From NCBI GenBank assembly GCA_028714235.1, contig JAQTMQ010000004.1, positions 1 to 58,063 on the forward strand: a stretch of DNA of 58,063 bases. The letters run 5' to 3'. Of the stretch, positions 1-58,063 are shown piece by piece; within the stretch, counting starts at the first letter, position 1; each line of letters begins with the position of its first letter. This DNA is from Candidatus Iainarchaeum sp. (GTDB taxonomy: Archaea; Micrarchaeota; Micrarchaeia; Burarchaeales; Fermentimicrarchaeaceae). Under the pieces are notes generated by a model. That model saw nothing but the letters and a program-made list of their open reading frames with translations. It ran no database searches and was not told the DNA's origin. The position numbers were made by a program, and so were the translations under genes.

Positions 1-460
1 ATTTCATGCATACGACCATCAGGCGCGCGCCGCAATTATCGCAGTAGTCCCCGAAGAACGTGGGCTTCCCGCAATACGGGCACGCGATTTCGAGCCCGAG
101 GCCGCAGGCGCCGCACGCCTTGTCGCCTTTTTGGACGGGGTTCCTGCACCTCGGGCAGCGCAGGGGGCCTAGCGGGCTCACCTTGCCGCAGAACGGGCAG
201 GCTTTCGAGCCCTGGGGGACGAGCTTTCCGCAGTACCTGCAAGGGTGCTTGTAGCCGAGCAGGCCCGCGCCGCCGACCTCGCTTCCCATCCCGAATTCGC
301 CGTAGGGCTCGAACTCCTTTTTGCGCTTGAAGAAGACGACGATTATTAACGCGATTACGAGGAGCACTATCACCGTGCAGCAGCACACGTGGCTCCATCC
401 GAGGCCGTAAGGCAGGGGTAGGGGAGGCAGCTGGACCATCAATAATCCGCCGGTTGCCAT
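1..460 (-). CDS. membrane-anchored tandem zinc-ribbon protein (N-terminus in window, C-terminus runs off the left edge)
   Basis: Absent from the ORF track (no in-window stop). Hand translation from the reverse-strand ATG at 460-458 stays open to position 2: MATGGLLMVQLPPLPLPYGLGWSHVCCCTVIVLLVIALIIVVFFKRKKEF..CRYCGK..CPFCGK..CPRCRN..CGACG..CPYCGK..CDNCG. That is one TM helix followed by three pairs of CxxC knuckles. TATA-like TTAAAAAG (reverse of 483-490) lies about 23 nt upstream. Confidence 0.6.
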   Translation of the reverse strand, partial: MATGGLLMVQLPPLPLPYGLGWSHVCCCTVIVLLVIALIIVVFFKRKKEFEPYGEFGMGSEVGGAGLLGYKHPCRYCGKLVPQGSKACPFCGKVSPLGPLRCPRCRNPVQKGDKACGACGLGLEIACPYCGKPTFFGDYCDNCGARLMVVCMK

Positions 461-486
461 AAATCTAACCTGCACCCGCATTCTTT

Positions 487-2079
487 TTAACTTTTCTTCT
501 TCCCGGCGCCCGCGCCGGCCTTTTTCGCCCGGCTTTCGCGGCGTCGGGCTTTCCGCCCCCCGGCCTCGCCTTCCTCCCCGGCTTCCCCGCCCTCCTCCTT
601 CTCTTCGGGTTCCGTGCTTTCCGCGAACCCGGCCCATTTCTCCGCGTCGCTTTTCGCGGAGACGTTGAACGCGAGCAGGTCGCGCGCGTCCTTGCGCCAT
701 TTCTCCTCGCTTGCGTGGATGACGCGGCCGATGAAAAGGCTTCGCAGCATGCGGAGCTCGGGAATCTTGCGGACGGCGGCCGCGTACTTCTCGTGCCCTG
801 GGAGCTCGAGCTTATCATCGGGAAGGTATATCGGCTCGCGCCTGAAGTTTATCGCTATCATCGCGGCGCTCAGCCGCTTCACCATCTCGCCCGCCTTCGC
901 GTCAAGCTCGCTCATCCCGAGCCTCGCGTACTCGCCCCTTCCCGCGAGCCTGAAGAAGTAGGTCGCCTTGCTGCTCCCCTTTCCGGGCACCTCCATCGCG
1001 ACCGCGTTGCCCGGCTTCCCCTTGTCCGCCGAGTAAACCGGCACGAGGAACCAGAGGTAATAGTCGGCCGTCCCCCATCCGAGGCCCTGCTTCACGCCGA
1101 CCGCGGTCCCGCGCGCGCCGGAAAGCGACTGCAGGTAGTCGAAGCCCTCGCTAAGGCCGAGGTCGGCGAGCCTCTTCCCGATCATTTCCCACGTGCCCGG
1201 CGAGTGGGCGTCGAGCTCGGGCTTCGTGACCGCCCTCCCCTCCTTCATGCAGGAAGCCGCGCTCCTGACTTGGAGTGGGTCGGCGCCGGGAAGCAGCGCC
1301 TGCAGCGCGGCCTGCTCGTTTGCGAGCAGCCCGCCGTACGCCTTCGCGAGCGCGGAAGAGAAGGCGTCGAACTCGTAGCCCATCATGGAGAGCACGAGCT
1401 TGCCCCCGTAATCCGTGAAAACCTCAAGCGACTTCCCGGTGTCCGAAATCGCGTAAATCGCTCCGTAGGGCACGCGCAGGAGTTCCCCTTCCTCCGGAAT
1501 CACGACCAGCGCGGAATCGTAGAGGCGCGCGACGCACCCGCCCCCGCGCCCCTCCCTTCCCTCGGGCCCGGGCGAGTACGCGTATTCCGCCTCCACCCCG
1601 GACTTCACCACGTTCTCGTGCGCGAGCAGGTCCTCGAGCAGGAGGTTGTTCATGAACGACGAAAAGGCGCGCACGAAGTTCTCGTATTCGTACCCGAAGT
1701 CGTAAAGCGCGAGCTTCTCGTCCGACTTGAGCGCGAGCTCCACGCGGTAATCCTTCGCGGCAAACCCGGTCACGGAACGCAACGGGACGAGGAGCGGCTC
1801 CTTGAACTTCGGGAGGACGGCAAGGCTGTCCGAATAGAGGCGCACCTCCGCTTCGCCCGACGCATCACCCTTTCCCGGCGTCTTGAGCGAGTAGCCCGCC
1901 TTGAACCCGAGGCCCCGGCCCTCGGCCTTCTTCGGCTTCATTGCCCCAGGCGCGCCGCCCGTTTCCCCGGCTTTCCCTTTCGCGGGCTGACCGGGCGCCC
2001 GCGAAAACGCTTTCGCCACCTGCTTGGTCATCTCGCTGAAAAGCTTCTGGAAGCCAGCGCCCGCGTCCTCTCCCGCCAT
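487..2079 (-). CDS. hypothetical protein with an internal tandem ~65-aa duplication and a charged Lys/Arg/Glu C-terminal tail
   Basis: 530-aa ORF with normal amino-acid composition, unlike the overlapping shadow ORFs. Repeat 1 is EVRLYSDSLAVLPKFKEPLLVP..KLALYDFGYEYENF and repeat 2 is VARLYDSALVVIPEEGELLRVP..KLVLSMMGYEFDAF. I recognise no family. Confidence 0.6.
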   Translation of the reverse strand: MAGEDAGAGFQKLFSEMTKQVAKAFSRAPGQPAKGKAGETGGAPGAMKPKKAEGRGLGFKAGYSLKTPGKGDASGEAEVRLYSDSLAVLPKFKEPLLVPLRSVTGFAAKDYRVELALKSDEKLALYDFGYEYENFVRAFSSFMNNLLLEDLLAHENVVKSGVEAEYAYSPGPEGREGRGGGCVARLYDSALVVIPEEGELLRVPYGAIYAISDTGKSLEVFTDYGGKLVLSMMGYEFDAFSSALAKAYGGLLANEQAALQALLPGADPLQVRSAASCMKEGRAVTKPELDAHSPGTWEMIGKRLADLGLSEGFDYLQSLSGARGTAVGVKQGLGWGTADYYLWFLVPVYSADKGKPGNAVAMEVPGKGSSKATYFFRLAGRGEYARLGMSELDAKAGEMVKRLSAAMIAINFRREPIYLPDDKLELPGHEKYAAAVRKIPELRMLRSLFIGRVIHASEEKWRKDARDLLAFNVSAKSDAEKWAGFAESTEPEEKEEGGEAGEEGEAGGRKARRRESRAKKAGAGAGKKKS

Positions 2080-2110
2080 CCGTCACACCGTTTCTGCTTT
2101 GCGCGCTCGC

Positions 2111-2118
2111 TTTATAAA
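2111..2118. promoter_or_regulatory. shared TATA box (TTTATAAA) between divergent genes
   Basis: Near-palindromic TTTATAAA lies 26 nt upstream of the galT-like ATG (2144) and 32 nt upstream of the minus-strand ATG at 2079. This spacing fits archaeal leaderless promoters. Confidence 0.45.
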
Positions 2119-2143
2119 AGAGGGCGCGCTCAAACATATTTTC

Positions 2144-3079
2144 ATGAATGAAATCCGGAAGGATTGCCTGCTCGACCGCTTCGTCATCATCGCGGAGGGG
2201 CGGGGCAGGCGGCCCAACGACTTCGCGCAGCCGCGGCCGAGGCTGAAAGCGGGCGGCGCGTGCTTTTTCTGCCCGGGAAACGAGGGCCTCACCCCGCCCG
2301 AAACCGGGCGCGTCAGCGACCCGAAGGGAAGGTGGCTCGTCCGCAGCTTTTACAACAAGTTTCCCGCGGTTTCCGCGGATTACCCGTGCGCGGGGGGAAG
2401 CCACGAGGTGCTCGTGGAAACGAGGGAGCACGGCAAGCAGATGGCCGACCTCTCCCCAAGGCAAATCCGCCTCGTCCTCGACCTTTGCGCCGAGCGCACG
2501 AGGAAGCTTGAGGCCAACCGCGGGACGAGGTACGTCTCGGTCTTCAAGAACCAGGGCTCGGCGGCAGGCACGTCCCTCCTCCACTCGCACTCCCAAATCC
2601 TCGCGCTCGCGGAAATCCCGCCGCTCGTGAGGCGCGAGGCCGACGCCTTCAGGGAGGCTGTAAAGGAAGGCGGGGAATGCGTTTTCTGCCGCATGGCGCG
2701 CGAGGAGCGGGGAGGCCCTAGAAAAATTTTCGAGGACGAAAACATGCTCGTGCTCGCGCCGTACGCGAGCAGGGCCGCCTACGAGGCATGGTTCGTCCCC
2801 AAGCGGCACGCGCGGAAATTCACCGGCCTCGCCCCCGCGGAAATGGATTCGCTTGCGCTCATGCTCAAGAAAACCCTGCTGCGGCTGAACGCGCTCTTCA
2901 AGTACCCGTCCTTCAACTATTACCTGCATTCCGCCTGCCGCGGCGAAGACTTCCATTTCCACCTGGAGCTTCTCCCAAGGCTCACGGTCTGGGCGGGCTT
3001 CGAGCTCGGGAGCGGCGCGTACATAAACCCGGTTTCGCCGGAAACCGCGGCGCTCCACCTACGCGGGCGCCGGGCCTGA
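2144..3079 (+). CDS. galT: galactose-1-phosphate uridylyltransferase family (GalT/HIT-type hexose-1-phosphate nucleotidyltransferase)
   Basis: CFFCPGNE zinc-knuckle motif and the HSHSQILA (HxHxQ) active-site motif. Start taken at the internal ATG (MNEIRKDCLLDRFVIIAEGRG) behind the TATA box; the track ORF begins at 2024. Confidence 0.75.
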   Translation: MNEIRKDCLLDRFVIIAEGRGRRPNDFAQPRPRLKAGGACFFCPGNEGLTPPETGRVSDPKGRWLVRSFYNKFPAVSADYPCAGGSHEVLVETREHGKQMADLSPRQIRLVLDLCAERTRKLEANRGTRYVSVFKNQGSAAGTSLLHSHSQILALAEIPPLVRREADAFREAVKEGGECVFCRMAREERGGPRKIFEDENMLVLAPYASRAAYEAWFVPKRHARKFTGLAPAEMDSLALMLKKTLLRLNALFKYPSFNYYLHSACRGEDFHFHLELLPRLTVWAGFELGSGAYINPVSPETAALHLRGRRA

Positions 3080-4915
3080 AAAAAACTTTGCGACCACTTT
3101 TGACGGCTCGGCCGAGAGCACGAAGTCGAAGTCTTTCGGGAAGCACTTCCTGTAGTTGCCCCACGCGAAGCGCTCGTCCAGATACACCATGGCCGCGCGG
3201 TCCCTTTCGCTGCGCACGCACCTCCCGGCCGCCTGGATGGACTTGATTACCGCGGGATAGATGTAGCCGTACTCCCATCCCTTCCCCATCCGCGCCTCGT
3301 AATAGTCGATCAGCGACTTGACTTCAACGTCCATCTCCTGCAGCGGCACGCCGGCCATCACCGCGCACTTCATCACGCCGCCCGGGTAGTCGATGCCCTC
3401 GGAAAGGCTTCCGCCCTGCACGCCGCAAAGCGTCGCGCCATCCTCCTCCACGAACCTCTCGAAGAGGCGGCTTACGTCGCGCGGGGGCATGTCCGCGCCC
3501 TGGACGAGCAGGCCGCGGTTCGGGATGAAGGGGAGCACGCTCCTCATCACGTTGAAGGCGGGAAAGAACACGCCCACCTTTCCGGGAGTCGCCCCGATTA
3601 TTCTCGCAATCTCCTTCCCCATCTTCTCGTACTCGGATTCCTGCCTTCGCGTGAACTTGGTCGTGAAGCCGCGCGCGATGACGTTAATCCTGTTGAGCGC
3701 GCTGAAAGGCGAGGAGTACTCCCTCATCACGGCGCGCCTCGCGTCCAGTCCGAGCACGTCGCGGTGCATTTCAAGCGGAACGAGCGTCCCGCTCATGAGC
3801 ACCGCCGCGCGCGCGCTGTTGAGGACGCCCGCGAGCGGGCTCGGGTCAAGGCACCTCTTGGAAAGCGAGTAGCCGGCCGGCCCCGCCTTCCGGAGAATCC
3901 GGACGCTGGAAGAATCCGTTTCGTTCCACGCGTGCAGGAAAACGGAGAGCCTCAGGAGCGCGCTCACGGGCTTCCCCTGCTTTTCGATGAACTCCACGCC
4001 CAAGTCCTCGAAAGCGGTTGCGAGCGCCCCAATCTCGCCCGGAAGCAATGGCAGCAGCTCCTCCCGCGACGCCTCGGCCTCGCCCGCTTTCCCAAGCCTC
4101 GCTTCCGCCCACCCGTCAAACCCGGCGGAAAGCGCGCGCAGGTCAAGCGGGCTTCCGAGCGCTTTCGCCTCCTTCGCGGCGCGCGAAAGCATGAGCGAGT
4201 TCGCGCTCGCGGACAGGTATTCCCTGATGCGCGGCGCGACGTTGTGCGCCTCGTCCACGATGACCACGAGCTCCCCGAGCCGCTTGCCCGTCTTGCGCAG
4301 GAACGCGTCCCTGATGCCCGGGACGAACAGCTGCGAGTAGTCCGCGATTATCACGCCGGACCTTTCGCCCAGCCGCAGCGCGAACTCGTACCCGCACATG
4401 CCCTTCCCGCGGGCGAGCGCGGCAGCCTCGTGGTGGTGGAGCGCGCCCTTGACCGATTTAGCGAGCCCTTCGAACGCGGCAGAGGCCCGCGCCTCCTGCG
4501 CCCTTCCGAAGCCGCGCGTGTTCGCGTAAAACGGGCAGGCCGCGTTCTTGCGCCTCTTCTGGCACGCGAGGTAAAACTCTTCGCCGCGCGCGCGGGAAAG
4601 CGCGGGGTCGGCGCACATGTGCTTTTTCCCTACGACGTCCGTTCCCTTCAGCTCAAGCCCGTATTTTTGCACGATTCCGTTCACGACCTCGACCGCAATC
4701 CCGTGCTGCGACGTCTTGGGCGTGAGGAAGAGGACGGGCGCGCCCTCCTTTTGCGCGAAAGTGAGCGCCGCGCCAAGCGCGGCGTCCGTCTTCCCGAGGC
4801 CGGTTGGCGCGTGGCACAGGATTATTTTTCCCTGGGAAAGGGCTTCGCAAACGTCCTTCACGAGCGCGTCCTGCTGTGGCCTCACGGACGCGTGCCTGAA
4901 ATAGACTGAAACCAC
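3059..4915 (-). CDS. xpd: XPD/Rad3-family Fe-S DNA helicase
   Basis: Walker A HAPTGLGKTDAAL, DEAH box VVIVDEAHNV, and four Cys between them (C..C..C..C) typical of the XPD 4Fe-4S domain. The longest ORF reaches 5011. A GTG at 4915-4913 about 23 nt downstream of the TATA at 4938-4946 is the more likely start. Confidence 0.85.
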   Translation of the reverse strand: MVSVYFRHASVRPQQDALVKDVCEALSQGKIILCHAPTGLGKTDAALGAALTFAQKEGAPVLFLTPKTSQHGIAVEVVNGIVQKYGLELKGTDVVGKKHMCADPALSRARGEEFYLACQKRRKNAACPFYANTRGFGRAQEARASAAFEGLAKSVKGALHHHEAAALARGKGMCGYEFALRLGERSGVIIADYSQLFVPGIRDAFLRKTGKRLGELVVIVDEAHNVAPRIREYLSASANSLMLSRAAKEAKALGSPLDLRALSAGFDGWAEARLGKAGEAEASREELLPLLPGEIGALATAFEDLGVEFIEKQGKPVSALLRLSVFLHAWNETDSSSVRILRKAGPAGYSLSKRCLDPSPLAGVLNSARAAVLMSGTLVPLEMHRDVLGLDARRAVMREYSSPFSALNRINVIARGFTTKFTRRQESEYEKMGKEIARIIGATPGKVGVFFPAFNVMRSVLPFIPNRGLLVQGADMPPRDVSRLFERFVEEDGATLCGVQGGSLSEGIDYPGGVMKCAVMAGVPLQEMDVEVKSLIDYYEARMGKGWEYGYIYPAVIKSIQAAGRCVRSERDRAAMVYLDERFAWGNYRKCFPKDFDFVLSAEPSKVVAKFFSGPAPA

Positions 4916-4937
4916 GGGTTGATTTTGCGCGCGAAAC

Positions 4938-4946
4938 TTATTTATA
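4938..4946. promoter_or_regulatory. shared TATA box (TTATTTATA) between xpd and the surface-protein gene
   Basis: A/T word in GC-rich DNA, 23-31 nt from the GTG at 4969 (plus strand) and from the GTG at 4915 (minus strand). Confidence 0.4.
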
Positions 4947-4968
4947 GGAAGGGCGACGAATCCCTCCC

Positions 4969-6300
4969 GTGCAAACGACGCAAATCCGGCCCGCGGCCGT
5001 GCCCCTCGCACTCCTCGTTTTCGCGCTCGCTTTCATGGGGGAAGCGCACGCGCTCGCCACCGCGGGGAACGTGACCCTGACGCTAAGGGACGCGTCGCAG
5101 CGGCCGGTCGTTGGCGCGACCGTGGCGCTCGAATACACCTCGACCGCCCCCAACTTCGGCGCCCTGCAGAAGCGCGAGGTCCTTTATTCCGACGCGCACG
5201 GAATCGTCTCCAGGGTCGTGGCGGCCGACCTCGGCACGCCGATGACCGTCAACGCGTCCCATCACGGCGCCGTGGACGTTTCGGTTCACAACTGGAGCGG
5301 AACGATGAACCTGTTCGTGAACCTCCCGCTCGCCGATTTCGGGATAATCGTGATAGACTCGCAGAGCCTCCCCATACCGAACGTGCCCCTGGAGCTCGCC
5401 TACCCGGGCAACGAGTCCCATAATTTCACCACGGACTCCGAGGGCTACATGCTGTTCGGCCAGTACGACACCCGCAAGTCTTACACGGTGCGCGCCTTCT
5501 ACGGCCCGGCCGACCTCGCTCTCCGAATCGTGCCGGACGGCAACCTTAGGCACGCCATCCAGTTCCGCACGAACACGCTTGAAACCAGGACTTACGGCGA
5601 CGACGGCTCCCTGCTCTTCTCGACGGTCACCGTCTACTACAAGGGGGTGGGCGACGAAGCCAGGTCAAGCCAGGGCACGCTCAGCACGTTCAGGCAGATA
5701 CCGAGCCAAAACGTCACCGTGGTCGCGCGCTACGGGAACAAGAGCATCACGGACGCCTTCAACCTCACCACGAGCGCCCTGAAGCGCTACGTGTTCGACT
5801 TCACGCCGCCGTCCATTTCCGAGCCCGCGCTCGCCCCCGCGGATCCCGTGCCAGAAAACTCGGTGAGCGTGAGCGTGCAGGTGACGGACCAGGGCATTTA
5901 CGCGTCCGGCATGCCCCCGCTCAACAATTCAATTCCGCCCGTGGAGCTGTTTTATTCGCTTGACGGGGAGAACTGGGACCGCGCATACATGTTCCCCCAG
6001 CCGGACGGCGCCACGTACAAGGGAAGGATTCCTGGCCAGCCGGCGGGCAGCGTAGTGCGCTATTACGTGGTCGCATACGACAACGAGCGGAACACCGCGC
6101 GCTCGCCCACCTACTCGTTCAACACGTTCATCGGCACGCCGCCGGGCAACCAGACCGGCGGGCAATGGGAGGGGCTGGACAGGGTCCTGGGCACGGTTTA
6201 CGGGGAGAGGCTGCCGCTTCTGGCCGCGCTCGCGATAATAGTGGTAGTATACGCGCTCTCATCCTACTTCGCGCCGTTCGCGCCGCGCGAAGAGGAGTGA
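4969..6300 (+). CDS. secreted surface protein, sequon-rich, with a C-terminal TM anchor
   Basis: N-terminal signal peptide (PAAVPLALLVFALAFMGEAHA) and C-terminal hydrophobic anchor (LPLLAALAIIVVVYALSSYF). I counted 10 N-x-S/T sequons: NVT, NAS, NWS, NES, NFT, NVT, NKS, NLT, NNS, NQT. GTG start. Confidence 0.7.
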   Translation: MQTTQIRPAAVPLALLVFALAFMGEAHALATAGNVTLTLRDASQRPVVGATVALEYTSTAPNFGALQKREVLYSDAHGIVSRVVAADLGTPMTVNASHHGAVDVSVHNWSGTMNLFVNLPLADFGIIVIDSQSLPIPNVPLELAYPGNESHNFTTDSEGYMLFGQYDTRKSYTVRAFYGPADLALRIVPDGNLRHAIQFRTNTLETRTYGDDGSLLFSTVTVYYKGVGDEARSSQGTLSTFRQIPSQNVTVVARYGNKSITDAFNLTTSALKRYVFDFTPPSISEPALAPADPVPENSVSVSVQVTDQGIYASGMPPLNNSIPPVELFYSLDGENWDRAYMFPQPDGATYKGRIPGQPAGSVVRYYVVAYDNERNTARSPTYSFNTFIGTPPGNQTGGQWEGLDRVLGTVYGERLPLLAALAIIVVVYALSSYFAPFAPREEE

Positions 6301-6304
6301 CGCG

Positions 6305-8617
6305 TCAGGCCAGGTCAGCGACCACGGTCGGGCCAGCGCCCTCCTTGTCCCTCTCAAGCCGGTAAAGCCTCGCGCTTGCCGCCTCGCGAAGGCTCTCGTC
6401 GTGCGTTATCACGAACACCTGCTCCACGATTGACGGAATCCTTTCGCGCAGCGCCTCCACGAGCGCCTTGATGCCGTTCCGGTCCAGGTTGTGGGTGGGC
6501 TCGTCGAGCACGAGCCATCTGAGGTTCGGGGCCATGACCATCGCGAACGCAATCCGCAGCGCGAGAAGCGCGCACGCCCTCTCCCCGCCGCTCGCGAACC
6601 CCTCGACCGGAATCCACGCGTCCCCGGCCCGCACCTCGACAAGGTAATCCGTTTCGCTCGCCTCAATCCTCACCGCAGAGTAGTCGGCGTACGGGTAAAC
6701 CGAGGGCCAGATTCCCGCCATCGTCTCGTTCACCGCCTCTATCAGCTCCGCCCTTAGCGACGCCTGCGTTTCGACGAGCGCGGCCTGGATTTGCATCGCG
6801 AGCTCGAGCGCCGAGGAAAACCGCTCCGCCTCCGCCTTCTTTTCCGAGAGAGCGCGCAGCTCCTTCTCGTCCGAGGCCAGCCGCTCGCGCAGCGTCTCGC
6901 ATTTCGCGGAAAGGAGGCGCGCGGTCCCCTCAAGCGCAATCTCTTTTTTCGCCGACTCCTCAAGCCTCTTGCGCGCCGCCTCGAAAACCGCGGCGTCGAA
7001 CTCGGTTCCGGCCGCCCTCCGCCTGACGGACTCGAGCTCGCCTGAGACGGCCGCGAGCCGGGATTCGACCAGCTCGAGTTCGCGCAGGAAGGCGAGCCGC
7101 TCGCGAAGCGAGCGCGAAGCGGCTGAACGCGACTCAAGCGCGGATTCAAGCGAAGCGGTTTGCCCCGCGGCCCCGGAAAGCATGCGCCCGTTCTCCGAAA
7201 CCTGCGCTCGCGCGGCGTCAAGCCCGGCCCGCACGTCCCCGAGCTCGAGCGCGCGCTTCTCCGCGAACTCGGCGTCCCGGAAAGCCTTTTCCGAGGCCAG
7301 GAGCTCCTGCTCGCACGCGGCAAGCGCCTTCCGCAGCCCGGACGCGCGCGCCTCAAGCCCGGCAGCCTCGCGCTCGCGCTCGCCGCAAAGCTTCCCGCGG
7401 AGGCCTTCGTCAATCTCCCTGTTGCAGACCGGGCAGCTGCAGCCGGCGGAGCCGAGGCCGGCGAGCGCGGACTCGCAAACCCGCTTCCGCGCGGACGCAT
7501 CGGCGAGGGAGCCGAGGATTTCCTCGCGCCGCGCCTTCAGCCCGGCGGCGCGAGCCCCCGCGCCCGCGGCGCCCCCCTCCGCCCCCGCGAGGAAAGCCTC
7601 AAGCTCTGCCTTCTTTTTTTCAAGCGCCTCGAGCTCGGACAGCCCGCGCCTGAGCGACGCGTCCTTTTCGCGCAGCGCCATCACGAGCAGGGAGTTCGCC
7701 TTCAGCCCGGCTTTCGCCTTCGCCTCGCTTTCCTCCGCCTCGCGCGCCGCGCGCCCGGCTTCCGCGGCGCCGCCCGGGGCGCCCCCCGCCGAGTTCCTCC
7801 TCCTCTCCGCGTCCGCGCGAAGCATTTTTTCGGAGTGCTCGAGGCCCGCCCTCTCTTCCTGCAGGGCATCCCACCCCTTTTTCGCGCGCTCCAGGCCCGA
7901 AAACTCCGCGCGAAGCCTTTTCCCCGCCTCTTTTTCCGAGGCGAGCCCGGACACGGCCGCGGCAAGCGCGCTTTCCGCTTCGGCCGCCGCCTTCCCCGCG
8001 CCTTCAGCGCGCGCCGCGAGCGCGGCGAAATCGGTTCCGGCAACCTGCCTTTCCGCCTCCTCTTTCGCGCGCTTCAGGCACCCAACCGCGGTCCCGGCGT
8101 TGGCGCGCGCGACCTCGAACTTGTCGATGCCCAGGAGCTCGTCGAACTGCCGCTTCCTTTCCCGCGGGTCGAGGGTGAGGAAATAGTCCATGCGGTTCTG
8201 CTCGGCGTAAATCGCCCTGTAGAAGAGCGCGTAGTCCACCTTGAGGAGGCGCTCGATTTCCGCGGTGACCTTTTCCGGCTCCACCGCGACGAGCGCGCCG
8301 TTCCTGCGCAGCTCGGCTTCCCCGGGCCCCTTCCTCCTGATTTCGCGCCTCACCGAGTACTCGGCCCCGTCCCAGTCGAAAGAAAGCTCGGCTTCCGCGG
8401 AATCCTTTTCTTCCGGCCTGCTCGTTATCACGTCCGCAAGCCGCACGCTCTTCCTGTGCGCGTTGGGGAACGTGCCGAACAGCGCGAAGGCGATTCCCTC
8501 GAGCAGGCTCGACTTCCCGCTGCCCATGATTCCGACGAGGATGTTCGTGCCCTTCCCGAACTCGAGCGAGGTCTCGGCATGGCTCTTCCAGTTCCGCAGA
8601 GCGAGGCGCCTAATCAT
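6305..8617 (-). CDS. rad50: Rad50 double-strand-break repair ATPase
   Basis: Walker A GIMGSGKSS, long Ala/Glu/Arg coiled coil, central CxxC zinc hook (CPVCNREI), signature SGGERACALLAL, Walker B LVLDEPTHNLD, and ITHD. Confidence 0.85.
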   Translation of the reverse strand: MIRRLALRNWKSHAETSLEFGKGTNILVGIMGSGKSSLLEGIAFALFGTFPNAHRKSVRLADVITSRPEEKDSAEAELSFDWDGAEYSVRREIRRKGPGEAELRRNGALVAVEPEKVTAEIERLLKVDYALFYRAIYAEQNRMDYFLTLDPRERKRQFDELLGIDKFEVARANAGTAVGCLKRAKEEAERQVAGTDFAALAARAEGAGKAAAEAESALAAAVSGLASEKEAGKRLRAEFSGLERAKKGWDALQEERAGLEHSEKMLRADAERRRNSAGGAPGGAAEAGRAAREAEESEAKAKAGLKANSLLVMALREKDASLRRGLSELEALEKKKAELEAFLAGAEGGAAGAGARAAGLKARREEILGSLADASARKRVCESALAGLGSAGCSCPVCNREIDEGLRGKLCGEREREAAGLEARASGLRKALAACEQELLASEKAFRDAEFAEKRALELGDVRAGLDAARAQVSENGRMLSGAAGQTASLESALESRSAASRSLRERLAFLRELELVESRLAAVSGELESVRRRAAGTEFDAAVFEAARKRLEESAKKEIALEGTARLLSAKCETLRERLASDEKELRALSEKKAEAERFSSALELAMQIQAALVETQASLRAELIEAVNETMAGIWPSVYPYADYSAVRIEASETDYLVEVRAGDAWIPVEGFASGGERACALLALRIAFAMVMAPNLRWLVLDEPTHNLDRNGIKALVEALRERIPSIVEQVFVITHDESLREAASARLYRLERDKEGAGPTVVADLA

Positions 8618-8713
8618 CGTGAAAACCAGCCGGTAGCCTTTTGGCGCGCGCCCAATAAATCAGTTCGCCTTATATTCCTGTCCTGGACAACCGTGAATCC
8701 GGGGTGCGTGAAA

Positions 8714-9532
8714 ATGCAGCAATCGTTTCGGCGGGCGGGCTTAGGGGCGACGAGGCCGGAAGCCAAGGCGTGGAAGCCGTTCGTGCTTCCGTCCGCGGGC
8801 GACGAGGAGAAACTGCTTGAGTTGTTTACGGTTGCCGACCACGCGGGCAGGCTCGGCGTGCTGAGCGCCGGGCTCATGCGCGCGAACCTTCCGGAAACGA
8901 TACGCGTCGGCGTCATGGCGCTCCTGAAGAAACGGGAGGGCGCCGAAGAGCAGCGCAACGACTGCATCGGCGACGTCCTCAGGAACGGCCCTCCGGAAAC
9001 CGTGGCTTTCATGGTCAGCAAGGCAACCCGGGAAAAGCGCTGGGACGTGCTCGGGCTCGCCGCGGAGGCGTGTGAGGGAAACGTCCGCAGCCTCGCGTTG
9101 AAGCCCTTCGAACGGATAAGCGTGGGCGACATCAGCGAGGCAATAAGAGCAGGGAACGTTTACGCGCTTTCCGCCATCCACCGGTTTTCGCCGCCCTCCG
9201 CGCGCGCGACGCTCCTCAATGAGGCGGAGGTTGCCGCGTCCAGCAACAAGGGGCACTCCTCCAACGCCGCGGCCCATTTCCTCGGCGAGGCGAAGGAGTT
9301 CGGCCGACTTCTCGGCGCAACGGCGAGCGGTAACAACATCGTCTCGGCCAGGGCGAAAAACGCGGTGAGGCGGTTCGCCGCGGAGCGCGACGTCCAGGTG
9401 GCAAGAGCCGCGAGGGACGCCCGCGCGCTCGAAGCCATCTCGCTTTACGGCGGAGCGCCCGAACTCCGGGCCAGCGCAAAGGAAGCGCTTGAAAGGCTGG
9501 GGGAAAACGGGCAAGGGGCGGAGCGCAAATAA
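8714..9532 (+). CDS. helical-repeat (HEAT/PBS-lyase-like) protein
   Basis: This is the 3' part of track ORF 7160..9532, taken from the in-frame ATG at 8714. Everything upstream is antisense to rad50. Repeated Ala/Leu/Arg-rich helical units (..VRSLALKPF.., ..ARAAARDARALEAISLYG.., ..ASAKEALERLG). The family call is tentative. Confidence 0.5.
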   Translation: MQQSFRRAGLGATRPEAKAWKPFVLPSAGDEEKLLELFTVADHAGRLGVLSAGLMRANLPETIRVGVMALLKKREGAEEQRNDCIGDVLRNGPPETVAFMVSKATREKRWDVLGLAAEACEGNVRSLALKPFERISVGDISEAIRAGNVYALSAIHRFSPPSARATLLNEAEVAASSNKGHSSNAAAHFLGEAKEFGRLLGATASGNNIVSARAKNAVRRFAAERDVQVARAARDARALEAISLYGGAPELRASAKEALERLGENGQGAERK

Positions 9533-9556
9533 ACACCGGAACCCAAGAATTCAGCC

Positions 9557-10042
9557 ATGTCCCAAACGTTTTTCGCGGACGCGATGCACAAGAAGCTCGC
9601 GCGCTGGCTCCGCATCTTCGGCGCGGACGCGGAATACCTGGAAACGGGCGACAACGAGGTGCTTGAAAGGCTGCGCAAAAGCCCGGAGCGCGTCCTGCTG
9701 ACCCAGGACGTGCAGCTTCACGCGCGCGCCGTGAAGCGCGGCTTCAAATCATTCCTCGTGCCAAGGGACGCCGCAGTCGAAGAGCAGGTCGCGCTCATTT
9801 TCGGGAAGTACGGCATCCCCTTGGGCGACTTCCCGTCAAAAACGGTTTGCCCGCAATGCAACGGCGCGCTGAAACCGGCGGGGAAGGGCGAGGTCGCGGG
9901 CAGGGTCCCGGAAAAGGTTTTCGCGCGCCACGAGAAGTACTGGTCTTGCGCGAAATGCAAAAAAGCCTACTGGGAGGGGACGCACTGGCAGAAAATCAGC
10001 GAGGCGGCCGGGAGGGTGAAGAAAAGGATGGGTGGAGGCTGA
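9557..10042 (+). CDS. Mut7-C (PIN-like) RNase-domain protein with a C-terminal zinc ribbon
   Basis: N-terminal FFADAMHKKLARWLRIFGADAEY is typical of Mut7-C/DUF82. C-terminal CPQCNG...CAKCKKAYWEGTHW is the zinc ribbon. Confidence 0.75.
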   Translation: MSQTFFADAMHKKLARWLRIFGADAEYLETGDNEVLERLRKSPERVLLTQDVQLHARAVKRGFKSFLVPRDAAVEEQVALIFGKYGIPLGDFPSKTVCPQCNGALKPAGKGEVAGRVPEKVFARHEKYWSCAKCKKAYWEGTHWQKISEAAGRVKKRMGGG

Positions 10043-10047
10043 CGGCT

Positions 10048-10299
10048 TCACGAGATCAGCGTGACGTCGTCGGTCTGCACCTCGCTTACCCCCTTGATTT
10101 TGCATATCTCCTCTTCGACGTTTCCCGCGCCTTCCTTGTCGTCCCTTATTATTATGACCTTGAAGGCGTTCAGCCCGCCGAAAATCGGGACCTCTATCAG
10201 CTGGGTGGGCTTGATTGCCGCCATCACTTCCGCCTTCACCCGGTCTTGGACTTCCATGCTCTCCGGGTAAACCTTCAGCGTTATCGCGACTTTCCCCAT
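10048..10299 (-). CDS. ef1b: translation elongation factor aEF-1 beta
   Basis: MGKVAITLKVYPESMEV....IFGGLNAFKVIIIRDDKEGAGNVEEEICKIKGVSEVQ matches the archaeal EF-1beta pattern and its roughly 85-aa size. The track ORF (to 10461) has an Arg/Pro-rich false N-terminal extension. Confidence 0.8.
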   Translation of the reverse strand: MGKVAITLKVYPESMEVQDRVKAEVMAAIKPTQLIEVPIFGGLNAFKVIIIRDDKEGAGNVEEEICKIKGVSEVQTDDVTLIS

Positions 10300-10316
10300 T
10301 TCCACCACCCGCGCGC

Positions 10317-10475
10317 CTAAGGCCCCTGGTTTCCGCACCTGCCGCAAACGTACGGGTTCAGGTTTTCCCTGCAGCTTTGGCAGCGGACTATCTCGGATTC
10401 CCCGCAGTTCGGGCACTTGAGGCACACGTAGTCCTTCGTCTGCCTTCCGCATGAGTTGCAATTCCTTAACGCCAT
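10317..10475 (-). CDS. small Zn-ribbon RNA-binding protein (COG2888-type), the conserved upstream partner of ef1b
   Basis: CNSCGR..CPNCGE..RCQSCR..CGRCGNQGP gives four CxxC knuckles in 52 aa. This gene pair is a widely conserved archaeal arrangement. Start at the internal ATG (MALRNCNSC). Confidence 0.65.
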   Translation of the reverse strand: MALRNCNSCGRQTKDYVCLKCPNCGESEIVRCQSCRENLNPYVCGRCGNQGP

Positions 10476-10650
10476 CCTTCCAACACCCCTTCCTGCCCTA
10501 AAAAGCATGAATTAACGTGGAAACCCTTGTTTTACGCGGGCAACATATAAAAACGCACCAGCCCTTCGTTTTGCGTCGTAGGCATAACAGCGCGCTTTTT
10601 ATTGGTGGCGCGCCAAAATCGTGTTTTCTGTTGTTGCTCGGTGCGCGCGC

Positions 10651-11847
10651 ATGGAAGGCTTAATTGAAAAGGTGGCCAGAGGCGAAATAAAGCTGCACGA
10701 GATTGAGGGCCGCCTGTCCCCGGACGAAGGCGGCAAGGCCGTGGCAGTCAGGCGGAAGGCCGTGGAAAAGATGACCGGGAAGTCGCTTTGGCAGGTGGGC
10801 AGCCACACGATTGACTTGGCGGCGGTCACGGGAAGGAACATCGACTCGCCAATCGGGGCGGTGCAGGTTCCGGTCGGGGTCGCGGGCCCGGTGAAAGTAA
10901 GGGGCGGGAGCGCGAGCGGCGAATACCCGATATTCCTTGCGACGACCGAAGGCGCGCTCGTGGCAAGCGTGAACCGGGGCTGCAGCTGCATAAACAAGGC
11001 GGGCGGCGCGACCGCCGCGATAATCCGGGACGAGATGACGCGCGCCCCGGTCTTCAAGACGAAGTCCATCAAGGATTCGATGGCGTTCGTTTCATGGGTT
11101 TGCGAGCACTTCCAGGCAATCAAGGCTGAAGCGGAAACCACTACGCGGCACGGGAAGCTGAAGTCGATCGCCCCGTTCTACATCGGGAGGAACGTGTGGC
11201 TCCGCTTCGCGTACGAGACCGGCGACGCGGCCGGCCTGAACATGGTGACTATTGCCACCCAGAAGGCCGCGGATTACATAGCGTCAAGGCAGAAGCTCGC
11301 GAAAATCGTCGCGCTTTCCGGGAACGTGTGCGTTGACAAGAAGGCGAGCGGACTCAACTTCGTCCTGGGCAGGGGGAAGACGGTCGTCGCCGAAGCCGTA
11401 ATCCCGAGGAAGGTGCTGAAGGAGGTCCTGAAGTGCTCGCCCGAAGAGTTCGCGGAAGTCAACTACAGGAAAAACCTGCTCGGCTCGATTCTTGCGAACG
11501 CGCTCTCGTTCAACGCGCACCAGGCGAACATAATCGCCGCGGCGTTCATCGCGCTCGGCCAGGACGCGGCGCACGTCGTTGACGGCAGCATGGGCGTGAC
11601 GACCGCGGAGCTGGACGGGAACGGGGACCTTTACGTTTCGGTCACCATCCCTGCCCTCTACGTTGCCACAATCGGCGGCGGCACGAGGATTGAGACGCAG
11701 AGGGAGCTCCTCGGGGCGACGGGCGCGAAGAGCTCGCGGGAGCTCGCGGAGATAATCTCGGTCGCCGCGCTCGCAGGGGAAATCTCGCTCATCGGCGCCC
11801 TCGCGACGGGCACGCTCGCGACAGCGCACGCGCGCCTCGGAAGGTAG
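10651..11847 (+). CDS. hmgA: 3-hydroxy-3-methylglutaryl-CoA reductase (class I, archaeal)
   Basis: Motifs TTEGALVASVNRGC, GDAAGLNMVT, GNVCVDKKASGLNF and ATIGGGTRIETQ. ATG at 10651 (MEGLIEKVARGEIKLHEIE). Confidence 0.9.
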   Translation: MEGLIEKVARGEIKLHEIEGRLSPDEGGKAVAVRRKAVEKMTGKSLWQVGSHTIDLAAVTGRNIDSPIGAVQVPVGVAGPVKVRGGSASGEYPIFLATTEGALVASVNRGCSCINKAGGATAAIIRDEMTRAPVFKTKSIKDSMAFVSWVCEHFQAIKAEAETTTRHGKLKSIAPFYIGRNVWLRFAYETGDAAGLNMVTIATQKAADYIASRQKLAKIVALSGNVCVDKKASGLNFVLGRGKTVVAEAVIPRKVLKEVLKCSPEEFAEVNYRKNLLGSILANALSFNAHQANIIAAAFIALGQDAAHVVDGSMGVTTAELDGNGDLYVSVTIPALYVATIGGGTRIETQRELLGATGAKSSRELAEIISVAALAGEISLIGALATGTLATAHARLGR

Positions 11848-11874
11848 CGCGAAACAGCAATCGCATTTGCCAGG

Positions 11875-13722
11875 ATGGTATGCCTTATGGATGAAAAAGA
11901 CCTTTTCGCCTTATTCGCCCTCGCGCTTCTCGCGCTCGCGCTCTCGCTTTCTACCGCCGACCAAGAGTTTTTGCTCACGCAGCAGTCTTTCTCGAACGCG
12001 CTCGCGATTGAATCCGCGGTGAAAGGCGTCCCGGCCCCGGCGGGCCCGGAAAACGTTTCGTGGCCCTACGTTTCGGCGGCGGCGTTCGCCTATTCGCAGG
12101 CCGCGTCCTATGCCGGGGCGCCGCCGCAGTTTGACCCCGGGCTCCTCGTATCCGTCCTCAAGGCGCTCAACGCCGCCTTCGCGCTCGCTTCGGCCGCCGC
12201 GTTCTATTTCGCGCTCAGGCAGTTCTATTCCCGCGAGGCGAGCGCTTTCGGCTCCGCGATGGCCGTCGCCTCCATCCCGGCCCTCGGCATATTCCTCTCC
12301 GGCATCGCGGTGCCGTCCTCCCTCGGGCTTGCCGCTTTCGCGTGCGCGGCAGCACTGCTTTCAAAGGGGTTGAAGGAATCGGCGAAAGGCACGGCCCAGG
12401 GAATCGCTTTCGGCGCGCTCGCCGGACTGGCCGCCGCCTTCTCGGTTGCGGCGTGGAGCGGCGCAATCCTCGCATTCATGGCCGCGGGCGCGGGCGCGCT
12501 CGCGCAGGCGGCATACTCAAGCTTCAGGAAGGAGGGGGGTTCGCTCCTGCCCTGCGCGCTCGCGTTCGTCGCCTTGGGCGCGGCCGGGGCCGCGCTCGCC
12601 GGATTCGGCGCGCTTCCCGCGGCCGATTTCTCGGCACCGGCGGCCTCGTTCCTTCTCTTCGCCCCGCTTGCGGCCGTCGCGCTCGTCCTCGCGCTGCTGA
12701 AGGCATCAGGCAGGCACCAGGCGGAGTTCCCCGACGTTTTCGCCTTGGCGTTTGCGGCGTCGTCGCTCGCCGCGTCCGTTTTCTCGCCTGCTGCCGCGCT
12801 TCCCGGGCTCGCGGTCATGGCCGCGTTCGCGGTGGAGGGCCTGCCTTCCGCGCTCGGCGGCAGAATCCAGGCGACGCTCGCAACCGGCTTGGTCGCGGGC
12901 TTTGCCGCGTTCGTTTTCCTTTCGGGCTTCGTTTCAGCCGAGGTTTCGGGCGTGGTCGGCGCGCTTCTCGCGCTCGCTGGCGGGATTGCGGCGTCGACCC
13001 ACGGCGGGCCCAAAGCGAAGGAGATGATAGGCTTCGCGTTCGCGGGCATGCTCGCCTTCGCCTCCATAACCTCCGCGCTCCTGCTTGCCCAGAGCCAGTC
13101 AAGCCCGGTCGCGCCGGAGCTCGCGGCCGCCCTCTCATGGATGGCCGCGAACACCCCGCAGGACTCGGTGGTTGCGGTCGCGGCGCAGCCCGAGATGGTG
13201 GCGTTCATTTCACAGCGGAAGGCGCTCGTGGAAGGCGTGCCGGAATGGCTTTTGAGCAACCAGAGCTCGGCCGCCCTTGCCGCGCTCGGCGCGGACTACT
13301 TGGTGATGGACTACTCCTATTTCGACGGAATCGAGCGCATGAAGAACCAGACGAACAGCGCCTCGGTGCGCATTGACTCGTTTTACCCGGTCATGCGGTT
13401 CAGCTCCGGCGATTATGCCGGCTACTGGGAGTTCTACTCGCAGGGCAGCGGCACGATAGCGCTCCTGCCAATCGAGCTGTCCGGCCAGGCCCGGATTCCG
13501 GACGCCGCGCTCATCACGCCCGACGGCGCCCAGCGCACGGTCCCGTTCGCGAGGTTCCTGCTACTCAAGGATTCGGACGGCCTCATCGCGCGCGCGATAC
13601 TCCCGACTTCGGGCTACAGCGTCAACCTGTTCAACGCGTTTTTCGCCAGCGTCCCCGGCCTCGCAAAGGCCTACCCGGCGGGGGAAGGCGTGTCCCGCGT
13701 TTACTCGGTGGGTGCCGGATGA
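11875..13722 (+). CDS. polytopic GT-C/STT3-like membrane protein lacking the WWDYG motif
   Basis: About 13 Ala-rich TM segments plus a soluble C-terminal domain. ALSWMAANTPQDSVVAVAAQPEMVAFISQRKALVEG...GADYLVMDY aligns by eye with AglB PMNWIRANVENDTRVVSWWDYGHWINFFGQKNALTRN...DAGYVLMDY from the same window. It starts 27 nt after the hmgA stop and has a 4-nt ATGA overlap with the next gene. Confidence 0.6.
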   Translation: MVCLMDEKDLFALFALALLALALSLSTADQEFLLTQQSFSNALAIESAVKGVPAPAGPENVSWPYVSAAAFAYSQAASYAGAPPQFDPGLLVSVLKALNAAFALASAAAFYFALRQFYSREASAFGSAMAVASIPALGIFLSGIAVPSSLGLAAFACAAALLSKGLKESAKGTAQGIAFGALAGLAAAFSVAAWSGAILAFMAAGAGALAQAAYSSFRKEGGSLLPCALAFVALGAAGAALAGFGALPAADFSAPAASFLLFAPLAAVALVLALLKASGRHQAEFPDVFALAFAASSLAASVFSPAAALPGLAVMAAFAVEGLPSALGGRIQATLATGLVAGFAAFVFLSGFVSAEVSGVVGALLALAGGIAASTHGGPKAKEMIGFAFAGMLAFASITSALLLAQSQSSPVAPELAAALSWMAANTPQDSVVAVAAQPEMVAFISQRKALVEGVPEWLLSNQSSAALAALGADYLVMDYSYFDGIERMKNQTNSASVRIDSFYPVMRFSSGDYAGYWEFYSQGSGTIALLPIELSGQARIPDAALITPDGAQRTVPFARFLLLKDSDGLIARAILPTSGYSVNLFNAFFASVPGLAKAYPAGEGVSRVYSVGAG

Positions 13723-14747
13723 ACCTTGACTTCTACGTTTCGTGCGTGCTCATAACCTTGGCGGCCTTCGCTACCGTGCTCGTCGTCGCCCCTAAGGTAA
13801 TCAGGCGGATGCTCGCGAAAGGCGTCGTTTCCCCGGACGCGAACAAGCCGGGAAAGCCGCTCGTCCCCAAATACGGGGGAATCGCGCTCGTGCTCGGGTT
13901 CACGATTGCCGCCCTGATCTCGCTGCAGCTGCGCTCGGCAAGCCTGAACTTCACGCTGATGCTCGCGGCAATCTGCTCGAGCGTCATAATCGCGCTCGTG
14001 GGCCTCGTTGACGACGTCCTCGACGTCCCGGACAGGTACCGCGTCCTGCTCCCGCTTTTCGCCGCCCTGCCCCTCATGGTGGTGAAGGCCGGGAGCTCGA
14101 CCATGAACTTCTACCTTTTCGCAATCAACTTCGACCTCGGAATCTATTACATTCCGCTCCTCGGCCCGATTACCCTCAACCTTTACGGCCTCCTGCTCAT
14201 CCCGCTCGGCGTCGTCGCGTGCTCGAACCTCGTGAACCTGCTCGCGGGCTTCAACGGCCTCGAGGCGGGCGTCGGGTGCGTCGCCGCGTTCTTTCTCGCC
14301 CTCTGCGCCGTGTTCCTCGGCCTGCAGGGCTGGCCCGGCGCGACCGAGGCCGCATTCCTCATGTTCGCGCTGCTCGGCGCGTGCGCGGGCTTCCTGTTGT
14401 TCAACTGGTTCCCGGCGAAAGCGTTCCCCGGCAACTCGGTCACCTACCTCATCGGCGCGGCGATAGTGAGCGCGGTGGTGATAGGCAACTTCGAGAAGGC
14501 CGGGGTAATCGCCCTGACGCCCCAGATAGCGGAATTCTTCCTCAAGGCGCGCTCCGGGTTCAGGGCGGAGAACTTCGGGAAGCCGGATGCGCGGGGAAGG
14601 CTGCATTACGAGGGCAACGTTTATTCGCTCACCCACCTGCTCATGAAACGGTTTTCGCCGACCGAAACCGGCCTCGTCCTCATGCTTCTCGCAATCCAGG
14701 CGTTCTTCGGAGTGCTCGCGCTAATCTCGGTAGTCTTCTTCGTGTGA
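13719..14747 (+). CDS. polyprenyl-phosphate HexNAc-1-phosphate transferase (MraY/WecA/AglH family)
   Basis: Multi-TM protein with VDDVLDVPDRYR (DDxxD) and NLVNLLAGFNGLEAG motifs typical of this family. It is AglH/GPT-like, the initiating enzyme for dolichol-linked glycans. Confidence 0.8.
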   Translation: MNLDFYVSCVLITLAAFATVLVVAPKVIRRMLAKGVVSPDANKPGKPLVPKYGGIALVLGFTIAALISLQLRSASLNFTLMLAAICSSVIIALVGLVDDVLDVPDRYRVLLPLFAALPLMVVKAGSSTMNFYLFAINFDLGIYYIPLLGPITLNLYGLLLIPLGVVACSNLVNLLAGFNGLEAGVGCVAAFFLALCAVFLGLQGWPGATEAAFLMFALLGACAGFLLFNWFPAKAFPGNSVTYLIGAAIVSAVVIGNFEKAGVIALTPQIAEFFLKARSGFRAENFGKPDARGRLHYEGNVYSLTHLLMKRFSPTETGLVLMLLAIQAFFGVLALISVVFFV

Positions 14748-14760
14748 CGCCGCGCCGGGC

Positions 14761-15498
14761 CTACTTTCGCGTGACGAGCTCAATCGTGCTTATGGTCTCG
14801 TTAAGCTGCTCGTAGTCCGCGGTGCGCCCGATGTCGAGCCAGTAGTCGTCGAAAACGTATGCGTCGAGCACCTCGTTTCCCGCAAGCATCTTCGGGAAAA
14901 CGTTTTTCGCGAAATCGTCGTATTCGCTTATGTAGTCGAACACCTCGGGCTCGAACGCGTACATGCCGGCGTTGACGAGGTTTTCCACGATGGGCTTCTC
15001 GTCGAAGCGCGCAATCCTGCCCTTTCCGTCGAGGTGCGCGACCCCGTATTCGAGCGGCACTCCGGTCCGCTTGAGGGCGAGCGTCGCGATGCCCGGCGTC
15101 CTCCTGTGGTACGCGAACAGCGCGCGCAGCTCCACGCTCGTCAGGTGGTCCCCCATGACCACGAGGAACGTCCCGCCCGAAAGCTCCTTTTTCGCGGGAA
15201 GGATTGAGCCCGCCGTGTTGAGGGGCTTGTCCGCGTCCTCGGGAAAATACTTGATTTTCACGCCGAACCTGGAGCCGTTCCCGAAGTAGTCCATTATCTG
15301 CTCCTTCCTGTACCCGACGGTGAGGGCGAGGTCCTTGAAGCCGTTCGCCTTCAGGTTGCCGATGACGAACTCGAGAATCGGCTTCTTGCCGAGCGGGAGC
15401 ATGGGCTTGGGGATTGAGTAGGTGTAGGGCCTCAGCCTCGTTCCCATTCCGCCGCACAAAACAACCGCTTTCGCCATAAAACGCACCCTTCCGCTCAC
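14761..15498 (-). CDS. sugar-1-phosphate nucleotidylyltransferase (short form, no LbH domain)
   Basis: AVVLCGGMGTRLRPYTYSIPKPMLP is the G-x-G-T-R-L signature. The start at 15498 gives a 4-nt overlap with the glmM stop; an alternative ATG is at 15477. Confidence 0.8.
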   Translation of the reverse strand: MSGRVRFMAKAVVLCGGMGTRLRPYTYSIPKPMLPLGKKPILEFVIGNLKANGFKDLALTVGYRKEQIMDYFGNGSRFGVKIKYFPEDADKPLNTAGSILPAKKELSGGTFLVVMGDHLTSVELRALFAYHRRTPGIATLALKRTGVPLEYGVAHLDGKGRIARFDEKPIVENLVNAGMYAFEPEVFDYISEYDDFAKNVFPKMLAGNEVLDAYVFDDYWLDIGRTADYEQLNETISTIELVTRK

Positions 15499-16874
15499 TT
15501 CCTTCCGGTCCTGCCAACTATTTCTTCAACCTTCCTTTTATACTTGGAGAGGAGCGCGTCCGCCTCGTCCCGCGTTCTCGCCTCCGAAAACACCCTGAAG
15601 TAGTTCTCCGTGCCGCTCGGGCGCGCGATGACCCACGCTCCGCCCGGGAAATCGAGGCGGATGCCGTCGACGACGTTTGCCCGCGCGCCGGGCTCCCTCG
15701 AAAATTCTTTCCTGATTGCCGCAAGCGTCCGCGCCTTGTCCCCGCTTCCCGCGTCCACCTTGCTTTTCGCGTTGAAGAACCCGGGCAGTTCGCCAATAAG
15801 CCTCGAAAGCGGTTTTCCCGCCCTGCACGTTTCCTCCACGACTTTCGCCGCGGTCATGAAGCCGTCCTTGCCGAAAGAGATTTCCGGCCAAACAACCCCT
15901 CCGACCTCCTCTCCCCCAAGGACGGCGCCCGTTTTCGCCATCCTTTCCGCAATGTAAGGCGCGCCCACGGGAACGTAGTCAATCCTTCCCCCCGCCTTCT
16001 CCGCAACCTCCTTCACGACGTTGCCGGTCGCGACGGTGGTCACGACCGCCCCCTTTCCTTCCCTAAGGCGGATTTTCGCGCACAAGGCGAAAGACTTGTC
16101 GCCCCACACGTAGCCGCCCTTCTCGTCAACGAAAATCACCCTGTCGCCGTCCCCGTCCCACGCGATTCCCAAATCCGCGGAAAGCGCCTTCACGCACGCG
16201 ACCAGCCCGGAGACGTTTTCCCGCGTGGGCTCCGAGTTCCTTCCCGGGAAAAACCCGTCCGCTTGCGCGTTCAGCGTCACGACCTTGCACCCGAGCTCGC
16301 GGAAAAGGCGGGGAGCGAACGCCCCGGCGACCCCGTTCCCGCAGTCGAGCACGACGAAGGGAGCGCGTTTCTTGACCGCCTTCACGTCAGTCTTCGCCAA
16401 AATCGCGTCAGCGTGCTCGCGGGAAGCGAGCTCGTACCGCGCCACTTCCTTAAGTTCGCTCCATTCCGCGCGCCGGATTTTCCCGGACTCGAAAACCTTT
16501 TCGATGGCCTCGCCTTTCTCGCGCGAAATCCCTATCCCTTCCCTTCCCATGAGCTTGAGCGCGTTCCACTCGGGCGGGTTGTGCGAGGCGGTGACGATCA
16601 CGCCCCCCGCCGCCCCGCTCCGCTTGGCCTCGAACTCTACGGTGGGCGAAGCCGCGACGCCCAAGTCCACCACTTCGCAGCCGGCTGAAATCAGGCCCGC
16701 AATCGCGGCGTGCTTCACCATCTCGCGCGAAGTCCTCGTGTCCGTGCCGACGACGACCTTTCCGCCCCCGATGTAGGCGGCGAAGGCGGCGCACATCCCA
16801 GAAACGAATTCCGGCGTGAGCAGGCCGAGTTTCCCCCTCACCCCGTAAGTCCCGAAATATTTCGCCATAAACAC
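15495..16874 (-). CDS. glmM: phosphoglucosamine / phosphohexose mutase
   Basis: Active-site TASHNPPEWNALK, metal loop DGDGDR, and the YFGTYGVRG N-terminus. Confidence 0.85.
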   Translation of the reverse strand: MFMAKYFGTYGVRGKLGLLTPEFVSGMCAAFAAYIGGGKVVVGTDTRTSREMVKHAAIAGLISAGCEVVDLGVAASPTVEFEAKRSGAAGGVIVTASHNPPEWNALKLMGREGIGISREKGEAIEKVFESGKIRRAEWSELKEVARYELASREHADAILAKTDVKAVKKRAPFVVLDCGNGVAGAFAPRLFRELGCKVVTLNAQADGFFPGRNSEPTRENVSGLVACVKALSADLGIAWDGDGDRVIFVDEKGGYVWGDKSFALCAKIRLREGKGAVVTTVATGNVVKEVAEKAGGRIDYVPVGAPYIAERMAKTGAVLGGEEVGGVVWPEISFGKDGFMTAAKVVEETCRAGKPLSRLIGELPGFFNAKSKVDAGSGDKARTLAAIRKEFSREPGARANVVDGIRLDFPGGAWVIARPSGTENYFRVFSEARTRDEADALLSKYKRKVEEIVGRTGRK

Positions 16875-16931
16875 ACCAATTGAACATCCGGATGAATTAA
16901 AGGCTGCCGCACCGAAATGGGCGGCCGCGGC

Positions 16932-17888
16932 TCACCCCATGAAATGCTTCTTGAACTTCCGCCCGAAAACGCGCACCGTCCCCCCGAGCCAGAGCATCCT
17001 GCCCATCGCGTCTCCGGTACGCGGGCTGAAGCGCGGGGGAAGCCGCTTGAACGCGTCAAGCATCCCCCGAAAAGACGCCATGGCGGCGCCAGGCTTGAGG
17101 AAGACCACGAACAGCACCGCGATGGCAAGCGAGGACGCGAAGGCCATCGGGAGCAGCCAGATTGCGTCGCGCGTACGCGCGTTCTTCCAGACCGTCCAGA
17201 ACTTGTTCCTCATAATGTAATAATACTTGTACGCCTTCTGCGAGGGGGCGTACCTGTGGTAGGCGACGGACTCGGGGACGAACACGACGCGCAAGCCCGA
17301 GTTCCAGACCTTCCAGCCGAGGTCCACGTCTTCGTCGTAAAGGAAGTATGACTCGTCGAAGCCGCCGATTCGCGCGTAAAGCCCGCGCCTGATGGCAAAC
17401 GACGCGCCGCAGGGGGCGAAGAGTTCGAACGCCTCCGAAAAAGAGCTCCTCGGAACCGCGTCGCCGAGGGAGCCGCTCACGCCGATGAATGAGAAGAACG
17501 TGCCCGCGCTGTTAATCAGGTCGCGCCTGGAGTAATAAATCACCTTGGAGCTCGTGGCGCCGATTGACGCGTCGCGCTCCATCGGCGCGAGAAGCGTTTC
17601 GAGCCAGTCCGGCTCGACCGTGGCGTCGTAGTTGAGGAACACGAGGAAATCGCCTTGCGCGGCACCCGCCCCGACGTTGTTTGCGCGCGCGAAGCCGACG
17701 TTTCTCCCGTTCCGGATTATTTTCGCCTGCGGATAGTGTTTTTCCACGAAAGCGAGGCTATTGTCCGTGCTTGCGTTGTCAACTACGATTGCCTCGAATC
17801 CACCCCGTTTTTGCGCAAAAAGGGTAAAGAGGCATTCGGGAAGGAATTTTTCCCCGTTCCAGTTCACGATTATGACCGACGCGCGCAT
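16932..17888 (-). CDS. glycosyltransferase family 2
   Basis: SVIIVNWNGEKFL..AIVVDNASTDNS..NVGFARANNVG is the typical GT2 (rhamnosyltransferase-like) N-terminal domain. Confidence 0.85.
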   Translation of the reverse strand: MRASVIIVNWNGEKFLPECLFTLFAQKRGGFEAIVVDNASTDNSLAFVEKHYPQAKIIRNGRNVGFARANNVGAGAAQGDFLVFLNYDATVEPDWLETLLAPMERDASIGATSSKVIYYSRRDLINSAGTFFSFIGVSGSLGDAVPRSSFSEAFELFAPCGASFAIRRGLYARIGGFDESYFLYDEDVDLGWKVWNSGLRVVFVPESVAYHRYAPSQKAYKYYYIMRNKFWTVWKNARTRDAIWLLPMAFASSLAIAVLFVVFLKPGAAMASFRGMLDAFKRLPPRFSPRTGDAMGRMLWLGGTVRVFGRKFKKHFMG

Positions 17889-17984
17889 CGATAGCTTTTC
17901 CGCAAAGCGGCTTTTAAACGCGCGCGGGCCTACCGCTTTTTTTACGCCTGCCCGATTCCATTATAACGGGCGGCCCCAGCAGGG

Positions 17985-17992
17985 TATAAATT
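17985..17992 (+). promoter_or_regulatory. TATA box (TATAAATT) upstream of the radical SAM gene
   Basis: The only strong A/T word in the divergent 135-bp spacer, 32 nt upstream of the ATG at 18024. A second word, CTTTTAAAC (about 17909-17917), faces the minus-strand GT2 gene. Confidence 0.4.
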
Positions 17993-18023
17993 AAGTGCGG
18001 GGTTTAACGGTAATCGGGTTCGA

Positions 18024-19496
18024 ATGAGGATTGCAGTGCTCACTCCGCCGTTGCTTTCCCAGAAGGGGGACGTTTTGGGGAGCGGGATACCGTTTTGGCC
18101 CATCGAGGCGGCCTACGTCGCGGCAGCGCTGCGCGCAGCCGGCCACGGCGTGAAGGTGGTTGACGGCTTCGGCGAGGCGCCGAAAAGGAAGTGGGATTAC
18201 CGGGGCGGATACGTAGTCCAGGGCCTGAAGCCCGGGGAATCAGCCGCCAAAATCCCTCCGGAAACCGGGATGGTCGTGCTCTCGACCGGCGCTTCCGCTT
18301 CGGCCAATTCCACTTCGTCCTACTCGTTGTCGCTTGAGCTCGTCAGCCTCGCCAAAAAGTCTGGGCGCGCCAAAATCGTCGCAACCGGCCTCCTCGCAAC
18401 GAACTACTTCAAGGACTTCCTGGAAGCGGGGGCGGACTTCGTGGTTCTCGGCGAGCCCGAGGAAACCGTTTCCCTGCTCGCGTCGGGAAAGGCGAGGCCC
18501 GAATCGCTTGACGGAATCGCGTTCAGGCGCGCGGGAAGGCTCGTCGTGAAGCCGAAAACCAGGTTCATCGCGGACCTGGACTCGCTTCCCTTCCCCGCAT
18601 TCGAATTGTTCCCGCTTGAAAGCTATTGGGGCATCGGCTACGCGCACGGTCCGATAAAGGGGAAATACCTCCCCATCCTCGCCTCAAGGGGCTGCCCGTA
18701 CTGCTGCGCGTTCTGCGCCGTCCCCGCGGCCTCGCAAAGGAAGTGGCGGCCTCGCTCGGCGGAAAACGTCGTGGACGAGATGGAGCGAGGCGTGAAGGAG
18801 TTCGGGGTGCGCGACTTCCACTTCGAGGACTACAACCCGACTTTCGGCAAGGAAAGGGTGGTTTCCCTCTGCAAGGAGATTCTCAAGCGGAAGCTCAAGA
18901 TAAGCTGGAAGCTCGCCGCGGGAAGCAAGGCCGAGACGCTTGACGCGAAGATGCTCTGGTGGATGAAAAAGGCGGGGTGCGACTACATCTCGATCTCGCC
19001 TGAATCCGGCTCGCCGCGCGTGCTCAGGCTCATGAAAAAGCCTTTCGACCACGCGCACGGCCTCGAGGCCGTCAGGCTCATGCATTCGCTCGGAATCGTG
19101 TCGCAGGCGTGCTTCGTGCTCGGCTTTCCCGGGGAAACCGACGAGGACCTCGCCTTGACCAAGGACTACGTCGGCAAGCTCGCGCGTGCCGGCCTTGACG
19201 AAATCGCGCTCTTCATCATGACGCCTCTTCCCGGCTCGGAAGCGATGCGGGAAGGGAAATGGGATTATCGCGAGGTCGAGGAGCTGACGTTCTCGCCCAA
19301 ATGGAGGAAGGATTACGGGCGGCTTGCCCGCGCAAGGCGGGACCTCTACCTCCACTTTTTCGCGTTGAAATCCCTGAGCCACCCAGGAAGGATGGCGAAA
19401 AGCGCGCTGAACGTGCTGAGGAGGAAGTACGACACCAAGACGGAGATGACCGCGTACCGCGCCTTCACGATGCTCAGGCCGAGGCTCCGGCGCTAG
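18024..19496 (+). CDS. B12-binding-domain radical SAM enzyme
   Basis: CxxxCxxC cluster motif in ILASRGCPYCCAFCAV, preceded by a Rossmann-like N-terminal domain (RIAVLTPP..., IVATGLLATNYF..ADFVVLGEPE) as in class B radical SAM proteins. Confidence 0.85.
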   Translation: MRIAVLTPPLLSQKGDVLGSGIPFWPIEAAYVAAALRAAGHGVKVVDGFGEAPKRKWDYRGGYVVQGLKPGESAAKIPPETGMVVLSTGASASANSTSSYSLSLELVSLAKKSGRAKIVATGLLATNYFKDFLEAGADFVVLGEPEETVSLLASGKARPESLDGIAFRRAGRLVVKPKTRFIADLDSLPFPAFELFPLESYWGIGYAHGPIKGKYLPILASRGCPYCCAFCAVPAASQRKWRPRSAENVVDEMERGVKEFGVRDFHFEDYNPTFGKERVVSLCKEILKRKLKISWKLAAGSKAETLDAKMLWWMKKAGCDYISISPESGSPRVLRLMKKPFDHAHGLEAVRLMHSLGIVSQACFVLGFPGETDEDLALTKDYVGKLARAGLDEIALFIMTPLPGSEAMREGKWDYREVEELTFSPKWRKDYGRLARARRDLYLHFFALKSLSHPGRMAKSALNVLRRKYDTKTEMTAYRAFTMLRPRLRR

Positions 19497-20908
19497 TCGA
19501 CCGTGACGTAATTCTGGAAGCCTTTCCTTGCCTCGCGCCATTCCGCGTTGGTTCCGTTCGCGACGATGTGCTCGGCGGTCCTGATTCCCATGTCCATGCA
19601 GTCGAGCATTCCGGCGTAGTTGAAGCTCCCGTTCCTGCCTATCGCGAAAAAGTTGTCAATCCGGTCCAGGAAGCCGAGGGACTCCTTGAGCCGTTCCTCG
19701 TACCTGGCGTCGTAAACAGGGTAAGCGAGCTCCATCCTGAACGCGCCCGTCCCTGCCACCTCGTTCCGGGCGATGACTTCCGCCTCGGCGAGGTCGGACA
19801 CCACCCGCTCGCACACCTGCTTTTCGCCCGCATTCCACAAAACGTCGTCCGGCGAGCACGTTATCTCCGCGCACACCGCGCTCATGCCCTCCGGAACCAT
19901 CTCCGCGCTGAATCCCTTCTGCTCGTAAACCCTGTTGAAGACGTATTTCTCTTCCGGGAAGAACAGCCAGTTGTCCGGGAAAACCCGGTCCCGCCTAACG
20001 ACAATCACTGCGAGCACGAGGTTCCGGTGCGAAAGCTTTCCCGCGGCCTCGATTACGGGTGGCGGAAGCTGCGGCTCGAAAAGCGAGGCCGCCTCGGCGA
20101 GCGGAATCGTCGAGACCACGTGCGTCGGCTCGAACCAGAGCTTCCTTCCCCGGCTTTCGTACTCGACCTTGGCCACCCGGTTCCCTTCGCAAACTATTCT
20201 TGAGGGGCGCGAGCCGAACAATATTTTCCCGCCCTTGCCGCGGATTCGCCCGGCCATTTTTTCCGAGAGCTCGAAGACCCCTTTCCTCGGGTAATAGAAC
20301 TCCTTCGCGCTGATTTCCGGCCTTCCCCCGTCCCCCGCGACGAGGCGCTTCGCCAGGTCGAGCAGGCTCGGCACCGCGATGCGGCTTTTCGCGAGCGACG
20401 CCGAAAGCCCGCGCGGCTCCCCCCACACCTTGCGCGCGTAAGGCCCGAAAATCAGGCGGTACGTCCCGCCCCCGAACCGCTCCATCATGTAGGACTCGTA
20501 CGAGTCCTCCCGCGGCTTCGAGATTTTCGAGCGCGCGAGGGCGAAGGCGTAGCGCGCGCCAATGTCCGCCGTGACGAGGGGGCTCATCTTCAGGAGCAGC
20601 TCCCGCATTTTCACCGGGAAGCCAAAGTATTTCCCGAGCAGCCTCATCCTGCTCCGCTTCGGGACGGAGAGGAGCTCGCCCCTGCCGAAAAGCGATTCCA
20701 CCTCTTTTTTTATGCGTGGGTTCTGCGTGTAAATCTTGTGCGGCCCGTAGTCCAGGCGCATTCCCTTCCACGAAAAGGTCTTCGATTGCCCGCCGACCTC
20801 GTCCCCCTTCTCGAGGACGGCCACTTCGGCCCCGGCTTCTGCAAGCTTCCAGCCCGCGCTCAGGCCCGAAGGCCCGGCGCCCAAAATGAGAACCCGCGCG
20901 CCAGCCAT
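19493..20908 (-). CDS. FAD/NAD(P)-binding oxidoreductase (amine-oxidase / phytoene-desaturase-like fold)
   Basis: N-terminal dinucleotide-binding motif VLILGAGPSGLSAGWKLAEAGAEVAVLEKGDEVGG. 471 aa. Confidence 0.8.
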   Translation of the reverse strand: MAGARVLILGAGPSGLSAGWKLAEAGAEVAVLEKGDEVGGQSKTFSWKGMRLDYGPHKIYTQNPRIKKEVESLFGRGELLSVPKRSRMRLLGKYFGFPVKMRELLLKMSPLVTADIGARYAFALARSKISKPREDSYESYMMERFGGGTYRLIFGPYARKVWGEPRGLSASLAKSRIAVPSLLDLAKRLVAGDGGRPEISAKEFYYPRKGVFELSEKMAGRIRGKGGKILFGSRPSRIVCEGNRVAKVEYESRGRKLWFEPTHVVSTIPLAEAASLFEPQLPPPVIEAAGKLSHRNLVLAVIVVRRDRVFPDNWLFFPEEKYVFNRVYEQKGFSAEMVPEGMSAVCAEITCSPDDVLWNAGEKQVCERVVSDLAEAEVIARNEVAGTGAFRMELAYPVYDARYEERLKESLGFLDRIDNFFAIGRNGSFNYAGMLDCMDMGIRTAEHIVANGTNAEWREARKGFQNYVTVD

Positions 20909-20914
20909 GCCCGC

Positions 20915-21838
20915 TCACTCTTTCCTGACGAGGAAAAGCGTCTGCCCCGCGTAATACGTCATCGGGAACTTTTCCATCCTCAAAACGCGCGCTACCGAGC
21001 CCATCGTGTCCGAAGCGATGCTTCCGACCGGGTTTTTCGCGAGGTGCTTGAGCATCCTGATGAGGTAGGCGAGCGAAAGCGTCTGGAAATACCGCTTCCT
21101 CACGACCACGGAAAAGCCGTTCTTCTCAAGCATCGCCTTCAATGTTTTAGTCGTGAAATAGTAGAGGTGGACGGAGAGGACGAACCACCAGCGCTTCCCG
21201 AAAACGCGGGCGAACGAGCTCCCGGAATCCGGGATGTTCACGAGAAGGAACCCGCCGCGCTTGAGGAGCCGGCGCGCCTCCTTGAGCTCCGCGTCCGGGT
21301 CGGGCGTGTGCTCGAGCACGTCCCACATGGTTATCACGTCAAAGCTTTCCGCCGGAAACTTCGCTTCCCGCATCGTCGCCGCCTTCATGCGCAGGCCGAA
21401 CTGCTCGTTCCCCCATTTCACGAGCCACTTGTTCGGCTCGACGCCTTCCGCGTCCCAGCCGCGGTCCCGCGCAACCTTCAGGAAGAAGCCGGACGCGCAC
21501 CCCACGTCGAGAATCCTTCCCCCCCTTATCCCCGTCTTTTTTTCGACGAAGTCAAGCCCGCGCCTGAACGTGTCCATGCGGTTTTCGGCCTGCGAGATGT
21601 ACACCTCGTCTTCCGCCTCCGCGTAAGCGTCGACGATGACGTCCCCCTCGAAGCGGGGGTTCGCGTAAATGAGCCCGCACATCCTGCACTTGACGAGGGT
21701 GTCCGTCCCCATGACGCCCTTGGACGAGGAGTAGATGTCTTTCGGGGCGAGCGCAGTCTCCTTCCCGGCCCAGAGGACCGAGTAATCGTCCGCACCGCAA
21801 AGGTTGCACCTGACGTACTCCTTTCCGACCTTACCCAT
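20915..21838 (-). CDS. class I SAM-dependent methyltransferase with an N-terminal zinc ribbon
   Basis: CNLCGA...CRMCGLIYANP zinc ribbon followed by SAM motif I ILDVGCASGFFL and DVITMWDVLEH. Confidence 0.8.
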   Translation of the reverse strand: MGKVGKEYVRCNLCGADDYSVLWAGKETALAPKDIYSSSKGVMGTDTLVKCRMCGLIYANPRFEGDVIVDAYAEAEDEVYISQAENRMDTFRRGLDFVEKKTGIRGGRILDVGCASGFFLKVARDRGWDAEGVEPNKWLVKWGNEQFGLRMKAATMREAKFPAESFDVITMWDVLEHTPDPDAELKEARRLLKRGGFLLVNIPDSGSSFARVFGKRWWFVLSVHLYYFTTKTLKAMLEKNGFSVVVRKRYFQTLSLAYLIRMLKHLAKNPVGSIASDTMGSVARVLRMEKFPMTYYAGQTLFLVRKE

Positions 21839-21852
21839 CCCTGACCACCAAA

Positions 21853-22206
21853 TCAGCCGCGCTTGCCCTTCCCGTCCCTCTCCGTCAGGGCGACCTGCCT
21901 AACGAGCTCGCGCGTCTTCGCCTTGTAGATTTTGACTTCCCTGTAAAGAAAGTAGACGACCGCAAAGAGCCCTATCACCGAGCCCACCATCACGAGGTCG
22001 ATGGCGCGGTAGGAGAAAACCTTCGTGTCCGTGAGCGGGAAAAGTGTTGCAGAAATTATTGAAAGCCCGGCAAGCGAGCCCCACACCGCAACCCAGAGCG
22101 CGAGCTCGCGGACCTTGAAGACGCCTTTCCTGTACTGCGTGAACGCGTTGTACAGGAAGAACGCGCTCACGAGAAGCCCGGAAAGCTGGACAATCGTCAA
22201 GTCCAT
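21853..22206 (-). CDS. small multi-TM protein (DUF2304-like partner of GT2)
   Basis: Start taken at the internal ATG (MDLTIVQLSGLLVSAFFLYNAF...). About four hydrophobic helices and a basic tail. It overlaps the upstream GT2 gene by 10 nt. The family name is from memory of the GT2+DUF2304 pairing. Confidence 0.55.
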   Translation of the reverse strand: MDLTIVQLSGLLVSAFFLYNAFTQYRKGVFKVRELALWVAVWGSLAGLSIISATLFPLTDTKVFSYRAIDLVMVGSVIGLFAVVYFLYREVKIYKAKTRELVRQVALTERDGKGKRG

Positions 22207-22913
22207 CTCGAAACCCTCCAAAACAGCAATCGCGCAAAAATCTTGATGCCGGTCACCACGTCCGTCCCCTTGGCCCTGGTCCAGGAGTCGTATTTTGCGG
22301 GTATTGGCACCTCGCAATATTTAATCCCTCTTTTCGCCGTCTCCCACGCTATCTCCGAGCAGATTTCGTACCCGTCCGACTCGAGGCGAAGCCGGTTCCA
22401 CGCCTCCCCGGTCATTGCGCGGAACCCGGTCTGCGTGTCCGTGAAACGCCCCCCTGAAAAAAGGTTGGTCGCCCAGGTCAAAAAGCCGTTCCCGAAGCGC
22501 TTCACGAGCGGCATGTTCCCGGTTTCCCCGCTGCGCGTCGTGAAGACCGCCTCCCACCCCTCCCCGATTTTCAGCAAAAGCCTGGGGATGAGCTCTGGCG
22601 GGTGCTGCCCGTCCGCGTCAATGAAAACGATTGCGCCCGCCCGCATCCCTTCGATCGCGCGCTCCGCGCCAATCCGGCTCGCGAAGCCCACGCCCATGTT
22701 CACCGGGACGCGGAGCACGCTCGCGCCCGCCTTCCCCGCGGCCTCGCCGGTCGCGTCCATGCTCCCGTCGTCTACTACGAGCACCTCGTCAACGTAGCGG
22801 GATGATTCCCTGACCACTCCCGCGACGCGCGCCTCCTCGTTGAAAGCCGGGATTACCGCGACGGTCTTGCATAGCGCGCCCCGGCTGGCGATGGCCACTG
22901 AAGCGCTTGGCAT
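22197..22913 (-). CDS. glycosyltransferase family 2, polyprenyl-phosphate glycosyltransferase-like
   Basis: AVIPAFNEEARV..VLVVDDGSMDATG..VNMGVGFA, short (238 aa) DPM1/GtrB-like architecture. Confidence 0.8.
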   Translation of the reverse strand: MPSASVAIASRGALCKTVAVIPAFNEEARVAGVVRESSRYVDEVLVVDDGSMDATGEAAGKAGASVLRVPVNMGVGFASRIGAERAIEGMRAGAIVFIDADGQHPPELIPRLLLKIGEGWEAVFTTRSGETGNMPLVKRFGNGFLTWATNLFSGGRFTDTQTGFRAMTGEAWNRLRLESDGYEICSEIAWETAKRGIKYCEVPIPAKYDSWTRAKGTDVVTGIKIFARLLFWRVSRWT

Positions 22914-23001
22914 TACAGAAGATTTTGAATCCCCCCATTTTTAATAAACGCGGGGCTGAAGCACGGCGCGCAACACGCCTTCCCTTGCGTCGCCCATTAA
23001 C

Positions 23002-23967
23002 TCACCCAAAAACAAGCTTCCTGTACCATGGCAGGGTTGCCTTCAGGCCCTCCGCCATCCCAATCCTCGCTTTCCATCCGAGCGCCTTCGCGGCCTTCTC
23101 GCTCGAAAGCCTCTGCTCCGGAATCTCGTTCCTCGCGGTCGAAAGGATGCGCGTGCCAATTTTTTTCCCAGCGGCCTCGCCCACCTTTTTCACGACCTCG
23201 AGCACGGACAGGCTTTCCCCGCTCGAGAAATTGAACGCCTCGCCTTTCGCCGAGTCCATCTTCTCCGCAAGCCTGAGGTAGCCTTCAGCTGCATCATCCA
23301 CGTGCAGGTACTCGCGAATCATCTTGCCGTCGCTCCTAATCTCAAGAGCAGTATTAGTGAGCGCCGCCCTAATCGCTCCGGGCACAATCCTGTTGAAGTT
23401 CAAGTCCCCTGGCCCGTAAATGTTCCCGAAGCGCGTCACGGCAACCGGCAGGCCGTAAGTCTTCCCGTAAGCAATGCTAATCAGGTCCGAGCACGACTTG
23501 CTCACCTCGTAGGGCTCGTCGCCGGAAAGCGGCATTCCCTCGACATAAGGCAGCACCGCGGATTTCCCGTACGCCTTGTCCGAGGACGCGACCACGACCG
23601 CTTTCACCTTCTCCGACCTGCGCGCGGCCTCGAGCACGTTGAACGTCCCGTCAACGTTGGACCTGAGCGTCTCAAGCGGCTCGGAGAGCGCGACAGGCAC
23701 GATTGGCTGCGCCCCGAGATGCATTATCGCGTCAACCTCGTAACGCGAAACCACGTTACTCACGCGGTCGAAGTCCTTCAAGTCCCCGTAAGCAAGGACC
23801 GCCTTTGAATCGAGGCCTTCGGTGAAGAAATAAGACTTCGGGTCCCTCGAGCGCGCGAGCGCGACGACCGACGCGCCCCTATCCAAAAGCATTCCGGCCA
23901 CGTGGCTTCCCACCATGCCCGTCGCCCCGGTCACGAGAACAGTCTTGCCTTTCCAGAACCCGTCCAT
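23002..23967 (-). CDS. rfbG: CDP-glucose 4,6-dehydratase-like SDR
   Basis: FWKGKTVLVTGATGMVGSH N-terminus, catalytic YEVSK, and a position immediately downstream of rfbF. The exact substrate is inferred from context. Confidence 0.65.
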   Translation of the reverse strand: MDGFWKGKTVLVTGATGMVGSHVAGMLLDRGASVVALARSRDPKSYFFTEGLDSKAVLAYGDLKDFDRVSNVVSRYEVDAIMHLGAQPIVPVALSEPLETLRSNVDGTFNVLEAARRSEKVKAVVVASSDKAYGKSAVLPYVEGMPLSGDEPYEVSKSCSDLISIAYGKTYGLPVAVTRFGNIYGPGDLNFNRIVPGAIRAALTNTALEIRSDGKMIREYLHVDDAAEGYLRLAEKMDSAKGEAFNFSSGESLSVLEVVKKVGEAAGKKIGTRILSTARNEIPEQRLSSEKAAKALGWKARIGMAEGLKATLPWYRKLVFG

Positions 23968-24738
23968 TCAATCAGCCCAAACCTTCCAAGGCGCCTTGCC
24001 CGACGCCCACAAGCCGTCGAGCTCGTTCCTGTCCCGAAGAGTGTCCATCGGCTTCCAGAAGCCCTCGTGCTTGCGCGCAACCATCTTCCCTTCAGCCGCA
24101 AGCCTTTCCACAGGCCCGGCCTCCCAGGAAGTAGCGTCCCCCTCGATGTAATCCAGAACCTCGGGCTCGAGCACGAAATAGCCTCCGTTAATCCACGCGC
24201 CGTCGCCCGGGGGCTTTTCGAGGAAGCGGCGCACCTTCTCCCCGTCAAGGTCAAGCGCCCCGAACCTTCCCGGCGGCTCGACTGCGGTGACTGTCGCCGC
24301 CTTCCCGTGCTTCTTGTGGAACGCGGCAAGCTCGGAGATGTCCACGTCCGAAACCCCGTCCCCGTACGTCATCATGAACGTGCCGTCCAAGTGCCTTCCC
24401 ACGCGCTTCAGCCGGCCCCCGGTCTGCGTATTCACCCCGGTGTCAACGAGCGTGATGTTCCAGTCCTCGGCCTTCGAGCTGTCCACGTAAACCTTGTTCT
24501 GCCGGAGGCTAATCGTCACATCCGACCTGTGAAGAAAATAGTTCGCGAAATACTCTTTCAGCATGTACCCCTTGTAGCCGAGGCAGATGACGAAGTCGTT
24601 GCAGCCGTAATGCGAGTAAGACTTCATGATATGCCAGATTATGGGCATGCCCCCGATGTCCACCATGGGCTTGGGCCTCACGCCCGTCTCCTCGGAGAGC
24701 CGCGTGCCGAGGCCGCCTGCAAGAATAACCACTTTCAT
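23968..24738 (-). CDS. rfbF: glucose-1-phosphate cytidylyltransferase
   Basis: MKVVILAGGLGTRLSEETGVRPKPMVDIGGMPIIWHIMKSYSHYGCNDFVICLGYKGYMLKEYFANYFLH is a near-textbook RfbF N-terminus. Confidence 0.85.
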   Translation of the reverse strand: MKVVILAGGLGTRLSEETGVRPKPMVDIGGMPIIWHIMKSYSHYGCNDFVICLGYKGYMLKEYFANYFLHRSDVTISLRQNKVYVDSSKAEDWNITLVDTGVNTQTGGRLKRVGRHLDGTFMMTYGDGVSDVDISELAAFHKKHGKAATVTAVEPPGRFGALDLDGEKVRRFLEKPPGDGAWINGGYFVLEPEVLDYIEGDATSWEAGPVERLAAEGKMVARKHEGFWKPMDTLRDRNELDGLWASGKAPWKVWAD

Positions 24739-24868
24739 GAAACCACTTCGCAACCCTTAACGTTTTACCCGTTTTACAGTTATAAAGCGTATTGGCGTAA
24801 CCCGCCGAGGCAAACTTAATTAACAATATTTCGCATAATTGCTTGCATCCTATCGGTATCGTGGTCAC

Positions 24869-25750
24869 ATGAAAGTCCTTGTTTTGGGAGGCAGCGGAAT
24901 GCTCGGCTCCCGCTTCGTTGAAAGCCGCCTCGCGGCCGGAGACAGCGTCGTTTACACCTACAACAAGAACAGCATAGCCCTCAAAGGCGCGAAGGGCGTC
25001 CCCCTAAACGCCGAGGACTACGACTCAATCATCCGCCTCGTAGAAGCCGAAAAGCCCGGCCTCGTCATAGACACCATCGCCCACCCGAGCGTCGACTTCT
25101 GCGACAAGGACCCAATCTCGGCCTACAAGATTAACTCCGCCTCCTGCGAGGCCGCCGCAATCGCCGCAAGGAAAATTGGCGCAAAGCTGGTTTACATCTC
25201 CACAGCATTCGTGTTCGGAATCCGCGAGGGCCTGCTCACCGAGGAGGACACCCCGAACCCCATCTGCGCCTACGGCTACCTCAAGCTCCTCGGCGAAGAG
25301 GCGGCAAAAATCGCGCCCGACCACGTCATACTCCGCACGGACCAGGTGTTCGGCTGGACGCGGCCGGGCCAGAAAAAAACGTTCGTGGTCACGAACCTCG
25401 AAAAAATGGAGAGGGGCGAGGAGGCGGAAGTCTGCGAGGACTGGTTCAACTGCCCCACTTACGTGGAGGACCTCGTCCCCGCGGCTAACGCCCTCGCCGG
25501 CAGCGGAAAGACGGGCATCTACCACGCCGTGGGAAGCAGCTTCCTCAACCGCGTTGAATGGTGCAAGATGATTGCGCGCGAGTTCGGGGAGGACGAGTCC
25601 CTCGTAACCCCAATCAACTCCGCTAAGCTCAACCTTCCCGCCAAGCGCTCGAAATGCAACCTCTCCAACCAGAAAATCATTCGCGACTCCGGCGTAAAGA
25701 TGCGGACCGTGGGAGAAGCCCTCAAGGACATGAAGAAAACGAGGAATTAG
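24869..25750 (+). CDS. RmlD-like NAD(P)-dependent NDP-sugar reductase/epimerase
   Basis: MKVLVLGGSGMLGSRF, AYGYLKLLGE (YxxxK), RmlD substrate-binding-domain length. Start at the ATG 24869 inside the track ORF. Confidence 0.7.
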   Translation: MKVLVLGGSGMLGSRFVESRLAAGDSVVYTYNKNSIALKGAKGVPLNAEDYDSIIRLVEAEKPGLVIDTIAHPSVDFCDKDPISAYKINSASCEAAAIAARKIGAKLVYISTAFVFGIREGLLTEEDTPNPICAYGYLKLLGEEAAKIAPDHVILRTDQVFGWTRPGQKKTFVVTNLEKMERGEEAEVCEDWFNCPTYVEDLVPAANALAGSGKTGIYHAVGSSFLNRVEWCKMIAREFGEDESLVTPINSAKLNLPAKRSKCNLSNQKIIRDSGVKMRTVGEALKDMKKTRN

Positions 25751-25768
25751 CCGAACGGAGTGTTCCGA

Positions 25769-27001
25769 ATGCCCGGCAAAGTCGAAAAATGCAGGATTTG
25801 CGGCAACCCGGAGCTCAAGCTGTTCCTTCCGCTGGGCACAATGGCGCTCGCGAACAGCTTCATAAAGCGCGAAGACCTCGGAAAGCCCGAGCCCAAGTTC
25901 CCGCTCAACGCCGTCTTCTGCGAGGCTTGCGGCCTGGTCCAGCTCGACTACGTCGTGCCCCCCGAAGTCCTCTTCAGCCACTACGTCTACTTCTCCTCCA
26001 CTTCCGAGACCCTGAGGCGCCACTTCGCCGCATACGCGCACGAGATACATGACGGCTTCACCGCGCCCGGCTCCCTCGTGGTCGAGGTCGCGAGCAACGA
26101 CGGCGTGCTCCTCAAGAACCTGGTCGGGAAAAACGTGAAAATCCTCGGGGTCGAGCCCGCGACAAACATCGCCGAAGTCGCGAGGAAGGCGGGCGTCCCG
26201 ACGCTCAACGAGTTCTTCAGCCTGCAAACAGCGAAGAGAATCGCGAAAGAATACGGTAAGGCCTCCGCAATCACCGGGAACAACGTTTTCGCGCACGTGG
26301 GCGACCTGCACGACTTCGTGGAGGGCCTGCGCGCCCTCCTCGCGCCGGGCGGAGCAGTCCTGATAGAGGTTCCATACCTCGCCGATTTCTACAGGAAGAA
26401 GGAGTTCGACACCATCTACCACGAGCACCTCGCGGTCTATTCCCTCAAGCCCCTCATCCGCCTCTTCGGCATGCACGGCATGCAGATATTCGACGTGAAG
26501 GCGGAGCCAGTGCAAGGGGGCTCGATACGGTTTTACGCACAGCTCGCCGGAGGCCCGAGGAAGGTTTCGCCGCGGGTCGCCGAATTCCTGGAAGAGGAGG
26601 AAAAGCTCGGCCTCCACGGCTTGAAGGCGTACGAGGGCTTCTCACGGGACGTTGCCGCCATGAAGTCGAGGCTCGTCTCCATGCTCGGAGGCATGAGACG
26701 GGAGGGCAAGCGCATCGCGGCTTACGGCGCCGCAGCGAAAGGCAACACGCTCCTCAACTACTTCCAAATCGGCCCCGAAACCATAGAGTACTGCGTGGAC
26801 CGCAACCCGGCGAAAGTCGGCTTCCTCACCCCAGGAATGCACATCCCGGTGGTGGGCGTGGAAAGGCTCGCGGAGGACAAGCCGGACTACCTTCTCATCC
26901 TCGCCTGGAACCTCGCGGAAGAAATAATGTCGCAGCAGGCGGAATACAAAAATGCGGGAGGAAAATTCATCATCCCGATTCCCGAGCCCCGCATCGTTTG
27001 A
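25769..27001 (+). CDS. NDP-hexose C-methyltransferase (TylCIII-like, Zn-binding N-terminus plus C-terminal C-MT domain)
   Basis: CRICGNPEL...CEACGLVQL zinc motif, then HYVYFSSTSETLRRHF and a class I methyltransferase core (VVEVASNDGVLL). GGAG lies 8 nt upstream of the ATG at 25769; a GTG at 25760 is an alternative start. Confidence 0.8.
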   Translation: MPGKVEKCRICGNPELKLFLPLGTMALANSFIKREDLGKPEPKFPLNAVFCEACGLVQLDYVVPPEVLFSHYVYFSSTSETLRRHFAAYAHEIHDGFTAPGSLVVEVASNDGVLLKNLVGKNVKILGVEPATNIAEVARKAGVPTLNEFFSLQTAKRIAKEYGKASAITGNNVFAHVGDLHDFVEGLRALLAPGGAVLIEVPYLADFYRKKEFDTIYHEHLAVYSLKPLIRLFGMHGMQIFDVKAEPVQGGSIRFYAQLAGGPRKVSPRVAEFLEEEEKLGLHGLKAYEGFSRDVAAMKSRLVSMLGGMRREGKRIAAYGAAAKGNTLLNYFQIGPETIEYCVDRNPAKVGFLTPGMHIPVVGVERLAEDKPDYLLILAWNLAEEIMSQQAEYKNAGGKFIIPIPEPRIV

Positions 27002-27004
27002 ATC

Positions 27005-27988
27005 TCAAAAGGCGCGCCCGTACCTGTCATGCACCAGTCTATAAGCCGCGCGCAAGGGGTCAAAAGCAAGGAACATGAAAGCGGTGAATAACGCGGCTTT
27101 CGGCGAGAATCCCCTCCTCAAGTTCAAAACGAACAAGAGCACCCCGCGCTCCGAGACCGCGGGCGCGAGCCTTCCCGCCGCATCCCGCCTTCCGCTCTTC
27201 TTGCAGAATCCGCTGAACTTGTAGTGCGTGGAAACGAATTCAGCCGCATTCACGTTCAGGTTTTCCGGGCCAAGGAGCCCGGTGGTCGCCGACGCGTCGT
27301 GAATCATGTACTCGACGGTCGAGTCAAACACCGGGAAGTCGCAAAAGAGCGAGAGCTTCAGGTAATGCAGCCAGTCGCCCGTCATCATGGCCGAAGGGTC
27401 GAAGAGGCCGTGGCGCTCGAGAGTCTTCCGCGAATACGTCGCCATGGGCGACCAAATCACGTTCCGCCTCGCAAGCGCGGAAAGCATCCTCTCCTTGGGC
27501 ACGAACTTTACCCCTTCCGGCCCGTCCTCGAAGAACGCATCGTCCTCGAACGGGTTCCTGAAGGGCGGAAGGAAGCCCGCCATCCTCCTGTAGCCCCCTC
27601 GTCCATCTGAACCGATAATCTCGCAGTTCCTGCAGATTGCGAGCGGGCAGTCCGGATAGCGGTCGTACGCCTCCGCCATTTTCTCGAGGAAGCGCTTGTC
27701 CGGCCACCTGCAGTCGTCCTCCAGGAACGCGATTATTTCGCCGCGCGCCTTCAGGATGGCGGAGTTCAGGTTCTGGAAGAGGCCGAGGTTTATCCTCTGG
27801 CCGTGGTACGAAAAGCGCGCGTCACCAAGCGACTCTATGAACCTCTTGACTTCCGGCTCATTCGCATTGTCGGAAACAATCACTTCAAAGTCCGTGAACG
27901 ACTGCGCCCTGACTCCCGCCACCGCGTGCTTGAGGTAGCCGAGCCGCTTGTAAGTCGGAATCACGACCGAGACTTTAGGGGAGGCCAT
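27005..27988 (-). CDS. glycosyltransferase family 2
   Basis: VSVVIPTYKRLGYL..EVIVSDNANE..IAFLEDDC. Confidence 0.85.
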   Translation of the reverse strand: MASPKVSVVIPTYKRLGYLKHAVAGVRAQSFTDFEVIVSDNANEPEVKRFIESLGDARFSYHGQRINLGLFQNLNSAILKARGEIIAFLEDDCRWPDKRFLEKMAEAYDRYPDCPLAICRNCEIIGSDGRGGYRRMAGFLPPFRNPFEDDAFFEDGPEGVKFVPKERMLSALARRNVIWSPMATYSRKTLERHGLFDPSAMMTGDWLHYLKLSLFCDFPVFDSTVEYMIHDASATTGLLGPENLNVNAAEFVSTHYKFSGFCKKSGRRDAAGRLAPAVSERGVLLFVLNLRRGFSPKAALFTAFMFLAFDPLRAAYRLVHDRYGRAF

Positions 27989-28006
27989 TCCGGCTAAACC
28001 TCTCGC

Positions 28007-28960
28007 TCAAGCTTTTTTAAGCCTCGCGAGGAGCTGGTCCCCGATGCTTATTGCGTCCGGGCCAAGCATTGCCCACGACAGCACGAACTCGCTCCCATGC
28101 CATGCGAGGTTGATACCCGGGTTTTTCCTCAAGGAATAGTACGCGGGCCGCTTCACCCCCATCTTGTTCATGAGGCTGTTCAGCAGGAAGCTGTTTTCGG
28201 AGAACGTCTTGACGTCCGCCTTGAAGCCGGCCCTCTCCGCGAGCATCCTAATAGACTTCGCGGTGAATCCCCACAGGTGGCGCGGGACGTCGTAAGGCTC
28301 GGCTTTTGCGCCGAAGAGCCTGCAGGACACCCCTTCGACATTCGGGACGACAACCAATGCTTCGCCGCCGTCCTTGAGGATGCGGCGGCATTCCCCCAGC
28401 GCAACAACCGGGTCCGCAAGGTGCTCGAGCACATGATTCAATACCACCAAATCATATTTGCCGCCGCGCATTTTTTTTGCGATTTCAAAAAAGTCGCCTT
28501 CAAGCACGTGCAAGCCGGACGCTTTCGCCTCGCGTGAAGCGGGCCCCCTCATCTCGATGCCGGTCATCCTCGCGGCCGGGTTTCTCTCCCGCACCAGCCT
28601 CATCAAAAGCCCTGTCCCGCAGCCCACCTCAAGTATGTCCTTGAACTTTGGGTCGCTCGCAAGGCGGGGAAGGGGCTGGCGGTTCGCGCGGAAAATCCTG
28701 CCGATTTTTTTTGCGAGCGACACCGCGGCCCCGGGTTCGGTTTGCGCCGCTGGAGGGCCGTAGTGGCTTCCATAATACCTTTCAATATCCTTCGGGGGTT
28801 CGGGCAGGCAGGCAAGGCCGCACTCCCCGCACTTGTACACGTCGTATTCAACGCCGTCGGTCAAGAAGTTGATGTCGCACGAGGAGAAGAACTTCGCGCC
28901 AAGGGGCTTCCCGCAAGCCTTGCACGCGAGCCCTCCCGATTTCGCCTGCCTTTTTGGCAT
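28007..28960 (-). CDS. class I SAM-dependent methyltransferase with an N-terminal zinc ribbon (paralogue type of 20915..21838)
   Basis: CKACGK...CGECGLACLPEP followed by ILEVGCGTGLLM and DLVVLNHVLEH. Confidence 0.8.
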   Translation of the reverse strand: MPKRQAKSGGLACKACGKPLGAKFFSSCDINFLTDGVEYDVYKCGECGLACLPEPPKDIERYYGSHYGPPAAQTEPGAAVSLAKKIGRIFRANRQPLPRLASDPKFKDILEVGCGTGLLMRLVRERNPAARMTGIEMRGPASREAKASGLHVLEGDFFEIAKKMRGGKYDLVVLNHVLEHLADPVVALGECRRILKDGGEALVVVPNVEGVSCRLFGAKAEPYDVPRHLWGFTAKSIRMLAERAGFKADVKTFSENSFLLNSLMNKMGVKRPAYYSLRKNPGINLAWHGSEFVLSWAMLGPDAISIGDQLLARLKKA

Positions 28961-28990
28961 AACTCACCCCATTTAACACGATTCAGGCCG

Positions 28991-29542
28991 CTAGCGCTTC
29001 ACCGCTTCGCTGAAACCGGGAAACCCCGCATCCCTTTCGGAGAGAATCACTTTCACGCCCGCATCCGGCAGTTTGATTCCGACTTCGGGGTCGTCGTACT
29101 TGACTCCCCTCTCGCACTCGGGCTTCTGCTCCCCGGAAATAACGTAAAGCACTCGCGAGTCCTCTTCAAGGGAAAGGAAGCCATGCGCAAACCCTTCAGG
29201 GATGTAGACTCCCTTACCGTTCGCCTGCGAGAGCTCCACTCCCACCCATTTCCCGCAGCCCGGGGACGACTTCCTCATGTCGAGCAAAACGTCGAAAACC
29301 TTGCCTTTCACGCACCACACGATTTTTTTCTGCGGGCAGGGCTCCTGGTAATGCATTCCCCTGAAAACCCCCTTGCGATTCGCTGAAATGAACACCTCGT
29401 CAACGGAGAAGGAGAGCCTTTCGAGCAGGCTTCTTTCGAAATACTTCCTGAAGTCCCCTCTGGCATCAGCCTTCTCGAACGCCTTGAGCAAGAGCGCGCC
29501 CCCGCCGAGTTCCTTTACTCCGATTTTCGCCTCCGCCATCAA
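28991..29542 (-). CDS. rmlC: dTDP-4-dehydrorhamnose 3,5-epimerase
   Basis: Cupin motifs FRGMHYQ, KIVWCVKGKVFDVLLDMR, YIPEGFAHGF. Confidence 0.85.
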   Translation of the reverse strand: MMAEAKIGVKELGGGALLLKAFEKADARGDFRKYFERSLLERLSFSVDEVFISANRKGVFRGMHYQEPCPQKKIVWCVKGKVFDVLLDMRKSSPGCGKWVGVELSQANGKGVYIPEGFAHGFLSLEEDSRVLYVISGEQKPECERGVKYDDPEVGIKLPDAGVKVILSERDAGFPGFSEAVKR

Positions 29543-30870
29543 ACCACGTCCCTTACCTTGCCGAACAGCCGCCCGGCTCCCCCTTTCCTGTAAAGCGCCA
29601 TGGCGCGGTGCGCGTAATACTTGTACTTGAGGAGCCTGCTCGCCCTGAACGCCGAGCGCACAGTGGATTTCGCGACGCCGGACGCCTTGTCCACGGCAAT
29701 CTTCGGGTTCCTGCAGAACTCGTCAAGCGGCTCAATCGCATAATCCCAGTTGAGCTCGCGGGAAACAAGCTTTCCCGCGTTCTTCCTCATCTCGGCGACT
29801 TTTTCCGGGCTTTGCAGCCATTCAAGCATTTTTGCGGCGAGCTCGCCCGCATCCCCCGCCTTCACTGTTCCGCCCGCATTATGCGCATTCAGCAAGTCGC
29901 CCACTTCATCCCCTTCCGTGGAGATGACGGGTAATCCCCCCCAGAGGCAGTCGACCGCGCGCAGCCTGAAAGCGAGGAGCGTCATGAGGCTTTCAGGGAA
30001 AGTAATCACCGCGAACTCCGGCTCCGCGTACACTGCCGCGCGCTCTGAGTGCGGCGGCCACCCGGTGAAAAACACGGACTTATCGAGCAAACCAAGCTTT
30101 TTCGCGAGCTCCCGGGATTTCACGAGCGCCTTCCTCGAATAATCGTTGCACGGGTCGCCAGCGCCCGCGAAAACAAGCGCGGCATCCGGCTCGGCGCGCG
30201 CGACCTCCACCATCGCCTTAATCGCGACTTCCGCGTCATACCACTCGTAAATCCTTCCCGGCCAGAGAATCAAGCGCTTGCATTCCGGCACCTTCCCCGC
30301 AAAAAACGGCTGCTTGGGCTTTTTGGGCGCCTCCTGCGACGCCGCAACAGGGATGCTCGCAATCAGTTTGGACTCCCTCGTGAGCGGCGAAATCCTTCCG
30401 GCGAGGCTCAGCATCCCCACATAGTATGCATACGCCCGCATTCCCGCGCAATAAAAGAAGTCGCCGTTCTGTATGTAATTCATGACACGCTGAGTAGCGG
30501 CAGCGAACTCCCGCATCCCCTCCCCGTCCGGCTCGAGCGCGAAAATTGATTCGATGAGCACGGGATCCACGAGGTCCACGACAGTCGGTATGTCCCTGAC
30601 CTCGCGAAAATACTTCTCCCTCATCATGGTCAGGGGCAGAATCACGACTTGCGAGCCTTCAACGCTTTTCCTCACGTTCCCCCAGTCGCAGCCGAGCACG
30701 CTTATTCCCTCCCGCACAATGTCTTTTCCGTGCTCGCTTTCAAGCATCCTGACATCGTGCCCCTTCCGCTTCAGGGCCCGCGCTATCTCCCACGCCATGT
30801 AGCCATTGTTGTTTATGGCGCCGTCCCTCGAAAAAACGGGCTTTGAAGTGATAAGCGAAACTCGCGACAT
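29539..30870 (-). CDS. GT-B fold glycosyltransferase (GT4/GT1-like)
   Basis: 443 aa with two Rossmann-like halves. The C-terminal half carries GLPVISTEGDEVGDLL, like the GT4 E-x7-E region. 4-nt overlap with rmlC. Confidence 0.65.
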   Translation of the reverse strand: MSRVSLITSKPVFSRDGAINNNGYMAWEIARALKRKGHDVRMLESEHGKDIVREGISVLGCDWGNVRKSVEGSQVVILPLTMMREKYFREVRDIPTVVDLVDPVLIESIFALEPDGEGMREFAAATQRVMNYIQNGDFFYCAGMRAYAYYVGMLSLAGRISPLTRESKLIASIPVAASQEAPKKPKQPFFAGKVPECKRLILWPGRIYEWYDAEVAIKAMVEVARAEPDAALVFAGAGDPCNDYSRKALVKSRELAKKLGLLDKSVFFTGWPPHSERAAVYAEPEFAVITFPESLMTLLAFRLRAVDCLWGGLPVISTEGDEVGDLLNAHNAGGTVKAGDAGELAAKMLEWLQSPEKVAEMRKNAGKLVSRELNWDYAIEPLDEFCRNPKIAVDKASGVAKSTVRSAFRASRLLKYKYYAHRAMALYRKGGAGRLFGKVRDVV

Positions 30871-30935
30871 CCCACCACTGCCCGGACTCCCCGGATACCC
30901 ACTTTTTTAATTCGCGCTATTTAAAACTCAGCCAT

Positions 30936-32432
30936 ATGCCCGAAAAGCGCGCGCAGCCCCATGCAGAGAAGTGGTACGACTACATCCTCAAGGAGAACGC
31001 TTACGGCGTCGCCGCGCAAGTCGTAGTCTTCCTCGCCGGACTCCTCGTAACAATCACGTTCCCCCGCATCCTGGGGACGGAGGGCTTCGGCTATTTCTCC
31101 CTCGCACTCGTTACAGCCAACGCCGCCATGTTCTTCGCCGACTTCGGCATCTTCAACGTCCTCCTCCGCATGATGCCTGTCGGCATGCGTGAAGGCAACG
31201 CGCAGCGCTACTACGCCATGTTCAGGGCATGGAAGCTCGCCCTCGCCTTCCTCTCCTCCTCCGCCCTCTTCCTCGCCTCAGACTTCCTCGCCGGGGCGGT
31301 CTTCAAGGCCGCGCCGCTTGCGCCAGCGCTCAAGCTCGCCGCAGGATACCTCTTCCTCTACGCCCTCTACACGTTTTACGACTACTACTTCATCTCGCTC
31401 AAGAAAAACAAGTTCTCGCTCGCCATAAGCATAGCCTACAACCTGCTTCGCTTCCTCCTTCCGCTTGCAGTCTTCCTCCTCATAAGCCCCGACTTCTACG
31501 GCTTCCTCGCCGGAACCATCGCGGCCCTGGCCCTCTCGGTTCTCGCCTCCTCCTTCCTCGCGCGCGGAATCCGCCTCCCCTCAAAACCCCACGAACTGAA
31601 CATGGAGGAAGTCAAGCGCCTCCTTTTCTACGGCTCGCTTTCCTACCTCGCCGGTAACCTCCTCATCTATTCGGACACGCTCGCGGTCGGAATCCTGCTC
31701 CCCGCCTCGGATGTCGGAATCTACCGCGTCGCATGGCTCTGGGCCACCGCGAGCGCCTTCCTCCTCCCCTTCTCGCTGCGGACATTCTCCTCCATCCACG
31801 CGTACGAGTCAATGGAGAAAAGCGCGAAAATAATCTCGGCAACCTTCAAGTACACGGTGATGCTCGTCTTCCTGATGCTTCTCGGCATACTCGCGGTCTC
31901 GGACAAGTTCCTCGTCCTCTTCTACGGCCCGGAATTCGCCGTCGCCTACCCCATCCTCGGAGTCCTCTCGCTCATGCTTTTCGACATGGCCCTCAGCCCC
32001 ATCTTCAGCTCGCTCTTCATCGGGAAGGGCTACCTCGGCAAGCCCACCACAGTGGGCCTGGCATCCGGCGCAATCCTCATAGCGCTCCTCGCCACCCTCA
32101 CTCCGGCCTACGGCCTCATGGGCGCGGCCGCCTCAATCGTTGCCGCGCGCACGCTCAACCTTTTCGGAACCGCGTGGCTCGCGATGCGCCTCGCCAAGTT
32201 CCGCCTGAGCCCCTCCCTGGTCCTCAAGCCCGCGCTCGCCGCACTCGCTTCCTTCCTCATCCTGAAAAGCTTCCTGCCGCTCACCGGGCTGTTGAACGCG
32301 CTCATCCTCGGCTTCGCGTCCGTCGCCCTCTACGGCATAGCGCTCATCCTGTTGAGAGGCATCGAGCTGAACGAAATAGAGTCAATGCTTCGGGGCGCGC
32401 TGGGAAGGCGAGTCAGGAAACCCGCTTCGTGA
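30936..32432 (+). CDS. Wzx-like oligosaccharide flippase (MOP superfamily)
   Basis: 498 aa, about 12-14 TM helices, typical polysaccharide-biosynthesis-protein N-terminus (ENAYGVAAQVVVFLAGLLVTITFPRILG). Confidence 0.8.
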   Translation: MPEKRAQPHAEKWYDYILKENAYGVAAQVVVFLAGLLVTITFPRILGTEGFGYFSLALVTANAAMFFADFGIFNVLLRMMPVGMREGNAQRYYAMFRAWKLALAFLSSSALFLASDFLAGAVFKAAPLAPALKLAAGYLFLYALYTFYDYYFISLKKNKFSLAISIAYNLLRFLLPLAVFLLISPDFYGFLAGTIAALALSVLASSFLARGIRLPSKPHELNMEEVKRLLFYGSLSYLAGNLLIYSDTLAVGILLPASDVGIYRVAWLWATASAFLLPFSLRTFSSIHAYESMEKSAKIISATFKYTVMLVFLMLLGILAVSDKFLVLFYGPEFAVAYPILGVLSLMLFDMALSPIFSSLFIGKGYLGKPTTVGLASGAILIALLATLTPAYGLMGAAASIVAARTLNLFGTAWLAMRLAKFRLSPSLVLKPALAALASFLILKSFLPLTGLLNALILGFASVALYGIALILLRGIELNEIESMLRGALGRRVRKPAS

Positions 32433-33381
32433 GCGGCTCCCACCACCACTTGTTCTCCGCGTACCACTTGACGGTGCGCGCGAGCCCTTCCGCAAGCTTC
32501 ACTTTCGGCTTCCAGCCGAGCTCCCCCCCAATCTTCTTGCAGTCGAGCGAATACCTGAAATCGTGGCCCTTCCTGTCGGGAACGAACTCAACCATCGTCT
32601 CGTCCTTCCCGAGCAGGGAGAGAATCGTCCTCGTGAGCTCGAGGTTCGTCCTCTCCTCGCCCCCGCCGATGTTGTAGATTTCGCCCGGCTCCCCCTTCAG
32701 GAGGACGGATTCAATCCCGTCGCAGTTGTCCTCCACGAAAAGCCAGTCCCGCACGTTCTTGCCGGTCCCGTAAACCGGCGCCTTCTTCCCCCGCAAGAGG
32801 TTCGTGATGAACAACGGGACGATTTTTTCCGGGAACTGGTAGGGGCCGTAGTTGTTGGACGACCTCGTAACCGCGACCGGGACGCCGTGCGTCACGAAAT
32901 AGGCGCGCGCGAACATTTCGGCAGCCGCCTTGCTCGCCGAGTAGGGCGAGTTCGGCTCGAGGCGGCCCGTTTCACTGAAGGAGCCGCTTTTCGCCGAGCC
33001 GTAAATTTCGTCCGTTGAAATGTGCACGAATTTCTCGACGCCCTCTTTTCTCGCGGCCTCAAGAAGCACGCACGTCCCCTCCACGTTGGACTTGAGGAAC
33101 GGGGCGAAGTCGCCGATGGACCTGTCAACGTGCGACTCGGCTGCGAAATGCACGACCGCGTCCGCGCCCTTCATGGCGGCCGCAACGGTTTTCGCGTCGC
33201 AAATGTCGCCTTTCACGAAAGAGTAGTTAGGGTTCTTCTCGAAATCCTTGGTGTTCTCGGGCCTTCCCGCGTACGTGAGCTTGTCCAGATTTGCTATCCT
33301 CCAGTCCGGGTGCCTCTCGAGCATCAGCCGGATGAAGTTGCAGCCAATAAACCCAGACCCGCCGGTGACGAGAAGCCTCAT
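32413..33381 (-). CDS. rmlB: dTDP-glucose 4,6-dehydratase
   Basis: MRLLVTGGSGFIGCNFIR, DKLTYAG, YSASKAAAEMF. Confidence 0.9.
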   Translation of the reverse strand: MRLLVTGGSGFIGCNFIRLMLERHPDWRIANLDKLTYAGRPENTKDFEKNPNYSFVKGDICDAKTVAAAMKGADAVVHFAAESHVDRSIGDFAPFLKSNVEGTCVLLEAARKEGVEKFVHISTDEIYGSAKSGSFSETGRLEPNSPYSASKAAAEMFARAYFVTHGVPVAVTRSSNNYGPYQFPEKIVPLFITNLLRGKKAPVYGTGKNVRDWLFVEDNCDGIESVLLKGEPGEIYNIGGGEERTNLELTRTILSLLGKDETMVEFVPDRKGHDFRYSLDCKKIGGELGWKPKVKLAEGLARTVKWYAENKWWWEPLTKRVS

Positions 33382-33818
33382 TCCTTTTCACCCGCCTTCG
33401 CTTCCTTGCATCCAAGGATTGCGCGCTCTATTCCCCGTATCGCCTTCCCGGCGTCCCCTGCCCGGACGAGGAAGTGGTTGTTCCCGAAGGACGAGACGGG
33501 CGCGGACGCGACGCCTTCGCGCGAAAAGATGGAGGCGATTTCGGAGAGGACGCCCGGCGTTTCCCGCAGCTCCGGCATCTCGAGGGTCACGACCTTGTAC
33601 GGCCCCTTGATTTTCACGTTCTTGAGCTGCGGCTCGAGCTCGTGCCATTTCTCGGTGGGGAGGATGAGCGTCGTCTCGCCCTTCTCCTTGACCACCGCGG
33701 AAAACCCCTCCCCGCCGATGGAAACGTTCGCGGCACCGGGAAGGCCGACGAGCTGGAACTCCTCCTTTGAATAGACCACGCGCGCCTTCGCGAACAGCGG
33801 CTTAAGCTTTTCATCCAT
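33378..33818 (-). CDS. ACT-domain (ACT_7-like) small-ligand-binding protein
   Basis: C-terminal VVTLEMPELRETPGVLSEIASIFSREGVASAPVSSFGNNHFLV resembles ACT_7/CASTOR-type domains. 4-nt overlap with the rmlB start. Confidence 0.6.
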   Translation of the reverse strand: MDEKLKPLFAKARVVYSKEEFQLVGLPGAANVSIGGEGFSAVVKEKGETTLILPTEKWHELEPQLKNVKIKGPYKVVTLEMPELRETPGVLSEIASIFSREGVASAPVSSFGNNHFLVRAGDAGKAIRGIERAILGCKEAKAGEKE

Positions 33819-33831
33819 GATTACGCACCAG

Positions 33832-34137
33832 CTACGTGAGCTCCACGCTTTCCTTGAGAACCTCCCTGAAGAACGCCCTGCCCTTCACCTGCTCGAACTC
33901 TGCCGGGGTGTAGGGAAGGACGTCAACGCGCGCCCCGGCAGGCGCGAGTTCCGACACGTCGGTGACGCGGTCAAAGAACCGCTTCGCGAAGCCCGCTATG
34001 ACTATCAAGTCGTAATCGCTTTTTTCGTTTACGTCCCCCCTTGCCCGGCTGCCGAAGAGGATGACCCGCGCGCCAGGATAACGCGCGCGGAGCTTTTTCA
34101 CGAAGGGCTTCAGAAAGCGCCCTTTTTCTCCACCCAT
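33832..34137 (-). CDS. MNT-type nucleotidyltransferase (antitoxin-like partner of HEPN)
   Basis: ILFGSRARGDVNEKSDYDLIV is the GSxxRG..D.D polymerase-beta nucleotidyltransferase motif. It overlaps the HEPN gene. Confidence 0.8.
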   Translation of the reverse strand: MGGEKGRFLKPFVKKLRARYPGARVILFGSRARGDVNEKSDYDLIVIAGFAKRFFDRVTDVSELAPAGARVDVLPYTPAEFEQVKGRAFFREVLKESVELT

Positions 34138-34424
34138 GCTATCACCGTGCTCGCATGCCGGATGCACTCCTGCGCGTCCTCGGGAGTGAAAAACTCGTGC
34201 GGCGAGTCCGCAGGTATGCTTCCGGGATACCTCGTCGAAATGTAGAAATGATCCAGGCGCTTCGCTTGCGCGAGTCCGTTCGCGCTTTTATCGAGCCTGC
34301 CTGCAAGGCCCACCAATTCGTAAACCGAGTGGGTGAGAACTTCCCGCTTGCCATGCAGGTCGAACTTCGCCTGCTTAAGCCAGCGCGCGAATTCAGACCG
34401 GTTGTTGTCGGTTCCCATGGCCAA
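34110..34424 (-). CDS. HEPN-domain protein, shortened
   Basis: FARWLKQAKFDL.. and ..LDHFYISTRYPGSIP..FTPEDAQECIRHASTVIAWVEKK match the first and last HEPN helices. The segment between them looks about 35 aa shorter than I expect for this family. Confidence 0.65.
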   Translation of the reverse strand: MAMGTDNNRSEFARWLKQAKFDLHGKREVLTHSVYELVGLAGRLDKSANGLAQAKRLDHFYISTRYPGSIPADSPHEFFTPEDAQECIRHASTVIAWVEKKGAF

Positions 34425-35420
34425 TCACCAGTATTCGGTTCTCCTTTCGCGGTAGAACTCCACCGTGCTCTTGAGCCCCCGCTCAAGCGGCGTCGCGGGC
34501 TCCCACCCGAGCTCCCTCCTGATTTTCTCGTAGGAAACGAAGAAGTCGCCCACCTCGATCGCCTTCCTGTCCGGGGGCCATGGGACGAGCCTGTACGAGC
34601 CGCTTCCGGCCGCGGCGATGACCGCCTTCACCATGTCGAGGAACCGGGTCTCCTTGCCCGAGCCGAGCAGGTAATACTTGCCGTCCGCCTCGCCCTTCTG
34701 CGCGGCGAGAACCATCGCGTCCGCGACGTCCGCGACGTAGTTGTAGTCGCGCGCCTGCGAGCCGTCTCCGAAAACCTGTATCTCCTTCCCTTCAAGCGCA
34801 AGCCGGACGAACCAGTTCAAAATCCCGTACCTGGCGTGCTTCATCTGGTGCCGCTCGCCGTACGTGTTGTTGATGCGCAGCGAGGTCGCGCGCAGGCCGT
34901 AGGCAGAATTGTAGATTAGGTGGTATTTTTCGGCGGCCCACTTGTCCGCCCCGTAGATGTCCGCGGGGTTGTCCGCCTGCTCCTCGTCCCCCGGGGTTTT
35001 CCTGAGCGCGCCCATCTGCGCGCGCGTTCCCGCGTAGACGATTTTCGCGTTCTCGGCCTTCCTCCTGCACGCCTCGAGCACGACGAGCGCGCCCCTGCAG
35101 TTTATGTCGAGGTCGAGGAACGGGTCCGTCATCGAGTCCAGGTGCGAGACCTGTCCGGCGCAGTTGAAGACGCAGTCCATGCCTTCCACCGCCGCTTCCA
35201 TGGCCGCCTTGTCGCGCACGTCCGCCTTCACGAAATCAATCTTTTCCCTGATTTCCTTCACGTTCGCGAAGTTCCATCCGTAGGGGTCGAGGCAGGCGTC
35301 GGCAACCGTCACGTCGGCGCCGAGCGAGGCGAGCCTGTGCGCCGTGTTCGAGCCGATGAACCCGAGCCCGCCGAGAACGAGGCAGCGCGCCCCCTTCATT
35401 TCCTTCAGGAAGTAAGCCAT
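34425..35420 (-). CDS. NAD-dependent NDP-sugar epimerase/dehydratase (extended SDR)
   Basis: CLVLGGLGFIGSN, catalytic YGADKWAAEKY. Substrate not assignable from sequence. Confidence 0.85.
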   Translation of the reverse strand: MAYFLKEMKGARCLVLGGLGFIGSNTAHRLASLGADVTVADACLDPYGWNFANVKEIREKIDFVKADVRDKAAMEAAVEGMDCVFNCAGQVSHLDSMTDPFLDLDINCRGALVVLEACRRKAENAKIVYAGTRAQMGALRKTPGDEEQADNPADIYGADKWAAEKYHLIYNSAYGLRATSLRINNTYGERHQMKHARYGILNWFVRLALEGKEIQVFGDGSQARDYNYVADVADAMVLAAQKGEADGKYYLLGSGKETRFLDMVKAVIAAAGSGSYRLVPWPPDRKAIEVGDFFVSYEKIRRELGWEPATPLERGLKSTVEFYRERRTEYW

Positions 35421-35487
35421 CTATACCGCGTAAAGTTGGGCTGCCATCTCTTAAAATACCTTGTCGGCACAAAATCCACCGGTGTAA

Positions 35488-36399
35488 ATGAGGGTTCTTG
35501 TCACTGGCGCCTCCGGGCTCCTGGGTTTCAGGGTTGCGCGGCTTGCCGCGCGCGCACACAGCGTGGTCGCCGCCTACTCGACCACCCCGGTGGAGCTGGC
35601 AGGGGCGGAAACGGTCAGGCTCGACGTTCTGGACCGGGAATCGGTTTTCAGGGCCGTTAAATCGGCGGACCCTGACACGATAATCCATTGCGCGGCGATG
35701 GCGGGCGTTGACGACTGCGAGCGCTTTCCCGAGAAGGCGGTGGCGGTGAACGGGACCGGGACCGAAAGCCTGGCGATGGCGGCGCGCAACGTCGGGGCGA
35801 AGCTCGCCTACGTTTCCACGGACTACGTTTTCGACGGAAAGAAGCAGGGCGCCTACACCGAGCTTGACGCGCCGAACCCGATAAACTCCTACGGCCGCTC
35901 CAAGCTCCGCGGCGAGTTCGCGGCGCGGCTCGCGGGCAACTACGCGGTTGCCCGCACGAGCGTGCTTTTCGGCTGGAACCTTTGCGGCTCAAGGGAAAAC
36001 TTTTACGCGAAGATGGTGGGCGCGCTGAAGCGCGGCGAGCAGGTACAGCTCGACACGTCCTCGATTGTCACGCCCACTTTCGTGGAGAACGCGGCAGAGG
36101 GGCTCGTGAGAATCGGGGAGTCGGGCGCGCGCGGGCTGTTCCACGTTTCCGGGGGCGTCGCGATGAACCGCTTCGAGTTCGGGCTGCTGGCGGCGCGGGT
36201 TTTCGGCTTCGACGAGTCGCTCATCACGCCCTCGACGCCCGGGGAGTTCGGCTGGCTTGCGAAGCGCCCGGAAAACTCGGCGCTGTCGGCGGAGAAGGCG
36301 GAGAGGGAGCTTGGTCTTAAACCGGTTCCGCCAAAAGAGGGGTGGATGCGCATGAAACAGGAGCTTGAGATGGCGAGCCCGGGAGGGTGGCGCTTGTGA
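35488..36399 (+). CDS. rmlD: dTDP-4-dehydrorhamnose reductase
   Basis: MRVLVTGASGLLG, IIHCAAMAGVDDCE, YVSTDYVFDGKK, NSYGRSKLRGE. Confidence 0.85.
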   Translation: MRVLVTGASGLLGFRVARLAARAHSVVAAYSTTPVELAGAETVRLDVLDRESVFRAVKSADPDTIIHCAAMAGVDDCERFPEKAVAVNGTGTESLAMAARNVGAKLAYVSTDYVFDGKKQGAYTELDAPNPINSYGRSKLRGEFAARLAGNYAVARTSVLFGWNLCGSRENFYAKMVGALKRGEQVQLDTSSIVTPTFVENAAEGLVRIGESGARGLFHVSGGVAMNRFEFGLLAARVFGFDESLITPSTPGEFGWLAKRPENSALSAEKAERELGLKPVPPKEGWMRMKQELEMASPGGWRL

Positions 36400-37466
36400 A
36401 GGCGCTGATACTTTCCGGAGGGCACGGGACGCGGCTGCGCCCGCTCACGCACACGAGCGCGAAGCAGCTCATCCCGATAGCGAACAAGCCCAACCTGTTC
36501 TACGCGATAGAGGACGTGGTCAACGCCGGGGTAAGGGACGTCGGCTTCATAGTCGGCCACACTAAGGAGGAGGTGAAGGCCGCGGTCGGCGACGGCTCGC
36601 GCTGGGGGATAAGGGCCACCTTCATAGAGCAGGACGCGCCGAGGGGGCTCGCCCACGCGGTCCTGATTGCCGAAAAGTTCATCGGGAAGGAGCCGTTCGT
36701 CATGTACCTCGGCGACAACATCCTGAAGGGCGGGATAAACGATTTCGTCCGCAATTTCGAGGAGTCGGACGCCGCGGCGTCCATCATGCTCTGCAAGGTT
36801 GGCGAGCCGCAGCGCTTCGGCGTCGCGGAAGTGGACGCGCACGGCCGCGTTCTCTCGCTTGAGGAGAAGCCGAAAAAGCCGAAAAGCGACCTCGCCCTCG
36901 TGGGCATCTACCTTTTCAGGCACGACATCTTTGGCGCGGCAAAAAAAATCAAGCCGTCCTGGAGAAACGAGCTCGAGATTACGGACGCGATTTCCTACCT
37001 CGTGAAGCACGGAAAGAAGGTGACGACGGACGTGGTCCGCGGCTGGTGGAAGGACACGGGGAAGCCGGAGGACATCCTTGACGCGAACAGGCTCGCCCTC
37101 GAGATGATTGAGCCCAGGATTGCCGGGACGGTGGAGGAAGGCGTCGAGATGGTGGGCAGGGTGGCGATTGGCGCTGGAACCGTGGTAAGGAAGGGAAGCT
37201 CCATCCACGGGCCAGCGATAATCGGGGCGGGCTGCGTAATCGGCCCGAACGCGTTCATCGGCCCCTTCACCTCAATCGGGGACAACTCGAGGCTTTCAAA
37301 CGTCGAAATCGAGAACTCGGTGGTCATCGGGGACAGCGCAATAGAGTGCAGCAGGCGCATCCGCGACTCGCTTATCGGGAAGAACGTGCACATTTCGAGC
37401 GCGGACTCAAACGTCCCCAAGTGCACGAAGCTGGTTCTCGGCGAGCACTCGAGGATAAGCATCTGA
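36396..37466 (+). CDS. rmlA: glucose-1-phosphate thymidylyltransferase, long archaeal form with a C-terminal left-handed beta-helix
   Basis: KALILSGGHGTRLRPLTHTSAKQLIPIANKP plus hexapeptide repeats at the C-terminus. The GTG at 36396 forms a GTGA overlap with the rmlD stop. The track ORF starts at the GTG at 36387. Confidence 0.85.
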   Translation: MKALILSGGHGTRLRPLTHTSAKQLIPIANKPNLFYAIEDVVNAGVRDVGFIVGHTKEEVKAAVGDGSRWGIRATFIEQDAPRGLAHAVLIAEKFIGKEPFVMYLGDNILKGGINDFVRNFEESDAAASIMLCKVGEPQRFGVAEVDAHGRVLSLEEKPKKPKSDLALVGIYLFRHDIFGAAKKIKPSWRNELEITDAISYLVKHGKKVTTDVVRGWWKDTGKPEDILDANRLALEMIEPRIAGTVEEGVEMVGRVAIGAGTVVRKGSSIHGPAIIGAGCVIGPNAFIGPFTSIGDNSRLSNVEIENSVVIGDSAIECSRRIRDSLIGKNVHISSADSNVPKCTKLVLGEHSRISI

Positions 37467-37503
37467 GGGGCTTCGCGCCCCATTTTCTTCCCGCCGCGCG
37501 GGC

Positions 37504-40239
37504 CTATCCGCCCAGGAGCTTGTAAATGCGGATGTAGGGCATGCCGCCCGACGGGCTCGCGTACTCGTAAACTTTTTCGAAGCCCGCAAGCTCCCCGAGA
37601 TAGAATCCCTTGTAGAAGTTGGAGTCGTAGTACTCGCCTTTCCGGTCGTCCCATCCGCTCACGTTGTCCTGCCACAGCCTGGGCTCCCTGAAGTATAGCG
37701 CGGTGTACGCCGCGTAGCGCTTGCCCTGGCTGTTCTGGACGAGCTGGGCGGAAGTCAGGATCGCCTTGTTCTGCCTTGACAGGTTGTTCTCGTAAAACAT
37801 GACCACGGGCGCGTTGTAGCCGTTCTGGGCCTCCTCGTACACGCAGTAGCTCGCCCCGAAGCTTGAGATTCCCCTGACGAGCTGGATGGTGGGGTCGGGC
37901 GTAGAGCAGTAGTCGCTGAGCGAGCGGTCGACCGGGATGTAAACCGTTTCGGGGCGGTGGTCGGCCTCGCACTGCGAGGCGCCGGGCCCCCCCTGCGAGG
38001 CGGCGAAGCTCATGTTGGTCTCGTTGTTGTAGACGCAGGCGAGGAAGTTGAGCGCGCCCCATTTCGCCACGAGGTCGTAGTCCATGAGGACGTATCCCGC
38101 ATCATAGTCGCGCATGAATTGGGCGAGGTCCGCCTCCCCGCTTTGCGCGCTGTCCTTGGGCCCGAACACGAACTTGTCCGCGACCATGAGGTCAATCGTC
38201 GTGTTCACGTGCTCGTTCCTCGTCAGCGCGTTCTTCTGGCCGAAAAAGTTTATCCAGTGCCCGTAATCCCACCACGAGACCACGCGCGTGTCGTTTTCCA
38301 CGTTCGCCCTTATCCAGTTCATGGGCTGTATCCAGTAATCCGGAATCTGCGCGCAGTAAAGGTAATACGCTTCGCCGTAACCGGTTTGGGCGAGCTTGTT
38401 GCAGTCGATGCCGCCGCCCGCGAGCGCGAGCGTCGGGTCCATCTGCACGAGCGTGAGCTGCACTGCGGTTCCCTGGAACGGCTCCCCGCCTCCCAGGTGC
38501 GGCTCGAGCACGACGACCACCGCGAACATGACGGCCGCATAGCGGACGATTTCGCGCGCGTTCTTCCTGTTCTCGTCGCCCTTGAGGTAGGCGCGCGCGA
38601 GCTTTTCCGCTTCGCCGAAGACGACCGCGACCGCGAGCACGAGCATGAAGCCGAGCTGGAGCAGGTACTTGCTCTTGCTCATTCCCACGTACGAAATCGG
38701 GTAAATCAGGAGCGCGAGGAGCAAGGCGAGCTTCGAGTCGCGGTAGACCGCGTACGCGAGGCCGAACCCCGCCGCAATCAGCGTGAGCTGTATGAGCGTG
38801 AGGCCGGGCAAAACCGTGTAGCCGAGGGCGTCAAACGCGCTCGAGAAGTCTCCGCCCGTGGGGGACTCCTCGGCGACGGTCATGTAAAGCGCTTCAGAGT
38901 AGCCCGCGAACCCGGCCGCGGTCGCGACGTAGCTCCTGACCATCGTCCCAATGGGCGTCATCAGCAGCACCACCATGCCGAGCGCGATTAGGCTGAGCAC
39001 GGCGTAAGAGCGCTTTTCCCCTTCGTCTTTGACCAGCATGCAGACGAAGAATGTCGGGACGGAGAACAGGAACAGGAATGCCCTTTCGACGAAGGCGAGC
39101 TCATTGAACGGCTTGTTTATGCAGTAGAGCGCGGCGGCAAACATGTACGCGCCCGCAACCACCGCAACGCGCACGAAGAACGGGTAGCCCGGTATGTAGA
39201 GGTACATCGTCGCCGAGCAAAGAACGATTGCGGCGACGATTATCCCGTTCAATTCAAGGAACTGGCGCAGGCTCCTGCCGCGCACGAATTCGAGGAGCGA
39301 TTGTATCCCCAAATATCCCCCGTAAACGAGGGACAGGATGATGAAGTACTGCGAGCCGCTGATTACGCTTGCCGCCGCGACCCCGGAAAGCGCGGCAAGC
39401 CCCCTGTCCTTCCTGTAAACCGTCAGCGCGTAGGCGGCCGCGAAGAAGAACAGCGCAAAAATCCCCCAGGGCTGGATTTCGGCCGAGCCCGCGCAAAACT
39501 TTTCTACGAACCTCGGCAGCACCGCCGCGAAAACCGCGGCCATGAGCCCGTAAACCGCCCCGTATTCCTCCCTCACGAGCACGAAGAGCAGGAAGCACAG
39601 GAGCGCGCCCACGAGCGGGGGGTACACGTTCGCGACCATGGACAGGAGGTAGTTGTCGTACGCCCCGCCCTGCGTGTAAAGCGAGTACCACCCTGCCGTC
39701 AAATAGTTCGTGAGGGGCGCGAGCCGGTGGGATGCGCCCTGCGGGTACCACGCCGTGACGTCGTGCGGGGGTATCGAGCCCTCGGTCAGGATGAACTGGG
39801 TGCCGTACATGTAATAGTACGGGTCGAACTCGTAGAAGATGGGGGTCAGGCTCTGCATGCGCGCCCAGAACGCCCAAAGCATGACGAGGGTGAGCGCGCC
39901 CCAGACGAGCAGCTTCTTCCTGTCCTCCGGCTTCCCCGTGTCAATCTCCAGCCCGGAAAACTCCTTGAACGCGCCTGTCTTCGCCCCCCACGCGCCCCCG
40001 GCCACCGCGATTACCGCGCTTGCGGCGAGCGCGACCGGAAGCGAGTAGCCGATGCCCGCGAGCGAGGCTAGGAAGACGAGGAACGGCGGGATGACGAGGC
40101 CGAGGATGAAGCCGAAAACGATTTTTTCGTAGAGCAGGAGCCTCGAGTTCCTGAGCAGCGGCATGGCGACCGCTAGGCCCGGGACCAGCGTGTAAAAGAA
40201 AATGGGTATCGCTGCAAGGATGAAGTCGGCATACCCCAT
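37504..40239 (-). CDS. aglB: archaeal oligosaccharyltransferase AglB (STT3)
   Basis: 911 aa, 13-TM N-terminal domain with EFDPYYY, catalytic WWDYGHW motif, soluble C-terminal domain. Confidence 0.9.
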   Translation of the reverse strand: MGYADFILAAIPIFFYTLVPGLAVAMPLLRNSRLLLYEKIVFGFILGLVIPPFLVFLASLAGIGYSLPVALAASAVIAVAGGAWGAKTGAFKEFSGLEIDTGKPEDRKKLLVWGALTLVMLWAFWARMQSLTPIFYEFDPYYYMYGTQFILTEGSIPPHDVTAWYPQGASHRLAPLTNYLTAGWYSLYTQGGAYDNYLLSMVANVYPPLVGALLCFLLFVLVREEYGAVYGLMAAVFAAVLPRFVEKFCAGSAEIQPWGIFALFFFAAAYALTVYRKDRGLAALSGVAAASVISGSQYFIILSLVYGGYLGIQSLLEFVRGRSLRQFLELNGIIVAAIVLCSATMYLYIPGYPFFVRVAVVAGAYMFAAALYCINKPFNELAFVERAFLFLFSVPTFFVCMLVKDEGEKRSYAVLSLIALGMVVLLMTPIGTMVRSYVATAAGFAGYSEALYMTVAEESPTGGDFSSAFDALGYTVLPGLTLIQLTLIAAGFGLAYAVYRDSKLALLLALLIYPISYVGMSKSKYLLQLGFMLVLAVAVVFGEAEKLARAYLKGDENRKNAREIVRYAAVMFAVVVVLEPHLGGGEPFQGTAVQLTLVQMDPTLALAGGGIDCNKLAQTGYGEAYYLYCAQIPDYWIQPMNWIRANVENDTRVVSWWDYGHWINFFGQKNALTRNEHVNTTIDLMVADKFVFGPKDSAQSGEADLAQFMRDYDAGYVLMDYDLVAKWGALNFLACVYNNETNMSFAASQGGPGASQCEADHRPETVYIPVDRSLSDYCSTPDPTIQLVRGISSFGASYCVYEEAQNGYNAPVVMFYENNLSRQNKAILTSAQLVQNSQGKRYAAYTALYFREPRLWQDNVSGWDDRKGEYYDSNFYKGFYLGELAGFEKVYEYASPSGGMPYIRIYKLLGG

Positions 40240-40332
40240 AAACAGTACCTTGAGTGCCTAACCAAAGACGGCGAATATTTATCCGTACGGGTTTAAAATG
40301 GTACTCGAAAACTTAGTGGGTCAGGTTTCCCG

Positions 40333-41475
40333 ATGTTTGACGTCCACGTGATAGGCTGCGGTCCCGCGGGAAGCGTTTGCGCGCGCGAGCTCGCCAAGGC
40401 CGGGCAGCGGGTCCTCGTTTCCGAGGAGCACTCGAAGCCGGGCGTCCCGGCCCAATGCTCGGGCCTCATCTCCGTAGAAGGAATGGAGTCGCTAGGGATA
40501 GACTACTCGAAGGCGCTCCTCAACACGGTGACGGGCGCGCGCATCCATTCCCCGGGCGCGGGCGAGATGACCGTAGGCAACGGGGTTCCGCGCGCGCACG
40601 TCGTGGACCGCGCGATCCTCGACTTGCTTCTTTCGGAAGCGGCGGTAAGGGAAGGCGCAAGGCTCGAGCTCGGGAAGCGCGTGGCCGAATCCTCGCTCTC
40701 CGGAAAATTCATAGTTGGAGCGGACGGCGCGGGCTCCAGCGTCGCGCAATGGTTCGGCTTCCCCCGCATCACGGAATTCGCCGCCTGCATGCAGGCGGAT
40801 TTTTCGGGCGCGCGCACGGGCGACGCGAAGACGCTCGACATGTTCCTTTCAAACGAGCGCTTCCCCGGCTTTTTCGGCTGGGTGATTCCCACGGGAAAGG
40901 ACGGCGCGCGGGCCGGGATGGGCGCATACCTCGACATTTTTTCTGCGGGAAGGCCCGCGCCGGTCGCAAGGCTTTTCGAGAGGTTCCTCGCGTCAGGGGC
41001 GGTTTCCGGCCTGCTTTCCGGCGCGCGCAGGGAGGGCTCGCTTGCAGGGATAATCCCGATGAAGCCGAGGGAGGCGACCGTGAAGGGGAACGCGCTCCTC
41101 GTCGGCGACGCGGCGGGCCAGGTGAAGGCGACCACCGGGGGCGGCATCGTCTTCGGCACCGCGGCCGCGCGCATCGCCGCGAAATGCATCTCCTCGCGGA
41201 ACCCTTCCGCGTACGAGGCTGAATGGCGCTCGGAGCTCGGCAGGGAGCTTTCCCTCCACAGGAGGCTGCGGCTTTTCTCGAACTCCCTCACGGATTCGCG
41301 CATGGCCTCGCTTTTCTCGATGGCGAAGCTGCTCGGCGCCGAATCGTTCCTGAACCGCTTCGGCGACATGGACAGGCCGGGAAGGATGGAGGACAGCCTG
41401 CGTGCGAACGGCATGGGAGGCCTGCTTTCCGCTTACTCGTCGCAGCTCCCGGAGGCTGATGGCCGGCTAATTTAA
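40333..41475 (+). CDS. geranylgeranyl reductase family flavoprotein
   Basis: VHVIGCGPAGSVCARELAKAGQRVLVSEE..CSGLIS and LLVGDAAGQVKATTGGGI are hallmarks of GGR / digeranylgeranylglycerophospholipid reductase. Confidence 0.85.
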   Translation: MFDVHVIGCGPAGSVCARELAKAGQRVLVSEEHSKPGVPAQCSGLISVEGMESLGIDYSKALLNTVTGARIHSPGAGEMTVGNGVPRAHVVDRAILDLLLSEAAVREGARLELGKRVAESSLSGKFIVGADGAGSSVAQWFGFPRITEFAACMQADFSGARTGDAKTLDMFLSNERFPGFFGWVIPTGKDGARAGMGAYLDIFSAGRPAPVARLFERFLASGAVSGLLSGARREGSLAGIIPMKPREATVKGNALLVGDAAGQVKATTGGGIVFGTAAARIAAKCISSRNPSAYEAEWRSELGRELSLHRRLRLFSNSLTDSRMASLFSMAKLLGAESFLNRFGDMDRPGRMEDSLRANGMGGLLSAYSSQLPEADGRLI

Positions 41476-41479
41476 ACAG
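41471..41479 (+). promoter_or_regulatory. TTTAAACAG promoter word upstream of uppS
   Basis: The identical 9-mer recurs at 46507..46515 (upstream of PAC2) and 50117..50125 (upstream of topA), 30-45 nt before the ATGs. Here it overlaps the GGR stop codon. Confidence 0.4.
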
Positions 41480-41515
41480 CAGCCTCGCCAATCAGACACG
41501 GCAAAGGATGGTGAC

Positions 41516-42226
41516 ATGAGCGAAACCCCTCCCGCAGTCCCGAGGCACATAGTGTTCATTCCGGACGGAAACCGCAGGTGGGCGAAGCTGCACGGCAAGC
41601 CCCTCCTCGAAGGCCACAGCGCGGGCATAGACAACCTCCGCTCGGTCGCCGCGTGGTGCAGGGACGCGGGCGTGAAGACCGTGACCTTCTGGGGCTTTTC
41701 AAGCGAAAACTTCAGCCGCGACCGCTCCGAAGTCGAGGGCCTGATGAGGCTCTTCGTCTCGAAGTTCGAGGAGTTCAAGGACCACTCGGAAGTCCACAAA
41801 AACAAGGTCAGGGTGAGGTTTTTCGGCAGGCTCGGCATGCTTCCCTCCCCGCTGCGGGGAAAGCTGCGCGAAGTCGAAAAGGAGACCGAAAGCCACTCCG
41901 ACTACCTCCTCAACATCCTCATCGCGTACGGGGGCAGGCAGGAAATCGTGGACGCGTGCAACGCGGCAATCGCGGACGCGAAGGCGGGCAGGATTTCGGG
42001 CGTCACGGAAGAGTCCTTCGGCAAATACGTTTACATGAGCGGAATAGAGGAGCCCGACCTCATCGTCAGGACGAGCGGCGAAATGCGGCTTTCAGGGGTC
42101 CTCCCATGGCAAAGCGGGTACAGCGAGCTCTACTTTCCTGAAGCGCTTTGGCCCGACTTCTCCGAAGCAGACTTCAAGGCGGCGCTCGCCGAATTCGCGA
42201 AAAGGAAAAGAAGGTTCGGCAAGTGA
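41516..42226 (+). CDS. uppS: cis-prenyltransferase (undecaprenyl/dehydrodolichyl diphosphate synthase)
   Basis: PRHIVFIPDGNRRWAK, ..TFWGFSSENFSR.., RTSGEMRLSGVLPWQSGYSELYF. Confidence 0.9.
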   Translation: MSETPPAVPRHIVFIPDGNRRWAKLHGKPLLEGHSAGIDNLRSVAAWCRDAGVKTVTFWGFSSENFSRDRSEVEGLMRLFVSKFEEFKDHSEVHKNKVRVRFFGRLGMLPSPLRGKLREVEKETESHSDYLLNILIAYGGRQEIVDACNAAIADAKAGRISGVTEESFGKYVYMSGIEEPDLIVRTSGEMRLSGVLPWQSGYSELYFPEALWPDFSEADFKAALAEFAKRKRRFGK

Positions 42227-42236
42227 GGCGGGGCGC

Positions 42237-42566
42237 ATGAGGCTCGAAAATTTCGAGGTCGCGAAAACCCGGTTCCAGAGGGCGCGCGGCATAATGTTCA
42301 GGCGCAGGCTCTCCCGCCCCGTGCTTTTCGTGTTCGCCCGCGAGAAGTCCCTCGGCAACGCGGTGCACTCCCTTTTCTGCTTCACGCGCTTCGACGCGAT
42401 TTTCCTGGACCGGAACAAGCGCGTGGTAGACGTCATGCCGAAAATCGCCCCGTTCCGCCCCTTCGTCGCCCCGCGCGCGAAAGCCAAGTACCTCATAGAG
42501 GCGCCCCCGGGCTGGGCGGAGGAAAAAAAGGTGGAAGTCGGGGAAAAAATCGAGTTCAGCCTGTGA
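42237..42566 (+). CDS. DUF192-family protein
   Basis: 109 aa: ..ARGIMFRR..PVLFVF......AVHSLFCFTRFDAIFLD.NKRVVDV....PF......AKYLIEAPPGW matches my memory of the DUF192 pattern. Confidence 0.7.
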   Translation: MRLENFEVAKTRFQRARGIMFRRRLSRPVLFVFAREKSLGNAVHSLFCFTRFDAIFLDRNKRVVDVMPKIAPFRPFVAPRAKAKYLIEAPPGWAEEKKVEVGEKIEFSL

Positions 42567-42584
42567 AACCGGGCGGGCCGTCAG

Positions 42585-43115
42585 ATGGGAATCGATTGGC
42601 TTGGCGGGAAGGACGTGGGCCCGTTCAAGCTTGAAGTGGAATCCGTGCGAAGGCTGGAAAGCGAGCTCTACCGCTTCAGGCTGTTCCTCGTTGACGGCAA
42701 GGGGGCGCGCTCGGAAACGCCGATAATGGAGGGGCTTTACAGCGCGGGCGTCCCGTCCGAAAACATCGAGGGCTGGATTGACTGCGAATACTACGAAACC
42801 GCCGGGTTCCCGGACGGGAGCGCGGCGGACTTCTCGCAGGGCGGCCTCCACAAAGAGCTTTTCGCACTCGTCGGCTCAATCATCCCTGAAGGCGGGAGCC
42901 TGATGATAGCGTACGACATGTTCCGGGGCCGGACACGGCTCCACGAGGAAACCGCGCGCATGCTCAACTCCGGCGCCGCGCCGGAGGCGACGCCGATAGG
43001 CAGGCTCCTCGCCGAGGCCGGCTGCGGCAGCAGCATGAAGGACTGGTATTTCCCGGAAGGCGGGAGCGAGGGCCACATGAAGCTGCAGGGCTTCAAGCAC
43101 GCGAAAACGATTTAA
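42585..43115 (+). CDS. conserved hypothetical protein (possibly the archaeal DUF1122 type, unverified)
   Basis: 176-aa ORF with normal composition. The ending WYFPEGGSEGHMKLQGFK reminds me of DUF1122, but I cannot verify that. Confidence 0.55.
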   Translation: MGIDWLGGKDVGPFKLEVESVRRLESELYRFRLFLVDGKGARSETPIMEGLYSAGVPSENIEGWIDCEYYETAGFPDGSAADFSQGGLHKELFALVGSIIPEGGSLMIAYDMFRGRTRLHEETARMLNSGAAPEATPIGRLLAEAGCGSSMKDWYFPEGGSEGHMKLQGFKHAKTI

Positions 43116-43148
43116 GCGCCCCGCGGAAAATCCTTCCGGGGTGCGGAC

Positions 43149-43370
43149 GTGGACTTGAAAAAGATGCTCTTAGAGCAAAACGAGGCGGGGTGGGACCGCG
43201 TCCTCCGCGTCGCGGCAGGCGCAATCCTCTTCGCCGCGTACGCCTTGTGGTTCCAGTGGACGCTTCCCGGCTACGTGATGGTGATAATCGCGCTTATCGC
43301 GCTCGTCACCGGACTCCTGGGGCACTGCGCCATTTACTCGCTCCTCGGAATCAGGACCGGCGGGAAGTAG
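43149..43370 (+). CDS. DUF2892 (YgaP-like) small membrane protein
   Basis: GWDRVLRVAAGAILF..two TM helices..GHCAIYSLLGIRT resembles the DUF2892 signature. GTG start; an alternative ATG is at 43164. Confidence 0.6.
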   Translation: MDLKKMLLEQNEAGWDRVLRVAAGAILFAAYALWFQWTLPGYVMVIIALIALVTGLLGHCAIYSLLGIRTGGK

Positions 43371-43486
43371 CCGCACGGAGGCAAGGCGCATCCGGGCGCC
43401 GAATGTCGCATAGCTTAAAATAGCGGGAGCCGGCAAATCAACTGCAATCTGGTTTTTCAGGAGCCATCTTCCGGAGAGTGCTTTTC

Positions 43487-45040
43487 ATGCGCCCGATTTT
43501 TGAGAGGCGGCTTTGCTGCAACTGCGACTCATGCATCCGCGCGTGCCCCGTCTCGCCCAGCTCGCCTGAAGAACTCGGGGAAATCTGCGACGGCTCGTGC
43601 GGCGGGGCTGCATGCGTTTCCGCCTGCCCCCAGTCAGCGCTCAAGCTTGGTGTGGGCGCGGCCGTGGAGGAAGGGGCCTCGAGCGAGTCGTTCGGCTGGA
43701 AAATCTTGGGGGAAGGCGAATGCGCCTCCCTTCAGGGCGAGGTGCTGCGGCTCCCGGGCCTGCGCGCCCTTGGAGCCGAGGAAGAGGAATTCGCGTGCAA
43801 CGTCAGGCGCGCGTTCCTCGACTGCGCGGGCGAGAAAGGCGTTGCGGAGTGCGTCTCCTCCCTGTGCGCGGAAAGGCGGGTATCCATGGACCCCGAGCAG
43901 GCCGGGCTCGTCGCCCGCTTCGTGGAAATTGACGCCGAGTCCGGAGGCCCGGTCGCGCTGCTTTCAAGCGACCCGCGCGCGGAAGAGGTTGCCGTGATTG
44001 GCGTGGACAAGCCCGTCTTCGTCTACCTTTCCGGGAAGGGGTGGGCGGCCGCAAACGCGGCCTTCACGTCGCTTTCCGCCCTGACCGGCGCGATAAACAA
44101 GCTCGCGAAGCCGCTCGGGCGGCGCGTCACCGCGCGCAGCCCGCGAATCAACGCAATCCTTTCGAACGGGTGCAGGATGCACGCTTCCATCCCCCCGGTT
44201 TCGGGCGGCGAGATTACTGTCCGGCGCTTCAGGAGCGAGCCGTTCTCGCCCGCGGACCTGGTCTCGTGCGGCGCGTTCACGCCCGAGGCGATGGCCTTCC
44301 TCTGGCTTGCGACGCAAAGCGACTCCTCGATAATAATCGCGGGGAACACGGGAAGCGGGAAGACGAGCGCGCTGAACGCGCTCTTCTCGTTCGTCCCGCT
44401 CGAGGAGCGGGTCCTGCTGATTGAGGAAACGCCGGAAGTCCGCATACCCCACGGGCACGCTTGCCGGCTGGTCGCGCGCGAAGAGCTCGGCCTCGGCCTG
44501 GGCGAGCTTTCCTCCGACTCGCTGAGGATGCGGCCCGACCGCGTCGTGATCGGCGAGGCGCGCGACGAAGGGGAGGTGCGCGCGCTGTTCGACTCCATGC
44601 TTTCCGGGCACGCGCGCGGCTCGTACGCGACGCTTCACGCCCGCGACTCGCGGGACGCGCTCGCACGCCTCTCCTCGCTCGGAGTGAGGCAGGCGGACCT
44701 GCCCGCACTCGACCTCATCGTGGTGCTGCGGAGAGCCGCCGCATTCGCGGACGGCAGGTTCAGCGAGTCGCGGAAATGCACGGAGATAAGCGAGGTCGCG
44801 GACGACGACGGCGTCCCGAGGGCGGCGCGCCTGTTCGCGCTCGACCGGAAGTCGGGCCGCCTCGTCTCCCGCTCGCTTGGCTCGAGGGCGAAGGAAAGGA
44901 TTTGCGCCGCTTTCGGGTTCGGCGGCGGGGAGCTTTCGCGCGAGATTTCCCGGCGCGCGCGCTTCATTTCCTCGCTTTGCGCGAGGCGGCAGGGCTTCGG
45001 CGAATGCCTTCGCGAGCTGGCTTCCTATGGCCGCGCTTGA
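43487..45040 (+). CDS. type II/IV secretion-family ATPase (FlaI/PilB/VirB11-like) with an N-terminal ferredoxin-like Cys domain
   Basis: Walker A IIIAGNTGSGKTSALNAL, Walker B/Asp box RMRPDRVVIGEARDEGEV, His box GHARGSYATLHA. The N-terminus carries CCNCDSCIRACP (C-x2-C-x2-C-x3-CP) and CDGSCGGAACVSACPQSAL. Confidence 0.85.
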   Translation: MRPIFERRLCCNCDSCIRACPVSPSSPEELGEICDGSCGGAACVSACPQSALKLGVGAAVEEGASSESFGWKILGEGECASLQGEVLRLPGLRALGAEEEEFACNVRRAFLDCAGEKGVAECVSSLCAERRVSMDPEQAGLVARFVEIDAESGGPVALLSSDPRAEEVAVIGVDKPVFVYLSGKGWAAANAAFTSLSALTGAINKLAKPLGRRVTARSPRINAILSNGCRMHASIPPVSGGEITVRRFRSEPFSPADLVSCGAFTPEAMAFLWLATQSDSSIIIAGNTGSGKTSALNALFSFVPLEERVLLIEETPEVRIPHGHACRLVAREELGLGLGELSSDSLRMRPDRVVIGEARDEGEVRALFDSMLSGHARGSYATLHARDSRDALARLSSLGVRQADLPALDLIVVLRRAAAFADGRFSESRKCTEISEVADDDGVPRAARLFALDRKSGRLVSRSLGSRAKERICAAFGFGGGELSREISRRARFISSLCARRQGFGECLRELASYGRA

Positions 45041-46499
45041 CTTGTTTTCCCGGAGGCAGGCAAGGCTTGAAGCCGGGCTTCCCCACGGGCTCCGCCTGCT
45101 CGCCTCCGAGCTCGAGGTCGGCATCCCCTTCGAGGAGGCGCTCGGCTCCGCGGCGCGCGGCAGCTCGGTTTTTTCCGGAGAGATGGCGCGCGTTTGCCGC
45201 GAGGCGCGCGCGGGCTCGGGCATCCACGACGCGCTGCTCCGGGCTTCCGCGAGGACCGGCTCGCTCCAGGCGAAGCGCGCGTACGCGGCGCTTGCCCGCT
45301 GCTACTCCGGGGAGGACGGGCCGTCGAGCCTGAAATCGCTCGCAACCGAGTATTCGCGGCTCGGGAGGGCGAGGCTGAAGGAGCACGCGTCGCGCGCCTC
45401 GATGCTCGGCATCGCGTTCATTTCCGCTTCATGCGTCCTCCCCTCCCTCTTCCTCGCGTTCGCTGTGCTCGGCTCGTCTTTCATGGGCGAAATCGTTTCC
45501 CCGGAGACGCTTTGGCTTTCCTTCGGCGCGCTCCTCCCCGCAGTGCTGCTCGCCATCATCCTCCTCGCGTGGCTTTCCGCGCCCGCCGCCCAGTCGAGCG
45601 GAGGTCCCGGCTTCCTTTCGCGCGGGGAGCGGGAGCGGGTCCGGGCATTCGTTTCGAGCAAAGGAATCCGGCTTTCAGGCGCCAGCCTGCTTCTCGCATT
45701 CCCCGCCTGCGCCGCGTCGGCACTGGCCGCCTTCGCCGCGCTCGGCCCCTCGCCGCTCCTTGCGGCGCTCGCCGGGGCGTCCATCCTCCTTTCGCCCCTC
45801 GCTCTTTACGCGCTGCTCGCCCACTTTTCAGGCGGGCGCGCGAGGCGCGCGGAACGGTTCCTTCCCGACGCGCTGCTCCACGCTTCGTCGCTCGCGGGCT
45901 GTGCGAGCTTCGAGGAGGCCGTGGCCTCGATTTCGCGCGGCGGGTACGGCCCGCTCGGCGAAGAGTTCGCTGCCGCATCGAGGCGCATGCAGGCGGGCGA
46001 GGCGTTCCCTGCCGCGATGGAGGGGGTTGGCGCGCGCCTCGGCTCGGAAGCGGTTTGCCGCGCGTGCGGCCTGCTTTCGCGCGCGTACGAGACCGGCGCG
46101 GATTTGGGCGAGGCGATGCGGGAGGCGGCGGACGACGCGGTGGAGCTGTTTTCCTCCGGGCGCGAGAAGGCGGCGCTCCTCGCGACGCAGCGCTACACGC
46201 TTCTCGCAGGGGCCGCGCTCGTCCCCGTCATTTTGGGGCTCGTGTGCGGCGCGGTCACCGGCATCTCCGCAAGCTTCGAGGAGGCCGGCGGCTCCCCGTT
46301 CGATTCGGGCGCCGGGCAGGGCCTCGTGTCCGAAGGCCTGCGCGCGTCAACGCTTTACCTCGCCATGTTCGCGGTCGCGTCCTCGCTTTTCCTCGGCGTC
46401 CAGGAGGGCGAGCCAAAGAAGGCGGCCGCCTACGCGTTTGCCTTCCTCCCGCTTTCCCTCGCCATTTTCTCCCTCGCGCTCGGGCGCCTGCCGCCATGA
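45027..46499 (+). CDS. FlaJ/TadC/PilC-like polytopic platform protein (two T2SS-F domains)
   Basis: Two cytoplasmic helical T2SSF-like repeats (GIPFEEALGSAARGSSVFSGEMARV.. and ASFEEAVASISRGGYGPLGEEFAAASRRMQAGEAF..), each followed by TM clusters. 14-nt overlap with the ATPase gene. Confidence 0.8.
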   Translation: MAALDLFSRRQARLEAGLPHGLRLLASELEVGIPFEEALGSAARGSSVFSGEMARVCREARAGSGIHDALLRASARTGSLQAKRAYAALARCYSGEDGPSSLKSLATEYSRLGRARLKEHASRASMLGIAFISASCVLPSLFLAFAVLGSSFMGEIVSPETLWLSFGALLPAVLLAIILLAWLSAPAAQSSGGPGFLSRGERERVRAFVSSKGIRLSGASLLLAFPACAASALAAFAALGPSPLLAALAGASILLSPLALYALLAHFSGGRARRAERFLPDALLHASSLAGCASFEEAVASISRGGYGPLGEEFAAASRRMQAGEAFPAAMEGVGARLGSEAVCRACGLLSRAYETGADLGEAMREAADDAVELFSSGREKAALLATQRYTLLAGAALVPVILGLVCGAVTGISASFEEAGGSPFDSGAGQGLVSEGLRASTLYLAMFAVASSLFLGVQEGEPKKAAAYAFAFLPLSLAIFSLALGRLPP

Positions 46500-46506
46500 A
46501 TGGTTT

Positions 46507-46515
46507 TTTAAACAG
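46507..46515 (+). promoter_or_regulatory. TTTAAACAG promoter word upstream of the PAC2 gene
   Basis: 39 nt upstream of the ATG at 46546. Same 9-mer as at 41471 and 50117. Confidence 0.4.
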
Positions 46516-46545
46516 CGAAGCGAAACAAGGCTTGGGTTGGTTTCA

Positions 46546-47277
46546 ATGCGCGTTGACATAATAGAGTCGTCGGAGTTCGACTTGGACGGCCCGGTTCTCG
46601 TGGAAGGGCTTCCGGGGCTCGGCCTCGTCGGCACGATTGCGGCGAGCTACCTCGTCGACAAGCTGAAGATGGACGAGCTCGGCTACATAGAGAGCGAGGC
46701 GTTCCCCCCGATTGCCGCAGTCCACAACGGCATGCCGCTCCACCCCGCGCGCATCTACAAGTCCAAGAAGTACAACATGGTCGTCCTCATCTCGGAGTTC
46801 ATCATACCCATCAGGGCGGTCTACCCGCTCTCGCACGCCATCCTGGGCTGGGCAATCGCGAAAAAAGTGGACAAAATCATCTCGCTCGGCGGAATCGTGC
46901 AGCGCGGAGAGCAGGACGAGGTGTTCGGAATCGCGAGCACGCCCGAGCTGGCGGAAAAGACCGCCGCCTCGAAGATAAAGCTCATCCGCGAAGGCGCGAC
47001 GACGGGCGTCAACGGCGTCCTGCTTTCCGACTGCGCGTCGCGCGGCTTCCCCGCGGTCTCGCTCCTCGCCGAGGCGAAGCAGGAGCAGATGGACCCGCGC
47101 GGCGCGGCGCTGGTCATAGAGGCCCTGAAGCGCCTCACCGGAATCGACATCGACACGAGCGACCTGCGCAAGGAAAGCGAGGAGCTCGAGGTCAAGATGT
47201 CCGCGATGATGGAGAAGGCGCGCGCGGCGGGCAAGCGCTACAGGGAAGCCGAAGAGCTCGGCTCCATGTACGGATAG
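46546..47277 (+). CDS. PAC2-family proteasome assembly chaperone (PbaA/PbaB-like)
   Basis: VLVEGLPGLGLVGTIAASYLV, ..ATTGVNGVLL.., and a C-terminal HbYX-type end (..GSMYG). Only the last 243 codons of track ORF 45760..47277 are real. Confidence 0.8.
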   Translation: MRVDIIESSEFDLDGPVLVEGLPGLGLVGTIAASYLVDKLKMDELGYIESEAFPPIAAVHNGMPLHPARIYKSKKYNMVVLISEFIIPIRAVYPLSHAILGWAIAKKVDKIISLGGIVQRGEQDEVFGIASTPELAEKTAASKIKLIREGATTGVNGVLLSDCASRGFPAVSLLAEAKQEQMDPRGAALVIEALKRLTGIDIDTSDLRKESEELEVKMSAMMEKARAAGKRYREAEELGSMYG

Positions 47278-47294
47278 GAACCCCCCGATGGATT

Positions 47295-47309
47295 AAAAGT
47301 CCGCTTTTC
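47295..47309 (+). terminator. small hairpin plus T-run after the PAC2 gene
   Basis: AAAAG-TCCG-CTTTT (5-bp stem, tetraloop) followed by pyrimidines, 18 nt after the stop. Archaeal termination usually needs only oligo-T, so this call is weak. Confidence 0.3.
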
Positions 47310-47474
47310 ATTGGCGCGGCCCCGCGTGGCGCCCGGGAAAGGGGTTAGAATAAGGGTTAAATACCTTTCCGGGCATAACGAGTGGTTCGGGAACAAACTA
47401 GTTAGCGTATTCGCGTTTAGTTTGGGCAGGGAATTTTTTTGGCAGACAACGGTCCGGGCGCTCCAGCCGACATT

Positions 47475-48056
47475 ATGGATGGCGTTGAGAAGCGCAAGGA
47501 AGAACTTTTTGGCAAGCTCAAGGGAGCCGCGAGCCGGCTTCGGCACAAGATTCACGAGGAGTCCTTCCTCCGCAAGGTTCTGGAGGAGAAGAGGAAGGAG
47601 TGCGGGCTGAACGCGCGCGAGCTGAGGAAGAGGCGCTCCCGCCTCGAGTTCCGGATTGCGACCGAGGCCACGTCCCTCGCGAAGGAGCGGGAGATGATGA
47701 AGGCGATGAAGCTTCTTGAGGCGGAGCTCGTGAAGGCAAGCGAGTTCGAGAAGCTTGAGAGGAAGCTCCACCTCGTGCTCGGCGACATCCGCGCCGCGGA
47801 GTCCGAGATCACCCAGACAAGGAAAGACATCGAGGCCGCGAAAGAGGAGATCCGGAAGGGCAGGGAAAGCGTGCGCGAGAAGGCGCGCGAGGAGCGCGAA
47901 AAGGAGTGGCAGGAACGGAAGCGCGCCCAGCTCATGGCGCGCAAGGCGCAGCGGGACGAGGAAACAAGGAAGGAGGTTGCGCCTTACATGGGCTCTGTGG
48001 ACGATTCCGGCGTGGACCTCGGCTCGATTGCGGTAATAAAGAAGAAGGGGCAGTGA
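47475..48056 (+). CDS. coiled-coil protein (archaeal COG1340-like)
   Basis: 193 aa, highly charged heptad-like sequence (KRKEELFGKLK.., ..KDIEAAKEEIRKGRESVREKAREEREKEWQERK). Start at the first ATG inside the TTG-initiated track ORF. Confidence 0.6.
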   Translation: MDGVEKRKEELFGKLKGAASRLRHKIHEESFLRKVLEEKRKECGLNARELRKRRSRLEFRIATEATSLAKEREMMKAMKLLEAELVKASEFEKLERKLHLVLGDIRAAESEITQTRKDIEAAKEEIRKGRESVREKAREEREKEWQERKRAQLMARKAQRDEETRKEVAPYMGSVDDSGVDLGSIAVIKKKGQ

Positions 48057-48074
48057 GGCGCGCGGCCGCGCGCC

Positions 48075-49727
48075 CTATTTCTTTGCCTTCTTTTCAAGCG
48101 CCGCCTTGAGGAACGCTATGAAGAGAGGGGCAGGCTTTTCCAGGCGCGACTTGAACTCGGGGTGCGCCTGCGTCGCGACGCCGAAGGAGTCCTTCCATTC
48201 CACGAACTCCACGATTTCCCCGTCCGGCGACGTCCCGCTCACGACGAGCCCGCATTTTTCGAGCTCGGCCCGGTAGTCGGCGTTGAGCTCCCACCTGTGC
48301 CTGTGCCTTTCCGACACGTTTTCCGTCCCGTAAGCGGCGTGCGCGCGCGTTCCCTTGACGAGTTTTGCGGGATACGCGCCGAGCCGCTGCGTCCCCCCCA
48401 GGAGCTTGAGCGCCTTCTGCTCGGGAAGCACGTCAATCACCGGGTGCTTCGTGTTCGGGTTGATTTCGGTCGAGTTCGCGTCCTTGAGCCCGCAAGCGTG
48501 GCGCGCGTACTCCACGACCGCAAGCTGCATCCCGAAGCAGAGCCCGAGGAAAGGAATCTTGTTCGCGCGCGCGTACCGGATGCACTCTATTTTTCCCTCG
48601 GTCCCGCGCGAGCCGTACCCTCCGGGCACGATTATGCCATCGCATTCCTCGAGCACCTTGAGCTTCGACTTGTCGGCCTCTATCTCGGTCGTCTCAATCC
48701 ATTTCACCTTGACCGCGCAGCCGAGCCTTCCGCCCGCGTGCGCGAGCGCCTCCTTTATCGAAACGTACGAGTCCTTGAGCGCCGTGTACTTGCCGGTTAT
48801 CCCGACGGTCGCCTCCTTTTTGGGCGACTTTATCCCCTTGACGAGCGCGTTCCATTCCGCGAGCCCCCCGCCGTCGAGCCTGAGCCCCAGCTTCCCGGAG
48901 ATGATTTCGGAGAGCCCCTGCTTCTGGAAGACTTCCGGGACCTCGTAGATGGTCTCGCAGTCCGGGTCGTCAATCACGCGCTCCGGGGGCACGTTGCAGA
49001 AAAGCGAAATCTTCCTCCTCGCTTCCGGAGTGAGCCTTTCCTCCTCGCGGCAAATCACGACGTCGGGCTGGATTCCCATCCCCTGCAGGAGGCGGGTCGC
49101 GTGCTGCGTGGGCTTCGTCTTCTGCTCGCCGACCGCGGAAAGCGTGGGGACGAACGTGAGCTGGACGAACATCACCTTTCCCGGCTTCTCGAGGGAAAGC
49201 TCCCTCATCGCCTCTATGAAGTACGAGTTTTCGAGGTCGCCCGCGGTCCCGCCGACCTCCACGAGCACGACGTCGGAATCGAACTCGCTTCCCACCTTCG
49301 TGACCCACTTCTTGATTTCGCCGGTGAGGTGGGGGACTATCTGCACGTCCACCCCGAGGTATCCGCCGCACCGCTCCTTCTCTATGAGGTAGCTGAAAAT
49401 CTTTCCCCCGGTCATGTTGTTCATGTAGTTCAGGTTGAGGTCGAGGAAGCGCTCGTACGTGCCGAGGTCCATGTCGCACTCGTTGCCGTCGTCGAGCACG
49501 AACACCTCGCCGTGGCGGAACGGGTTCATGGTCCCGCAGTCCACGTTGAGGTACCCGTCGAACTTGATGGGGACGACCTTGAGCCCCCGGGACTGGAGAA
49601 TCTTCCCGATGGAGGCGGTGACTATGCCCTTCCCGAGGCCGCTCAGGAGCGAGCCGACTATTATAATGTACCTCCTTTCCGCATCGCGCGGAGAGGGGGA
49701 AAAGTCAAGCGTTGCCGGCTTTCGCAT
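48075..49727 (-). CDS. pyrG: CTP synthase
   Basis: SLLSGLGKGIVTASIG, glutaminase triad region GLCFGMQL, ..HRHRWELN. TATA-like TTTTTAAAG (reverse of about 49748-49756) lies about 25 nt upstream of the ATG at 49727. It has an 18-aa N-terminal extension relative to the usual MKYIFVTGG start. Confidence 0.95.
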   Translation of the reverse strand: MRKPATLDFSPSPRDAERRYIIIVGSLLSGLGKGIVTASIGKILQSRGLKVVPIKFDGYLNVDCGTMNPFRHGEVFVLDDGNECDMDLGTYERFLDLNLNYMNNMTGGKIFSYLIEKERCGGYLGVDVQIVPHLTGEIKKWVTKVGSEFDSDVVLVEVGGTAGDLENSYFIEAMRELSLEKPGKVMFVQLTFVPTLSAVGEQKTKPTQHATRLLQGMGIQPDVVICREEERLTPEARRKISLFCNVPPERVIDDPDCETIYEVPEVFQKQGLSEIISGKLGLRLDGGGLAEWNALVKGIKSPKKEATVGITGKYTALKDSYVSIKEALAHAGGRLGCAVKVKWIETTEIEADKSKLKVLEECDGIIVPGGYGSRGTEGKIECIRYARANKIPFLGLCFGMQLAVVEYARHACGLKDANSTEINPNTKHPVIDVLPEQKALKLLGGTQRLGAYPAKLVKGTRAHAAYGTENVSERHRHRWELNADYRAELEKCGLVVSGTSPDGEIVEFVEWKDSFGVATQAHPEFKSRLEKPAPLFIAFLKAALEKKAKK

Positions 49728-49817
49728 GATGCGTTATACCAAAACGCCTTTAAAAACGGTTGCCCGCCCGGGCGCGGGACTGCAACAATTAAAAGCCGCC
49801 CCGCGCAACCAAGATAC

Positions 49818-50036
49818 ATGGCAGTCCTGCCAGAGCTTGAGCCCCGCCATTACACCTACGTCGGGTTCGCGTTCTCGTTCCTCGGCATGGTCCTCGCCCT
49901 CGCCACCATCCTCGCGGTCAACAACGTCCTCCTCTCCGGCTGGCCCTGGTTCCCCATCTCCGTGGCGGCGATAATCGCCCTCGGCATCGCGACGCTCTCC
50001 TTCCACAGGATGGGCACGAAAAGAATCGCGCTCTGA
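49818..50036 (+). CDS. small two-TM membrane protein (hypothetical)
   Basis: This is the 3' end of an otherwise antisense track ORF. The ATG at 49818 lies about 25 nt downstream of ATTAAAAG. Sequence MAVLPELEPRHYTYVGFAFSFLGMVLALATILAV...ISVAAIIALGIATLSF gives two clean hydrophobic helices. Confidence 0.4.
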   Translation: MAVLPELEPRHYTYVGFAFSFLGMVLALATILAVNNVLLSGWPWFPISVAAIIALGIATLSFHRMGTKRIAL

Positions 50037-50116
50037 ACGCGTCCGGCCGCGGCCCGGGCTCCGCGCCCCATGGTTTTGCGCGCGCGCACGTGCGCGTTCA
50101 GGGCGCCTTAGCCGTT

Positions 50117-50125
50117 TTTAAACAG
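50117..50125 (+). promoter_or_regulatory. TTTAAACAG promoter word upstream of topA
   Basis: 30 nt upstream of the ATG at 50147. Confidence 0.45.
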
Positions 50126-50146
50126 GAGCGGGCATAACGCTTGCCC

Positions 50147-52363
50147 ATGGCCTCACTCATAATCTGCGAAAAGCCGAAGGTTGCCGAGAAGGTCGCGGCC
50201 GCGCTTTCCGGGAACGGGGCGGAGCGCAGGGCGCGAGACGGAATCAGCTATTTCGAGTTCGAGCGCAACGGCAAAAAGATTTTCGTAGCCTCCGCGGTCG
50301 GCCACCTCTACACGCTCAAGCAGGAAACCCCCGGCTCCTCGTACCCGGTTTTCGACATTGACTGGGCGCCGAGCTGGAAGGTCGAGAAGGACGCGAAGCA
50401 CACGAAGCCGTACGTGGAGCTCCTGGAGGAGCTCGGGAAGAAGTGCGACGAATTCGTCAACTCGTGCGACTACGACGTGGAGGGAAGCATCATCGGCTAC
50501 AACGCCATCCGCTTCGCGTGCAACTCGCTTGAAGGGAGGCGCATGAAGTTCTCCGCGCTCACGGCCGAGGACCTAGTGGAAGCGTACGAGACGATGGGCC
50601 CGCTTGACGTGAACAACGCAATCGCGGGCGAGACGCGCCACATCCTCGACTGGTTCTGGGGCATAAACCTTTCCCGCGCCCTCATGCACGCAATCCGGAG
50701 CGCGGGCATCTACAAGGTCCTCTCCATCGGCCGCGTGCAGGGCCCGGCGCTCTCCATCCTCGCGCTGCGCGAGCACGAAATCATGCACTTCAAGCCCGCG
50801 CCCTACTGGCAGCTGTTCGCGCTCTCCGGAGACACGCGCTTCCTCCACGTGAAGGACAGGTTCATGAGGAAGGAGGAGGCGGAAGCCGCGCGCAAAAACT
50901 CGGAGGAGGCGAAAAACTGCGCGAAAATCGAGAAGGTTTCGCGCACCGAAAAGCGGCTTCCCCCGAACCCGCCGTTCGACCTCACCTCGCTCCAGGTGGA
51001 GGCGTTCAAGGTTTTCGGCTTCTCGCCCGCGCACACGCTCTCGATGGCGCAGACGCTTTACGAGTCCTCCCTCATCTCCTACCCGCGCACCTCGTCCCAA
51101 AAGCTTCCCGCGAAGCTCAACCTCCAGAAAATCCTGCAGAAGCTTGCCGCCAACCCGGCATACTCCCAGAAGGCGGGCGCCCTCCTGAGGGCGGGGAGGC
51201 TCAAGCCCTTTGAGGGCGCGAAGGAGGACCCGGCGCACCCCGCAATCCACCCGACGGGCATGCAGCCTTCGGCCGGCCTCGGGGAGCGCGAGAAAAAGCT
51301 TTACGACCTGGTCGCGAAGCGCTTCATCGCGTGCTTCGCGGAGTTCGCGGTCAGGGAGGGCATGAGCGTCACGATTGCGCTCGGGCCGGAAAAATACTCG
51401 GTTTCGGGCGCGCGCACGCTTTCGCCGGGCTGGATAGCGTACTACTCGCCTTACGGGAAATTCGAGGAGGAAATCCTTCCCGACTTCAAGGAGGGCGCCG
51501 AAATCCCGGTTTCCGCGATTGAGATGCCGGAAAAGATGACGCAGCCCCCAAAGCGCTACACCGAGGCAAGCATCATCCAGGCGCTTGAAAAGAAGCGCCT
51601 CGGCACTAAGGCGACGCGCTCCGTCGTCATAGAGACGCTGCACAAGCGCGGCTACATCGAGGGGCGCAAGAGCCTCGGGGTCACGAAGTTCGGGCTCGCC
51701 GTCCACGGCGCGCTCGCGCGGCACTGCAAGGAAATCCTTGACGAGGCGCTCACGCGCGAGCTCGAGGAATTGACCGACCAGATTGCGGAAGGCAGGGGCG
51801 AGGAGGACGACGTCATCCGCGAAGGCGAGGGGACGCTCGAGCTGATTCTGGACAAGTTCAAGAAAAGCGAGCCCGTAATCGGGAAAGAGCTTGCCGCGAC
51901 TTTCGTCGAGCAGAGGCGCGAGGAGGAAACCCTCGGCAAATGCGTGAAGTGCGGGAACGCCATCCGCATCCTGCGCAACCGCGCGACCGGAAAGCGGTTC
52001 GCCGCGTGCTCCGGATACCCGAATTGCCGCGAAACCTTCCCGCTTCCGCAGATGGCGAAAATAATCGCGACCGGGAAGGCGTGCCCGTCATGCGGCACCC
52101 CGGTAATCCTGGTGAGGCGCAAGGCGCGCCGCGATTTCGAGATGTGCCTATATACGAAGTGCGCGACAAAAGCGGGTTGGGGGAAAAGCAATGCCGAAAA
52201 AAAGCAGGCCGAGTCCAAGCCGGCGGCGGAGAAGCCCGCTGAAGGGAAAACTGAAGCCGTCCAAGCGCAGGAGCCCAAGCCGGCGCGCGCGGCCCGAAAG
52301 CCCGCAAGCAAGCCTTCCGCCAAAAAGCCTGGCAAGGCAAAACCCGCGGCCGGCAGTGGTTGA
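50147..52363 (+). CDS. topA: type IA DNA topoisomerase with Zn ribbons and a Lys/Pro/Ala-rich tail
   Basis: TOPRIM start LIICEKPKVAEKVA, SYPRTSSQKL active-site Tyr region, CVKCGN..CSGYPNC and CPSCGT zinc ribbons, tail KPAAEKPAEGK..KPASKPSAKKPGKAKPAAGSG. Confidence 0.9.
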   Translation: MASLIICEKPKVAEKVAAALSGNGAERRARDGISYFEFERNGKKIFVASAVGHLYTLKQETPGSSYPVFDIDWAPSWKVEKDAKHTKPYVELLEELGKKCDEFVNSCDYDVEGSIIGYNAIRFACNSLEGRRMKFSALTAEDLVEAYETMGPLDVNNAIAGETRHILDWFWGINLSRALMHAIRSAGIYKVLSIGRVQGPALSILALREHEIMHFKPAPYWQLFALSGDTRFLHVKDRFMRKEEAEAARKNSEEAKNCAKIEKVSRTEKRLPPNPPFDLTSLQVEAFKVFGFSPAHTLSMAQTLYESSLISYPRTSSQKLPAKLNLQKILQKLAANPAYSQKAGALLRAGRLKPFEGAKEDPAHPAIHPTGMQPSAGLGEREKKLYDLVAKRFIACFAEFAVREGMSVTIALGPEKYSVSGARTLSPGWIAYYSPYGKFEEEILPDFKEGAEIPVSAIEMPEKMTQPPKRYTEASIIQALEKKRLGTKATRSVVIETLHKRGYIEGRKSLGVTKFGLAVHGALARHCKEILDEALTRELEELTDQIAEGRGEEDDVIREGEGTLELILDKFKKSEPVIGKELAATFVEQRREEETLGKCVKCGNAIRILRNRATGKRFAACSGYPNCRETFPLPQMAKIIATGKACPSCGTPVILVRRKARRDFEMCLYTKCATKAGWGKSNAEKKQAESKPAAEKPAEGKTEAVQAQEPKPARAARKPASKPSAKKPGKAKPAAGSG

Positions 52364-52730
52364 CTGCGTCCTCATCCGGGGAAAAGACGTTCTTCTCGTC
52401 AAGCGGGACAGGGAACCCTGGAAGGGGAAGTGGGCGCTTCCCGGCGGCTTCATGGAGTTCGGCGAGACGGCCGAAGAGGCGGTAATCCGCGAGGCGCGCG
52501 AGGAAACAGGGATGGAAACCCGCCCCGTCCGCCTGCTGGGCGTCTATTCCTCGCCTTCGCGCGACGTCCGCCAGACAGTCGCAATCGCCTTCCTCTGCGC
52601 CGCGGTCAAAAACGCGGAGCCGAAGGGAGGGGACGACGCGTCCGACGCGAGGTGGTGGCACCTTTCCGCCCTCCCTGAGCTCGCTTTCGACCACGGCAAG
52701 ATTATTAGGGACGCCCTGACAAAATTTTGA
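52356..52730 (+). CDS. NUDIX hydrolase
   Basis: Nudix box GGFMEFGETAEEAVIREAREETG. Likely GTG start at 52356, which overlaps the topA stop by 8 nt. The track ORF (from 52191) has a false N-terminus inside topA. Confidence 0.8.
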   Translation: MVDCVLIRGKDVLLVKRDREPWKGKWALPGGFMEFGETAEEAVIREAREETGMETRPVRLLGVYSSPSRDVRQTVAIAFLCAAVKNAEPKGGDDASDARWWHLSALPELAFDHGKIIRDALTKF

Positions 52731-52733
52731 GCC

Positions 52734-53939
52734 ATGAAGCTTGGAATCCCCACGGGAAGGTCCCTCACCGTGCTTGAGGGCGCGGTGATAATCGCAGGCA
52801 CGAGCATTGGCGCCGGCATCCTCGCCATCCCGGTCGCCTCCTACCCCCTCGGGCTGCCGCTTTCGTCCATCCTCCTCCTGGGCCTTGGAATCCTGAACCT
52901 GCTTTCGGCGCTGCTCCTCGTAGAAGCGATGCTGCGGACGAAAAAGGTCGAGCACCTTCCCGGCCTCGCGAAAGACTACCTCGGGGACTGGGGCGCGCTC
53001 CTGATATCGGCGTCAATGGCCTTCTCGATTTACGGGGCGCTCACCGCCTACACGATTGCGGGCGGGCTTTCCCTGTGCGAGCTCAGCGTGGGGGCGGTTC
53101 CCCAATGGCTCGGGAGCATCGCCTACGCCGCGTGCGCGGCCCTCGTCGTCTGGGGCGGGATGTGGTGGCTCAAGAACGCCGAAAAAGCGCTTTTCTCGCT
53201 CATGCTCCTGCTCGCGGCAGCGGTCATCCTCATCGCCCTCCCGTTCGCGAGCGCGAAAGGGACGGGCATCGCGTTCTCCGCAATTCCCCTCGCCTTCGGG
53301 GTGATGTTTTTCGCGTATTACGCGCACCAGGTGATTCCGAGCGTGGGAAACGCGATGCGGGGCGACGGCCGCAAATTCGCGAAAGCCGTAGCCTTCGGGA
53401 TGTCCTTCCCGATACTCGCGTACCTCGTCTGGAACGTCGTCCTCGTCTCCGCGATTCCGGTTGCCGACCTGGACCTGGCAAGGCTTGGCGGCGAACCGGT
53501 CACCGTTCCGCTCGGGCGCATGGCGGGAATCGTGGCGATGGTCGTGGGCGGAATTTTCGCGCTCCTGTCCACGTTCACCTCGTTTGCGGGCAGCGCGTAC
53601 TCCATGGTTGACGCGATGCAGGACGCGATTTACCAGTGGCGGCACGCCAAGTCGAGCAGGACGTTCATCATCATCCTGGTGGTGGCCCCGTCGCTCCTGC
53701 TCGCGCTCCTCTCGCCGCACGGCTTCCTTCGCGCCCTCGACATCGTCGGCTTTTACGGGACCGGAATGCTCATAGGCGTCTTCACGCCCCTCATCTACCT
53801 GGGCGCGCTGAAAAACGGGAAAAGGAAGCCGGGCTTCGCGGTGCCCTTCGGGAAGGCGGCCGCAATGCTGATACTCGCCGTCTTCTCAGCCGCCCTCGCG
53901 TTCAAGACCGTATCGCTCATGTTCGGCTGGGGCGCCTGA
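52734..53939 (+). CDS. amino-acid permease of the Trp/Tyr (aromatic amino acid) transporter family
   Basis: GAVIIAGTSIGAGILAIPVA N-terminal signature, about 11 TM helices, 401 aa. Confidence 0.75.
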   Translation: MKLGIPTGRSLTVLEGAVIIAGTSIGAGILAIPVASYPLGLPLSSILLLGLGILNLLSALLLVEAMLRTKKVEHLPGLAKDYLGDWGALLISASMAFSIYGALTAYTIAGGLSLCELSVGAVPQWLGSIAYAACAALVVWGGMWWLKNAEKALFSLMLLLAAAVILIALPFASAKGTGIAFSAIPLAFGVMFFAYYAHQVIPSVGNAMRGDGRKFAKAVAFGMSFPILAYLVWNVVLVSAIPVADLDLARLGGEPVTVPLGRMAGIVAMVVGGIFALLSTFTSFAGSAYSMVDAMQDAIYQWRHAKSSRTFIIILVVAPSLLLALLSPHGFLRALDIVGFYGTGMLIGVFTPLIYLGALKNGKRKPGFAVPFGKAAAMLILAVFSAALAFKTVSLMFGWGA

Positions 53940-53955
53940 AAACAGGCCGCCTCCG

Positions 53956-54762
53956 GTGTTGCGGATGGAAATTGAACTGGATTTCACCGAAACCGCGCAG
54001 CAGAACGCCGCCCGGTTTTACGACGAGGCCAAGCGCCTCCGCGAGAAGGCGCGCCGCGCCGGGAAGGCCATCGCGGAAACCGAGGAAAAGCTCAGGCGCG
54101 CGAAAGAAAAAGCGGAAGCCGGCGCGAGCGCCCAGCAGCCCCCTGCCGCGCGCGTCAGGCGCGAAAAGCAGTGGTTCGAGCGCTTCCGCTGGTTTTACAC
54201 GAGCGGCGGCAGGCTCTGCATCGCGGGAAGGGACGCGAAGCAAAACGAGGCCGTGGTCCTGCACCGCCTCGAGCCAGGCGACCTCTTCTTCCACGCGGAC
54301 ATCCACGGCGCGCCCGCGACCGTCCTGAAGGGCGGCGCACAAGCCCCGCGAAAAGAGAAGGAGGAGGCGGCGCAGTTCGCCGCAAGCTACTCTTCGGCCT
54401 GGAAGCTCGGCTCCGCCTCGGTTGACGTTTACGCGGTAAATCCGGAGCAGGTTTCAAAGCGCGCCGAATCCGGCGAATCGATGGGGAAAGGCGCGTTCGT
54501 GATACGCGGCGAGCGCGAGTGGTTCAGGAACACGCCGCTCGGCCTGGTCCTCGGTGCCGGAAGCGAGGGAGTGGAATCCGCTCCCGCCTCGCGCGGGCCC
54601 GGCGGGATGAAATCGTCCGCGGAAATCCGGCCCGGAGGGCTTGAGAAAGGCGAGGCCGCGAAAAGAATCGCGCGCGCCCTCGGCGGGAACGCCTCGCCTG
54701 ACGAAATCCTCCAGGCCCTCCCGAGCGGGAACTCCTCTATCTCCCGGCCCTTCCCCGCTTGA
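53956..54762 (+). CDS. NFACT-R (DUF814) RNA-binding-domain protein lacking the NFACT-N domain
   Basis: Coiled-coil start (AQQNAARFYDEAKRLREKARRAGKAI), then WFERFRWFYTSGGRLCIAGRDAKQNEAVV...GDLFFHADIHGAPATVLK, the core NFACT-R motif. An ATG at 53965 is an alternative to the GTG at 53956. Confidence 0.75.
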   Translation: MLRMEIELDFTETAQQNAARFYDEAKRLREKARRAGKAIAETEEKLRRAKEKAEAGASAQQPPAARVRREKQWFERFRWFYTSGGRLCIAGRDAKQNEAVVLHRLEPGDLFFHADIHGAPATVLKGGAQAPRKEKEEAAQFAASYSSAWKLGSASVDVYAVNPEQVSKRAESGESMGKGAFVIRGEREWFRNTPLGLVLGAGSEGVESAPASRGPGGMKSSAEIRPGGLEKGEAAKRIARALGGNASPDEILQALPSGNSSISRPFPA

Positions 54763-55054
54763 AGGGAAAGCCCTTCTTCCCCCCGCACGCGCACGAATAG
54801 ACGACTTTCCCCGTTTTCGGGTCAAGGCGCGCCTTCACGTTGAACCCGTGCACCCACGCGGTTCCGCACGCCTTGCAGAACCTTCTCTTCGATTCCGGGG
54901 AAAGCCTCACCCTGAACCGCGTCCCGAGCCTCCTCGCAAGCGAAACGTAGCGCGCGCTCCTCGCGGGATTCCTTTTCGCCTCCTTTTCCGCGAAGCCGAG
55001 GAGAATCCCAATCCTCTCGCGCACCACCCCCTTGACTCCTCCCGTCGATTCCAT
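54737..55054 (-). CDS. rnp4: RNase P protein component 4 (Rpr2/Rpp21 family)
   Basis: RERIGILLGFAEKEAKRNPARSARYVSLARRLGTRFRVRL..KRRFCKACGT..CACGG gives the helical N-terminus plus zinc ribbon typical of Rpr2. Confidence 0.8.
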   Translation of the reverse strand: MESTGGVKGVVRERIGILLGFAEKEAKRNPARSARYVSLARRLGTRFRVRLSPESKRRFCKACGTAWVHGFNVKARLDPKTGKVVYSCACGGKKGFPFKRGRAGR

Positions 55055-55084
55055 CAAACCCACTCTTCCGCGAGCAAGGACGAA

Positions 55085-55259
55085 TGGGCCCGGGGAGAGG
55101 TTCAGCGCATCGCTGAAAGCCGCTTTTCGCGGCAGCGAAAACGCGTTTGAACTCCCGACCTACGGCTGACTCAGAGCGCTGAACCTTCCGGCTTTCACGA
55201 CTTGTACCGGAAGGCGTCGTATAAGACCGCCGCTCTAGACCGGCCTGAGCTACGGGCCC
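55085..55259 (-). tRNA. tRNA-Ile, anticodon UAU, with two introns (exons 55259-55220, 55167-55146, 55098-55085)
   Basis: Hand fold of the reverse strand. Acceptor GGGCCCG/CGGGCCC plus discriminator A; D arm GCTC/GAGC. T stem GGGAG/CTCCC; the spliced T loop is TTCAAAT; variable loop AGGTC. Anticodon stem GCGGT/GCCGT, closed by two G-U pairs; spliced loop CTTATAA. Intron 1 (55219-55168, 52 nt) lies at 37/38: 4-bp helix CTTA/TGAG with bulges TAC and TCA. Intron 2 (55145-55099, 47 nt) lies at 59/60: clean BHB with helix TTCA/TGAA, bulges AAC and CCT, inner helix GCG/CGC. The mature length is 76 nt. No CCA is encoded. Confidence 0.8.
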
Positions 55260-55289
55260 TTGCGTGCGTAGTATTGCCCAATAAACCAT

Positions 55290-55297
55290 TTTTAAGC
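55290..55297 (-). promoter_or_regulatory. GCTTAAAA promoter word (reverse strand) upstream of the tRNA
   Basis: The reverse-strand GCTTAAAAA ends 29 nt before tRNA position 1. The same word precedes both paralogue genes at 57006..57013 and 57561..57568. Confidence 0.45.
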
Positions 55298-55311
55298 TTG
55301 GCATCCAAAAA

Positions 55312-55965
55312 ATGGGCAAGGTGGTTTATTTGAAGCTTTCAAGCCTGGCTTTCCTCTCCGTGCTCGTTTCCGCGCCGGTTCTCGCCTGCATCGTGATGGG
55401 CGGCGGCTCGGTTTACCTGAACAAGCCCAACGTCACGGTCAACATTTCCGAGATAACCTCCAACGCGAACCTCTCCTACAACTATACCGCCGTGCAGGGC
55501 GGCGTCGCCTTCCGCTCGCACCACAACGGCTCGCTCGTCGCCGTGCTCGCGCGCGATTCCTACGGCTGGTCGCTCAGAATCGGCGTCCCTGAAGGCGAAA
55601 GCGGCCCTGCGGACGCAAATTACAGCGAGGCGGTCTGGACCGAGCTAGACTGGCTCTGGAACCACAAGGTCGTGAACGGCACGACGCCCGGCGACGTTTC
55701 CGAAATCGTGGACCTGCTCGCCAACAGCACGGCAAGCTACGTTTACTGGAAGGACGGGAACTGGACCGCGATTCAGAACAACTGCTACCCGGACGGCACC
55801 TGCGCGAGGTGCGGCCCTGCGGGCGCCGCGCTGAACGCGACGCTCCCCCCGCTCGCGCTCGACCTCCCCGAAAAGACGGACGACGAGAAAATCAACGAGT
55901 GCGTTGCAGGCCTCGGCCTAGTCCTGCTGTTTCCGCTGGGCTTCGCGCTCCGCAGGCAGGCATGA
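55312..55965 (+). CDS. secreted, sequon-dense small surface protein with a C-terminal TM anchor
   Basis: Signal peptide LSSLAFLSVLVSAPVLAC (possible lipobox-like VLAC). Ten N-x-S/T sequons in 217 aa (NVT, NIS, NLS, NYT, NGS, NYS, NGT, NST, NWT, NAT). C-terminal GLGLVLLFPLGFALRRQA. Confidence 0.65.
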   Translation: MGKVVYLKLSSLAFLSVLVSAPVLACIVMGGGSVYLNKPNVTVNISEITSNANLSYNYTAVQGGVAFRSHHNGSLVAVLARDSYGWSLRIGVPEGESGPADANYSEAVWTELDWLWNHKVVNGTTPGDVSEIVDLLANSTASYVYWKDGNWTAIQNNCYPDGTCARCGPAGAALNATLPPLALDLPEKTDDEKINECVAGLGLVLLFPLGFALRRQA

Positions 55966-55986
55966 TTTCCCGGCGCAGGCCGGGCG

Positions 55987-56979
55987 TCACGCCCCGCCGT
56001 AGCCGACCCTGCGCGCAATCTCCTGCCCTTCCTTGGACTCGAGGAAGTATTCCACGACGTGCCCGCCGTAATCCCTCGCAACCATTTTTCGCATGAGCAA
56101 CCGCATCCTTTCGGGATTGAGCATGGCCGCGTGCGACAGCTTTTCAAACGCGTCCTCCCTGAGCTTCTTCCCGGGATCCTCCCTTCTCGGGTCCAGCGCG
56201 TTCATGTACGCCTTCGCGAGCCCCATGCTGTTGAGGAGCAATTCCGCCTCCCGAATCTCGTTCAGCCCGAGCGCAAGCGTTTCCCCGCTTACCACGAGCC
56301 CCCTTTCGCGCATGAACCCCTCTTTCGCGTCCGCGCGCACCCGGGCAAGCGCCCTCCTCGCCTCGTCGCTCGTGCCCGCCTCGGCCGCGGCCAGCATCCC
56401 TTCAAGCCTTGCCCAGTGAGGGCTTTCCTTGAACTTCCCCACGGTTTCGCTGCAGATGGAGCTCTTTTCCAAATCCGCGATTATCTCCCTGACCTTGGAT
56501 GCGTCCAAGCGGGCGAGGAACGCGAGGCGCCCGAAAGCCGCTTCCTTTACCGCCTCCTCCGCCTTCCTCTCGGCTTCGGTCAGGCCGAACTTCTGGGACG
56601 CGATGGCATCAATTTCCGGGAAAAAATACGGGAACAGCCTCAAGGGCCCGAGGCGTCCCTTTATCTCATGCACGCGGATGGAAAGCGCCTCCCTGCTCGG
56701 GAGCAGGTCGTTCTTCAGCAGGTTGGCGAGGCGCACCCTGCATTCCTCCGTGTCGTCAAGGCCAAGCGACGATAGGACGTCTCCAGGCCTGACCTGTTCG
56801 GGGAACTTGAATTCCCTCCGTTTCCCCCCGCGCGCCTTTTGGCCGGAAATCCCGCCGCTTTCCCCGGTTTTGCCGTTCCCGGCAGCCACGTCGAGCGGCT
56901 TTATCCCCCCGGCCATCTCCCGGACCTCGCGCCGCTGCACAGGCTCGGGCATTTTCTTTCTTTCCGCCACCCCTTCCAT
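55987..56979 (-). CDS. hypothetical protein, paralogue A (shares its C-terminal domain with 57046..57537)
   Basis: The track ORF extends to the GTG at 57021. The ATG at 56979 lies 25 nt downstream of GCTTAAAAG and is preferred. The C-terminus KLREDAFEKLSHAAMLNPERMRLLMRKMVARDYGGHVVEYFLESKEGQEIARRVGYG aligns with paralogue B. Confidence 0.6.
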   Translation of the reverse strand: MEGVAERKKMPEPVQRREVREMAGGIKPLDVAAGNGKTGESGGISGQKARGGKRREFKFPEQVRPGDVLSSLGLDDTEECRVRLANLLKNDLLPSREALSIRVHEIKGRLGPLRLFPYFFPEIDAIASQKFGLTEAERKAEEAVKEAAFGRLAFLARLDASKVREIIADLEKSSICSETVGKFKESPHWARLEGMLAAAEAGTSDEARRALARVRADAKEGFMRERGLVVSGETLALGLNEIREAELLLNSMGLAKAYMNALDPRREDPGKKLREDAFEKLSHAAMLNPERMRLLMRKMVARDYGGHVVEYFLESKEGQEIARRVGYGGA

Positions 56980-57045
56980 CGCGCCCTTACTCCCGCCGTC
57001 CAGGCTTTTAAGCATTGGCACCAGCCGGAAACCCGCCCGCGAAGA

Positions 57046-57537
57046 CTACGCGCCGTTCCCCGCCCCGCGCCCGTGGCGGGGCCCCTTCTTCCGGTCAATC
57101 TCTTCAAGCAGCTCTTCGGGTCCGAAGCCTATCGCCCGCGCAATCCTTTCCCCCCCCTCCGTTTCGAAAAAGTAGCGGACCCGGTTGTTGTACTCTCCCA
57201 CCGCCGCCATCCTCATCACCATCCCCTTGAACCTTTCAGGCGACGCTTCGGCGGCGCGCAACAGCTTCCCGAACGCCTTCTCCTTCACCCGCTCGTCAAT
57301 CCTCCCTATCTGCCGGGAGTCAAGCACTCCCATGAGCTTCAGCACCGGCTCGAAGTTCGCGAGGAGGTACTCGGTGTACGCTTCTTCCCCGCGAATCAAT
57401 GCAATCGTTCCACGACCTTTCTCGAGCTGCGCCCGTTTTCTCCCGCCAGGGCCCCGCTTCCCGCCCTCGCCAAGAATCGCCGGGCCCGCGCTTCCCATCC
57501 CCGGCCAAGCTTCCTTTCCCGCCTTGCTTTTCTGCAT
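57046..57537 (-). CDS. hypothetical protein, paralogue B
   Basis: The track ORF starts at 57558, which directly abuts the TATA-like word. The ATG at 57537 lies 22 nt downstream of it. Shared domain: RVKEKAFGKLLRAAEASPERFKGMVMRMAAVGEYNNRVRYFFETEGGERIARAIGFG. Gly/Lys/Arg-rich N-terminus. Confidence 0.6.
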   Translation of the reverse strand: MQKSKAGKEAWPGMGSAGPAILGEGGKRGPGGRKRAQLEKGRGTIALIRGEEAYTEYLLANFEPVLKLMGVLDSRQIGRIDERVKEKAFGKLLRAAEASPERFKGMVMRMAAVGEYNNRVRYFFETEGGERIARAIGFGPEELLEEIDRKKGPRHGRGAGNGA

Positions 57538-57589
57538 GCGTTCCTTCCCGCTGTCCATACTTTTAAGCCTTGACGCCGAAACCTAGTTC

Positions 57590-58063
57590 ATGGACTTGGG
57601 CGAAGGCCTCCGGAAGGCGCTCGCAAAGCTCACCGGCGCGGCCATAATGGACGAGAAGGCCGTGAAGGAGTTCGTGAAGGAGCTGCAGCGCACGCTCATC
57701 TCGAACGACGTGAACGTGAAGCTCGTTTTCGAGCTCTCGCGCCGCGTCGGGGACGCCGCGCTGAAGGAGAAGCCGCTTCCCGGCGTCGCCCCGAAAGAGC
57801 ACGTGGTGCGCGCGCTTTACAACGAGCTCGCGAGGCTCATGGGCGAAAAGCACGAGCCGAGGATCGCAAGGCAGAGGATTCTCATGCTCGGCCTCTTCGG
57901 CTCCGGCAAGACCACGACCACCATCAAGGTCGCCAAGTTTTACCAGGAAAAGGGGCTGAAGGCGGGCGTCATCTGCTGCGACACGTTCAGGCCGGCCGCA
58001 TTCGAGCAGCTGAAGCAGCTTGCAGAAAGGCACGGCATCCCGTTCTATGGGGAGAGGGGCGGG
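57590..58063 (+). CDS. srp54: signal recognition particle protein SRP54 (N-terminal 158 codons; continues beyond the window)
   Basis: Absent from the ORF track (no stop). Hand translation: MDLGEGLRKALAKLTGAAIMDEKAVKEFVKELQRTLISNDVNVKLV...ILMLGLFGSGKTTTTIKVAKFYQEKGLKAGVICCDTFRPAAFEQLKQLAE. This gives the N domain plus the G-domain P-loop and the DTFRPAA motif. TTTTAAGC lies 22-29 nt upstream. Confidence 0.9.
   Translation, partial: MDLGEGLRKALAKLTGAAIMDEKAVKEFVKELQRTLISNDVNVKLVFELSRRVGDAALKEKPLPGVAPKEHVVRALYNELARLMGEKHEPRIARQRILMLGLFGSGKTTTTIKVAKFYQEKGLKAGVICCDTFRPAAFEQLKQLAERHGIPFYGERGG

Follow-up and report, generated by a model that had tools for sequence, protein, structure and literature searches.

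A predicted tRNA-Ile(UAU) gene with introns at 37/38 and 59/60 on a Micrarchaeota contig

The locus at positions 55085 to 55259 raises the question of whether 175 nt that match no tRNA gene as they stand encode a working isoleucine tRNA, and if so, which anticodon it carries and where its introns lie. The window, meaning the whole stretch of DNA that was analysed, is an entire contig of 58 kb with 63% G+C. Its predicted genes are of the archaeal housekeeping type: XPD, Rad50, EF-1β, HMG-CoA reductase, topoisomerase I, CTP synthase and AglB/STT3, along with a large glycosylation cluster. The CTP synthase is 75-80% identical to metagenome proteins and 64-68% identical to proteins from Candidatus Micrarchaeota, Micrarchaeia or Anstonellaceae. 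Among named proteins it is closest to those of the Micrarchaeota, which fits the ARMAN-type lineage suggested in the original prediction. The NCBI name of this phylum is now Microcaldota, within the kingdom Nanobdellati, to which the DPANN lineages belong. The locus is very probably a genuine tRNA-Ile(UAU) gene with two introns, predicted to be functional and to decode AUA in this member of the Micrarchaeota (DPANN).

Gene architecture and predicted splice motifs

As originally predicted, a cloverleaf is obtained from the 175-nt locus only after two segments are removed. The gene, whose strand the prediction did not give, lies on the minus strand and is divided as follows.

55259-55085, minus strand: complete pre-tRNA-Ile(UAU) gene, 175 nt; G1 is 55259 and the discriminator A73 is 55085; CCA is not encoded
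55259-55220, minus strand: exon 1, 40 nt, GGGCCCGTAGCTCAGGCCGGTCTAGAGCGGCGGTCTTATA; acceptor 5' strand, D-arm, anticodon stem 5' strand and loop positions 32-37 (CTTATA)
55223-55221, minus strand: anticodon TAT, within exon 1
55219-55168, minus strand: intron 1, 52 nt, position 37/38, BHB
55167-55146, minus strand: exon 2, 22 nt, AGCCGTAGGTCGGGAGTTCAAA; A38, anticodon stem 3' strand, variable loop AGGTC, T-stem 5' strand GGGAG and T-loop positions 54-59 (TTCAAA)
55145-55099, minus strand: intron 2, 47 nt, position 59/60, strict hBHBh'
55098-55085, minus strand: exon 3, 14 nt, TCTCCCCGGGCCCA; T60, T-stem 3' strand CTCCC, acceptor 3' strand CGGGCCC and discriminator A

Joined, the three exons form a sequence of 76 nt, GGGCCCGTAGCTCAGGCCGGTCTAGAGCGGCGGTCTTATAAGCCGTAGGTCGGGAGTTCAAATCTCCCCGGGCCCA, with a complete cloverleaf that ARAGORN calls tRNA-Ile(tat). 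Read directly from this sequence, the spliced tRNA has U8, A14, G18G19, a G15:C48 pair, G26, U33, T54-A58, G53-C61 and A73, and its variable loop is 5 nt long. The body is of the Ile type, with a GGGCCCG acceptor and A73, and is identical to Micrarchaeota tRNA-Ile(UAU) genes at 69-72 of 76 positions (72 with L144 and 69 with L095). The acceptor and T-stem halves that flank the introns are perfectly complementary.

The outer helix of intron 1 is the anticodon stem. The central helix contains four pairs between C32-U33-U34-A35 (55225-55222) and TGAG (55173-55170). The bulges are TA|C (55221-55219), corresponding to U36-A37|C, and TC|A (55169-55167), corresponding to UC|A38. The inner helix is made up of a G-C and an A-U pair, a bulged C, and then a G-C and a C-G pair. 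In the local minimum-free-energy fold, a 2x3 internal loop is drawn in place of this helix, and its first two pairs are retained in 92.9% of orthologue cells. With two base pairs plus a bulged C, it is best termed relaxed or minimal, which agrees with the weak inner helix of the original prediction. The BHB motif appears in 2e-3 of trials with shuffled introns, and 97.7% of its cells are paired across 28 orthologues. As its exon strand does not vary, the central helix can change on one side only. Such changes keep the pairing in the orthologues, where U33 faces G or A and U34 faces A or G. The partners of U33 and U34 are A and G in the window (intron strand TGAG), and G and A in most relatives (TAGG).

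Intron 1 also contains the predicted 8-bp hairpin, which lies where it had been placed, to the nucleotide.

55214-55207 (CCTTCCGG) with 55191-55184 (CCGGAAGG), minus strand: hairpin of 8 bp with a 15-nt loop; the arms are also given as CCUUCCGG/CCGGAAGG, with a span of 55184-55214

The nearest relatives have a homologous hairpin with compensatory changes. The arms are CCATCCG/CGGATGG in L002 and L004, and CCGTGCGG/CCGCACGG in L144.

In intron 2, the T-stem (GGGAG/CUCCC, 5 bp) forms the outer helix. The central helix pairs TTCA (55151-55148) with TGAA (55104-55101) over 4 bp, the bulges AA|C (55147-55145) and CC|T (55100-55098) have 3 nt each, and the inner helix GCGT/GCGC has 4 bp. The T-loop intron had been described as a textbook helix-bulge-helix-bulge-helix, and it is indeed a strict 3-4-3 motif with flanking helices of 5 and 4 bp. 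Eight junctions that leave a 7-nt T-loop were scored. Only 59/60 gives four central pairs, together with both flanking helices. In 200,000 trials with shuffled introns, the motif occurs at a frequency of 3e-4. The minimum-free-energy fold of intron 2 is shifted by one in register, such that G53 pairs with the penultimate C of the intron and not with C61. In this predicted fold one pair is moved and the topology is unchanged.

The two intron positions are geometrically equivalent. At both, a 7-nt loop sits on a 5-bp stem and the intron follows the sixth loop nucleotide, and in the mature tRNA position p-6 pairs with p+2. The tRNA's own stem therefore serves as the outer helix at 59/60 and at 37/38. 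The original prediction linked 59/60 introns to broad-specificity endonucleases. In the window, the 59/60 motif is a strict hBHBh' and does not by itself require such an enzyme; the relaxed motif is that of intron 1.

Two further properties of the precursor were recorded. The minimum-free-energy fold of the whole precursor contains no cloverleaf, and local folds of each arm give the BHBs. A C/D-box sRNA within the introns was considered and rejected by eye: each intron contains CUGA, but neither has an RUGAUGA box, and lengths and layout do not fit.

Orthologous genes and T-arm introns

Homologues of the Rpp21 protein encoded next to the tRNA lead to contigs L002-L008. These carry orthologous tRNA-Ile(UAU) genes with a 37/38 intron only (39, 38 or 27 nt), and their T-loop, TTCAAAT, is unbroken. 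A metagenome scan with the clade's 5' exon yields 32 loci, 30 of which are archaeal. Among the matches listed in a scan of GTDB genomes, three genes from Micrarchaeota MAGs (L066, L095 and L110) are intronless. They have CTTATAAGCCGT, and their reading, GTCTTATAAGCCGT, equals the product predicted for splicing of the window gene.

Independently of the folds, both junctions are fixed by a set of approximately 30 orthologues drawn from metagenomes and MAGs. Intron 1 begins and ends with C and its junction is A|A, so that a single junction is compatible with the orthologue comparison. The same is true of intron 2, for which 59/60 is the one compatible junction. The predicted loop CTTATAA after 37/38 splicing, and with it the anticodon UAU, recurs in the intronless orthologues. 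The T-loop TTCAAAT that 59/60 splicing was expected to restore is found unbroken, as TTCAAAT or TTCGAAT, in the single-intron orthologues. Over the cloverleaf of 28 different spliced orthologues, 588 of 588 cells are paired and 13 of the 21 pairs have both-sided changes. Sliding the partners by 1-3 columns lowers the pairing to 26-49%.

The nearest relatives (L144/L152, L002 and L004) have no T-arm intron. In L144/L152, the neighbouring protein is 64% identical to that of the window. A second intron, located in the T-arm, is present in 10 orthologous tRNA-Ile(UAU) genes including that of the window. They fall at three positions.

59/60: window (47 nt) and L105 (97 nt)
58/59: L130, L140, L159, L138, L151 and L153 (35-38 nt)
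56/57: L146 (34 nt) and L154 (202 nt)

For each of the 10 introns, there is just one junction that produces a 4-bp central helix with two 3-nt bulges, and splicing there leaves a normal loop. By eye, the introns are alike within the 58/59 group and within the 56/57 group, and the window intron is unlike all others. In L105, the adjacent tRNA-Glu(UUC) also has introns at 37/38 and 59/60.

For the tRNA-Ile(UAU) of this clade, the 37/38 intron is read as the ancestral one. T-arm introns have apparently been gained repeatedly, in at least four separate events, at 56/57, 58/59 and 59/60; this is the simplest reading of the series. The 59/60 intron of the window would then be a recent, lineage-specific gain. 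Large-scale transposition of tRNA introns is described in Thermoproteales and Thaumarchaeota. It was considered here and rejected: neither intron 1 nor intron 2 has a further copy in the window or in the 160 fetched loci, and the window intron thus lacks a second copy in the available sequence.

Detection by standard tools and alternative readings

ARAGORN makes no tRNA call at the unspliced locus, either by default or with -i at several limits, and reports zero tRNAs in the entire 58-kb window with the intron option on or off. This program, run with introns, had been proposed as a check on the locus. The check is split: the unspliced gene is missed, and the spliced sequence is called tRNA-Ile(tat). 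Rfam gives no match at the unspliced locus at the gathering score, no match at E<=10 on 450 nt around it, and none at the locus in a search of the whole window at E<=1. The unspliced locus is therefore below the RF00005 gathering threshold (29 bits). With the same tRNA model, the intronless orthologues L066, L095 and L110 score 68-72 bits and the single-intron orthologues L004, L007 and L144 score 53-62 bits. The Rfam miss of the window gene is attributable to its insertions and is not counter-evidence to its identity as a tRNA.

A covariance model was built from 27 spliced orthologues, with the window gene left out. Its best match in the window is the exon 1 region (55259-55203, 30 bits, E 6.5e-6). 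The 3' part of the gene is matched separately and weakly (9.5 bits), and the model does not bridge the two introns together. The second match of this model, at 50011-50068 (17 bits, E 0.019), has no D-loop and was judged to be due to chance. It overlaps the end of an apparent ORF for a small membrane protein with two TM segments on the plus strand.

Four other readings of the locus were weighed. In one, the tRNA is decaying: the 47-nt T-loop insertion remains unspliced, which makes the locus a pseudogene and leaves the single-intron form of the relatives as the only functional one. The closest relatives (L144/L152, L002 and L004) do lack the insertion, neither Rfam nor ARAGORN recognises the locus, and it is covered by one assembly. 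The insertion nevertheless forms a strict 3-4-3 BHB with 5-bp and 4-bp helices at the junction that restores TTCAAAT, an arrangement with a chance frequency of 3e-4. All stems and conserved tertiary nucleotides are intact, ATA codons are frequent on the contig, and in nine further orthologous genes a T-arm intron is present for which a single junction fits a BHB. The ARMAN-2 enzyme cleaves 59/60 introns (PMC3239211). Decay is thus very improbable. Splicing at other junctions, which would produce a different loop or anticodon, is most improbable. When intron 2 alone is removed, ARAGORN -i reports a 38-nt intron, a long variable arm and a 90-nt tRNA, and splicing at 60/61 would likewise leave a 7-nt T-loop (TTCAAAC). 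The ARAGORN solution was rejected; it is not based on a BHB, has a G.G mismatch in the anticodon stem and gives the anticodon TAT regardless. The intronless orthologues are exactly CTTATAAGCCGT, the uninterrupted T-loops of relatives are TTCAAAT or TTCGAAT, and a 4-bp central helix is found at 59/60 alone.

The remaining two readings concern the genome and the assembly. A genome that also has tRNA-Ile(CAU) and TiaS would make the UAU tRNA an accessory decoder of AUA. Neither tiaS, endA nor rtcB is found among the 57 predicted ORFs of the 58-kb contig (Pfam), and this contig has no tRNA-Ile(CAU); as it is only a 58-kb contig, the missing tiaS says nothing about the genome, which leaves room for such redundancy. 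The reading is improbable all the same. ARMAN-2, -4 and -5 combine tRNA-Ile(UAU) with the absence of tRNA-Ile(CAU) and of TiaS (PMC3239211), the same replacement is found in N. equitans and K. cryptofilum (PMC8450103), and tRNA-Ile(UAU) is conserved in every Micrarchaeota-clade locus retrieved. It is also scarcely credible that the locus is a chimera created during assembly, with the join falling within a conserved tRNA. An independent Logan contig from the same organism (L001) does end 30 nt into the tRNA, and tRNAs are frequent break or join points in metagenome graphs. The gene order is, however, the same in L144/L152, the order of tRNA and Rpr2 recurs in many loci, and the acceptor and T-stem halves are perfectly complementary across the introns. 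A genuine tRNA-Ile(UAU) gene with introns at 37/38 and 59/60 is the preferred reading.

Rpp21 linkage, predicted pathway and known systems

The tRNA gene is followed by a gene for an RNase P protein. The features of this region are as follows.

54737-55054, minus strand: Rpr2/Rpp21 RNase P protein gene, 105 aa (PF04032, E 5e-15), directly downstream of the tRNA
55055-55084, minus strand: tRNA-Rpp21 spacer, 30 nt, TTCGTCCTTGCTCGCGGAAGAGTGGGTTTG
55289-55296, minus strand: TATA-like box TTAAAAAT, positions -36 to -29 relative to the 5' end of the tRNA

The PF04032 match scores 56 bits against a cut-off of 29.3, and the alignment with homologues shows four invariant cysteines and also supports the start at the ATG at 55054. 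The spacer had been predicted at 31 nt, and the 30 nt found are taken as a match. As expected from the same prediction, no TATA lies between the tRNA and this ATG: the spacer has no A/T-rich box, and no T run in it exceeds 3. Within the 60 nt upstream of the tRNA, TTAAAAAT is the sole 8-mer made up entirely of A and T. An A/T-rich 8-mer is absent from the tRNA gene itself and from the interval between the tRNA and Rpp21. A comparable all-A/T box, at approximately -38 to -25, is present in most orthologous loci, and TTAAAAAT is a putative promoter.

In L007, L129, L130, L133, L144, L149, L156, L158 and L160, the tRNA is followed by Rpr2 on one strand with gaps of approximately 14-50 nt. In L002-L006, a VWA gene is inserted between the two. 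L144/L152 have the same gene order as the window, with a divergent 217-aa secreted protein, tRNA-Ile(UAU) and Rpr2. The conserved order, along with a sole TATA-like box upstream of the tRNA, makes co-transcription of the tRNA and Rpp21 plausible on the evidence of the DNA. A more doubtful extension is that, in this clade, the tRNA forms the 5' part of the Rpp21 mRNA, which would join a substrate of RNase P to the message for one of its subunits. Processing by RNase P and tRNase Z would then release, and could tune, the expression of Rpp21, forming a feedback loop.

ATA makes up 177 of the 801 Ile codons and is present in 48 of the 57 predicted ORFs. It is common on the contig, so an AUA decoder is needed despite the 63% G+C. 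In the proposed pathway, transcription would start from the TATA-like box approximately 30 nt upstream, probably together with the downstream Rpp21 mRNA. The ends would be trimmed by RNase P and tRNase Z. EndA would cut both BHB motifs after nucleotide 2 of each 3-nt bulge, with the 59/60 site mimicking the geometry of the anticodon loop, and would free the 52-nt intron (37/38) and the 47-nt intron (59/60). An RtcB-type ligase would join the three exons into the 76-nt tRNA, to which CCA would be added. The mature tRNA-Ile(UAU) would decode AUA, and may be the sole AUA decoder.

The original prediction held that a genomic UAU tRNA-Ile is limited to a few lineages such as Nanoarchaeum and Korarchaeum. 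This limit does not stand. Two surveys do describe tRNA-Ile(UAU) as 'nearly absent' from Archaea, with N. equitans and K. cryptofilum as the only cases among 167 and 217 genomes, and report UAU in no DPANN lineage other than N. equitans (PMC6000648; PMC8450103). ARMAN-2, -4 and -5 encode tRNA-Ile(UAU), in genomes where tRNA-Ile(CAU) and TiaS are absent (Fujishima et al. 2011, PMC3239211). Among the matches listed in the GTDB scan, MAGs of Woese-, Pace-, Iain- and Micrarchaeota also have a genomic tRNA-Ile(UAU), usually interrupted by an intron at 37/38, and many CPR and other bacteria encode this tRNA too.

The closest known system is that of ARMAN-2 (Candidatus Micrarchaeum acidiphilum). Its pre-tRNA-Ile(UAU) shares the phylum, isoacceptor, anticodon and 37/38 BHB intron of the window gene, and is cleaved in vitro by an ε2 EndA; the ARMAN-2 genome has no TiaS and no tRNA-Ile(CAU) (PMC3239211). 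The ARMAN-2 tRNA-Ile gene has a single intron of 25 nt, whose motif is strict, whereas the window gene has a 52-nt intron with a weak inner helix and a hairpin, as well as a T-loop intron. Introns are found exactly at 59/60 in ARMAN-2 tRNA-Cys, where the T-loop intron is cleaved in vitro, and at 53/54 and 59/60 in tRNA-Pro(GGG), so that multi-intron tRNAs are known in the lineage (PMC3239211). The tRNA-Cys intron is a relaxed hBH (BHL), in contrast to the strict 47-nt hBHBh' of the window, and the isoacceptors differ. The pairing of 37/38 and 59/60 introns in tRNA-Ile is not described in the text of PMC3239211. The ε2 EndA is encoded by a single gene with two catalytic units and one structural unit. 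This three-unit enzyme of ARMAN-2 has broad specificity and cuts the Ile and Cys substrates in vitro (PMC3239211), which remain standard assay substrates (PMC12397907). By lineage, the organism of the window is likely to have a three-unit ε2 EndA as well.

Other systems share part of this architecture. [quoted passage not shown] These are other phyla with (αβ)2 endonucleases. In N. equitans and K. cryptofilum, a genomic UAU likewise replaces the CAU/agmatidine system, and the Korarchaeum gene also has an intron (PMC6000648, PMC8450103). Both belong to other lineages, and their genes have at most one intron. In yeast tRNA-Ile(UAU), as summarised in the passage of PMC4090602 that cites Szweykowska-Kulinska 1994, a conserved 37/38 intron pairs with the same anticodon and is required for pseudouridines 34 and 36. 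In the window gene, by comparison, U34 and A35 are in the central helix and U36 is in a bulge. The conserved 37/38 intron pairs with U34 and A35 and, by analogy with yeast, may be kept to direct modification of the anticodon. The yeast system is eukaryotic and involves Pus1. Three Micrarchaeota orthologues have no 37/38 intron at all.

Every element of the finding has precedent in the same phylum. New are this gene and its pairing of intron positions, the apparently repeated gain of T-arm introns at three positions in one tRNA, and the conservation of the tRNA-then-Rpp21 gene order. The understanding of AUA decoding and BHB splicing is unchanged, and the value of the gene lies mainly in an annotation correction and in one point in the series of T-arm gains. 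A pipeline based on ARAGORN and Rfam would infer an organism that lacks an AUA decoder, and recognition of the two-intron gene corrects this. The approximately 30 Micrarchaeota-clade loci of one tRNA form a compact natural series in which the gain of archaeal tRNA introns can be studied, and the conserved linkage of tRNA-Ile(UAU) with Rpp21 offers a modest lead, open to testing, on how DPANN archaea express RNase P genes.

Neighbours of the tRNA-Rpp21 locus

The genes on either side of the tRNA-Ile(UAU) gene in the window are listed below; the Rpp21 (Rpr2) gene encodes an RNase P protein subunit.

53956-54762, + strand: NFACT-domain gene, convergent with Rpp21
54737-55054, - strand: Rpp21 gene
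55312-55965, + strand: gene for a 217-aa protein, divergent from the tRNA gene
55987-57021, - strand: ORF with no Pfam matches
57046-57558, - strand: adjacent ORF with no Pfam matches

The NFACT-domain and Rpp21 genes run towards each other, and their 3' ends share 26 nt (54737-54762). The 217-aa protein keeps its position beside the tRNA gene, with 60-64% identity, in three contigs that carry single-intron orthologues (L002, L004, and L144). It has a faint match to Heavy_Cys_CGP, and an N-terminal signal peptide is apparent by eye. Paralogy between the two minus-strand ORFs covers the C-terminal ~100 residues of each, at 36% identity (E 4e-11). In the independent contig of the same organism (L001), this paralogous pair likewise adjoins the secreted 217-aa protein.

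Six other contigs (L007, L129, L133, L149, L158, and L160) share a conserved 14-17-nt spacer between the tRNA and Rpr2 genes, ATGGTTTTTGGATGAG. This spacer includes a T5 run and an upstream reading frame of 4 codons, the stop of which overlaps the Rpr2 ATG. The tRNA-Rpr2 spacer of the window does not contain the element conserved in those six contigs.

T-arm introns and tRNA-Ile(UAU) in other genomes

When BHB-guided splicing at 58/59 is applied to three tRNA-Ile(UAU) genes of the Micrarchaeota clade (L138, L151, and L153), the T-loop is TCCAAAT, which places a C at position 55. A U (pseudouridine 55) is nearly universal at this position. Despite the C55, ARAGORN calls the three spliced products tRNA-Ile.

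Neighbouring tRNA-Ile(UAU) and tRNA-Glu(UUC) genes are found in L105 (CAZENX010000023, ~2946-3330), and both contain 37/38 and 59/60 introns. The T-loop intron of the tRNA-Ile(UAU) gene is 97 nt long. This contig is labelled Methanosarcinales, yet its tRNA-Ile(UAU) gene is of the DPANN type.

A pattern scan of GTDB genome contigs also recovered bacterial tRNA-Ile(UAU) genes. Among the matches listed (L009-L128), such genes are common in CPR/Patescibacteria, Saccharibacteria, Planctomycetes, Chloroflexi, and some Streptomyces, and one (L021) is plasmid-borne. In L044 and L047, a truncated 5' half precedes another tRNA-like sequence that has the same anticodon loop, CTTATA.

Other features of the window

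The 413-nt 'intergenic' stretch at 49728-50140 likely contains an ORF for a small two-TM membrane protein (~49818-50036, + strand). A tRNA covariance model built from 27 spliced orthologues has a hit of 17 bits at 50011-50068, which overlaps the end of this ORF. This hit lacks a D-loop and appears to be a chance match.

Within the sugar-nucleotide and glycosyltransferase cluster lies a pair of genes (33832-34424, - strand) that encode a nucleotidyltransferase (PF01909) and a HEPN protein (PF05168). This pair is a toxin-antitoxin-like module.
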